A DNA stretch of 41,769 nt from Gammaproteobacteria bacterium (lineage in GTDB: Bacteria; Pseudomonadota; Gammaproteobacteria; JAUZRS01). The position numbers were made by a program, and so were the translations under genes. Where the stretch lies: NCBI GenBank assembly GCA_030950195.1, contig JAUZRS010000175.1:1-41769 (forward strand), given 5' to 3'. This document shows positions 1-41,769 of the stretch, in pieces (the first letter of the stretch is position 1; every line of letters starts with the position of its first letter). The notes beneath the pieces were generated by a model. That model did not search any database, was not told the origin of the DNA, and saw only the letters and a program-made list of their open reading frames with translations.

Positions 1-13
1 GTTCATTTGGCAC

Positions 14-54
14 AAAAAAAACCCCCGCTGAGCACAGCTCAAGCGGGGGTTTTT
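14..54 (-). terminator. Rho-independent terminator downstream of the 76-486 gene; looks bidirectional
   Basis: GC-rich stem CCCCCGCTGAGC (22-33) pairs with GCTCAAGCGGGGG (37-49). It is flanked by A8 (14-21) and T5 (50-54), so a U-tract follows the stem on either strand. Confidence 0.75.
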
Positions 55-75
55 AGAAACGTAGGTTTCTGGGTC

Positions 76-486
76 TTACTTGGCAGCAGGAGCAGCAACT
101 ACGGGAGCAGCAGCAGGCTCAACAGCCGCGACTGTGGTAGAAGCGGTGTCGGTTTTGGTGGCCACGTCGCTGTTGCCTTTAGCAGACGCGTTCATGCTGA
201 AACCGAAAGAACCGTTACCGTTAGCAGAACCGTTGCCGGTACCATTTCCAGCGCCGTTACCGTTGCTGTCGGTGCTGTCCATGTTGCCTTTGCTGTCGGC
301 ATCTGCTTTAGCAGACGCGTTCATGCTGAAACCGAAAGAACCGGTGCCGTTACCAGCAGTTTGTGTAGAACCGTTACCATTACCGTTGTTGTAGTTGCTG
401 TTGTCAGCAAAAGGACCCCACCAAGCTTGAGATGCAGCAGAAGCGGTCAACAGAGCAGCAGCAGCGATAATTTTCAATGTTTTCAT
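76..486 (-). CDS. Secreted Gly/Asn-rich low-complexity repeat protein, function unknown
   Basis: ORF track gives 76-501. I prefer the ATG at 486 because GGAG lies about 8 nt upstream. This gives the signal peptide MKTLKIIAAAALLTASAASQA|WWGPF. The mature part is NG(N/T/A)G tracts with two copies of GSFGFSMNASAK and an Ala/Pro/Val-rich C-terminus. A terminator follows the gene. Confidence 0.7.
   Translation of the reverse strand: MKTLKIIAAAALLTASAASQAWWGPFADNSNYNNGNGNGSTQTAGNGTGSFGFSMNASAKADADSKGNMDSTDSNGNGAGNGTGNGSANGNGSFGFSMNASAKGNSDVATKTDTASTTVAAVEPAAAPVVAAPAAK
178..343. repeat. 37-bp perfect direct repeat (178-214 and 307-343) inside the 76-486 CDS
   Basis: TTTAGCAGACGCGTTCATGCTGAAACCGAAAGAACCG occurs twice, 129 bp apart and in frame. 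It encodes the duplicated GSFGFSMNASAK block. Confidence 0.9.
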
Positions 487-683
487 TAGGTTAATCTCCA
501 AAAGTTTAATGTTCTAATTAAGTTAAAAAGGTTTGCTTAGGTTGTTGGCCGTGCCTGCCTAAACGATGAAATGAAGTCTATTAGTAATAACTAATATTAG
601 CAAGTTCTTTTTTACTTATTTTCTAAAATAGATTGAAAAAATATTTTAGATCTATTTGTGGCTGCTTTTGGAGGTTGAAGGGG

Positions 684-1550
684 CTATTCGACGTTTTGGA
701 TCTGCTCCCGCATCTGTTCGATCAATACTTTCAGCTCCACGGATGCGCCACTGGTGTCTACATCGCTGGCTTTGGCTCCCAGAGTATTGGCTTCACGATT
801 GAGCTCCTGCATTAGAAAGTCGAGGCGACGGCCTACGGGTTCCTGACGTTGCAAGACTTCATCGACTTCTTTTAGATGGGCGTTGAGGCGATCTAGCTCT
901 TCGTCGATGTCCTGTTTCTGCGCCAAGTAAACCAGTTCTTGTTCTAAGCGCCCGTTATCCGGTTCAAGGTTTAATTCATTAAGGCGCGAGCGCAGTTTGT
1001 TACGCATTTTTTCTTGAATCGCCGGTCGTTGCGTAGCGATGCGTTGGCTCAGTTCGGAGATCAGGTGGTGACGGCTTTGCAGCATGGTATTTATGCGTTC
1101 ACCTTCTCTCTCACGGGTGGCGACCAGATCATCAAGGCTGACGCTGAGCAAATCCAGAGTGGCATTTTTAACGGCTCTTAAGTCGGTTTCTTGTGGTTTG
1201 ATTATCCCAGGCCAGTTCAATATCTCCAGCGGGTTGAGGCGAGCGGCGTTCATCATCTGACCTTCCAGTTGATGGCAGGCGTGCAGCAGTGCTTTGGCAG
1301 CAGCCTCATTTATTTGCAGGGTGTCGCTGAGTTCTTCATTGGCTTTAAAGCGCAGATTGCATTCCACTTTGCCTCGCTTGAGGCGTTTGCCAATCAGTTC
1401 ACGCAGCTGTGGTTCCAATTCTCGAAGCTCTTCGGGCAGACGGATCGTGATTTCCAGATAACGGTGATTCACAGATCGCAGCTCCCAGATCAAGCTGCCC
1501 CAAGTGGCTTGCTGCTGTTGGCGGGCGTAGGCGGTCATGCTTTTTAACAT
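684..1550 (-). CDS. yicC: YicC/YloC-family stress-induced protein (endoribonuclease family)
   Basis: 288 aa. The N-terminus MLKSMTAYARQQQQATWGSLIWELRSVNHRYLE matches the E. coli YicC N-terminal pattern (SMTAYAR...WE.RSVN.RYLE). The C-terminus FLMQELNREANTLGAKA is the conserved YicC C-terminal motif. Confidence 0.85.
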   Translation of the reverse strand: MLKSMTAYARQQQQATWGSLIWELRSVNHRYLEITIRLPEELRELEPQLRELIGKRLKRGKVECNLRFKANEELSDTLQINEAAAKALLHACHQLEGQMMNAARLNPLEILNWPGIIKPQETDLRAVKNATLDLLSVSLDDLVATREREGERINTMLQSRHHLISELSQRIATQRPAIQEKMRNKLRSRLNELNLEPDNGRLEQELVYLAQKQDIDEELDRLNAHLKEVDEVLQRQEPVGRRLDFLMQELNREANTLGAKASDVDTSGASVELKVLIEQMREQIQNVE

Positions 1551-1720
1551 AAGGTAACTCCAGAGTGTACAAAGGTGGTGGTGAATAATCTCATAAGTAG
1601 AGATGAATGAGTTTCACTCAGGCGACGAGGCATTGTCCAGCCGTGTATAATTTGGCTTTTTTCTGCGGGGCATTTCAAAGGGTTGATGCAGAAACAGAAC
1701 GACGTATTGGAGCAGAAACA

Positions 1721-2317
1721 GTGAAAAGTATTGTATTAGCAACGGGTAACCCTGGAAAAGTTCGTGAGTTATCCGCCATGTTGAGTGGTTTGGGTTTTGG
1801 GATTCGTCCGCAGTCGGATTTTGCCGTGCCGGAAGCGGAAGAGACGGGGTTGACCTTTGTGGAAAACGCGATTATTAAGGCGCGTAATGCCGCTGCCCAC
1901 ACGGGGCTGCCTGCGATTGCCGATGATTCTGGCATTGAGGTGGATGCACTTAATGGTGCGCCGGGGATCTATTCGGCACGTTACGCCGGTGTCGGTGCCA
2001 GTGATCATGACAACAACGCCAAGTTGTTAGACGCTTTGAAAGAGGTGCCTGATGAGCAGCGCACGGCGCGTTTTCGGGCGGTGATTGTCTATTTGAAACA
2101 CGCTGATGACCCCTCGCCGATCATTGCCGAAGGGGCGTGGGAAGGGCAAATTTTGCATCAGGAAGAGGGTGATAACGGTTTTGGTTACGACACCCTTTTC
2201 TTTGTGCCAACGCACGGCATGGCTTCGGCGTTATTAGGCCCTGAGGTGAAAAATGGCCTGAGTCATCGTGGTCAGGCGTTGGGGCAGTTGGTTGCAGCGC
2301 TCAAAGTGATTGTGTAG
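1721..2317 (+). CDS. rdgB: Non-canonical purine NTP pyrophosphatase (dITP/XTP pyrophosphatase, RdgB/HAM1 family)
   Basis: The ORF track starts at 1607, but homology begins at VKSIVLATGNPGKVRE (GTG 1721, GGAG at 1709-1712). Motifs ADDSGIEVDALNGAPGIYSARY, FGYD and SHRG are present. The resulting 198 aa is the normal RdgB length. Confidence 0.88.
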   Translation: MKSIVLATGNPGKVRELSAMLSGLGFGIRPQSDFAVPEAEETGLTFVENAIIKARNAAAHTGLPAIADDSGIEVDALNGAPGIYSARYAGVGASDHDNNAKLLDALKEVPDEQRTARFRAVIVYLKHADDPSPIIAEGAWEGQILHQEEGDNGFGYDTLFFVPTHGMASALLGPEVKNGLSHRGQALGQLVAALKVIV

Positions 2318-2322
2318 GCATT

Positions 2323-2733
2323 TCAGCCATACTTGGATTTGACCTGCATCATTAAGTTATACAGGTCACTGATCAACCATAACTCGCTGATTTTTTCTTT
2401 TTCAAAGGTGAAAATGGCCAAGCCGTCGTAATAGACACGGCGGCCATTGGCGGCTTTGCCAAACAGTTCTTTCTGCTGAGTGCCACTGAAAGAGAGGCGG
2501 GCAACCACTTTGTTCTCTTCGGCAATCAGATCGTCAATGGCGCTGTGAAAGTCGGGAAAAACACGGTGTACGGTGTCGGCGTAGTCAATGAAGCCCTGTC
2601 GTCCGGTTTTATAGAGCCCAGTGGAGCCGTGTAAAATAAACTCATCATTCAGCAGCTCATTGGTGAGTTGAAAATCCCAGTGGTTCCACATCTCTTCGTA
2701 AAAACGCCGTACCAGTCCTTTGTTGTGTTGCAT
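2323..2733 (-). CDS. SnoaL-like ester cyclase family protein
   Basis: 136 aa. NKGLVRRFYEEMWNHWDF...LNDEFILHG...GRQGFIDY is the typical N-terminal signature of the SnoaL/ester-cyclase (NTF2-like) family. Confidence 0.6.
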   Translation of the reverse strand: MQHNKGLVRRFYEEMWNHWDFQLTNELLNDEFILHGSTGLYKTGRQGFIDYADTVHRVFPDFHSAIDDLIAEENKVVARLSFSGTQQKELFGKAANGRRVYYDGLAIFTFEKEKISELWLISDLYNLMMQVKSKYG

Positions 2734-2998
2734 GTTTGCCTCATGTTGTTGGTGATGCCGCGCAGCCTTTCCTTTCTGCTCAGCGTTAATTTGTATCTGC
2801 TAATAAAGTTAATAACCTAAGTGGGCTGATAAAAGACTGACCACACGAGCCGCTAGGGCAGAAAATTTTCTTTTTTGTGTATGGATTTGAAACCGTGAAC
2901 TGAGGTTGGCTCACTGTTTTACAACGCTTGTGCTAGGGCAAAGGGGTATTGTGTCTGTTCTTAGAGGCAAGGTTTATCTGAAGTTAAAGGAAAAAATT

Positions 2999-3550
2999 AT
3001 GCAAAAATCAACACTTAACTGCATTACCGGTTCGTTTGTCTTTTTGTTGATTGGGCAGGCCGCAGCGGGGGGGTTTAAGTTTCGGGCGCGTGAGCATTTT
3101 GCTTCCCATCAGATTACGCTCAAGGATGGCAGTGCAAGCACGTATCAAGGTTTGAGCAATACGATCAACTTTTGGTGGGAAGAGCCGCGTCGTTATTCTT
3201 TGGGTCTGGCTTTTAACCCTCTGCTGGGTTCGGCTAAAGTGAAGAGTGCTCAGGATGCAAGGCTGGGTAATGAGGTGAAATTGATTACCGTTGGTCTGGA
3301 GGGGAAATATTATCATCGTGATATTGCCGATAATCTATTTTCTCGTCTGGGTGTGGGCTACGCTCGTTTGAATCACAACGGTTCTGCTGCTGATCTGGAG
3401 GGCTATCATGTCTACTTCGGCGCAGGCTGGGAGTTCGAGGTAAAAGGTGTGGGCATTGCCTTGGAATTGGCCTTTCGTCACTCTGGATTAGAGCAAGATG
3501 CTGTTGTGAAGAGCATTACCCCTTCGCTTGGGGTTCATTTTTACCGTTGA
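2999..3550 (+). CDS. Putative small outer-membrane beta-barrel protein, function unknown
   Basis: Start trimmed to the ATG at 2999 (AAAGGA upstream), giving the signal-like MQKSTLNCITGSFVFLLIGQAAAG. The sequence has alternating hydrophobic/polar beta-strand periodicity and an aromatic-rich C-terminus GVHFYR. No specific family recognised. Confidence 0.4.
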   Translation: MQKSTLNCITGSFVFLLIGQAAAGGFKFRAREHFASHQITLKDGSASTYQGLSNTINFWWEEPRRYSLGLAFNPLLGSAKVKSAQDARLGNEVKLITVGLEGKYYHRDIADNLFSRLGVGYARLNHNGSAADLEGYHVYFGAGWEFEVKGVGIALELAFRHSGLEQDAVVKSITPSLGVHFYR

Positions 3551-3615
3551 TATTGCATAAGCTCGTGAGAGAGTTGACTGTATTTTTTAATGAGGAACAA
3601 TTTTTTACTACGACG

Positions 3616-5304
3616 CTAAATTCTAAACTGCTGAGTCAAACTCAGTAGGCGACTGGCCAGTTGTTCTACCTGTTGTACCTGATTGCTGCTGTGCTCCCCT
3701 GCTTGAGCGGCGGCGCGCGAGGTGGCGCTGATGCCGGTTAGATTTTGGTTGACGCTGCCGATGGTCTGCTCCTGTTGTTTGGCGGCGGAGGCGATTTGTA
3801 AGTTCATGTTGCGCACGGAGTTGACCGAGTGGGTTATTTGACGCAGTTGCCCACCCACTTTGCTGGAGAGATGTAGGGTTGCTTTGGCTTGCTGTTGGCT
3901 CTGTTGCATGGCGCTGACCACCTCTTTGGTGGTGGTGTGTAAGCGCTCGGTCATGCCTTGAATTTTTTGTGTTGAGGCTTGGGTGCGAGAGGCCAAAACA
4001 CGCACCTCATCGGCCACCACCGCAAAGCCGCGTCCCTGTTCGCTGGCGCGCGCCGCTTCGATGGCAGCATTGAGTGCCAGCAGGTTTGTTTGGTCGGCGA
4101 TGCTGCGAATGACATCTAAGACTTCACTGATTTCATCCACGTCCGTTTGCAGGCGGGTAAGGGAGTTCACAGCTTCACCAATGTGATTGGAGAGCTGCTG
4201 AGTGGATTGCATGCTGTTCTGTACGATCTGCTCGCCCTGTTCGGTGTTTCGCGTGGTTTGTTGGGTGGTATCGGAGGCTTTTTCGGCATGACGGACGATG
4301 TCACGGGCAGAGATTTCCAATGCGCCTGCCGAGGTGGTGACGCTGCCGGTTTCTCGGTCTTGATCAATGACCCGCTGACTCGACTTTTGATTGGCGGAGC
4401 TTAACGATTGTGATAGGTGAGAGAGTTCGCCTGTGACCACGATAACCTCGGAGACAATGGCGCTGAATTTCTGCATGACTTGGTTAAACGCATGGCCAAT
4501 TTGTGCGACTTCGTGTTTGCCGGTTTCATCCAGTCGTTGGCTTAGGTCACCCTCTCCTTGAGCTATTTTATCCAGCGCAGTAATCACTTGATTAAGGCGT
4601 TTGCCAATGGTGCGCTGGAAAATAAAATAGAGCGATACCCCGAGCAGCAGCCCCACCAGCGCCAGAGCGATTATAAAACCGTTGCTGATACCGTTGGCGA
4701 TCAGCAGTTGTTTGTCAATGGGGGTGATGATCTCCAGTACGCCGCGCATCTCACCCAATTGCCAGTCGTCTTTGGGGGTGTCGAGGCGGTTGTTATGGCA
4801 ATTGACGCAGGTCTCGTTGATCATCACATCAGCAACGCCAACTCGGACGCTGGTTTTTCCTTGGTGCTGTTCGGTGCGCACAAAGGGCGCTGTGGGTGTT
4901 TCACTGAGTGCTTGCCAAGCGTCTTCTTCGAAAGTGTCCAGAAGGCGGTCTGTTCGATTGGGAAAGGGGTAGGCGGAATAGAGTCGAATGGTGGTGCCGT
5001 TATTTTGCAATAAATCGCTGAGATCGTGAATCAGGGTGGCGGGCAGCGGGATGCTGTTGGTTTCGTTTTTATGTTTAATTGAGGCTTTAAAATGGCCATT
5101 TTTGATCACTTTAGCGACCACGTTTTTGGTGTAGTAGGCGCGAATGGTTTTGAATTGTTGCGCTATTTGCAGTGCTTGATCTAAGGCGATCTGCTCTTCA
5201 AACTGTTGCATGGCACGGGGGACGTAAACGCTGATGGCCACAAAACTCAGCAGACAGAGTGCCAGAATGGGGATAAAGAGTCGCCAAAAGAGAGAGTGTT
5301 TCAT
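3616..5304 (-). CDS. Methyl-accepting chemotaxis protein with periplasmic CXXCH (haem-c) sensor domain
   Basis: 562 aa with an N-terminal TM, a roughly 170-aa periplasmic domain containing ETCVNCHNN, and a second TM ([20 protein letters not shown]). A HAMP domain follows. The highly conserved MCP signalling hairpin is present: [40 protein letters not shown]. Confidence 0.88.
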
Positions 5305-5483
5305 GTGGATGCCCGTGCATTGATTTCATAAAAGAGAATGAAAAAGATGCAGAGCAATGATTGCGCCCAAGGAGGGGGCGATGAGAAAACGGCTGATAGC
5401 GTCTATTTTATTTGGGCGTGTGTTGCAGCTCTTTTAGCTTGATGCAGACTTCCATCTCAACACAGGTTTTTTTTGGGAGACAT

Positions 5484-6674
5484 TTACAACGTGCAACCAC
5501 TGCCCAAAATAGAGCCACTGGTCACAGGGTCTTGTGCCCAGTCACCAACTAACGTGGTGCCTGTTGATTTCAATGTAAAAGAAGTGCTATCACTGATAGA
5601 ACCGAACCAACTGTCGGTTGTGGCGGAGTAGTTGGCTGTCAGTGGTAAAGAGGTGTTGCTGACGTAGTTATAAACAATTCCGCTGAGTGTGTTATTGGCA
5701 TCGCTGTCAAAGGCATAAAATCCCAGCACCGTACCGCTGCTGTCGCTGTAAAGAGCGGTGTAACGTTGAGTCGCGCTGCTGCTGTGGCCGACTCGACGGG
5801 TGTTAAACGTGCCACCGACCTGCGTATCAGCGTCGTTCCAACTGCCCTCAATGCCGTTGGTTGAAGTTAATTGACCGCTGTAGGCGGTGTTGCTGTTGTC
5901 TAAGTAGGCGCGGACATTCTGGGTGTAGCCCAGCGCCAGATCGTTGTTGTGTTGGGCGGAGATAAAAAAGTGCTGGTTGTTTTGGGTGGAAAGAGTGCCA
6001 CTCAATTTGCCGCTATTGGCATCGAGAATAAAGGCGATATTGCCCTCGGGTGCCGCTTGGGTTGGGCTGGTGACGGTGAGTGGGTCGGTTGTGTAGCTGC
6101 CGACAAACGCGCCGTTGCCTTGGCAGCGCAGCGAAGCGAGAAGGTGAGTTTCGGCTTCAAGGGCGGTGGGGAGAACGCTGGCACGGCCATCGAGGCTGGC
6201 GATCAAAGCGACGGTGCTGGTGAGTGTATTTTGAGTCTCAAAGTTAGGGTTACTAAAGTCGATGGTACTCCAGCCGGTGCCTGCGCTGGCGGAGGTTTGT
6301 ACTGCTGTTGAAATTTGCAGGCCGTTGCTGGCATCGCCGTCGCTGTCCAACATCAAGAGAAAACGGCTGATATTGGTGATGGTGTTGGCATCACTGGAAA
6401 GATCCGTGGGCATTACCCGTCCGTTGTTGACGTTGGCGCTGCCAAAATCAATCGGGCCTAAGAAAAAATTAACCGGTTGCCCGACTTCATAAATGAATTG
6501 GCCTCTGTCATTGGTGTTGCCGCTCTGTGCGCCGGAGCGGTAACTGAGCCCTGCAACGCGGCTGTCGATAAAGGTGCCGCTGGCGGTTTGTATGGTCACG
6601 TTGTTGCTGCTGGTGTCACTACAGGCGTTTAAAATCAATAGACTGGTGGCGAGAGTAAGAAGCACTTTTTCCAT
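5484..6674 (-). CDS. Lipoprotein of unknown function (Ser/Thr/Asn/Gly-rich)
   Basis: The N-terminus MEKVLLTLATSLLILNAC carries a lipobox (L-N-A-C). The 396-aa protein is acidic, poor in Lys and rich in S/T/N/G, with beta-strand-like repeats. No family recognised. Confidence 0.6.
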   Translation of the reverse strand: MEKVLLTLATSLLILNACSDTSSNNVTIQTASGTFIDSRVAGLSYRSGAQSGNTNDRGQFIYEVGQPVNFFLGPIDFGSANVNNGRVMPTDLSSDANTITNISRFLLMLDSDGDASNGLQISTAVQTSASAGTGWSTIDFSNPNFETQNTLTSTVALIASLDGRASVLPTALEAETHLLASLRCQGNGAFVGSYTTDPLTVTSPTQAAPEGNIAFILDANSGKLSGTLSTQNNQHFFISAQHNNDLALGYTQNVRAYLDNSNTAYSGQLTSTNGIEGSWNDADTQVGGTFNTRRVGHSSSATQRYTALYSDSSGTVLGFYAFDSDANNTLSGIVYNYVSNTSLPLTANYSATTDSWFGSISDSTSFTLKSTGTTLVGDWAQDPVTSGSILGSGCTL

Positions 6675-6776
6675 GAGATCATCCTAAAGGGCGGGTTGGG
6701 TTAAGGCTGATTTTAGTGTTTGAGTAAAGCAGAGCTGAAGAAGAGAGACAAGTGACGCAGATGCTTTTTTGAAGAT

Positions 6777-6818
6777 AAAAAAAACGGCAAATGATCTGAT
6801 AAAGAGTCAATGTGCCGT
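6777..6818 (-). terminator. Rho-independent terminator (minus strand) downstream of the 34-aa ORF
   Basis: On the minus strand, the stem ACGGCA (6813-6818 on +) pairs with TGCCGT (6784-6789 on +). A U8 tract follows (A8 at 6777-6784 on +). Confidence 0.55.
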
Positions 6819-6878
6819 GGTGGGTTTAGGGTGCAGTAATAAACCGTAGCGGTTTTTCATCACTTCTATGTGCATCGC

Positions 6879-6983
6879 TTAGAACATACCATTGTCCAGC
6901 ATCATGGCGATGGAAACGCGAAGGGTGATGGTGAATAAAATGAAGCCGCTGATGATCAGGGTAATAACGCTGCTCTGTTGCAT
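6879..6983 (-). CDS. Small hydrophobic protein, 34 aa (not in the ORF track)
   Basis: Manual translation gives MQQSSVITLIISGFILFTITLRVSIAMMLDNGMF*. GAGGA lies 7 nt upstream of the ATG. The product has one predicted TM helix, and a terminator lies about 60 nt downstream. Confidence 0.4.
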   Translation of the reverse strand: MQQSSVITLIISGFILFTITLRVSIAMMLDNGMF

Positions 6984-7173
6984 GATTGAATCCTCAATAT
7001 GTTGTTTTAGATAGAGTTTGTTAACTCTGTGCTGTTGTTAGCTAGAATAGCGCCCTTTTATTAAAGGGATTGGAACGCCTTCACATTTTGAATGATAAGC
7101 GGATCACAAAACTGGTCTTAATGGCTGTTTTTCTTGGGTTTTATGATCCAGTAGACATTTTTTAGGCAGGCAT

Positions 7174-7209
7174 AAAAAAACGGCAAGTGATAATAAAATC
7201 AGCTTGCCG
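7174..7209 (-). terminator. Rho-independent terminator of gor (minus strand)
   Basis: The stem CGGCAAG (7181-7187) pairs with CTTGCCG (7203-7209). A7 at 7174-7180 becomes a U-tract after the stem on the minus strand. It lies 44 nt after the gor stop. Confidence 0.6.
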
Positions 7210-7252
7210 TCGATGTTTTGTTTTACGCCTAGTGTTGTATTTTGTGCGAGCG

Positions 7253-8605
7253 TTAGCGCAAGGTAACCAACTCTTCAGAGCTGGTGGGGTGAATGGCAAC
7301 GGTATCATCAAGATCTGATTTGGTGGCCCCCATGCGAATGGCGACGGCAAACCCTTGCAGCATCTCGTCGGCACCTGGCCCAATGATGTGGCAGCCGATG
7401 ACCTTCTCCTCGGCACCGACGGTGATCAGTTTCATCGCGGTGGGTACCTTGTGTTCGGTGAGGGCGTGATACATAGAGGTGAAACGGGTTTGGTAGACCT
7501 TGACCGCTTTGCCGTGTTCTTCACGGGCATCTTCTTCACTGAGGCCGACGGTGCCGATGGGCGGATGGCTGAAGACCACACTGGCGATGTTGTCGTAGTT
7601 TAGATAGCGGTTCTCTTTGCCATCAAAGAGACGATCCGCAAGACGGCGCGCTGCTGCGATGGCGACGGGAGTGAGTTGCGCTTGGCCGGTGACATCACCC
7701 AAGGCGTAGATGCCTTCAAGACGGGTGTTTTGGTACTTATCAGTGGTGATGTAGCCCCAGTGATCCAGTGGGATGCCAACCTCGTCTAGGTTCAGCCCCG
7801 CCAGCGCAGGGCTGCGCCCGATGGCCCAGATTACCGCGTCCAGATCTTTCAGCTCCATATTATGATCACTGATTAAGGTGATTTGGCCATTGTCCTGCTG
7901 TTTTAGCTCGGTGGCTTGGCAGCGGGGCAGAATGTTAACCCCGTCGTCCAACATGCTTTCCATTAAGGTGTCGCGCAGCATGGCATCAAAGTTACCCAGC
8001 AGATGTTCTTTGCGCAGCAGCAGATTCACGTCGCTGCCGAGGGCTTGCAGCAGACCCGCCAGCTCCACGGCGATGTAACCGGAGCCAATGATGGCGACCC
8101 GTTTAGGTTGTGTTTGCAGCTCAAAAAAGCCATCGGAGGTGATGCCCAGTTCGGCACCTGGGATTTCGGGCACGTCGGGTTTGCCGCCTGGAGCGATGAC
8201 GATGTGATCGGCGCTGTACTGTTCGCCGTCCACCTCAAGGGTGTGTTGATCGACAAAACGGGCAAAGCCCTGAATATGCTCAATCTTCGAATCTTGCAGG
8301 TAGTTGATGTACCAGTCGTTGATGCCTTGGATATACGCATCGCGTTTGGCCACCAAGGTGCTCCAGTCAAAGCCTTTTTGCTCGATGGCAAAGCCGTAAT
8401 CGGCGGCATCGGAGAGGTGATGTGCCAGCGAGGCGGCGTGCCACATCACTTTTTTGGGTACGCAGCCGCGATTGACGCAGGTACCGCCGAGGTCGTTATT
8501 GACTTCGACCACGGCGCATTTCATGCCGTAATGAGCGGCGCGTTCGGCGACGGATAAACCACCGCTACCACCACCGATGGCAATCAGGTCATAATGTTTT
8601 TTCAT
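7253..8605 (-). CDS. gor: Glutathione-disulfide reductase
   Basis: 450 aa. Contains [12 protein letters not shown] (FAD), the redox-active [13 protein letters not shown], a second dinucleotide fold [12 protein letters not shown], and the C-terminal [12 protein letters not shown] typical of glutathione reductase. Confidence 0.9.
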
Positions 8606-8662
8606 TTTTCTGCCTCAGGTAAAATTTGTGGCGCTACTGTAGCAATTTAGATTGAGAAACGC

Positions 8663-9577
8663 ATGACTTCACCGTTGAGAAACTCCTTTTTTTCCCGTTT
8701 AAATGTCACTTTTTTAGCCGGTCGTCTGCATCAGTACGCTCTGTTGGTGCGTTTGCATCGTCCTATCGGCATCTATTTGTTGCTGTGGCCGACCTTGTGG
8801 GCGCTCTGGATTGCAGCAGAAGGGGTGCCAGATCCGTTGATTTTGGCGGTGTTTCTGGGCGGTACGGTGTTGATGCGTTCGGCGGGCTGTGCGATTAACG
8901 ATTATGCCGATCGCAATGTGGATGCCCATGTAAAACGCACCGAACAGAGGCCGATTGTGGCCGGTCGAGTCTCCCCAAAAGAGGCGTTGTGGGTGTTTGT
9001 GGTTTTGTCTTTATTGGCGTTTTGTTTGGTTTTGTTGCTGGATTGGAACACGGTGTTGCTCTCGTTTGGCGCGGTTTTACTCACGGCGATCTATCCCTTT
9101 GCTAAGCGGTACACCCATCTGCCGCAAGTGGTGTTGGGGGCGGCCTTTGCGTGGGCCATTCCGATGGCGTTTATGGCGCAAACGGGGGAGTTAACCCAAG
9201 TAACGTGGTTGCTCTATCTGGCCACCCTGCTCTGGACGTTGGCTTATGACACCTTCTACGCGATGGCGGATCGGGAGGAGGATTTGAAGATTGGGGTCAA
9301 GTCTACGGCGATTTTGTTTGGTGAGATGGATCGGGTGGTGGTGGCGAGCCTTCAGCTGTTGACGCTGCTGACGTTGCTGCTGGTGGGCAGCCAATTGGCT
9401 TTGAGTGTTTATTATTATTTGGCGTTGGGTTTTGCTTCTCTGTTGCTGCTGTATCAGCAATTTTTAGTCAAAGATCGTCAACCAGAGCGGTGTATTGCTG
9501 CTTTTTTGAATAATCATTGGTTTGGAATGGTGGTTTTTGTTGGTTTGGTGGCGCATTATTTTTTTCAAGTAGGATAA
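8663..9577 (+). CDS. ubiA: 4-hydroxybenzoate polyprenyltransferase
   Basis: Collinear with E. coli UbiA motifs: [86 protein letters not shown]. Confidence 0.92.
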
Positions 9578-9702
9578 AACGTAATGCTTTACTTGATGTC
9601 ATATTAAAGCTTAAGGGAATATAAGTACTTCAGGTGTTGATTTGGCTTGATTTTAGCCTGTGATTAAACCGTTGTTATTCTTGTTCTTTTTGTAAAATCA
9701 TG

Positions 9703-9717
9703 GAGCGTTAAACGCTC
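9703..9717. promoter_or_regulatory. Perfect 7-1-7 palindrome just upstream of the SD of the 9730 gene
   Basis: GAGCGTT-A-AACGCTC at 9703-9717, 13 nt before the ATG at 9730. The purine-rich CAAGGGG follows immediately. Confidence 0.3.
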
Positions 9718-9729
9718 AAGGGGTATTCG

Positions 9730-10383
9730 ATGAAAAAATCTCTCTTCTCAATGATAGGCCTGTTTTTTAGTGCTTTGTTTTTGGTTTCACCTCTTCAGGC
9801 CGCTTCAGCTATGAATCCGTGTAACCCGTGCGGCATGAAGATGCACAATCCGTGCGGCATGAAGATGCACAATCCGTGCGGGATGAAGATGCACAACCCT
9901 TGTGGTGCCAAAAGTGCGGGTGTTGATCGAAGAAAAGTCACTCGTCCAGCCGGATTGCCTTTGAAGCAAGGTAATCATACTAAAATGGTTAGAGAGGGTA
10001 AAAAACTGTTCAGTGATACTTCATTGAGCAGCAACGGCTTGTCTTGTAATGCCTGTCACACGCAACACGCCCTGTTTAAAGACACCTTTTCTGAAGCGTA
10101 TCCGCACTACGTGAAAATGGCCAATGAGCAAGCAGGGGTGAAAAAAGTAGAGCTGGATGAAATGGTGCAGTTTTGTATGGTGGTGCCGATGGCCAGCAAT
10201 CCCTTGCCGTGGGACTCAACTAAATTGGCTGCCTTGACTGCTTACACCGCTGAACTGCAAAAAACCTTTAAACCAGGTCACGCTGGTGCGATGAAAAGCA
10301 TGGGCAATCCCTGCAACCCTTGTGCTATGAAAATGAAGATGCACAACCCTTGTAACCCCTGTGGAATGAAAAAACGCTGGTAA
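9730..10383 (+). CDS. Secreted monohaem c-type cytochrome flanked by NPC(N)PCGMK(M)H Cys/Met/His repeats
   Basis: The signal peptide ends ..PLQAASA|M. The N-terminal tail is MNPCNPCGMKMH-NPCGMKMH-NPCGMKMH-NPCGAK. The haem motif is CNACH (nt 10045-10059), preceded by GKKLFSDTSLSSNGLSC. The C-terminal tail is GNPCNPCAMKMKMHNPCNPCGMKKRW. Confidence 0.78.
   Translation: MKKSLFSMIGLFFSALFLVSPLQAASAMNPCNPCGMKMHNPCGMKMHNPCGMKMHNPCGAKSAGVDRRKVTRPAGLPLKQGNHTKMVREGKKLFSDTSLSSNGLSCNACHTQHALFKDTFSEAYPHYVKMANEQAGVKKVELDEMVQFCMVVPMASNPLPWDSTKLAALTAYTAELQKTFKPGHAGAMKSMGNPCNPCAMKMKMHNPCNPCGMKKRW
9826..9897 (+). repeat. Three tandem 24-bp in-frame repeats (CCGTGCGGCATGAAGATGCACAAT)
   Basis: Copies at 9826-9849 and 9850-9873 are identical. 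The copy at 9874-9897 differs by two synonymous changes. Each copy encodes PCGMKMHN. Confidence 0.92.
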
Positions 10384-10522
10384 GTAGGTCATTTATCCAA
10401 GTAAAACGGCTTGTTTTGCTTGGGTTGGCTTGATTTTTTAGGTTAGGAATGGTGTACTTGCACTGCTGTTATTTCAGTTTAACTTAACAAATTAAAGAGC
10501 CAAAAGGCTCGGAGGAACGCCC

Positions 10523-10903
10523 ATGAAAATCTCTCTCGCTACCTTAGTAGGTCTGTTTTTGAGCAGTTGGTTGTTGATGGTGGCACCGGCCAGTGCAGAA
10601 CATCACATGAACCCATGCAATCCTTGTGGCATGAAAAAAATGGATCACCAGAACCCTTGTAACCCTTGTGCTGTAAAAGCGGAGCATTATAAAAAATGTG
10701 AGAGTAAAAAAGTCCACAACCCATGTAACCCTTGTGCTGCAAAACACAAACATGATAAAAACTGTGATGTGAAAAAACACCATAACCCATGTAACCCTTG
10801 TGCCATGAAAAAGATGGATCATGACAAAATGAAACATCACCACAACCCTTGTGCTATGAAAAAAATGCACAATCCATGTAATCCTTGCGGAATGAAATAC
10901 TGA
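10523..10903 (+). CDS. Secreted NPCNPC-repeat Cys/His/Met-rich protein (putative periplasmic metal-binding protein)
   Basis: GGAGG lies 7 nt upstream. The signal peptide is MKISLATLVGLFLSSWLLMVAPASA|EHH. The 101-aa mature protein has 5 NPCNPC units and 1 NPC unit, with 13 Cys, 14 His, 9 Met and many Lys. Confidence 0.72.
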   Translation: MKISLATLVGLFLSSWLLMVAPASAEHHMNPCNPCGMKKMDHQNPCNPCAVKAEHYKKCESKKVHNPCNPCAAKHKHDKNCDVKKHHNPCNPCAMKKMDHDKMKHHHNPCAMKKMHNPCNPCGMKY

Positions 10904-10949
10904 TCAACATATTGGTTGATGCAGCAGGGAGGCTGCTCTTTGAGATGCA

Positions 10950-12146
10950 ATGTTTATGTTTAAAAAAAATATTTTCTTGTTTTTATATTTTGTTTTTTCA
11001 CCTACTCTTTTTTCTGCCCCTTCTGTTGAAACTCAAACTTTTTTAGATCGTCATTGGCAAAGACCGCTTGCCAGCCAAGGGTTTGTTATAGAAAAAAACC
11101 CTGTTTTAACTCACTCTTTGCTGCCAGAAAAATGTGGCCGTTGCCATGTGCAGCAATTTAAAGATTGGTCTGGCAGTCTGCATAGCAAGGCGATGAGCCC
11201 AGGTTTAATCGGGCAGTTAATGGAGATGGCAGCCACTGACCGAGAGAGCCAGCAAGCCTGTCTGCGTTGCCATGCGCCCCTTAAAGAGCAAGCAGAGAGT
11301 CTCGTTGCCAGTTTGAGGACAGGAAAAAATAAAGGGCTGCATACGCAAGGGCTGATCTGTGCAGGTTGTCATTTGCGCGAGGGCAGGTGGTTTGGCCCGC
11401 CGCGTAAAGATGGCTCTATACCCACTCCTGATGAGAAAAAACAGCTGCCTCATAGCGGCTGGAATTCACAAGCGGCTTTTGAAGATTCGGCCTTTTGTGC
11501 AGCTTGTCACCAATTTGATCAAGAGACGGGTTTTGCCATTAATGGCAAGTTATTGGAAAACACCTACCAAGAGTGGTTGGCCAGCCCTTTTGCGGAGCAG
11601 CAGAAAAGTTGCCAGAGCTGCCATATGCCCAATCGTCGTCACCTTTGGAAAGGCATTCATGATGCTGAAATGACTCGCAATGGCATCACTATTGAGATTC
11701 GTCAGCCTAATTTACGGGGTGACAACATTTCAGCGCAGTTTTATTTGAAAAACAGCGGCACAGGGCATAACTTTCCGACTTATATAACGCCCAAGATTTA
11801 TCTGCAAGGGGTGCAGTTGGATGCCAAAGGCAGTGAGATTGCAGCGACTTTTTTACAATACCCCATCGGCTGGAAATTGGAACTGGATCTCTCCGGCGAG
11901 CAGTACGACACTCGTTTGGCTCCCGATGAAGAGCTGAAGATTGATTATGCACAGGCGCGTGACCCTAACGCGGTCAGTTTGTTGCTGAAGGTGGTGGTGG
12001 AGCCGGATGCCTTTTACAGCCGTTTTTATCGCAGCCTGTTGGAAAATGGTTACGCTAAAAAAGGCAAACAGCAGATTGAGCAGGCTTTGAGGGAGAGTGA
12101 AGCTTCGGTGTACATTTTATTTGAACGGCGTTTAGCTTTGCCTTAA
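10950..12146 (+). CDS. Secreted pentahaem c-type cytochrome with a non-haem C-terminal domain
   Basis: Hydrophobic N-terminus MFMFKKNIFLFLYFVFSPTLFSA. There are five CXXCH motifs (CGRCH, CLRCH, CAGCH, CAACH, CQSCH) between nt 11133 and 11624. The last roughly 170 aa lack haem motifs. Confidence 0.8.
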   Translation: MFMFKKNIFLFLYFVFSPTLFSAPSVETQTFLDRHWQRPLASQGFVIEKNPVLTHSLLPEKCGRCHVQQFKDWSGSLHSKAMSPGLIGQLMEMAATDRESQQACLRCHAPLKEQAESLVASLRTGKNKGLHTQGLICAGCHLREGRWFGPPRKDGSIPTPDEKKQLPHSGWNSQAAFEDSAFCAACHQFDQETGFAINGKLLENTYQEWLASPFAEQQKSCQSCHMPNRRHLWKGIHDAEMTRNGITIEIRQPNLRGDNISAQFYLKNSGTGHNFPTYITPKIYLQGVQLDAKGSEIAATFLQYPIGWKLELDLSGEQYDTRLAPDEELKIDYAQARDPNAVSLLLKVVVEPDAFYSRFYRSLLENGYAKKGKQQIEQALRESEASVYILFERRLALP

Positions 12147-12896
12147 GGGCGCTCCTGCGCGCGCAAACGCCCACAACTGTACCTCCTCCACCCCCGCTTG
12201 TTTCACTGTCTTGGCCAGTTCGTTGGCCGTTGAGCCACTGGTCATAACGTCGTCTATCAGGGCGATTCGTTTGGCTGGGATGGTTTTTCTCACTTGAAAC
12301 GCCCCCTTGATGTTTTTTTGCCGCAGTTTGGCCGTCAGCTCGGTTTGTGAGCGGGTGTTTATCCGTCGTGTTAGTAGGTCGTAACGACAGGTCAGGTTTA
12401 ACAATTTGGCCAGATGCAAAGCGATCTCTTGTGATTGGTTAAAGCCCCGTTGTTGCAGGCGGGCACTGTGCAGCGGTACGGGCAAAATCAGTTGGGGTAG
12501 GTCCGTTTCTTGTTTGAGGCTAAATAACATCAGCTCGGCAATGAGAGGGGCATAAACCAATTTTTGCTGAAATTTGAGCTGCTTGACCATGAAGTCGATG
12601 GGGCTGTGGTAGCGAAACGGGACGATACACCGGTCGATGGTCAGAGGCTTTTTTAAGCAGTGCGCGCAGATCAAGGCGCTGTGTTGCGCGGCACCTTCCA
12701 GTGGTTGTGCGCAGTGCCAACAGGCGTTGTGGTTGCTGGGCAGTTCGTTTTGACAGCCTTGGCAAAGGCTTATGTTTTGGCTTGAAGCATGGCACAACAG
12801 ACAGTGCTGAGGGTAGATTTTATCGAGCAGACGTTGCCACAATGAGGCCTTGTATGCCTTTTTTTCAGTTGACAGTAGGTGAGTGGGCTTTATCAT
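12132..12896 (-). CDS. comF: ComF-family protein (phosphoribosyltransferase domain, competence-associated)
   Basis: The N-terminus has Cys-rich zinc-finger-like pairs (CLLC...CQGC, CWHC...CAHC). The C-terminus has the PRTase motif IALIDDVMTSGSTANE. It is divergent from bioB, as in many gammaproteobacteria. Confidence 0.8.
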   Translation of the reverse strand: MIKPTHLLSTEKKAYKASLWQRLLDKIYPQHCLLCHASSQNISLCQGCQNELPSNHNACWHCAQPLEGAAQHSALICAHCLKKPLTIDRCIVPFRYHSPIDFMVKQLKFQQKLVYAPLIAELMLFSLKQETDLPQLILPVPLHSARLQQRGFNQSQEIALHLAKLLNLTCRYDLLTRRINTRSQTELTAKLRQKNIKGAFQVRKTIPAKRIALIDDVMTSGSTANELAKTVKQAGVEEVQLWAFARAGAPLRQS

Positions 12897-12944
12897 CTAA
12901 GTATTGTGGCTTGGAAGGCCAAATTGATTGAGGGTGGATGACTG

Positions 12945-13331
12945 ATGAGCAAAAATGTAATCACTGGAGCCTCTTGTAAGTCTGCGGCGAAATGGTTTAA
13001 CTACGGCAATATTCTCGCAATGTTGATTCCATTGCCTTTTTTTGTGTTGTGGTTTGGTGGTTCAATTGTGTTGTATGCCATTAATCGTCACCATCCGAAT
13101 GAAAAAGTAGGAGAGTACACCCAAAAAGCGGCACACAGTTTTTATGCCACTGCCGCGTTGTTGGTGGTGGTAGGTACCTTTTTTCCTGCTGATGTTTTTT
13201 ATTATTTGGTGTTTTGGGCGGTATCAGCGGCCTACGTTTTACCTATGGCGATTATGGATATTCGCAAAATCAACCGTGATGTCTGGGATGATGTCAACCT
13301 CAATTCTGTGCGAGAACAAACCCAATCATGA
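12945..13331 (+). CDS. Small integral membrane protein, function unknown
   Basis: 128 aa with about 3 predicted TM segments ([24 protein letters not shown]; [13 protein letters not shown]; [18 protein letters not shown]). GAGGGTGGA lies upstream. The stop overlaps the bioB start (ATGA at 13328-13331). Confidence 0.5.
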
Positions 13332-14341
13332 ACGACTCTTTGCGTAACGACTGGGCTTTGGCCGAAGTCCAAGCCTTGTTTAATCAACCCTTTAACGATC
13401 TTCTGTTTCAAGCGCATACGATTCATCGCCGCCATTTTGATCACAACAAAGTGCAAGTGAGCACTTTGTTGTCGATCAAAACCGGAGCTTGTCCAGAAGA
13501 TTGTGCCTACTGTCCACAGAGCACCCATTACGATACGGGCTTGGGGCGAGAAAAATTGCTGCCACTGGATGAAGTACTAGAAGCAGCTCGTTTGGCCAAG
13601 GCCAACGGCTCTAGCCGGTTCTGCATGGGCGCAGCGTGGCGCAACCCCACGGATAAAAACTTGGACGTGGTGGCGGAGATGATCACCGCAGTCAAAGCCG
13701 AGGGTATGGAGACCTGTGTCACCTTGGGCATGTTGACCGACCGTCAGGCGGGGCGCTTGAAAAAGGCGGGGTTGGATTATTACAACCACAACTTGGACAC
13801 CTCGCCGGAATTTTACGGCCAGATCATCACCACCCGCACCTATCAAGATCGCCTCGATACCTTGCAGCATGTGCGGGATCAGGAGATTAGCGTCTGTTCG
13901 GGTGGCATTGTTGGCATGGGTGAGAGCGCGGCAGATCGCGCCGGTTTGCTGATGCAGTTGGCTAATATGCCCAGCCATCCCGAGTCTGTGCCGATTAATT
14001 TGTTGGTGAGGGTGGAAGGTACGCCGTTGCAAGAGACCGCAGCCCTTGATCCCTTGGAGTTCATTCGCACCATTGCGGTGGCGCGTATTTTAATGCCCAA
14101 ATCTTATGTGCGCCTCTCGGCGGGGCGCAGTGACATGAGCGATGAGATGCAGGCGAGCTGCTATTTTGCCGGTGCCAATTCGATCTTTTACGGCGAAAAA
14201 CTGCTTACCACCGAGAACCCCGAAGCGGTGCGTGATCAGCAGTTGTTTCAACGTCTGGGTATTAATGGCGATGAAACTGAACTGACCCCCACAAGCTGCA
14301 CCTCACAGCCGGAAAAAGTGGAGTCCGCTGCTTCCGCATGA
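13328..14341 (+). CDS. bioB: Biotin synthase
   Basis: Contains the radical-SAM motif [11 protein letters not shown]. Other BioB blocks are present: [24 protein letters not shown] and [10 protein letters not shown]. Confidence 0.95.
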
Positions 14342-15501
14342 AGCAGGCTCTAGCCCCCGCGTTGGCGGCGCGTCAAGAGCAGCAGCTCTACCGTCGTCGT
14401 AAACTGATTGACTCCCCGCAAAGCCCTCACGTGGTGGTGGACAGCCGTTCACTGCTCAACTTTTGTAGCAACGATTACCTTGGTTTGGCCAATCACCCAG
14501 AGATAAAAAAAGCCTTTAGCGATGGGGTGCGGCGTTGGGGCGTGGGCAGTGGTTCGGCACATCTGGTCAGTGGCCACTCCACGGCACACGAAGCCTTGGA
14601 GCAGGAGTTGGCCGCGTTCACTGGTCGTGCGCGGGCGTTGCTGTTTTCCAGTGGTTACATGGCTAATTTGGGGCTGATCTCGGCCTTGCTGGGGCGCGGC
14701 GATGCGGCCTTTGAGGACCGTCTTAATCACGCTTCTTTGTTGGATGGTGGTCTGCTCAGTGGGGCGCGTCTGATGCGTTATCCACACAACGATGTGGCGG
14801 CGCTGGAGAAAAAGCTGCTGGCGCGCCCACAAGGTCGGCGTTTGGTACTGACCGATGGCGTGTTTAGCATGGATGGCGATCAGGCTTCCTTGAAGCTCTT
14901 GGCCGAGGTCTGTCAGCAACAGGAGGCGTGGTTGATGGTGGATGACGCGCACGGTTTTGGGGTGTTGGGTGAGACGGGTGGGGGGTCTCTGCAACAGGCT
15001 GGATTGGATGAGCAGCAGGTGCCGGTTTTGATGGCGACTTTGGGCAAAGCGGTGGGCTGTTTTGGAGCCTTTGTTGCCGGTTCGGAAGAGTTGATTGAAA
15101 CCCTGATTCAGCAGGCGCGCAGCTACATCTACACCACCGCCACCCCGCCTGCGCTGGCGGAGGCGACCCGAGTCAGTTTGCGTTTGTTACAGCAAGAGGG
15201 CTGGCGACGGGAGAAACTGGCGGAGTTGATTGCCCATTTTCGCACTGGAGCACAGCGATTGGATTTGCCATTGATGAACTCAACTACGCCGATTCAGCCG
15301 TTGTTGATCGGCTCCAGTGAGAGGGCGATGCAGATCAGCAGTGAGCTGGAAAAATTGGGTTTTTTGGTCACTGCGATTCGCCCCCCCACGGTGCCGGAGG
15401 GCAGCGCACGCTTGCGGGTGACGTTGTCGGCAGAACATACTTTTAAGCAGGTGGATCTGCTGTTGGCGGGCTTGGCAAAGCTGAAATTGTTATTGCCGTG
15501 A
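14338..15501 (+). CDS. bioF: 8-amino-7-oxononanoate synthase
   Basis: Contains NDYLGL, a [12 protein letters not shown]-type motif, [10 protein letters not shown] and the PLP-lysine context TLGKA. It overlaps the bioB stop by 4 nt. Confidence 0.9.
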
Positions 15502-15508
15502 TGAGCGG

Positions 15509-15880
15509 TTAATTCAAATCAGCTGCGTATTTTTTTAGCAGAGCGATGGGAATGATCTCCAGTGCTTTGATGTGCGTTCGGGTTAAGTGAACCCGAGGTG
15601 CCATATTGCTCTTTTCGGCTTCCAGCCATCTCGCCGCACATAAACACCAGCTGTCGCCCGGTCTTAAACCGCTAAAATTATACTCGGGCATCGGGGTGGA
15701 TAAGTCATTGCCCTTGGATTTTGAGTAGTCTAAAAACGCTCGGGAGGCTTGGATGCAGACGGTGTGGGAGCCAACGTCCTCTTTGCAAGTGTTGCAATGG
15801 TCGTCGCGGTAATATCCGGTGCTTGGGTTATCACCACAGAGCTCCAGTTTTTCGCCAAAGACGTTGATCGACTTATCCAT
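15509..15880 (-). CDS. DUF2237-family protein
   Basis: Start trimmed to MDKSINVFGEKLELCG (GGAG upstream). GYYRDDHCNT...GSHTVC...WCLCAARW is the conserved Cys pattern I associate with DUF2237. Confidence 0.65.
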   Translation of the reverse strand: MDKSINVFGEKLELCGDNPSTGYYRDDHCNTCKEDVGSHTVCIQASRAFLDYSKSKGNDLSTPMPEYNFSGLRPGDSWCLCAARWLEAEKSNMAPRVHLTRTHIKALEIIPIALLKKYAADLN

Positions 15881-16128
15881 GCTGCAACTCCATTCTGTTT
15901 TTGATTGATAATTGGGCTGCACCATACCACTGTTCAACGAATTAATAAAAAACGTCCGTGTTTTTATCAAAAAAAGTTGATTTAGTGTTTAATATCAATT
16001 AAATAGAGTAATAAAAAACCACTAACACTTCTTCTGGGATAGACCATAAGGCTGATTCTGCTGCGGCAGGCAAGCACGTTGGCGTAACTGTCGCTATAAT
16101 AGCCGACCCTTTTGATCGGTTATTTATC

Positions 16129-18378
16129 ATGCACGCGGCTAAAAACATCTTCTCCCATCGTCCTTATTGGGCAAAACGTTTTGGAACAGCACCCTTTTTA
16201 CCCATGTCGAGGGCGGAGATGGATCAGTTGGGTTGGGACAGTTGCGACATCATCATCGTTACGGGCGATGCGTATGTGGATCATCCCAGTTTTGGCATGG
16301 CGTTGATCGGTCGCCTGTTGGAAGCGCAAGGCTTTCGGGTCGGTATTTTGGCGCAGCCGGATTGGCGTTCAGTAGATGATTTTCAGGCGTTGGGTCGGCC
16401 AAACCTCTTTTTTGGCATCACCGCCGGTAATATGGATTCGATGGTTAATCGCTACACCGCCGACCGTCGCATCCGCTCCAATGACGCTTACACCGCCGAT
16501 GGCGAGGGTGGCAAACGCCCTGATCGCTCGGTGGTGGTGTACTCGCAGCGGGCGCGGGAGGCCTATAAAAAGGTGCCGGTGGTGATCGGTGGTATCGAGG
16601 CCAGCTTGCGCCGCATCGCCCATTTTGATTACTGGTCTGAGAAGGTTCGGCGTTCTATTTTGCCCGATTCCAAAGCGGATATGCTCATCTACGGCAACGC
16701 CGAACGGGCGGTGGTGGATTTGGCGCATCGGTTGGCAGCGGGGGAAAAAATCAGCGAGATCACCGACCTGCGCGGTACGGCGTTTATGCGGGCGGCGGTG
16801 CCGGAAGAGTGGAGTGAAATTGACTCTTCTTTGCTGGATGATGACCCCACTCAACCGGCGATCATTCCCAACCCGTACGCCAAAGAGCCGCCTTGCGATC
16901 AGCGCCCAACGCAAGCAGCTCCGGTAGAGGGTTTGGCCGCCAACAGCACGGTGGTCACTTTTCATCAGCGCCCGCGTAAAATGGATCGATCGCGCAGTGT
17001 GGTGCGTTTGCCCTCGTACGATCAAGTGGTCAACGACAAACTGCTCTACGCTCATGCGTCGCGTATTTTTCATCTGGAAACCAATCCTGGCAACGCCCGC
17101 GCGATGGTGCAACAGCACGGCAAGCGAGAAGTGTGGCTCAATCCGCCGCCGATTCCGCTGACGATGGAGGAGTTCGATGCGGTTTTTGAGCTGCCTTACG
17201 CGCGAGTGCCGCATCCGGTTTACGGCAAGGCGAAAAACCCTGCGTGGGAGATGATTCGTTTTTCGGTCAATATCATGCGCGGCTGTTTTGGCGGCTGTAC
17301 GTTCTGTTCGATCACCGAACACGAAGGGCGCATTATTCAAAGCCGTTCGGAAGCGTCGGTGGTGCGTGAAGTGGAAGCGATTCGGGATAACACCCCAGGA
17401 TTTACCGGCAACATCTCCGATCTCGGTGGGCCGACGGCGAACATGTACCGTTTGCAGTGCAAAAGCGAAAAGATCGAAGCCTCTTGCCGCCGCCTCTCCT
17501 GTGTTTATCCAGGCATCTGCGACAACCTGAATACCGATCACACGCCGCTGATTAAACTCTATCGCAAAGTGCGTAATCTGAGTGGCATCAAGCGGGTCTT
17601 TATTGCTTCGGGCTTGCGTTACGATCTGGCGGTCAAAGATCCTGAATACGTTAAAGAGTTGGTGACCCATCATGTGGGCGGTTATCTGAAAATTGCCCCA
17701 GAGCACACCGAGCAAGGGCCGTTGTCGAAGATGATGAAGCCCGGTATCGGCACTTATGATCGTTTTAAGGAGTTGTTTGAACGCTACAGTAAAGAGGCGG
17801 GTAAAAAGCAGTATTTGATCCCTTATTTTATTGCCGCGCACCCAGGGACTTCTGATGAAGACATGCTCAATTTGGCGCTGTGGTTAAAAGAGAATGAATT
17901 CCGTCCCGATCAGGTGCAGTCCTTTTTGGCCACTCCAATGGCCTTGGCCAGCACGATGTTTCACACCGGCATCAATCCTCTGAAAAAGGTCACTCGTCAG
18001 GGGGCGGAAAAACTCAGTGTGGCCAAAGGGCTGCGTCAGCGCCGTCTGCACAAAGCCTTGCTGCGCTACCACGATGCGGAAAACTGGCCGTTGTTGCGTG
18101 AGGAGTTAAAAGCGATGGGGCGCGCCGATCTGATTGGCAATGGCAAAAAACATTTGATTCCCAGTTGGCAACCGGCAGGCACAGGGACATCACAAGAGGG
18201 TGCGAGAAAACGCCCGATGGTGAAAAAAGCCCCACAAGGTCAGCGATCCAGTGGTCGTACGGCTAAAAGTGGCGCGCGTTCTGGCAATCGCGGTGGCGGT
18301 GTCAGTCGTTTAGAAGCAGGTCGTAGTTTTCCTCGTCCGGCTCGGGGTAAAGGGGGCGCGCCGAAGCGGCGACGTTGA
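16129..18378 (+). CDS. ygiQ: YgiQ-family radical SAM protein (UPF0313)
   Basis: Collinear with E. coli YgiQ: [59 protein letters not shown] and the radical-SAM cluster CFGGCTFCS. It has a basic Arg/Gly-rich C-terminal tail. Confidence 0.9.
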
Positions 18379-18392
18379 GGATTGTGGTTGCT

Positions 18393-18418
18393 GTAGGGGA
18401 GGATTCCATATCCGCCCT
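18393..18418 (+). repeat. REP-like palindromic unit (GTAG-headed)
   Basis: GTAGGGGAGGATTCCATATCCGCCCT. It differs at 2 positions from the unit at 28443-28468. Confidence 0.6.
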
Positions 18419-18477
18419 ATTTATGGTCGGATAAAACGGAACGGATCAACCTCGGACAGAACATGGGTTAAATAAAG

Positions 18478-18503
18478 AGGGCAGAAATGGATTCTACCCC
18501 TAC
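18478..18503 (-). repeat. REP-like palindromic unit, inverted orientation
   Basis: The minus strand reads GTAGGGGTAGAATCCATTTCTGCCCT. It forms an inverted pair with 18393-18418, and its head matches the 28021 unit. Confidence 0.55.
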
Positions 18504-18530
18504 GAGCCAGGTGATTTATTATTTTTCCTA

Positions 18531-18554
18531 GCTCCCATGCTCTTGCGTGGGAGC
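18531..18554. repeat. Palindromic hairpin (10-bp stem, tetraloop)
   Basis: GCTCCCATGC-tctt-GCGTGGGAGC with one G-U position. No U-tract on either side, so it is not a canonical terminator. Confidence 0.5.
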
Positions 18555-18562
18555 CGGAGCAA

Positions 18563-18583
18563 GGCCGGAAAATGTTCCGCCCC
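18563..18583. repeat. Imperfect REP-like palindrome
   Basis: GGCCGGAAAATGTTCCGCCCC. The arms CCGGAA/TTCCG(C) resemble the GGGCGGA..TCCGCCC core of the other units. Confidence 0.35.
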
Positions 18584-18595
18584 TAGCGTTTTTGT

Positions 18596-21430
18596 TCAGT
18601 GTGTAACATTCGTTAATGCCTGCATAATCTGCTGTTTTAACTCCTGAACCGCCCGAACCTGTTGCCGAAACGGTGGCAAAGCATTGATGTTATCCAGTGC
18701 TTTTTGGTAGGTCTGTTGCGCTGCTTCAATTTGTTTATCCTGCTGTAATAATTCTCCACGTTTTAACATCCACAATGGGCTTTGGTGGAGTTGTTTAGGC
18801 AATTTATCCAGATAACCTATGGCCTGTTTATACTCTTTTTGTCGTTGGGCGACATCAATGGCCATTTTAATAAATCCGACCAAAGCACCGACTTCGCTCA
18901 TGGCACGCTCAAGCCCCTTGAGAGCCTGTTTATCTTTGCCGGTTTGAATTAACAGTTCCGCTCGTTCCAAATGCCACGCCGCTCTTTTGGGTTGCTGTTT
19001 GAGTGCTTGATCAAAATCATTTAGCGCCGCATTCGTCTGTTTGAGCGCGAGAAAGGTTCGTGCTCGATAAAGATAGGCGGTGGCATTTTGCGGCTGCCGT
19101 TGAATGGCTTGATCGAGATCCGTTTTGGCCTGTGAGTAGTGACCCGCGTGCAGATGGGTGTTGCCGAGCAGCAGAGGCAGTTGTGCGCTGTGTGGATCAA
19201 GTTGTTGCACGATTGTGTAGTCTTTCAGGGCAAGCGACCAATTTTGATGTTGGTGGTGCAGTTCTGCCCGTTGCAGGTAGAGTTGGGCGTTTTTGGGTTG
19301 CTGTTGAATCTGTTCATTGACGATGTTCAGGCTGCGTTGAATGTCGGCGTGGCTCCAGACGGGTGAAGAGGCAAGGCAGACGAGGCAGAGTAATACGCTT
19401 GATTTTTTTTTAAGGCGAACCAACCCAAACAGCAACACGCCATAAAACGACAGCTCACCACCGCCACCCGATGTCGTTGTCACCGTTGTCGTGGTTGGAG
19501 CCGTGCTGTTTGGAGGTGCGGTGCCTGTTCCCGTAGAGACGGCATCAGCGGTGCTGACGCTTGTATTCTCACTGCCCAAAACCGTGCCGTTGCCATCCAA
19601 AACGATCAATTGATAACGGTATTCTGTATTGGCTAACAGGCCGCTGTCTTGGTAGCTGCTGCTGAGGTCACTGGCGAGAATATTGATCAGGTGCTGGTCA
19701 TTACGGGTGATTCGATAGAGAAAGGCATTTGGATCATTAAGCGGCTGCCAGCGGAGGGTGATTTCATTGGCGGCGTTGACCTCGGCTTGCAGATTGAGGC
19801 TCGGCGGGGGGGTGTTTTGGCTCTGAGTAAAGATCAGACTTTGGCTGCTGGCCAGCATGACATTACCGGCGCTGTCGCTCAGACCCGCCACGGTCAAGGT
19901 GAGCGGCAGATTGCTGGGCAGAGTGGAGGTGGTTAAGGTGATGCTGCTGTTATTGAAATTGACCGCGTTCACAGAGACCCCATCGCTGAGTACAAACTGG
20001 CCGAGGTTAACGCTGACGGGGGGTTCCGAGAGGCTGAGCTGGACGGTGGTGGCGTTGATGACTTGGGCGGACAGCAGTTCTGGTGGGGTGCTATCCAGCC
20101 CTTTTTGAATGCGAAAATGGTCACTGACTTGATGGTCTTTGTTGAGGAACTGGACGTTCATTTGGTTGGCATTGACATCCAAAATCACTGAACCGTATTC
20201 AATTTTGCTGCGGTACATCACCGGATGAACGTCGCCGTTCATAAAGGCCGTTTCCGCATCGGCATCAATTTGGCTGGAGGAGCCGCTGACCACATAAACC
20301 GCACCCTGATTGGCTCCGGCGGCTTTGAGGTACGCGCCGTTGCTGAGGGGTTTGCCGTCACCGCCGTCTTTGAGTTGGGTGGTGCGGTTAAAGGTGCTGG
20401 AGTCGCCGTAGTGTTGATCAATCAAGTAGGAGCGTTCGTAGGAGTGGCTGTGGCCGCTGAGCACCAGATCAACGCCGTAGCTCTCCAGCAGGGGCAGGAA
20501 GTTTTCTCGCATCTGTACCAATTTGCCCTCGCGGCTGCGGTCGTCGGAGTTGTGGCTGCCTTTGCTGTAGGGCGGATGATGCCAATAGGCGACGATCCAG
20601 TCGGCGCTGCTGGTGGCCAAGTCGCTCTCCAACCAGCTGTACATCAAGCCCGTGGTGTCGCGGTTGCTTTCCATTGAGTCGAGGCAGATAAAATGCACGT
20701 TGGCGTAATCGAAAGAGTAATACAGCTCCGTGCCGCTGCTGTCGCTGGGCAGAGAAAAGATGTCTCGATAAACGCTGATGTTGCCGTTGCGCACGTCGTG
20801 ATTGCCCATGGAAGGCCAGAGCGGCGCACGGCTGAGGATGCTTTCGTATTTGGAAAACAGCGCGTCTTGATAGGCTTCATCGCTGCCGTCACTGCTGCCC
20901 AGACGGCGGTTGGCGTAGGCGTTGTCTCCCAGCAGCAAGATCAGGTTGGCTTGCTGGTTGTCGCTGATCTCTTTGGCGTAAAAGCTGTCCCGCACCGCTC
21001 GTGCGCCGCCGTCGTTGATGCCTGAATCCCCCAGCACCCAGATGCGGCTGCTTTTGCTGCTGCCGTTGTTGGGTGGGGTATCAAAATGATGCACGCTGCC
21101 TGTGGCGCTGGCCAGTGGCGTGCCGTTTTCACCGACGCTGTAATAATAACGGCTGTTGGCGCTGAGGTTGGTGAGGCTCACTTCGTGATCCAAGGCCAAG
21201 GCGTTGGAGGCGCTGGCGGTTAGATTGAGGTTGTTGGCCGTCAGACCGTAGGAGACTTCACCGAGGCTAAGTTGATCGGTGCGCCAGCGGACGGTGATGC
21301 TGTTGGGGGTGGCCATCTGCAGGTAGGGTGCTCGGCTCAGAGCCAGTGCGTGAACGGCGTTGTTCAGGCTGCTCAATAGGGTGATAAAAATCAAGGCAGT
21401 GAGTGTGGTTTTGAGCTTGGATAAATCCAT
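18596..21430 (-). CDS. Secreted purple-acid-phosphatase-like metallophosphoesterase with Ig/FN3-like domains, fused in frame to a TPR module
   Basis: Signal peptide, then the PAP N-domain (APYLQMATPNSITVRWRTD). The five PAP metal motifs are present: GDSG, GDNAY, GNHD, WHHPPYS, GHSHSYER. Ig/FN3-like repeats follow. The tail SGGGGELSFYGVLLFGLVRLKKK comes next, then SSVLLCLVCLASSPVWSHA and about 250 aa of TPR-like repeats. Confidence 0.72.
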   Translation of the reverse strand: MDLSKLKTTLTALIFITLLSSLNNAVHALALSRAPYLQMATPNSITVRWRTDQLSLGEVSYGLTANNLNLTASASNALALDHEVSLTNLSANSRYYYSVGENGTPLASATGSVHHFDTPPNNGSSKSSRIWVLGDSGINDGGARAVRDSFYAKEISDNQQANLILLLGDNAYANRRLGSSDGSDEAYQDALFSKYESILSRAPLWPSMGNHDVRNGNISVYRDIFSLPSDSSGTELYYSFDYANVHFICLDSMESNRDTTGLMYSWLESDLATSSADWIVAYWHHPPYSKGSHNSDDRSREGKLVQMRENFLPLLESYGVDLVLSGHSHSYERSYLIDQHYGDSSTFNRTTQLKDGGDGKPLSNGAYLKAAGANQGAVYVVSGSSSQIDADAETAFMNGDVHPVMYRSKIEYGSVILDVNANQMNVQFLNKDHQVSDHFRIQKGLDSTPPELLSAQVINATTVQLSLSEPPVSVNLGQFVLSDGVSVNAVNFNNSSITLTTSTLPSNLPLTLTVAGLSDSAGNVMLASSQSLIFTQSQNTPPPSLNLQAEVNAANEITLRWQPLNDPNAFLYRITRNDQHLINILASDLSSSYQDSGLLANTEYRYQLIVLDGNGTVLGSENTSVSTADAVSTGTGTAPPNSTAPTTTTVTTTSGGGGELSFYGVLLFGLVRLKKKSSVLLCLVCLASSPVWSHADIQRSLNIVNEQIQQQPKNAQLYLQRAELHHQHQNWSLALKDYTIVQQLDPHSAQLPLLLGNTHLHAGHYSQAKTDLDQAIQRQPQNATAYLYRARTFLALKQTNAALNDFDQALKQQPKRAAWHLERAELLIQTGKDKQALKGLERAMSEVGALVGFIKMAIDVAQRQKEYKQAIGYLDKLPKQLHQSPLWMLKRGELLQQDKQIEAAQQTYQKALDNINALPPFRQQVRAVQELKQQIMQALTNVTH

Positions 21431-21544
21431 TTTTGTTGTCCTACTCTGGAGAGCAATTATTCTTAAATTAAACTTAAGCTGTTCAGAGTGAACCTTTTAG
21501 CAGAAAAAACCAGTGTTGATGGTTGAAAAAGAGACGAGCGTCGG

Positions 21545-21578
21545 AAATTTTCTGAGAAAGGTTTTTCTCAGAAAATTT
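21545..21578. promoter_or_regulatory. Perfect 15-bp inverted repeat (candidate operator) in the divergent intergenic region
   Basis: AAATTTTCTGAGAAA (21545-21559), spacer GGTT, then TTTCTCAGAAAATTT (21564-21578). It lies 62 nt upstream of the algC ATG and 115 nt upstream of the phosphatase ATG. Confidence 0.45.
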
Positions 21579-21639
21579 GTTATGATTCGCCAGCCTAAAA
21601 AACACCACTTTAATTGATCCCAACTCAGGATGCCGAATT

Positions 21640-23016
21640 ATGAACATTACCGCCTCCATGTTCCGTGCCTATGATATTCGTGGTGTGGTTACGGAAAGCC
21701 TGACTCCCGATGCGGTGCGTGCCATTGGCCGTGCCTTTGGCAGCGAGTGTTTGGTTAAAAATATATCGCAGGTGGTGGTGGCGCGTGACGGTCGGCTTTC
21801 GGGGCCGGCTCTGGTGGCGGCGTTGATTGAAGGTTTGGTGAGCACGGGCTGTGAGGTGATCGACATTGGTCAGCAGCCGACCCCTGTGCTGTATTACGCC
21901 ACCTATCAGCTTAAAACCGGCACCGGCATTGTGGTGACGGGCAGCCATAATCCACCCGATTACAACGGCTTGAAGATGATGATGGGCGGTGAAACACTGC
22001 ACGGCGAAATGATTCAGCGTGTGCTGCACCGGATTGAAAAGGACGATTATCATCAAGGCCAAGGTTCACAGCGACAGCTGGATCTTGAGAGTGATTACTT
22101 GCAACGGATTGTAGGTGACGTGAATTTGAGCCGCCCGTTGAAGGTCGCAGTGGATTGTGGCAACGGCGTGGCCGGTGAGCTGGCTCCTAAGTTACTGCGC
22201 GCTTTGGGCTGTGAGGTGGAGGAGTTGTACTGTGAGATTGACGGTACCTTTCCCAATCATCACCCCGATCCGAGCAAATTGGAAAACCTGCAAGAGTTGA
22301 TTGAGAGGGTGGCTAACAAGGGGTTGGATCTGGGTTTGGCCTTTGACGGTGATGGTGATCGTGTCGGGGTGATCGACAGTGACGGTCATGTGATCTGGCC
22401 GGATCGGCAGATGATGCTCTACGCTCGTGATGTGCTCAGCCGTCATCCGGGGGGGCGCATTGTTTATGATGTGAAATGTTCCAGCCATTTGGCCAGCGAG
22501 ATTGAGGCAGCAGGAGGTGTGGCGGATATGTGGAAAACCGGTCACTCCTTGATGAAAGCGCGTATTCAGGAGACCGGTGCGCTGCTCGGTGGTGAGATGA
22601 GCGGCCATATCTTTTTTAAGGAGCGTTGGTACGGGTTTGATGATGCCCTCTACGCGGCGGCACGTCTGTTGGAAATTTTGAGTCAGAGCAAGTTGAGCAG
22701 CGCGGAGTTGTTTGCCCAACTGCCCGACAGTCTGAACACCCCTGAGCTGAATGTGCATTTTGCCAATGAAGGCGATAATTTCCGTTTTATGGCGCAACTG
22801 ACAGAGCAGGTTGATTTTAGCGACGCTAACATCATTACTTTGGACGGTCTGCGGATTGAGTTTGCTGACGGTTGGGGTTTGGTACGCGCCTCCAATACCA
22901 CGCCGTCGTTGGTGATTCGTTTTGAAGCGGATCAGCAAGCGGCGTTGGATCGCATTCAAGGTCGTTTCCGTAGCGCCATGTTGGCCGTAGATGACACCTT
23001 ATCTCTCCCTTTTTAA
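21640..23016 (+). CDS. algC: Phosphomannomutase/phosphoglucomutase
   Basis: Contains FRAYDIRG, the active-site TGSHNPPDYNGLK, the Mg site FDGDGDR, and GEMSGH. Confidence 0.9.
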   Translation: MNITASMFRAYDIRGVVTESLTPDAVRAIGRAFGSECLVKNISQVVVARDGRLSGPALVAALIEGLVSTGCEVIDIGQQPTPVLYYATYQLKTGTGIVVTGSHNPPDYNGLKMMMGGETLHGEMIQRVLHRIEKDDYHQGQGSQRQLDLESDYLQRIVGDVNLSRPLKVAVDCGNGVAGELAPKLLRALGCEVEELYCEIDGTFPNHHPDPSKLENLQELIERVANKGLDLGLAFDGDGDRVGVIDSDGHVIWPDRQMMLYARDVLSRHPGGRIVYDVKCSSHLASEIEAAGGVADMWKTGHSLMKARIQETGALLGGEMSGHIFFKERWYGFDDALYAAARLLEILSQSKLSSAELFAQLPDSLNTPELNVHFANEGDNFRFMAQLTEQVDFSDANIITLDGLRIEFADGWGLVRASNTTPSLVIRFEADQQAALDRIQGRFRSAMLAVDDTLSLPF

Positions 23017-23922
<906 letters not shown>

Positions 23923-23938
23923 CGCGGTTGTGAATTGT

Positions 23939-24565
23939 TTAAGGGGCAGCAGGATTGGCTTGCAGCTCTCGAAAACGCAGCAGATCGCGGTCAAATTTGC
24001 GTGCTAAATTATTGTGTTCGTGCTGTTTTTCGCTCAAAGCTTGCTCTAGTTTGCTCTGTTGTTTTTCTAAGTGAGCTTGCTGTTTGAGCAGGTGTTGGGT
24101 GCTCTGCTTTTCGCGAACATCGAGGCGGATCAGCATTTTGCGCAGATCTTGTAATTGGCGTTCGATGCTGTCGAGGCGACGCTGATTGAGTTGAATGGTG
24201 CTGTCTATGGAATCCAAGCGGCCATTGCGTGCCAGCAGTAGATCCCGTTCGGTGGTGAAGGTGGTGAGCAGAATTTGATCGCTGCGGCGTTGCTGCTCTT
24301 GTCGGGCAAGCTGAATTTCATGGCGTTTTTTGGTCTCTTCTTTAGCGGCCAATTCAGCCGGAGTGGCGATGGCATTAATCTGTTTGATGGTCACCCCTTG
24401 AGAGTTGAGCACCGCATGTCGGCCTTGATTGGCGCGATTGTTCAGTATGTCGCCGTAGTGAATCACGCCGTTTTGATCGACCCACTTAAAGACCCGCTCA
24501 GGGGCAGCCTCGACCGTTGCCGTGAGCAAAACAAAAAGACAGGTCAGCAGGGACGTCTGTTTCAT
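23939..24565 (-). CDS. DUF4124 domain protein with coiled-coil C-terminus
   Basis: Signal peptide, then VFKWVDQNGVIHYGD, the hallmark of DUF4124. The remainder is Q/R/L-rich coiled coil. Confidence 0.65.
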   Translation of the reverse strand: MKQTSLLTCLFVLLTATVEAAPERVFKWVDQNGVIHYGDILNNRANQGRHAVLNSQGVTIKQINAIATPAELAAKEETKKRHEIQLARQEQQRRSDQILLTTFTTERDLLLARNGRLDSIDSTIQLNQRRLDSIERQLQDLRKMLIRLDVREKQSTQHLLKQQAHLEKQQSKLEQALSEKQHEHNNLARKFDRDLLRFRELQANPAAP

Positions 24566-24767
24566 TCCAGTCTCCTTTTGAGCAGGTTTGACATAAGCTT
24601 TGGATCTCTAAATCGGTTGAACGGTTCACTTCATTGTGATTCATTGAAGTAAAGTCTGTTTTTCCAATCAAGCACTTAGCAGACCAGACTTTGGCGTTGT
24701 TGTTAAAGTTCCGTTTATGAGGGCTCCACTTTACACTTTTTCATCGTAAAAATGACTAAAAAATCGG

Positions 24768-25412
24768 CTATTCGATGCCGTAGGATTGTCGATAGGCTGT
24801 GACGGCGGCCAAATGTTGCTGCAAAGCGTCACTTTTTTCTAGGTAACTCATCATATCGGCCAACTTAACGATACTGATAACCGGAATATTATACTGTTGC
24901 TCCACCTCTTGAATGGCCGATTGAGCACCTTGTCCGGTCTCTTGTCGATCCAGTGCAATCACCACACCTGTCAAGCTGGCTCCGGCCTGTTGAATAATGC
25001 TGACGGCTTCCCGAATGGCGGTGCCAGCGGTGATGACATCATCCACAATCAGTACCTTGCCTTCTAAGGGCGCACCCACCAAGCTGCCGCCTTCACCGTG
25101 GCTTTTGGCCTCTTTGCGATTGAAACAGTAGGCTTTATCTTGTTGGTGCTGGTCAAAGAGGGCGATGCTGGTGGCGGTGGCCAGCGGAATGCCTTTGTAG
25201 GCGGGGCCAAAGAGTAGATCGTATTCTAAGCCGTGATTCGTGATCGCTTGAGCGTAGAAGCGCCCCAATTTGGCCAGAGCCGCGCCACTTTTGAACAGTC
25301 CGGCATTGAAAAAATAGGGGCTGGTGCGTCCCGATTTGAGCTGAAACTGACCAAACTTCAACACCCCTTGTTGAATGGCGAAATCGAGAAACTGGCGTTG
25401 GAATTCTTGCAT
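24768..25412 (-). CDS. pyrE: Orotate phosphoribosyltransferase
   Basis: Start trimmed to [13 protein letters not shown] (ATG 25412). Contains [17 protein letters not shown] and the PRPP motif [13 protein letters not shown]. The 214 aa is the normal length. Confidence 0.93.
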
Positions 25413-25516
25413 GGGTTGACCCTTTCGGCGATGGCTAAAAACTCGGGTATGATACACGCCTGTTTGAGCAGGGCGAAGCCTAGGTTATGAACTCAATGAA
25501 TCCCGGTAATGACCAC

Positions 25517-26890
25517 ATGTCGTGGTGGCAAAATCTGCGTGCCTATAAAAACCCTCGCGCTGTGGCGCTGCTCTGTTTGGGGTTTTCCAGTGGTTTGCCG
25601 ATTTTGCTGGTCTTTGGTACGTTTTCTTTCTGGTTACGCGAGGCGGGTGTGGCGCGTTCCAGCATCGGTTTTATCAGCTGGGTGGCGTTGGCCTATGGTT
25701 TTAAATGGCTCTGGTCGCCGCTGGTGGATCGGCTCTCTGTGCCGCTACTGACGCGCTGGCTGGGTCGTCGTCGTGCGTGGTTGTTGTTGACCCAAGTGGT
25801 GCTGTTGTTTTTGATTCTCTCAATGGCGTTGACCGATCCGCTGTTGAATCTGGAGTTGCTGGTTTGGCTGGCGCTGTTGACCGCCTTTTTCTCGGCGACG
25901 CAAGACATTGTTATTGATGCCTATCGCATTGAGTCCTCCGATGAGCGTCTGCAAGGGGTGTTGGCTTCGACCTATATGATCGGTTATCGCCTTGCGATGA
26001 TCTTTGCTTCAGCGGGGGTGCTGTGGATTGCGGCCTATTTTGACCCCGATGAGAGCAGCTACCAACGGCTGCCGTGGACGATGGCTTATGGGTGCATGGC
26101 GCTGTTGATGGGGGTTGGTATTGTCACCACTTTGTTGATTGCCGAGCCGGAAAAACCCGTTGATCAGGCGGTGCAGCAGCGGGAAGCGGAGAACGCGCAG
26201 AAAGTCGCTCATTGGCGTTTTTTGCCGCCTTGTGTGCGGCGTTTTGTTGTGCTTTTTTGGAATGCGGTGATTAACCCCTTTGTGGATTTTATTGCTCGTT
26301 ACCGTTGGCAGGCACTGCTGATTTTGGCGCTGATCGCCAGCTACCGCATGGCGGATATTGTCTTGGGGGTGATGGCGAATGTTTTTTATGTCGATATGGG
26401 CTTTAGCAAGCAGGAGGTGGCCAACGTCACCAAGGTGTTTGGTATTATTATGACCTTGCTGGGGGCGGTACTTGGTGGGCTGTTGGTGAACCGTTATCGG
26501 GTCATGCCGATCCTCTTTTTGGGCGCGCTGTTGACCGCCAGCACCAACCTGCTGTTTGCCTTGTTGGCGGGCATGGGCAACAACATTAATATGCTGATGT
26601 TGGTGGTCTCGGTGGACAACCTCAGCGCGGGGTTGGCGACGGCGGCCTTTGTGGCTTATCTCTCCAGTTTGACCAACGTCTCTTATTCCGCCACGCAGTA
26701 CGCCCTGTTTAGCTCGATGATGTTGTTGTTGCCCAAATTTATGGGCGGCTTTTCGGGCGTGCTGGTGGACGAGGTTAATTATCAGGTTTTCTTTTTAATT
26801 ACGGCGGCGCTGGGTCTGCCTGCGCTGCTGTTGGTTTGGTTGGCGGCGCGTTGGGTGCCAGAGTCTAAAATAAAGCGAGAAGCATTATGA
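25517..26890 (+). CDS. ampG: AmpG-family muropeptide MFS permease
   Basis: LGFSSGLPILLVFGTFSFWLREAGV matches the E. coli AmpG N-terminus. I chose the ATG at 25517 by length alignment to E. coli AmpG; the ATG at 25487 remains possible. The protein is multi-TM throughout. Confidence 0.82.
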   Translation: MSWWQNLRAYKNPRAVALLCLGFSSGLPILLVFGTFSFWLREAGVARSSIGFISWVALAYGFKWLWSPLVDRLSVPLLTRWLGRRRAWLLLTQVVLLFLILSMALTDPLLNLELLVWLALLTAFFSATQDIVIDAYRIESSDERLQGVLASTYMIGYRLAMIFASAGVLWIAAYFDPDESSYQRLPWTMAYGCMALLMGVGIVTTLLIAEPEKPVDQAVQQREAENAQKVAHWRFLPPCVRRFVVLFWNAVINPFVDFIARYRWQALLILALIASYRMADIVLGVMANVFYVDMGFSKQEVANVTKVFGIIMTLLGAVLGGLLVNRYRVMPILFLGALLTASTNLLFALLAGMGNNINMLMLVVSVDNLSAGLATAAFVAYLSSLTNVSYSATQYALFSSMMLLLPKFMGGFSGVLVDEVNYQVFFLITAALGLPALLLVWLAARWVPESKIKREAL

Positions 26891-27972
26891 GCGCATATCA
26901 AGGTGAGACGAATTATCAACACGGCCAAACGGAGCCATTGGGGGTCTTGTTGGTCAATTTGGGGACACCCGATGCGCCAACGAAAAAAGCCTTGCAGGCG
27001 TATTTGGGCGAGTTTTTAGCCGATCCGAGGGTGGTGGAGCTGTCGCGTCTGATTTGGTTGCCGATTCTGCACGGGGTGATTCTGCGCTTTCGTCCCAATC
27101 GTTCCGCTAAGGTCTATGCCAAGGTCTGGAGTGAGGCCGGTTCACCGCTGTTGGCGATTTCAAAACGGCAGACAGAGGCGTTGCAAAAGCAGCTCAGTGC
27201 GTCTTTAGAGGCTCCGGTGAAGGTGCAGTTGGCGATGCGTTACGGCAACCCTTCGATCAAAGCGGGTCTGCAGGCGCTGCAAGAGGCCAATGTGCGCCGA
27301 GTGCTGATTTTGCCGCTTTATCCGCAATATTCGGCCACCACCACCGCTTCGGTGTTTGATGGCGTTGCCAAGGTGCTGCAAAAACAGCGTTGGATCCCAG
27401 AGCTGCGCTTTATCAATCAGTACTTTCAGCAACCGGCGTACATCAAGGCCTTGGCGGATTCCGTGCGTCAGCAGTGGGCGGAGCGGGGGCAGGGGGATAA
27501 GTTGCTGCTCTCTTTTCACGGCATCCCGAAAAAGATGCACTTGGCCGGTGATCCCTATTATTGCCACTGTCAGGCAACGGGGCATCTGTTGGCGCAGGAG
27601 CTGGGTTTGCAGCCAGAGCAGTGGCAGTTGGTGTTTCAGTCTCGTTTTGGGCGTGAGGAGTGGCTCAAACCCTACGCCAGTTTGCGTTTACAGGAGCTGG
27701 CCAAAGAGGGGGTGAAAACCGTCGATGTGGTCTGCCCTGGGTTTTCAGCGGATTGTTTGGAGACCTTGGAAGAGATCGCGATGGAGAACCGCGAGCTCTT
27801 TATCGAAGCCGGTGGTGAGGATCTGCGTTACATTCCAGCCTTGAATGATCGTCCTGAGCACATTGAATTTTTGGCTGAGTTGGTTGAGAGCAATATGGCG
27901 GGTTGGTTGGATGTTCGCGGTGCTGAGGCGTTGCAGGGTGTGGCAGAGCGGGCTTTGGCGGATGGGGCGTGA
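26887..27972 (+). CDS. hemH: Ferrochelatase
   Basis: Contains LGVLLVNLGTPDAP, FLADPRVVE, LPLYPQYSATTT, LLLSFHGIP and CPGFSADCLETLEEI. It overlaps the ampG stop by 4 nt. Confidence 0.92.
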   Translation: MSAYQGETNYQHGQTEPLGVLLVNLGTPDAPTKKALQAYLGEFLADPRVVELSRLIWLPILHGVILRFRPNRSAKVYAKVWSEAGSPLLAISKRQTEALQKQLSASLEAPVKVQLAMRYGNPSIKAGLQALQEANVRRVLILPLYPQYSATTTASVFDGVAKVLQKQRWIPELRFINQYFQQPAYIKALADSVRQQWAERGQGDKLLLSFHGIPKKMHLAGDPYYCHCQATGHLLAQELGLQPEQWQLVFQSRFGREEWLKPYASLRLQELAKEGVKTVDVVCPGFSADCLETLEEIAMENRELFIEAGGEDLRYIPALNDRPEHIEFLAELVESNMAGWLDVRGAEALQGVAERALADGA

Positions 27973-27976
27973 CGTT

Positions 27977-28007
27977 GTTGGGTTACGGCCTGCGGCCTAA
28001 CGCCAAC
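27977..28007. repeat. Imperfect palindromic REP-like element after hemH
   Basis: GTTGGGTTACGGCC-tgc-GGCCTAACGCCAAC, a 14-nt-arm palindrome with 2-3 mismatches. Confidence 0.45.
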
Positions 28008-28020
28008 CTACGGTTCATCG

Positions 28021-28047
28021 GTAGGGGTAGAATATTTTCTACCCTAC
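28021..28047 (+). repeat. REP-like palindromic unit (GTAG-headed) overlapping the stop codon of the 28044-28403 gene
   Basis: GTAGGGGTAGAA-tatt-TTCTACCCTAC. It shares the GTAGGGGTAGAAT head with the minus-strand unit at 18478-18503. Confidence 0.6.
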
Positions 28048-28403
28048 AAATCCAAAAAAGGTGTGGTGGAAAAATAGGCGATCACGGCGGCTACCAGCAG
28101 GTAGATCAGCACTTTGATCGGTTCACGTAAAAAACGTTTTAAAAAGGTGTCATGCGTGCCTGCGGCTTTCTGTTCTTGATATTCGCGCTGAGCGTTTTCT
28201 TGGCGTTCTCTTTGGTATTTTGCAATCAAATGTTTCGCTCGCTCTAATTGAGTCTCTTCTTTGAGCCAGATGGCGGCCAGCGAGATGCCCCAACGTCCGG
28301 CGGTGGTTTCATAGAAATCAACCTGATGCTCTTCTAATAAGATGCGGACTTCATCGGCCTCATCCAGCGGGACGTTATTAAGTCTAAACAGTAAAGTGGC
28401 CAT
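28044..28403 (-). CDS. Small conserved hypothetical protein (DUF6164-like) with C-terminal TM
   Basis: MATLLFRLNNVPLDEADEVRILLEEHQVDFYETTAGRWGISLAAIWL matches my recollection of the DUF6164 family. The C-terminal hydrophobic segment is LIYLLVAAVIAYF. Confidence 0.5.
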   Translation of the reverse strand: MATLLFRLNNVPLDEADEVRILLEEHQVDFYETTAGRWGISLAAIWLKEETQLERAKHLIAKYQRERQENAQREYQEQKAAGTHDTFLKRFLREPIKVLIYLLVAAVIAYFSTTPFLDL

Positions 28404-28442
28404 GTTGTGTGGTTCTCTTTAATGGGTGTTGTCCATTAATCG

Positions 28443-28468
28443 TAGGGGCGGATTCTATATCCGCCCTG
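28443..28468 (+). repeat. REP-like palindromic unit (GTAG-headed)
   Basis: GTAGGGGCGGATTCTATATCCGCCCT. The perfect stem GGGCGGAT (28446-28453) pairs with ATCCGCCC (28459-28466), with a 5-nt loop. Confidence 0.65.
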
Positions 28469-28494
28469 TTCATGTTAGGGGATGGTTTAGGCAT

Positions 28495-28521
28495 AAAAAA
28501 GGGCGACTTTGTGAGTCGCCC
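28495..28521 (-). terminator. Rho-independent terminator of the pnt operon (minus strand)
   Basis: The stem GGGCGACT (28501-28508) pairs with AGTCGCCC (28514-28521). A6 at 28495-28500 becomes a U-tract on the minus strand. It lies 27 nt after the pntB stop. Confidence 0.8.
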
Positions 28522-28547
28522 TTTGTCTTAACGTACAACGGTTTGAG

Positions 28548-29924
28548 TTAGAGCGCTTTCACACCGGCAATCAACTCCGCCACCACCTTTTGCCCATCGC
28601 CGTAACAGAGACGGGTGTTGTCGGCAAAAAACAGCTCATTCTCGATGCCAGAAAAACCGGTGCCTTGGCCGCGTTTAATCACGATCACATTGTCCGCTTT
28701 GTCGGCATCCAAAATCGGCATCCCATAAATGGGGCTGCTTTTATTGCTGCGCGCAGCGGGGTTAACCACGTCGTTGGCACCGATCACCAGCGCCACATTG
28801 GTGCTGTCGAATTCAGAGTTGATCTCATCCAGATCGGCGATTTTTTCATACGGCACACCGGCTTCCGCCAGCAGCACGTTCATGTGACCGGGCATCCGAC
28901 CGGCAACGGGATGGATGGCAAATTTCACCGACACTCCCCGATCTTCCAGCAGCTCGGCCAACTCCCACAATTTGTGCTGTGCTTGCGCGACGGCCAGACC
29001 GTAACCGGGGATGATGATGACTTTCTCGGCGTAGGTGAGGGTGATGGCCGCATCGGAGGCTTCCACCGCTTTCATGCTGCCGCTGGGGCCTTCGTTGTCA
29101 CCGGCATCACCGCTTTCACCAAAGCTGGAGAAGAGCACGTTGCTGATGGAGCGGTTCATCGCTTTGGCCATTAACATCGTCAGCATGGTGCCCGAAGCAC
29201 CTACCACGGTACCGGCGATCATCATCGCGGGGTTGCCCAGCACATAACCTTCAAAGCCAACAGCCAGACCGGTGAGGGCGTTGAAGAGTGAAATCACCAC
29301 CGGCATATCTGCGCCACCGATGGGGGCGGTTACCAGCGCACCCAAGAGCAGAGCCATGCCGAAGAACAAGGCCAGCAGACAGATACACGTTTCAGGGCTG
29401 ATAATGATCTGCACCCCGACGGCCACAGTGCCGAGGAAGAGAGCCAAGTTGATCCACGACAGGCCGGGGAAACGCAGTGCCTTGCGGATGATGCCTTGCA
29501 GTTTGGCAAACGCGATCAAGGAGCCAGAGAAGGCGATGGTGCCGATAAAGGCACCGAGTAGCGCCAGAATCTCCACCGTCAGAGTGAGGTTGGTGCCTTT
29601 GACCAACTCGATGGCAGCGATGGCCGCCGCTGCGCCACCCCCCATGCCGTTGTAGAGGGCGATCATCTGCGGCATGTCGGTCATGGCGACCCGTTTGCCA
29701 CTCACCCAAGCGAGTACGGAGCTGAGGACGATGGCGGTGATCATCAAACCGATGTTGTTCAGATTGGGTTCAAGGAAGGTCACCAGCGTGGCGAGCAGCA
29801 TACCGATGCCCGCCCAGACGATGCCCCCGCGAGCGGTGAGCGGTGAGCTCATGCGCTTGAGGCCGATGATGAACAGTGCCGCAGCGACTAAATAAGTGCT
29901 TTGAATCAGCAGTGATGCGTCCAT
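28548..29924 (-). CDS. pntB: NAD(P) transhydrogenase subunit beta
   Basis: 458 aa. The N-terminal half is multi-TM. The C-terminal NADP(H) domain carries IIPGYGLAVAQAQH, FAIHPVAGRMPGHMNVLLAEA and GANDVVNPAA. Confidence 0.93.
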   Translation of the reverse strand: MDASLLIQSTYLVAAALFIIGLKRMSSPLTARGGIVWAGIGMLLATLVTFLEPNLNNIGLMITAIVLSSVLAWVSGKRVAMTDMPQMIALYNGMGGGAAAAIAAIELVKGTNLTLTVEILALLGAFIGTIAFSGSLIAFAKLQGIIRKALRFPGLSWINLALFLGTVAVGVQIIISPETCICLLALFFGMALLLGALVTAPIGGADMPVVISLFNALTGLAVGFEGYVLGNPAMMIAGTVVGASGTMLTMLMAKAMNRSISNVLFSSFGESGDAGDNEGPSGSMKAVEASDAAITLTYAEKVIIIPGYGLAVAQAQHKLWELAELLEDRGVSVKFAIHPVAGRMPGHMNVLLAEAGVPYEKIADLDEINSEFDSTNVALVIGANDVVNPAARSNKSSPIYGMPILDADKADNVIVIKRGQGTGFSGIENELFFADNTRLCYGDGQKVVAELIAGVKAL

Positions 29925-30211
29925 TATTTGCCCCCCTTGCGGCCAGTGAACATCTCTAACATGCGTTCCGTGACCACGTAACCGCCAACGGCGTTACCGG
30001 CGGCCAGAAAGACGGCGATAAAACCGATGCTCTGTTCCAATGCGCCTTCGGCGTGACCGAGGGCGACCATTGCGCCCACCAGCACGATGCCGTGGACGAA
30101 GTTGGTGCCGGACATCAGCGGGGTGTGCAGAATCACCGGTACTTTAGAGATCACCTCAAAGCCGGTGAAGGCGGCGAGCATAAAAATATAGAGTGCGATA
30201 AAACCTTCCAT
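29924..30211 (-). CDS. pntAB: NAD(P) transhydrogenase subunit alpha, part 2 (membrane)
   Basis: 95 aa with three TM segments. HTPLMSGTNFVHGIVLVGA is the conserved motif. It sits between pntAA and pntB. Confidence 0.85.
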   Translation of the reverse strand: MEGFIALYIFMLAAFTGFEVISKVPVILHTPLMSGTNFVHGIVLVGAMVALGHAEGALEQSIGFIAVFLAAGNAVGGYVVTERMLEMFTGRKGGK

Positions 30212-31342
30212 TTAAGCCTCTCCTTCAATCAGTGTGGCGGTGGGCGGGTGAGTGATCTTTCCCTCATGGGTGAGCAGACAGCCTTTGATCACATCGTCGT
30301 CAAAATCAATCTTCAGCTCGCCCTCTTCAATCATCAGAGTGAGCAGGTTGAGCAAATTCTTGGCGTACATTTCCGAGGCATGAAACGGCGCTTCGCTGGC
30401 GATGTTTAACGGCCCGTGCAGAATTTTGCTCTTGTAGTGAATCGTCTTTCCCGCTTCGGTCAGTTCGCAGTTGCCGCCGGTTTCGGCCGCCAGATCGACG
30501 ATCACCGCGCCCGGTTTCATGCCGTCCACCATCGCTGTGCTGATGATTTTGGGCGCAGGGCGACCGGGAATGGCAGCGGTGGAGATGACCGCATCGGCTT
30601 TGGCCAGATGCTGCGCCAGCACGTCGGCTTGCTGCTGCTTCTCTTCGTCGGTCAGTTCACGGGCGTAACCGCCTTCACCTTCGGCGTTAACGCCGGTGTC
30701 GATCATTTTTGCCCCCAGAGACTCCACCTGTTCACGAGCAGCGGGACGAATGTCGTAGGCTTCCACCTGAGCACCGAGACGGCGAGCGGTGGCGATGGCT
30801 TGCAGACCAGCAACACCGGCACCAATGACGACCACTTTGCTGGGGCGAATGGTGCCTGCTGCGGTGGTCAGCATGGGGAAGAAACGCGGCACCAGTGAGG
30901 CGGCCATCAAGACTGCTTTGTAACCGGCGACGGTGGCTTGCGAGGAGAGTGAATCCATCGCTTGGGCGCGGGTGATGCGCGGAATCAGCTCCATCGCCAT
31001 GCAGGTGATGTTGTTGGCTTGCAGGGCTTTGACCAAGGCTTGATTTTGGTGGGCGTAGATGTGGCTAATGAGCAGTGAGCCGCTTTTTAGCTGTGCAATT
31101 TCCGCTTCGCTGGGCGGTTGCACCCGCAGTAGGATATCGGCTTCTTTTAGCGCGGCTGCGGCGTTTTCAACCAGATGGGCATCACCGTAGCTGTCGTTGG
31201 TGAAATAAGCGGGATCACCGGCACCGGTCTCCAGTAGGATTTCAGCGCCCATTTTTTTCAGGCGACTGACGACGCTGGGGTCGAGTGCGACGCGGCGTTC
31301 ATCGGCAACGGTCTCTTTGAGAACCGCAATTTTAATTGACAT
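30212..31342 (-). CDS. pntAA: NAD(P) transhydrogenase subunit alpha, part 1 (NAD(H)-binding dI)
   Basis: Contains KETVADERRVAL, the alanine-dehydrogenase/PNT fold and the Rossmann motif VVVIGAGVAGLQAIATARRLGA. Confidence 0.92.
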   Translation of the reverse strand: MSIKIAVLKETVADERRVALDPSVVSRLKKMGAEILLETGAGDPAYFTNDSYGDAHLVENAAAALKEADILLRVQPPSEAEIAQLKSGSLLISHIYAHQNQALVKALQANNITCMAMELIPRITRAQAMDSLSSQATVAGYKAVLMAASLVPRFFPMLTTAAGTIRPSKVVVIGAGVAGLQAIATARRLGAQVEAYDIRPAAREQVESLGAKMIDTGVNAEGEGGYARELTDEEKQQQADVLAQHLAKADAVISTAAIPGRPAPKIISTAMVDGMKPGAVIVDLAAETGGNCELTEAGKTIHYKSKILHGPLNIASEAPFHASEMYAKNLLNLLTLMIEEGELKIDFDDDVIKGCLLTHEGKITHPPTATLIEGEA

Positions 31343-31523
31343 GGATTAGTCTCCGAGTTGTTGATTTCCTGTTGCAGAGAGGGGGTTGTTTTAGCTTCTG
31401 GCTCAGGAAAGCAAGCACAATGTGGTCAAGGGTAAGGTAAAGATGGCGGAATATTACCTTATCTAGCAGGTGGGTTAAATGCCGTGCCTCTCAAAATGCA
31501 GCTTAGATGCTTAGAATTGGATC

Positions 31524-32324
31524 TTAATTTTGGATGTACTTCAATTCTTGTTGGTAACGAACGTGTTGTGAAACGGGAATAATGCTTACGCCAACCGTGC
31601 TGAGATTCTCTAGCTCAGATTCCAATACATTAATGGTGCTGGTATGGGGGTGGGCGATGGCCAGAGCGGAACCGTTCTCTTTGGCTTTTTTGATCAACAA
31701 TTGGAATTGCTGGCGGATGTAGTGTTCATCTTGACGGTTGTCGAGAAAAAGATCCCGAGATTGGGCGGCGAGGCCGTGTTGAATGGCGCTTTGATAGGCG
31801 ATGGTTTTGGCGGTGGTGCGGCTGTCGATAAAAAACAATGTGCCCCAGTTGGCCAGCTCTTCCATGACGATGTCCATCGGTTTTTTTTGGCTGGTGAGTA
31901 GACTGCCCATGTGATTATTAACCCCCACGGCATCGGGCAGTGATTGCAGGTTGTCGTGCAAGGTATGACGAAAATCTGCATCAGACATACCCAGCCTTAA
32001 GCTGCCAGGACCAAGATAACGATTGTTTTTTAGCGCCTGCATCGGCAGATGCAGCATGATTTCTTTGTTAAAGCGGTAGGCGAGTTGTTGCAAGGTTTGG
32101 CTGTGAGGGGTGTGAGGTAAGATAGAGAGGGTAATAGGGTAAGGCAGTTGTAGAATGCGTTTGCCGATGGCGAGATCATTGCCAATATCATCAATGATAA
32201 TGCTGATGTAGGGTAGTGGAGGAGCGGTTTTAGGTGGGGGGCTTGGCTGCTGTTGAATAAGATCAACAGGAGCGCAAGCGGTAAGCAGCAGGACAATGAT
32301 CAGCGTTAAGAATGTGCCTTTCAT
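31524..32324 (-). CDS. yibQ: Divergent polysaccharide deacetylase family protein (YibQ-like)
   Basis: Lipoprotein-like N-terminus (LLLTAC). Contains ISIIIDDIGN, LSILPHTPHS and VGVNNHMGS. It is positioned after envC-ctpA as in E. coli. Confidence 0.75.
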   Translation of the reverse strand: MKGTFLTLIIVLLLTACAPVDLIQQQPSPPPKTAPPLPYISIIIDDIGNDLAIGKRILQLPYPITLSILPHTPHSQTLQQLAYRFNKEIMLHLPMQALKNNRYLGPGSLRLGMSDADFRHTLHDNLQSLPDAVGVNNHMGSLLTSQKKPMDIVMEELANWGTLFFIDSRTTAKTIAYQSAIQHGLAAQSRDLFLDNRQDEHYIRQQFQLLIKKAKENGSALAIAHPHTSTINVLESELENLSTVGVSIIPVSQHVRYQQELKYIQN

Positions 32325-32336
32325 TGTTGCTTTGGT

Positions 32337-33686
32337 TTAATGACTGGCTTGTAAGATGGACAAGCCTTTAAGCATATTGAGGGCTTCGTAGAGGGCGTAA
32401 TCTTCCTCATCTAAATTGGTGCCTTTATCCTCTGTTTTATCTTTCTCAGAAGATTTATCTGCTGCCTCTTTATTTTGCTCATCATTGTCGGCATTGCCAT
32501 TTGTTAGATGGCCATTGAGGTTGGCTTCCGTTAGTGGCTTGATTTCGTCAGCTGATTTTTTCTGTTTTTCCAGAGTCAATCTAGCGACTTTGATGTCAGG
32601 CTCAATGCCTTCGGCTTGGATGGAGCGGCCTGAGGGGGTGTAATAACGTGCGGTGGTGAGTTTGACCGCACCGCCGCCGTTCAGCTCTTGAATGGTCTGC
32701 ACCGAACCTTTGCCAAAACTTTTGGTACCTAAAATCACTGCACGTTTGTGGTCTTGCAGCGCACCGGCAACAATTTCCGAGGCGGAAGCAGAGCCGCCAT
32801 TAATCAATAAGATCAGCGCTGCACCGTCAATGGCATCGCCTGGGGTGGCGTTGTAACGCAGCTCGGAATCGCTAACACGGCCTTCGGTGTAGACGATTAG
32901 ACCTTTGTTTAAAAAGGCATCGGAGACACCGACCGCAGCAGAGAGCACACCGCCTGGATTGTTGCGCAGATCAAGCACCAAACCTTTGAGTGGCTTTTTG
33001 TTCTCTTCGATCAGCTCTTCAATCGCTTCTAACAAACTGGTGGTGGTTTTGACTTGGAAACTGGAGATGCGTACATACCCAAAGTCTTCATCTAACAGGC
33101 GACGTTTGACGCTGTTGACCCGAATGATGGCGCGTGTCACTTTTATTTTCAGCGGTTTGCCCGCGCCTTCACGGGCGATGGTCAATAAGATGTCGGTGCC
33201 GGGTTTACCACGCATGATTTTGACTGCGTCGTTGAGGGTCAGCCCTTTGACCGGCTGATCGTCAAGACGAATGATCAAGTCACCGCTCTGCACTCCGGCT
33301 TTTTGGGCGGGAGTATCATCAATGGGCGAGACCACTTTGACAAAGCCGTCTTCCATGCTGACCTCAATGCCAAGGCCACCAAATTGGCCTGTGGTACCAA
33401 TTTTTAGCTCTTTAAACTCCTCTTCGTTGAGAAAAGAGGAGTGAGGGTCTAAGCCGGTGAGCATGCCACGAATGGCGTTTTCCAACAGCTCTTTGTCACT
33501 GACTTCTTCTACATAGTTTTTCTTGATGCGTGTCAGCACGTCGGTCAAGTTACGTAGCTCGTTTAATGGCATCGACTCGGCGGAACTGTCTCGCAAGGCA
33601 AAAACACCTTGACCGAGGGTTAAGGAAGCGCCGAGCACCATGCCCAAAATAATGAGCAGCGATGTGCGAGTCTTAGCAAGCATCAA
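32337..33686 (-). CDS. ctpA: S41-family carboxy-terminal processing protease
   Basis: Contains a PDZ domain (GGLGIEV...VVSPIDDTPAQKAGVQSGDLIIRLD) and the S41 catalytic blocks LRNNPGG, GGSASASEIVAGALQD and SFGKGSVQT. Confidence 0.88.
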   Translation of the reverse strand: MMLAKTRTSLLIILGMVLGASLTLGQGVFALRDSSAESMPLNELRNLTDVLTRIKKNYVEEVSDKELLENAIRGMLTGLDPHSSFLNEEEFKELKIGTTGQFGGLGIEVSMEDGFVKVVSPIDDTPAQKAGVQSGDLIIRLDDQPVKGLTLNDAVKIMRGKPGTDILLTIAREGAGKPLKIKVTRAIIRVNSVKRRLLDEDFGYVRISSFQVKTTTSLLEAIEELIEENKKPLKGLVLDLRNNPGGVLSAAVGVSDAFLNKGLIVYTEGRVSDSELRYNATPGDAIDGAALILLINGGSASASEIVAGALQDHKRAVILGTKSFGKGSVQTIQELNGGGAVKLTTARYYTPSGRSIQAEGIEPDIKVARLTLEKQKKSADEIKPLTEANLNGHLTNGNADNDEQNKEAADKSSEKDKTEDKGTNLDEEDYALYEALNMLKGLSILQASH

Positions 33687-33793
33687 ATTCTCCTAAAATG
33701 CAGAGGGGTGAATCCATTAATTGAAGGTGTGAGTGTAACATTGAGGTGATAAGCATATCTCATCCCTGATCGTTAACGACGTGCCGTTGAGGC

Positions 33794-34942
33794 CTATTTT
33801 TTTAGCCATGGACGTGGATTAATGGGTGCACCACGGCGACGGATTTCGAAGTATACCCCAGTCCGGCTTTGGCCGCCTGTGTCACCCACGGTGGCAATCA
33901 CGTCATTGGGTTGTACCCAATCGCCACTTTCTTTTAATAAGCTTTGATTGTGGCCGTAGAGGCTCATGTAGTGCTTACCGTGATCAATGATAATAATATT
34001 GCCAAAGCCTTGTAACCAATCGGCAAACACCACTTGACCATAATAGACGTTATGTACTTGTTGGCCACGTGGAGCTCTGATGATCATGCCGCGCCAGCGC
34101 AGTTCACCTAACCCTCGTGAACTGCCGTAACGGGTCACGATTCGACCACGAGTTGGCCAAGGGAGTTTGCCTTTCAATTTGGCAAAGGGGCGTTTTTTCA
34201 TCGGAGGCAATGGAATATCCGCGAGGCGTTCACTGAGTGATTGCAGCAGTCGTTCCAGTTGCCGTTGTTGTTGTTTTAATTGTGTTAGACGTTTCTTATC
34301 GCTATTGAGCGTGCGATTGATGGCAACAAGAGCCTCTTTTCGGTTTTTTTGACCGTTTTTTAGCTCTTTTTGCTCTATCAGCAACTGGGCATGGGTGCGT
34401 GCCAGTAGCTGACTGGTTGTGATGCTTTTCTGTTCCACTTGTCGCAGCTCTTGTCTGAGTTGGTTGAGTTGTTTGATGTTGTCGGTGCGCGCTTGGGTTA
34501 AGTAGGTGGCCAGTGTCAGGGTGCGGTTGATGCTGCTGGGGTCTTGCTGGTTAAAAAAGAGCCTCAGAGTGTGTTGTTCGCCAATGCGATGAGCTGCGCG
34601 CAGTTGCCGTGCCAGTGTGGCGCGCTGCTGTTTTAGTTGCTGGCTGAGAGGTTGTTTACGCTGTTGGAGTTTTTTCAACGCACGGCTTTGTTGGCGAATT
34701 TTTTGCTTTTGTTGGCTGATTTTGCGATTTAATGTGCTGACCAGCTGTTCGGCTTTTTTTAATTGCTGTTGTTGTAGGCTTCGCTTTTTTTTCTGCGAGC
34801 TGATCTGGCTGCTGAGTCGGTCTATCTGGTTGCTGAGACGCTTTAACTCTTTGTTGTGCTGTTCAATTTCTTGACTGGCCGAGGCCAAAAAGGGTGTGGT
34901 AAGGCTGAAACTGAGCAGCAGAGCGGCGACAAATATCTTCAT
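33794..34942 (-). CDS. envC: Murein hydrolase activator EnvC-like (coiled coil plus M23/LytM domain)
   Basis: Signal peptide, then a long Q/K/R/L coiled coil. The C-terminal LytM domain carries GQVVFADWLQGFGNIIIIDHG..YMSLYGHN. Confidence 0.8.
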   Translation of the reverse strand: MKIFVAALLLSFSLTTPFLASASQEIEQHNKELKRLSNQIDRLSSQISSQKKKRSLQQQQLKKAEQLVSTLNRKISQQKQKIRQQSRALKKLQQRKQPLSQQLKQQRATLARQLRAAHRIGEQHTLRLFFNQQDPSSINRTLTLATYLTQARTDNIKQLNQLRQELRQVEQKSITTSQLLARTHAQLLIEQKELKNGQKNRKEALVAINRTLNSDKKRLTQLKQQQRQLERLLQSLSERLADIPLPPMKKRPFAKLKGKLPWPTRGRIVTRYGSSRGLGELRWRGMIIRAPRGQQVHNVYYGQVVFADWLQGFGNIIIIDHGKHYMSLYGHNQSLLKESGDWVQPNDVIATVGDTGGQSRTGVYFEIRRRGAPINPRPWLKK

Positions 34943-35141
34943 TATTGGCGTGTCTAGTGGAAACTGTTGCTGATTTTAGCTGTTCTTCTGCTGAAAATGG
35001 GATTGTTTTTGCCAGTTTTTTGTAAAAAAGACGGAATTTTTCCATAAAGTAGTTAAAGTGTTTGGAAAAAGTGCTGTATAATGTTTTCCTAATATTCTTA
35101 AATAGCAACGAAATGGTTTGGTTTTTATGAGGCTTGAAGTG

Positions 35142-35459
35142 ATGTTGTCAAAAACGACGCAGTTGATGACTCAGGATGAAGACATTGAACGTGCATCACG
35201 TTCTTTGAAAGCAATGTCTCATCCTTTGCGATTGAAAATTCTCTGTACCTTGGGTGACGATGAGGTCAGTGTGCAGGAGATTGTTGCGAATGTGGGTACC
35301 TCACAGAGCAATATTTCCCAGCATTTGGCCATCTTACGTGACAAGGGCATCTTGGCGTCGAGAAAAGACGCCAACCGTGTATACTACCGCGTCGGTGACG
35401 CGCGTACCTTGCGTCTGATCAGCATGATGCAGGAAGTGTTCTGCACTCGCATACTGTAA
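35142..35459 (+). CDS. ArsR/SmtB-family transcriptional regulator, YgaV-like (two conserved Cys)
   Basis: LKAMSHPLRLKILCTL..VQEIV..SQSNISQHLAILRDKGIL..R..RVYY is an ArsR winged HTH. Cys residues occur in ILC and in the C-terminal VFCTRIL, as I recall for E. coli YgaV. The ATG at 35142 was chosen because GAGG lies 9 nt upstream; the ORF track starts at TTG 35118. Confidence 0.78.
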   Translation: MLSKTTQLMTQDEDIERASRSLKAMSHPLRLKILCTLGDDEVSVQEIVANVGTSQSNISQHLAILRDKGILASRKDANRVYYRVGDARTLRLISMMQEVFCTRIL

Positions 35460-35483
35460 GAAAGTATCATTTGGAGCTTGTGA

Positions 35484-35909
35484 ATGCAGCAGTATCTGGA
35501 GTTTGTCGGTAATCATCCTTACCTTTTCATTGCCCTTGCAATCACGATTGTTTTTATCGTCTACGGTGAGTATCAACGCCGTTTCCGTGGTTTTGATGAG
35601 CTGTCTGCGACACAGGCAATTCTAAAACAGAATCATGAAAATGCGCTTTTTTTGGATATCCGAGAGCGCTCTGAATACAGTCAAGGTCATTTGGTGGAGT
35701 GTAAGCACATTGTGCTTTCTGAGCTGGACAAAAAACTCAGCGAGCTGGACAAATATAAACAGCAACCTTTGATTGTCTACTGTGCTTCAGGCAATCGTTC
35801 TTTGGGTGCCTGCGCCAAACTGAAAAAAGCTGGGTTTGAATCGGTTTACAGTTTGGCGGGTGGTTTGTACGCTTGGCAGAAAGCCAATTTGCCCGTTGTG
35901 ACCAAGTAG
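35484..35909 (+). CDS. Membrane-anchored single-domain rhodanese (YibN-like sulfurtransferase)
   Basis: N-terminal TM (YLFIALAITIVFIVY). The rhodanese fold has the active-site loop CASGNRS. The position upstream of grxC-secB-gpsA matches E. coli yibN. Confidence 0.8.
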   Translation: MQQYLEFVGNHPYLFIALAITIVFIVYGEYQRRFRGFDELSATQAILKQNHENALFLDIRERSEYSQGHLVECKHIVLSELDKKLSELDKYKQQPLIVYCASGNRSLGACAKLKKAGFESVYSLAGGLYAWQKANLPVVTK

Positions 35910-35918
35910 GATAGTCGT

Positions 35919-36182
35919 ATGGCTCCTGAAATTATCGTCTACGCCATGGCCGCTTGCCCCTATTGTGCTTGGGCGAAACGTCTGCTTAATGCTAAAGGTG
36001 TTGAGTTTGATGTGCGCTCTGTTGATGGTCGTCCTGATCTGTGGGCTGAAGTGGAAGATCGCACCGGAAGAAGCACGGTGCCGCAGATCTTTATTGGCGA
36101 TTACCATGTGGGCGGCTACGATGATCTTTCCGCACTGGAGCGCGACGGTCGTTTGGATTCGTTGCTGTTTCCTGCCAGTTAG
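35919..36182 (+). CDS. grxC: Glutaredoxin 3
   Basis: 87 aa. Contains the CPYC active site, TVPQIFI and GGYDDL. Confidence 0.9.
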   Translation: MAPEIIVYAMAACPYCAWAKRLLNAKGVEFDVRSVDGRPDLWAEVEDRTGRSTVPQIFIGDYHVGGYDDLSALERDGRLDSLLFPAS

Positions 36183-36299
36183 TCTGTTTTTTTACGATTT
36201 TAGCTGAATCTCTGCGCTCCTCTCTGGAGCCGTCAGGTGCATCCCTGTAGACTGCTCCCAGTTTTTTAATTCAATTTTATTGATCTCATGGAGCACCTC

Positions 36300-36794
36300 A
36301 TGGCAGAAAATGGCAGCAGTGACGTTAAACAGGAAGCATCTTCCGAATTTCAGATCCAAAAAGTCTATTTGAAAGACGTTTCGTTTGAATCCCCGCAATC
36401 CCCTGAGCTGTTTTCAAAAAACGGCAATTGGAACCCAGACATCAATTTACAGCTCAATACCGAATCAAAAACGGTGTCCGAGCATGTCTACGAGATTGTT
36501 TTAACCGTTACGGTGACGGCGACTCTGGAAGACAAAAGCACCGCGTTTTTGGTGGAGTTGAAGCAGGCGGGTATTTTTGTCATAAAAGGCTTTGATCAAG
36601 ATGCACTGGGTGGCATTGTGGGTAGCCACTGCCCTGGTATTTTGTTCCCCTTTGCCCGTGAAGCGGTGGCGGATTTGGTCGCCAAAGGCGGCTTTCCACA
36701 ACTGCTGCTTTCGCCGATCAATTTTGATGCACTCTATATGCAGCACTTAGAAAAAGTGAAACAAGGTATGGCGGCACCGCAAACGGCTCAATGA
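36300..36794 (+). CDS. secB: Protein-export chaperone SecB
   Basis: FQIQKVYLKDVSFESP is the SecB N-terminal hallmark; GAFCPNILFPYARE-like (CPGILFPFAREAV) is also present. The ATG at 36300 is preferred because GGAG lies 7 nt upstream. Confidence 0.9.
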   Translation: MAENGSSDVKQEASSEFQIQKVYLKDVSFESPQSPELFSKNGNWNPDINLQLNTESKTVSEHVYEIVLTVTVTATLEDKSTAFLVELKQAGIFVIKGFDQDALGGIVGSHCPGILFPFAREAVADLVAKGGFPQLLLSPINFDALYMQHLEKVKQGMAAPQTAQ

Positions 36795-37798
36795 GTGAGT
36801 TAATCAACATTGCGGTGCTTGGAGCCGGTTCTTGGGGCACGGCTTTGGCGGCTCTGTTGGCCAGAAATGGCCAACAGGCCACGCTCTGGGGGCGAGACTC
36901 AACCCAGATGAAGGAGATGGCGGCCTGTGCTGAAAACCGTCGTTATCTGTCCGGTTTCGACTTGCCAAAAAACTTGGCTTATTCCAGTGACCTGATGGCC
37001 AGTGTGACGGGTGTGGAAGCTATTTTGGTTGCTACGCCGAGCCACACTTTTCGTGTTTTATTGAAGACCCTTAAACCGTTATTGCAACCCTCTCAAGTGT
37101 TGATCTGTGCCTGTAAAGGTTTGGAGGTGGGCAGCGGTAAGTTTATTCATCAGATTGCCAAAGAGGAATTAGGGCTCGCCCAAGAGCTGGCACTAATCTC
37201 TGGCCCCACCTTTGCTCAAGAGGTCATGAGAGGCTTGCCAACAGCGATTACGGTGGCATCTGATTCAGCTGCGGTGGCAAAAAAAGTGGTGGATTGGCTG
37301 CACGGTGAACATTTTCGCCCCTATCGCAGCAGCGATTTGGTTGGCGTTGAGCTGGGTGGGGCGTTGAAAAACGTCTTGGCCATTGCTGCTGGCATTGCTG
37401 ATGGCCTCGGTTTTGGTGCCAATACGCGCGCGGCGTTGGTGACGCGTGGGTTGGCTGAGATGATGCGTTTGGGTATGGCACTGGATGCCAAACCGGAGAC
37501 CTTGATGGGGCTGGCGGGGATGGGTGATTTGGTCTTGACCTGTACCGATGATCTGTCACGCAATCGGCAGATGGGGCTGGCGTTGGCGCGTGGTCTGTCG
37601 GTGGAGGAGGCGCTGGAGGAGATTGGCCAAGCAGTGGAAGGGGTGAAAACTGCTCGTGAAGCGTGGCTGCTGGCACAGCGTTGGCAGGTGGATATGCCGA
37701 TTGTGGAGCAGGTCTATCGGGTGATTTATCAGCAGCATTCGCCCAAGCAAGCAGTACAGGATCTACTCAGCCGTGATCCTCGTGCGGAGGGCTGGTAA
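36791..37798 (+). CDS. gpsA: NAD(P)H-dependent glycerol-3-phosphate dehydrogenase
   Basis: Contains VLGAGSWGTALA, KGLE, GPTFAQEV, GALKNVLAIAAGI and GDLVLTCT..SRN. It overlaps the secB stop by 4 nt. Confidence 0.93.
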   Translation: MSELINIAVLGAGSWGTALAALLARNGQQATLWGRDSTQMKEMAACAENRRYLSGFDLPKNLAYSSDLMASVTGVEAILVATPSHTFRVLLKTLKPLLQPSQVLICACKGLEVGSGKFIHQIAKEELGLAQELALISGPTFAQEVMRGLPTAITVASDSAAVAKKVVDWLHGEHFRPYRSSDLVGVELGGALKNVLAIAAGIADGLGFGANTRAALVTRGLAEMMRLGMALDAKPETLMGLAGMGDLVLTCTDDLSRNRQMGLALARGLSVEEALEEIGQAVEGVKTAREAWLLAQRWQVDMPIVEQVYRVIYQQHSPKQAVQDLLSRDPRAEGW

Positions 37799-37811
37799 CA
37801 GTCACTTTTTT

Positions 37812-38272
37812 CTATTGGCTGCCGTTAAAATCGAGTTGTCGCCACAGTTCATAAACCATGATGGCCACGGCGTTGGAGAGGTTCAGGCTGCGGCTGTTGG
37901 CGCACATCGGCAGCCGTAGGCGTTGTTCTGCAGGCAGAGACTGAATGATCTCTGTGGGCAGGCCTCGGGTTTCAGGGCCAAACAGCAGCATGTCTTCGGC
38001 TTGGAAGTGTGCTTCTGTGTGGCGTTGCTGGCCGTGAGTGGTGCAGGCAAACAGCCGTGCTTGCGGCTGCTGCGCTAAAAAATGCTCAAATGAAGTGTAT
38101 TCTTTAAGGGTTGCCCACTCGCGGTAATCCAAACCTGCTCGGCGCAGCCGTTTGTCATCTAACTCAAATCCCAGTGGGTGAATCAGGTGCAGTTGAGCAC
38201 CGGTATTGGCACAGAGGCGAATGATATTGCCACTGTTGGGGGCAATTTCCGGTTGGTAGAGAACAACGTGCA

Positions 38273-38276
<4 letters not shown>
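37812..38276 (-). CDS. trmL: tRNA (cytidine/uridine(34)-2'-O)-methyltransferase TrmL (SpoU/TrmH family)
   Basis: 154 aa. Contains [32 protein letters not shown] and [10 protein letters not shown]. Confidence 0.88.
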
Positions 38277-40093
<1,817 letters not shown>

Positions 40094-40141
40094 TAAGCTG
40101 CGCAGCCAGAGTGAAAGTAGGGACGTTAAAGCAGTGCTTTA

Positions 40142-41338
40142 TTAACGCTCTCGATAGAGAGCATAAATCGCTGTTGAATAATTATGATACACATTTTTAC
40201 CATCTAAGCGAGCAAATTCACCAAAACCATACAAGCCCAGCCAAGGTGGAATGGTGCCGTTGTTGCTCAGTGGGGTTTGCATCTGCGCTACTAATTCATC
40301 TTTCATAATGCGGTTGAAGAGCATGCGACCACGGGCGAGGCAATCGGCGTGAAAGACCGCTACGGTTTGGCCACCTTCCATTCGCTTCAACATCTGCTCC
40401 ATCATACGATCCAGATCATCGAAGATGCGTTTTTCGTCACGAATGGTCAGCCACAGTTGGGTGCCTTCTGGGCAGAGGGTGGGGTAGTGCATTGAGCCGT
40501 CATCTTCTTTTTTGGTGACGGCACGCAGAATGTGATCATTGCCGTATTCCTGCGCTTCTGCTAGCGGAAGCTCTTCGGCCAGTGCGCCAATGGGGATGGT
40601 ATCGCCGCAGGTGGCTTCGGTGCTCAAGCCCAGACGTTCTGTGTAGGTTTGCCATGCGGGTTGGCCATCCAGCTCAATGATGCGGTTGCCGCTGGATTTT
40701 GTCACCGTTAGTGGCTCGCCGGTGGCGATAAAACCGTGGGTGGCCTGAGTGTCTACTTTGAGACTGGGGTCGGCAAAACCCACTGCCCAAGCGGCATGTT
40801 CGTAGACTTGTTCATCAACCATTTGGTAGTTGGTAATGCCGCGCATGTTGTCTGCCGAGGTGGCACCAAAAAAGGTGACGTGATTGCCGAATACGCTCTC
40901 TAGGCCTTGGATGCAGAGGTCATCGGCAATATCAATTCCAGGGGCGAGAAACAGCACCATGTTGATATTGCTGTTTTGGGCTTTGAGTTGTTCTGCCAGT
41001 TTCACGGACTTTTCATAGGCGTTGTGGCCATAAATGCCTTCTACATGAGCGACAGCCAGCTTCGACTTGCCTTTGATGGCCATGATGGCCACGTCTTTCA
41101 TGGATTCACTCACCCCTTCGCTGCCGATCACACCGCAACACGAGCTGCCTAGAATACGAGCGTTGGGAGCCAATTGTCGGGCTTGATCTATCAGTTGTTG
41201 ATAGTTGTGACCGATGGAGGCGTGAATGATGATTAAATCACAGTCTTGATTTTCTTCGCCCAGTGCGGCTTCCATACATTCGGTGATGGCGCGTTTGGAG
41301 TTGACCATACGGGTGCTGGCGGAGTGAAATTCAAGCAT
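40142..41338 (-). CDS. FIST (N+C) domain signal-transduction protein
   Basis: 398 aa. The pattern DLIIIHAS...ILGSSCCGVIG...VTFFGATSADN...HADCLARG matches FIST_N/FIST_C sensory domain proteins. It lies immediately upstream of a histidine kinase, which is a common partner. Confidence 0.7.
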   Translation of the reverse strand: MLEFHSASTRMVNSKRAITECMEAALGEENQDCDLIIIHASIGHNYQQLIDQARQLAPNARILGSSCCGVIGSEGVSESMKDVAIMAIKGKSKLAVAHVEGIYGHNAYEKSVKLAEQLKAQNSNINMVLFLAPGIDIADDLCIQGLESVFGNHVTFFGATSADNMRGITNYQMVDEQVYEHAAWAVGFADPSLKVDTQATHGFIATGEPLTVTKSSGNRIIELDGQPAWQTYTERLGLSTEATCGDTIPIGALAEELPLAEAQEYGNDHILRAVTKKEDDGSMHYPTLCPEGTQLWLTIRDEKRIFDDLDRMMEQMLKRMEGGQTVAVFHADCLARGRMLFNRIMKDELVAQMQTPLSNNGTIPPWLGLYGFGEFARLDGKNVYHNYSTAIYALYRER

Positions 41339-41769
41339 CGCAAACCTCTTTTGATAGGGATGTTGTGTGAATCAAAGCTAAAAAGGAACCATAAGAATAT
41401 CATTGTTTTGTGATGTATGGTAGATAAAATTATGTCAATAATGACTTTTAGGTCATTAAATGTAATTAAGACATTTGTATTATTTCTTGATTCTTTGAAA
41501 GAAACTGGTTTTTTAATGTGATGCAATTCACCTTCTGTCTGACAAATACCTAATCGTTGGTGACGAGTGAGTGTGGTCGGAGTGATGCGCTGCTGGTAGA
41601 AAAAGAATTATGAAACTACTATAGATTTATCCAAGGAGGGCAAGCTAGGAAGGCAAACATTGCATCAATGGATGATCGACAGGACGTCGTTAAAGGATTT
41701 TGAATTTGAGCCGATAGCCAAGGAGTCATCAGGAGGATGACAAGGTCAGGGAACGTCTGATTAGGATAT

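Follow-up and report, generated by a model that had tools for sequence, protein, structure and literature searches.

Within the window, i.e., the whole stretch of 41,769 nucleotides that was analysed, three co-directional genes (hereafter genes 1, 2 and 3) follow one another with gaps of 139 and 46 bp and are flanked by ubiA, comF, bioB and bioF. As read from the sequence, all three ORFs start with a predicted signal peptide (SP) displaying n-, h- and c-regions and an AXA-like site, cleavage being predicted between ASA and M in gene 1, ASA and EHH in gene 2, and FSA and PS in gene 3. The initial annotation had described this spacing and the SP of each product, together with the CXXCH motifs (a single one for gene 1, five for gene 3) and the NPC repeats of genes 1 and 2, all of which are present. 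No regulator, thioredoxin, metal or sulfur gene was found adjoining the trio in the window. The features of the locus are as follows:

9730..10383, + strand: gene 1, secreted monohaem SoxA/TsdA-type cytochrome c between NPC poly-cysteine arms, 217 aa (ORF, Pfam, AF2, Foldseek)
9730..9810, + strand: predicted SP of gene 1, residues 1-27, ending ...PLQAASA ahead of MNPC (read from sequence)
9811..9921, + strand: N-terminal arm of gene 1, MNPCNPCGMKMH-(NPCGMKMH)x2-NPCGAK, 5 NPC (pLDDT <50)
9922..10284, + strand: haem core of gene 1, residues 65-185 (homologue alignments A1 and A3, structure)
10045..10059, + strand: CNACH haem attachment motif of gene 1, residues 106-110, its sole CXXCH
10174..10176, + strand: Cys149 codon (VQFC), candidate distal haem ligand (invariant in 73 sequences; profile alignment to SoxA)
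10285..10380, + strand: C-terminal arm of gene 1, GNPCNPCAMKMKMHNPCNPCGMKKRW, 4 NPC (sequence; disordered in AF2)
10523..10903, + strand: gene 2, 126 aa, stand-alone arm protein, secreted (ORF, predicted SP)
10950..12146, + strand: gene 3, 398 aa, pentahaem cytochrome (PHC/MccSep/c552 family), secreted, with an Ig-like domain at its C-terminus
11019..11681, + strand: haem domain of gene 3, CXXCH at residues 62, 104, 137, 183 and 221
11682..12143, + strand: Ig-like beta-sandwich domain of gene 3, with the invariant motif GTGHNFPTY (AF2, alignment to MccSep)

The public gene call for gene 1 (P0001) begins at M28 and so lacks the SP; exact-sequence look-ups of this call and of gene 2 returned no record.

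Regarding the haem core of gene 1, the CCP/MauG-type domain first proposed was not borne out, as both Pfam and Foldseek point to the SoxA/TsdA type. The match to Pfam SoxA-TsdA_cyt-c (PF21342) reaches 31.5 bits (cut-off 27) and covers residues 90-175, i.e., the whole domain, whereas the match to CCP_MauG is confined to residues 87-119 (profile positions 4-37 of 149). In the AF2 model, the core has a pLDDT >90 and the tails are disordered; the top Foldseek matches are TsdA 4wq7 and SoxA 3oa8, 1h31 and 2c1d (probability 0.99-1.0), with the MauG and CCP structures ranking below SoxA and TsdA. While a CCP/MauG di-haem peroxidase comprises two haem c domains (about 300-350 aa), bearing the peroxidatic and the electron-transfer haem, gene 1 was rejected as a candidate on account of its single CXXCH, partial Pfam match and lower structural rank. 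By sequence and predicted fold, gene 1 is a SoxA/TsdA-type monohaem domain, exhibiting the fold by which that family is defined.

A total of 856 gene 1 homologues were found, and in the alignments A1 and A3 the CXXCH (residues 106-110), P125, H126, C149 and W161 are invariant, M130 and Q147 nearly so. Profile alignment (E ~3e-4) matches Cys149 to Cys114 of R. sulfidophilum SoxA (1h31_A) and the His of the CXXCH to His80; judging from this correspondence, the haem is probably His/Cys-ligated. It is probably also of low potential. Alternative sixth ligands would be the invariant His126 or the nearly invariant Met130. In TsdA, thiosulfate-binding residues near the Cys ligand are Arg109, Arg119 and Ser127 (PMC4423706); at the respective positions, namely -14, -4 and +4 from Cys149, gene 1 has Ala135, Met145 and Pro153, and the binding residues are thus absent. 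The surroundings of this cysteine (DEMVQFC) resemble the non-catalytic SoxA haem-1 domain (EQMINAC). Catalytic thiosulfate chemistry of the TsdA/SoxA kind was rejected for gene 1 because these residues are not conserved. With one CXXCH, gene 1 has no second haem domain in cis; the pentahaem gene 3 adjoins and, considering this synteny, could serve as electron outlet in place of SoxX/TsdB.

On both sides of the core, the arms are built of NPC units. Gene 1 holds 9 NPC and gene 2 holds 11, when 0.06 and 0.12 would be expected from their own composition, and of the 21 NPC counted over every window ORF ≥40 aa, 20 fall in these two genes. At the DNA level, tandem repeats occur in gene 1 (24-nt unit x3, 97% identity, 9826-9896) and gene 2 (66-nt unit x2.4, 10646-10803), and the repeats of both genes are partly recent DNA duplications. 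The initial annotation had not recognised the NPC repeat from any characterised family; no Pfam or NCBIfam family matched, and a literature search on NPCNPC and CNPC repeats found no paper. NPC repeats are also fused to DUF5818-like and DUF5666-like domains, from which no functional clue arises. Cys-to-formylglycine modification of the arms, considered in view of an FGE-sulfatase neighbour in 9/80 loci, was rejected as the arms lack the CxPxR motif.

Gene 2, for which no Pfam or NCBIfam family was found either, corresponds to 13 Cys, 14 His, 11 Met and 20 Lys and its predicted mature N-terminus is E-H-H. Its orthologues occur at loci L085 and L001, and in its close relatives His/Met/Asp units stand in place of NPC units. 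More broadly, 60 small secreted NPC proteins were found, many with X-H-H or X-X-H mature N-termini, and NPC-only genes with good SPs lie beside gene 1 in about 35/80 loci.

One could regard the cytochromes as ordinary electron-transfer proteins, their low-complexity tails as linkers or drift and gene 2 as a spurious or decaying fragment. The growth of the repeats by recent DNA duplication would agree with such a view, as would the degenerate NPC units of P0242 and the 54 of the best 146 gene 1 family representatives that have no NPC at all, many members being tail-less; these NPC-free, tail-less members indicate that the haem core has a role independent of the arms. Nevertheless, this view appears very improbable, since the arms are kept across phyla and by all of the 120 closest gene 1 homologues (median 12 NPC, maximum 33), in 116 of them on both sides of the core. 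Among these 120, no orthologue devoid of NPC repeats, which the initial annotation would have taken as a sign of drift, was found. Gene 2 orthologues have invariant termini, and the separate small proteins and SP-bearing NPC-only genes likewise speak against a decaying fragment. In other lineages the arms consist of plain NPCAAK, and more distant family members bear independent Cys-repeat types (KCGAC in P0416, GCGPK in P0387), which argues for selection on the cysteines and not drift. The CNPC pair as such is present in only 67/120 of the closest homologues.

For gene 3, 1486 homologues were found. Its profile retrieves from the PDB MccSep 9wt8 (E 1.2e-11) and 5ze8 (E 1.4e-11), the latter also being found by Foldseek (E 3.8e-11), and it scores 55.8 bits against NCBIfam ExtKL, far under the cut-off of 250. 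At the sequence level, gene 3 shares homology with MccSep, a polysulfide reductase, as well as with T. tepidum c552. The AF2 model is poor for the haem domain (pLDDT mostly <60) and usable for the Ig-like domain, a beta-sandwich at residues 245-398 (pLDDT mostly 70-98), as well as for the overall 5ze8 match. In MccSep, C239 is the distal ligand of haem 2 and U325 is catalytic (bioRxiv 10.1101/2025.11.18.688581); by profile alignment, Leu202 and the invariant Tyr278 (nt 11781-11783) of gene 3 occupy the positions of Cys239 and Sec325, i.e., the catalytic Cys and Sec are absent. Five extra His (78, 168, 231, 237 and 273, H273 lying within the next domain) are invariant, of which His237 suggests, as far as the alignment goes, a bis-His haem 2; all five haems are probably bis-His. 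A thioredoxin domain (WCPTC) is fused at the C-terminus of some gene 3 homologues (L081, L067, L030, L019).

The gene 1 family comprises 736 clusters in several phyla. The trio itself recurs, with varying gene order, in three proteobacterial classes (Alpha-, Beta- and Gammaproteobacteria) as well as a Methylomirabilota (NC10) MAG, in keeping with the initial annotation; with an NPC-only gene and in shuffled order, it is found in the window and at L001, L085/86, L007, L011, L057, L048, L056, L025, L060 and L062. The trio is a genuine functional neighbourhood. Cultured carriers include Amphritea sp. HPY and probably Ferrigenium sp. UT4 (a named-strain record, not a MAG), and a plasmid search yielded no more than a fragment of gene 1, located on an unannotated replicon of Cupriavidus sp. 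KK10. Neighbours were counted over 80 genome loci of gene 1 homologues by BLAST with defined queries. In 21/80 loci, gene 3 immediately follows the gene 1 homologue, with a median gap of 24 bp, while DsbD_TM/CcdA and a periplasmic thioredoxin adjoin gene 1 in 18-20/80; CcdA and thioredoxin occurred together with gene 3 in 0 of 80 (Fisher p = 0.002). Locus L087, where gene 3 is present along with CcdA and thioredoxin, indicates that this exclusivity is not absolute. Other thiol-redox neighbours are TlpA-like redoxins and AhpD-like CMD proteins.

With respect to metals, the initial annotation had favoured copper, based on the Met/His context of the cysteines. This context turns out to be lineage-specific, the H+M content of the arms having a median of 6% and falling <5% in 49/120 of the closest gene 1 homologues, and no copper gene is linked to gene 1 homologues in the 80 loci. 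Membership among Cu(I)/Ag(I) binders (PcoE/SilE, CusF, Met-rich MCO loops) was rejected, there being neither a Pfam/NCBIfam match nor a conserved Met/His motif, and so was an association of the family with heavy-metal RND efflux, seen in 1/80 loci only. In this particular lineage, copper is a plausible cargo given the E-H-H N-terminus of gene 2 and the His/Met/Asp units replacing NPC in its close relatives; the Met/His-rich spacers and the X-H-H N-terminus would point here to copper or another soft metal. The only metal-specific association of gene 1 homologues is with mer operons: in 7/80 loci, gene 1 has a true merA (identity of 67% or more) no further than 10 kb away, and L087/L088 exhibit the order merR-merTCA-gene 1-gene 3, merTCA, gene 1 and gene 3 being co-directional. 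In the window, mer genes are absent, tblastn retrieving only a glutathione-reductase-like gene with 31.8% identity to MerA, and a role of the trio as mer operon accessory was rejected there. A literature search on mer operons with cytochromes found nothing relevant.

The kinship of both cytochromes raises the question of a sulfur carrier akin to SoxAX-SoxYZ, in which the arm cysteines would take the SoxY swinging-arm role, being loaded oxidatively with thiosulfate, sulfide or polysulfide by the gene 1 haem, and gene 3 would accept electrons like SoxX/TsdB; or else the pair would release sulfide reductively from arm persulfides, as MccSep does, the sulfur going to YeeE-type transporters or further processing. 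Making or breaking S-S bonds with thiosulfate is common to all SoxA-family haems characterised (PMC4423706). Among characterised proteins, the one closest to gene 3 is a polysulfide reductase, and the solved fold nearest to gene 3 comes from a purple sulfur bacterium. Moreover, Sulf_transp/YeeE (29/80 loci) and periplasmic DUF302 (26/80) are encoded co-directionally downstream of gene 1 in many Burkholderiales; a literature search on DUF302, YeeE and the sigma factor proved uninformative. Still, such a carrier is unlikely when considering the replaced TsdA residues and the likeness to non-catalytic SoxA haem-1, the loss of Cys239 and Sec325, and a window in which no sox, dsr, rhodanese or YeeE gene was found; besides, ECF sigma/ZAS anti-sigma control and mer linkage resemble a stress response and not energy metabolism.

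This regulatory context, i.e., a TIGR02943 ECF sigma factor and a short ZAS anti-sigma factor (weakly RsrA-similar) near gene 1 homologues, brings to mind MrpX and MsrP (YedY), which are controlled by an ECF sigma factor and its anti-sigma factor (PMC4436054). By analogy, the Cys/Met-rich arms might form a sacrificial periplasmic oxidant sink scavenging HOCl, H2O2 and other electrophiles, to be regenerated by haem or thioredoxin donors. The TlpA-like, AhpD-like and CcdA-thioredoxin neighbours are compatible with this role, as is the enrichment of carriers among microaerophilic iron oxidisers (Gallionella, Sideroxydans, Ferrigenium and Mariprofundus). It would, however, leave unexplained the fusion of a dedicated SoxA-type haem to the arms, the mer linkage and the X-H-H N-termini, no Msr gene was found nearby and the window has no regulator; as such, an oxidant sink is improbable.

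The reading we favour, at somewhat below an even chance, is that of a haem-to-thiol redox module in the periplasm, encoded by the trio and keeping cysteine arms reduced; it builds on the domain identities, arm conservation, synteny and neighbourhood statistics observed. A thiol relay wired to haem carriers had been put forward as a second option besides metal buffering and fits the genomic context best, in view of the thioredoxin-fused gene 3 homologues, the exclusion between gene 3 and CcdA-thioredoxin, and the TlpA-like and AhpD-like neighbours. In this module, (i) gene 1 would provide a His/Cys haem, such ligation being our inference, with two disordered Lys-rich poly-cysteine NPC arms, (ii) gene 2 would supply arms of this kind as a separate protein, and (iii) gene 3 would be a low-potential pentahaem wire on the MccSep/c552 scaffold, its catalytic Cys and Sec having been lost. 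Electrons of the respiratory chain would pass to gene 3 and on to the gene 1 haem, a direction that we infer and that could also be reversed, thiol oxidation then feeding the chain. The gene 1 haem would reduce S-S bonds on the arms, be they disulfides of CNPC pairs or mixed sulfur or metal adducts. The arms would thereby remain thiolates despite the oxidising periplasm and would buffer or carry thiophilic species with high capacity. Candidate cargoes would be a soft metal, sulfane sulfur or an oxidant. The commonest downstream neighbour of gene 1, DUF6969 (47/80 loci), is apparently cytoplasmic and unexplained by a haem-to-thiol relay; a literature search on it found nothing relevant.

If true, respiratory haem electrons would maintain extracytoplasmic protein thiols without DsbD or thioredoxin, and the NPC arms would represent a new repeat module, with hundreds of protein clusters in bacteria of groundwater, marine and hydrothermal settings, iron oxidisers and methylotrophs among them. 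Two branches would also gain a function, a non-catalytic one within the MccSep/c552 pentahaem family and a tail-bearing one within the SoxA family, and an unannotated gene pair inside or beside mer operons might be explained.

No description of the three-gene system was found in the literature. With SoxAX and TsdA, gene 1 shares the SoxA-TsdA_cyt-c fold and a conserved Cys at the haem-ligating position of SoxA, and the separate cytochrome gene 3 could stand in for SoxX or TsdB; unlike these, gene 1 has one haem domain, lacks the substrate-binding Arg/Arg/Ser of TsdA, and has a pentahaem cytochrome as partner while the other sox genes are absent. Its flexible Cys arms recall the SoxY C-terminal arm reacting at the SoxA haem (PMC4423706), except that they are fused to the cytochrome and carry multiple NPC copies, where SoxY has one GGCGG on an Ig-like protein. 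With PcoE/SilE, CusF and the Met-rich loops of CopA/CueO, the NPC proteins have in common to be secreted, of low complexity and, in this lineage, rich in Met/His/Lys, and in close gene 2 relatives His/Met units interchange with NPC units; there is no homology though, those binders using Met and His without Cys and the NPC family having no conserved Met/His. MrpX/MsrP similarly pairs a secreted low-complexity protein rich in sulfur amino acids with a periplasmic reductase, often with an ECF sigma/anti-sigma pair (PMC4436054), but is Met-based and regenerated by a molybdoenzyme, whereas the trio is Cys-based with haem partners. In Scs systems with CueP, the disulfide reductases ScsB/ScsC keep a periplasmic Cys-containing copper protein reduced (PMC10907172); the need of a periplasmic Cys-dependent binder for a dedicated reductant is paralleled by the DsbD-like protein and thioredoxin beside gene 1, yet the sequences are unrelated, the reductant can here be a multihaem cytochrome and the putative binder itself carries haem. 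As in MccSep (ExtKL)/c552, gene 3 displays five CXXCH in an alpha-helical cap and a C-terminal Ig-like domain, but differs from MccSep by Leu and Tyr in place of the haem-2 Cys ligand and the catalytic Sec, and by the extra invariant His237; the His/Cys haem chemistry of MccSep type may be supplied in trans by gene 1. It is conceivable, though rather doubtful, that a multihaem cytochrome replaces DsbD/CcdA-thioredoxin as thiol reductant and drives a His/Cys haem fused to multi-cysteine "capacitor" arms, i.e., an MccSep-like S-S reductase split over two proteins, the arms being rechargeable thiolates that buffer soft metals (Hg, Cu), sulfane sulfur or oxidants.

Within the window, the three ORFs were recovered at the positions, on the strand and with the gaps reported in the initial annotation, i.e., 139 bp between gene 1 and gene 2, and 46 bp between gene 2 and gene 3:

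9730-10383 (+), gene 1, 217-aa ORF, secreted monohaem SoxA/TsdA-type cytochrome c with NPC poly-Cys arms
10523-10903 (+), gene 2, 126-aa ORF, small secreted stand-alone arm protein
10950-12146 (+), gene 3, 398-aa ORF, secreted pentahaem cytochrome with an Ig-like domain

The signal peptides and haem motifs described at the same time were also found, namely a basic n-region, a hydrophobic core and an AXA-type site in all three products, as read by eye from the sequence, and one CXXCH in gene 1 (CNACH, nt 10045-10059) and five in gene 3. Gene 1 has 9 copies of the NPC (Asn-Pro-Cys) tripeptide, for 0.06 expected from its amino acid composition, gene 2 has 11, for 0.12 expected on the same basis, and 20 of the 21 NPC tripeptides among all ORFs of the window fall in these two genes. 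As tandem repeats, gene 1 contains a 24-nt unit three times with 97% identity and gene 2 a 66-nt unit 2.4 times; the repetition is partly the product of recent DNA duplication. With a GC content of 40-47%, the trio is somewhat AT-richer than the whole window (51%) and is flanked by housekeeping genes, namely a glutathione-reductase-like gene, ubiA, comF, bioB, and bioF. NPC-repeat genes are mishandled by public gene calls; in the collection, gene 1 (P0001, 190 aa) is called from M28 onwards and has lost the signal peptide (window 9730-9810), and in Amphritea sp. HPY (L084) an antisense ORF over the NPC repeats, 6941-7480 (-), is annotated as a gene, the 317-aa cytochrome ORF with signal peptide and arms at 7014-7967 (+) being truncated to 147 aa in the public call. 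Elsewhere in the window, 3616-5304 (-) encodes a methyl-accepting chemotaxis protein whose N-terminal domain is Tll0287-like and contains a single CVNCH (residue 166), probably a haem-c sensor, and two conserved ORFs with no Pfam match, at 5484-6674 (-), 396 aa, and 12945-13331 (+), 128 aa, both keep their synteny in two related contigs, L085 and L086.

The CCP/MauG type initially assigned to the haem domain of gene 1 has to be abandoned, the CCP_MauG match covering only 33 residues before and around the CXXCH, and residues 90-175 corresponding to Pfam SoxA-TsdA_cyt-c (31.5 bits for a cut-off of 27). In the AlphaFold model, built on 73 homologues, the core (residues about 65-185) is predicted with pLDDT >90 and both tails are disordered (pLDDT <50), the closest structural matches being TsdA and SoxA (probability 1.0), with MauG and peroxidases ranking behind. 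When the family profile is aligned with R. sulfidophilum SoxA (1h31_A, N-terminal haem domain), the His of the gene 1 CXXCH pairs with chain residue His80 and the invariant Cys149 (VQFC) with Cys114, the two axial ligands of haem 1 in the SoxAX structure, so the haem of gene 1 is probably His/Cys-ligated. This ligation is inferred rather than assigned, since His126 is also invariant and Met130 nearly invariant among the homologues. The thiosulfate-binding residues of TsdA, i.e., Arg109, Arg119, and Ser127, around Cys123 (PMC4423706), are replaced by Ala135, Met145, and Pro153, which rules out gene 1 as a thiosulfate dehydrogenase or a catalytic SoxA.

The gene 1 family comprises 856 matches in the 90%-clustered collection and, in the 50%-clustered library, 736 clusters at E ≤1e-3 and 273 at E ≤1e-10. 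The NPC repeats are kept in relatives, all 120 closest homologues having at least three NPC (median 12, maximum 33), located on both sides of the haem core in 116 of them; the hosts of these homologues are Gamma-, Beta-, and Alphaproteobacteria, Myxococcota, Methylomirabilota (NC10), Ca. Entotheonella, Dadabacteria, and Zetaproteobacteria. What is conserved in the arms is N-P-C plus ensuing small residues and Lys (NPCAAK), and only 67/120 of these homologues contain CNPC, a CXXC pair. When the wider family is considered, 54 of its 146 best representatives lack NPC altogether; some NPC-less members exhibit alternative Cys repeats (KCGACKAKCGAC in P0416, GCGPK in P0387), P0424 has an acidic/His-rich tail devoid of Cys, and many members of the core family in the representative library are entirely tail-less. 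The haem core can thus exist without arms, and the arm cysteines appear to be under selection and the exact repeat unit less so. No Pfam or NCBIfam model matched the NPC repeat, save Cornifin below threshold, and the repeat is not mentioned in the literature searched. Since NPCNPCAKK repeats are also fused to small domains of unknown function (P0313, P0339, P0357, P0322, P0314, and P0333), either DUF5818-like with extra Cys or DUF5666-like, the arm behaves as a portable module. On plasmid p1 of Cupriavidus sp. KK10 (L091, NZ_CP073678.1), a 69-residue gene 1-like core fragment without intact ORF (9001-9207), probably a pseudogene remnant, is bordered by a CzcCBA-type RND efflux operon on one side and, on the other, by a thioredoxin-CcdA pair, an ECF sigma and an AhpD-like gene.

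The gene 3 family numbers 1486 matches; besides five CXXCH, gene 3 exhibits further invariant His at positions 78, 168, 231, 237, and 273 as well as a C-terminal beta-sandwich with an invariant GTGHNFPTY motif. A search with the family profile hit both MccSep, a multihaem selenoprotein (9wt8, E 1.2e-11), and the pentahaem cytochrome c552 of T. tepidum (5ze8, E 1.4e-11), the latter being also the top fold match (E 3.8e-11) and described as low-potential by Chen et al. (2019), as cited in PMC11976967. MccSep is a polysulfide reductase, where haem 2 is His/Cys-ligated via Cys239 and works with Sec325 of the Ig-like domain (bioRxiv 10.1101/2025.11.18.688581). In gene 3, however, these two residues correspond to Leu202 and the invariant Tyr278; MccSep has four bis-His haems, and four of the five extra His of gene 3 align with MccSep His, whereas His237 aligns with a non-His residue. 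Considering both these replacements and the five extra invariant His, His237 included, gene 3 would most simply be an electron wire whose haems are all bis-His, built on the MccSep scaffold but devoid of its catalytic residues. In several gammaproteobacterial homologues, about 150 extra residues form a C-terminal thioredoxin domain with a WCPTC motif:

L081 8987-10660, gene 3 with thioredoxin-like fusion (WCPTC)
L067 10893-12581, gene 3 with thioredoxin-like fusion (WCPTC)
L030 729-2456, gene 3 with thioredoxin-like fusion (WCPTC)
L019 2052-3833, gene 3 with thioredoxin-like fusion (WCPTC)

In Amphritea sp. HPY (CP194015.1), a cultured carrier, an ECF sigma, its anti-sigma, TlpA, gene 1, and gene 3 are arranged in this order as an operon, and gene 3 is followed by a secreted 154-aa protein (L084 9318-9782 (+)) ending in ...SCPLNPTPDYRLIV, with no Pfam match and no counterpart in the window.

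The trio recurs as a neighbourhood, either in the order gene 1-gene 2-gene 3, as in the window, its relatives L001, L085, and L086, and MAGs of Nitrosomonadales (L007), Dechloromonas (L011), and Methylocystis (L057), or shuffled, as in MAGs annotated as Burkholderiales or Betaproteobacteria (L048, L056, L025, and L060) and a Methylomirabilota MAG (L062). In the sample of 80 genome loci, a gene 3 homologue lies directly downstream of gene 1 in 21 (median gap 24 bp), and a DsbD_TM/CcdA membrane protein with a periplasmic thioredoxin lies near gene 1 in 18-20; the two never co-occur within the 80 loci (Fisher p = 0.002), and both are present in L087. Altogether, a low-potential haem of SoxA type and probable Cys ligation, fused to unstructured multi-Cys arms, a low-potential pentahaem partner, the thioredoxin fusions and the apparent interchangeability of gene 3 with CcdA and thioredoxin point to electron movement between haems and Cys sulfurs in the periplasm, and support the thiol relay wired to haem carriers envisaged in the initial annotation. 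The normal direction is taken as reduction because CcdA-thioredoxin pathways are reductive: gene 3 would feed electrons to gene 1, which would maintain the thiols of both its own arms and gene 2 in the reduced state or, equivalently, resolve S-S or S-X adducts on the arms.

Further neighbours recur where gene 3 is absent. These include (i) a TIGR02943 ECF sigma with a short ZAS anti-sigma weakly similar to RsrA, (ii) TlpA-like redoxin, AhpD-like CMD proteins, and HD-GYP, and (iii) a YeeE-type sulfur transporter preceded by a periplasmic DUF302. Reduced arms acting as an oxidant sink, by analogy with MrpX (PMC4436054), would fit the ECF/ZAS and redoxin neighbours. Carriage of sulfane sulfur or thiosulfate is a further candidate, suggested by the YeeE neighbours and the ancestry of both haem proteins, but their substrate-binding and catalytic residues are lost. 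DUF6969 (PF22308), uncharacterised, without signal peptide and apparently cytoplasmic, ranks first among the genes lying immediately downstream of gene 1 (47/80 loci, median 42 bp), i.e., in L004, L025, L048 (8245-9093), L052, L056, and 42 others; it is largely exclusive with gene 3 (p = 2e-5), often precedes the DUF302 and YeeE-type pair, is absent from the window, and nothing on it was found in the literature searched.

Gene 2 and the mer genes bear on a third candidate, soft-metal capture by reduced arms. Gene 2 has no family match in Pfam or NCBIfam; a search retrieved 60 secreted NPC proteins of small size, ranging from about 70 to 220 aa, with most at 70-145 aa, and NPC-only ORFs adjoin gene 1 homologues in about 35/80 loci. 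Met-, His-, and Lys-rich spacers characterise the marine Gamma- and Zetaproteobacterial versions, that of the window included, and the predicted mature N-terminus reads X-H-H or X-X-H (EHH in the window, GHH/AHH in many others), a pattern typical of amino-terminal Cu(II)/Ni(II) sites. P0241 and P0242, the closest relatives of gene 2, have stretches of His/Met/Asp/Lys in place of internal NPCNPC units, with both termini invariant, which favours metal binding by these proteins in this lineage. The versions from freshwater Betaproteobacteria consist of plain NPCAAK and lack both His and Met. The copper-buffering module originally proposed may hold for this lineage, given the Met/His spacers and X-H-H terminus, but not across the family, where the Met and His content of the gene 1 tails has a median of 6% and is below 5% in 49/120 closest homologues. 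As the Scs/CueP system shows, periplasmic Cys-based copper proteins do require dedicated reductases (PMC10907172). True mer operons, defined by a MerA at least 67% identical to that of L087, occur within 10 kb of gene 1 homologues in 7/80 loci, in several arrangements and, by rough estimate, far above chance, which favours soft-metal capture; no linkage to heavy-metal RND efflux was found in the genome loci examined. In L087 and L088, a single block comprises merR, merT, merC, merA, gene 1, and gene 3, all but merR being co-directional, and merP is missing from it. Mer operons adjoining, or collinear with, homologues of gene 1/gene 3 are:

L087 5132-9918, mer operon
L088 480-5266, mer operon
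L048 2480-8214, mer operon
L037 4310-10573, mer operon

The component folds of the trio are already known, and that it constitutes a new type of haem-driven periplasmic thiol system is a tentative proposal, made with rather low confidence. No description of the NPC-armed cytochrome, of the stand-alone arm protein or of their association with a non-catalytic pentahaem of the MccSep/c552 type was found in the libraries searched. By analogy, the gene 1/gene 3 pair looks like an MccSep-type S-S reductase split in two, with the wire in gene 3 on the one hand, and the His/Cys haem and nucleophilic thiols in gene 1 on the other.
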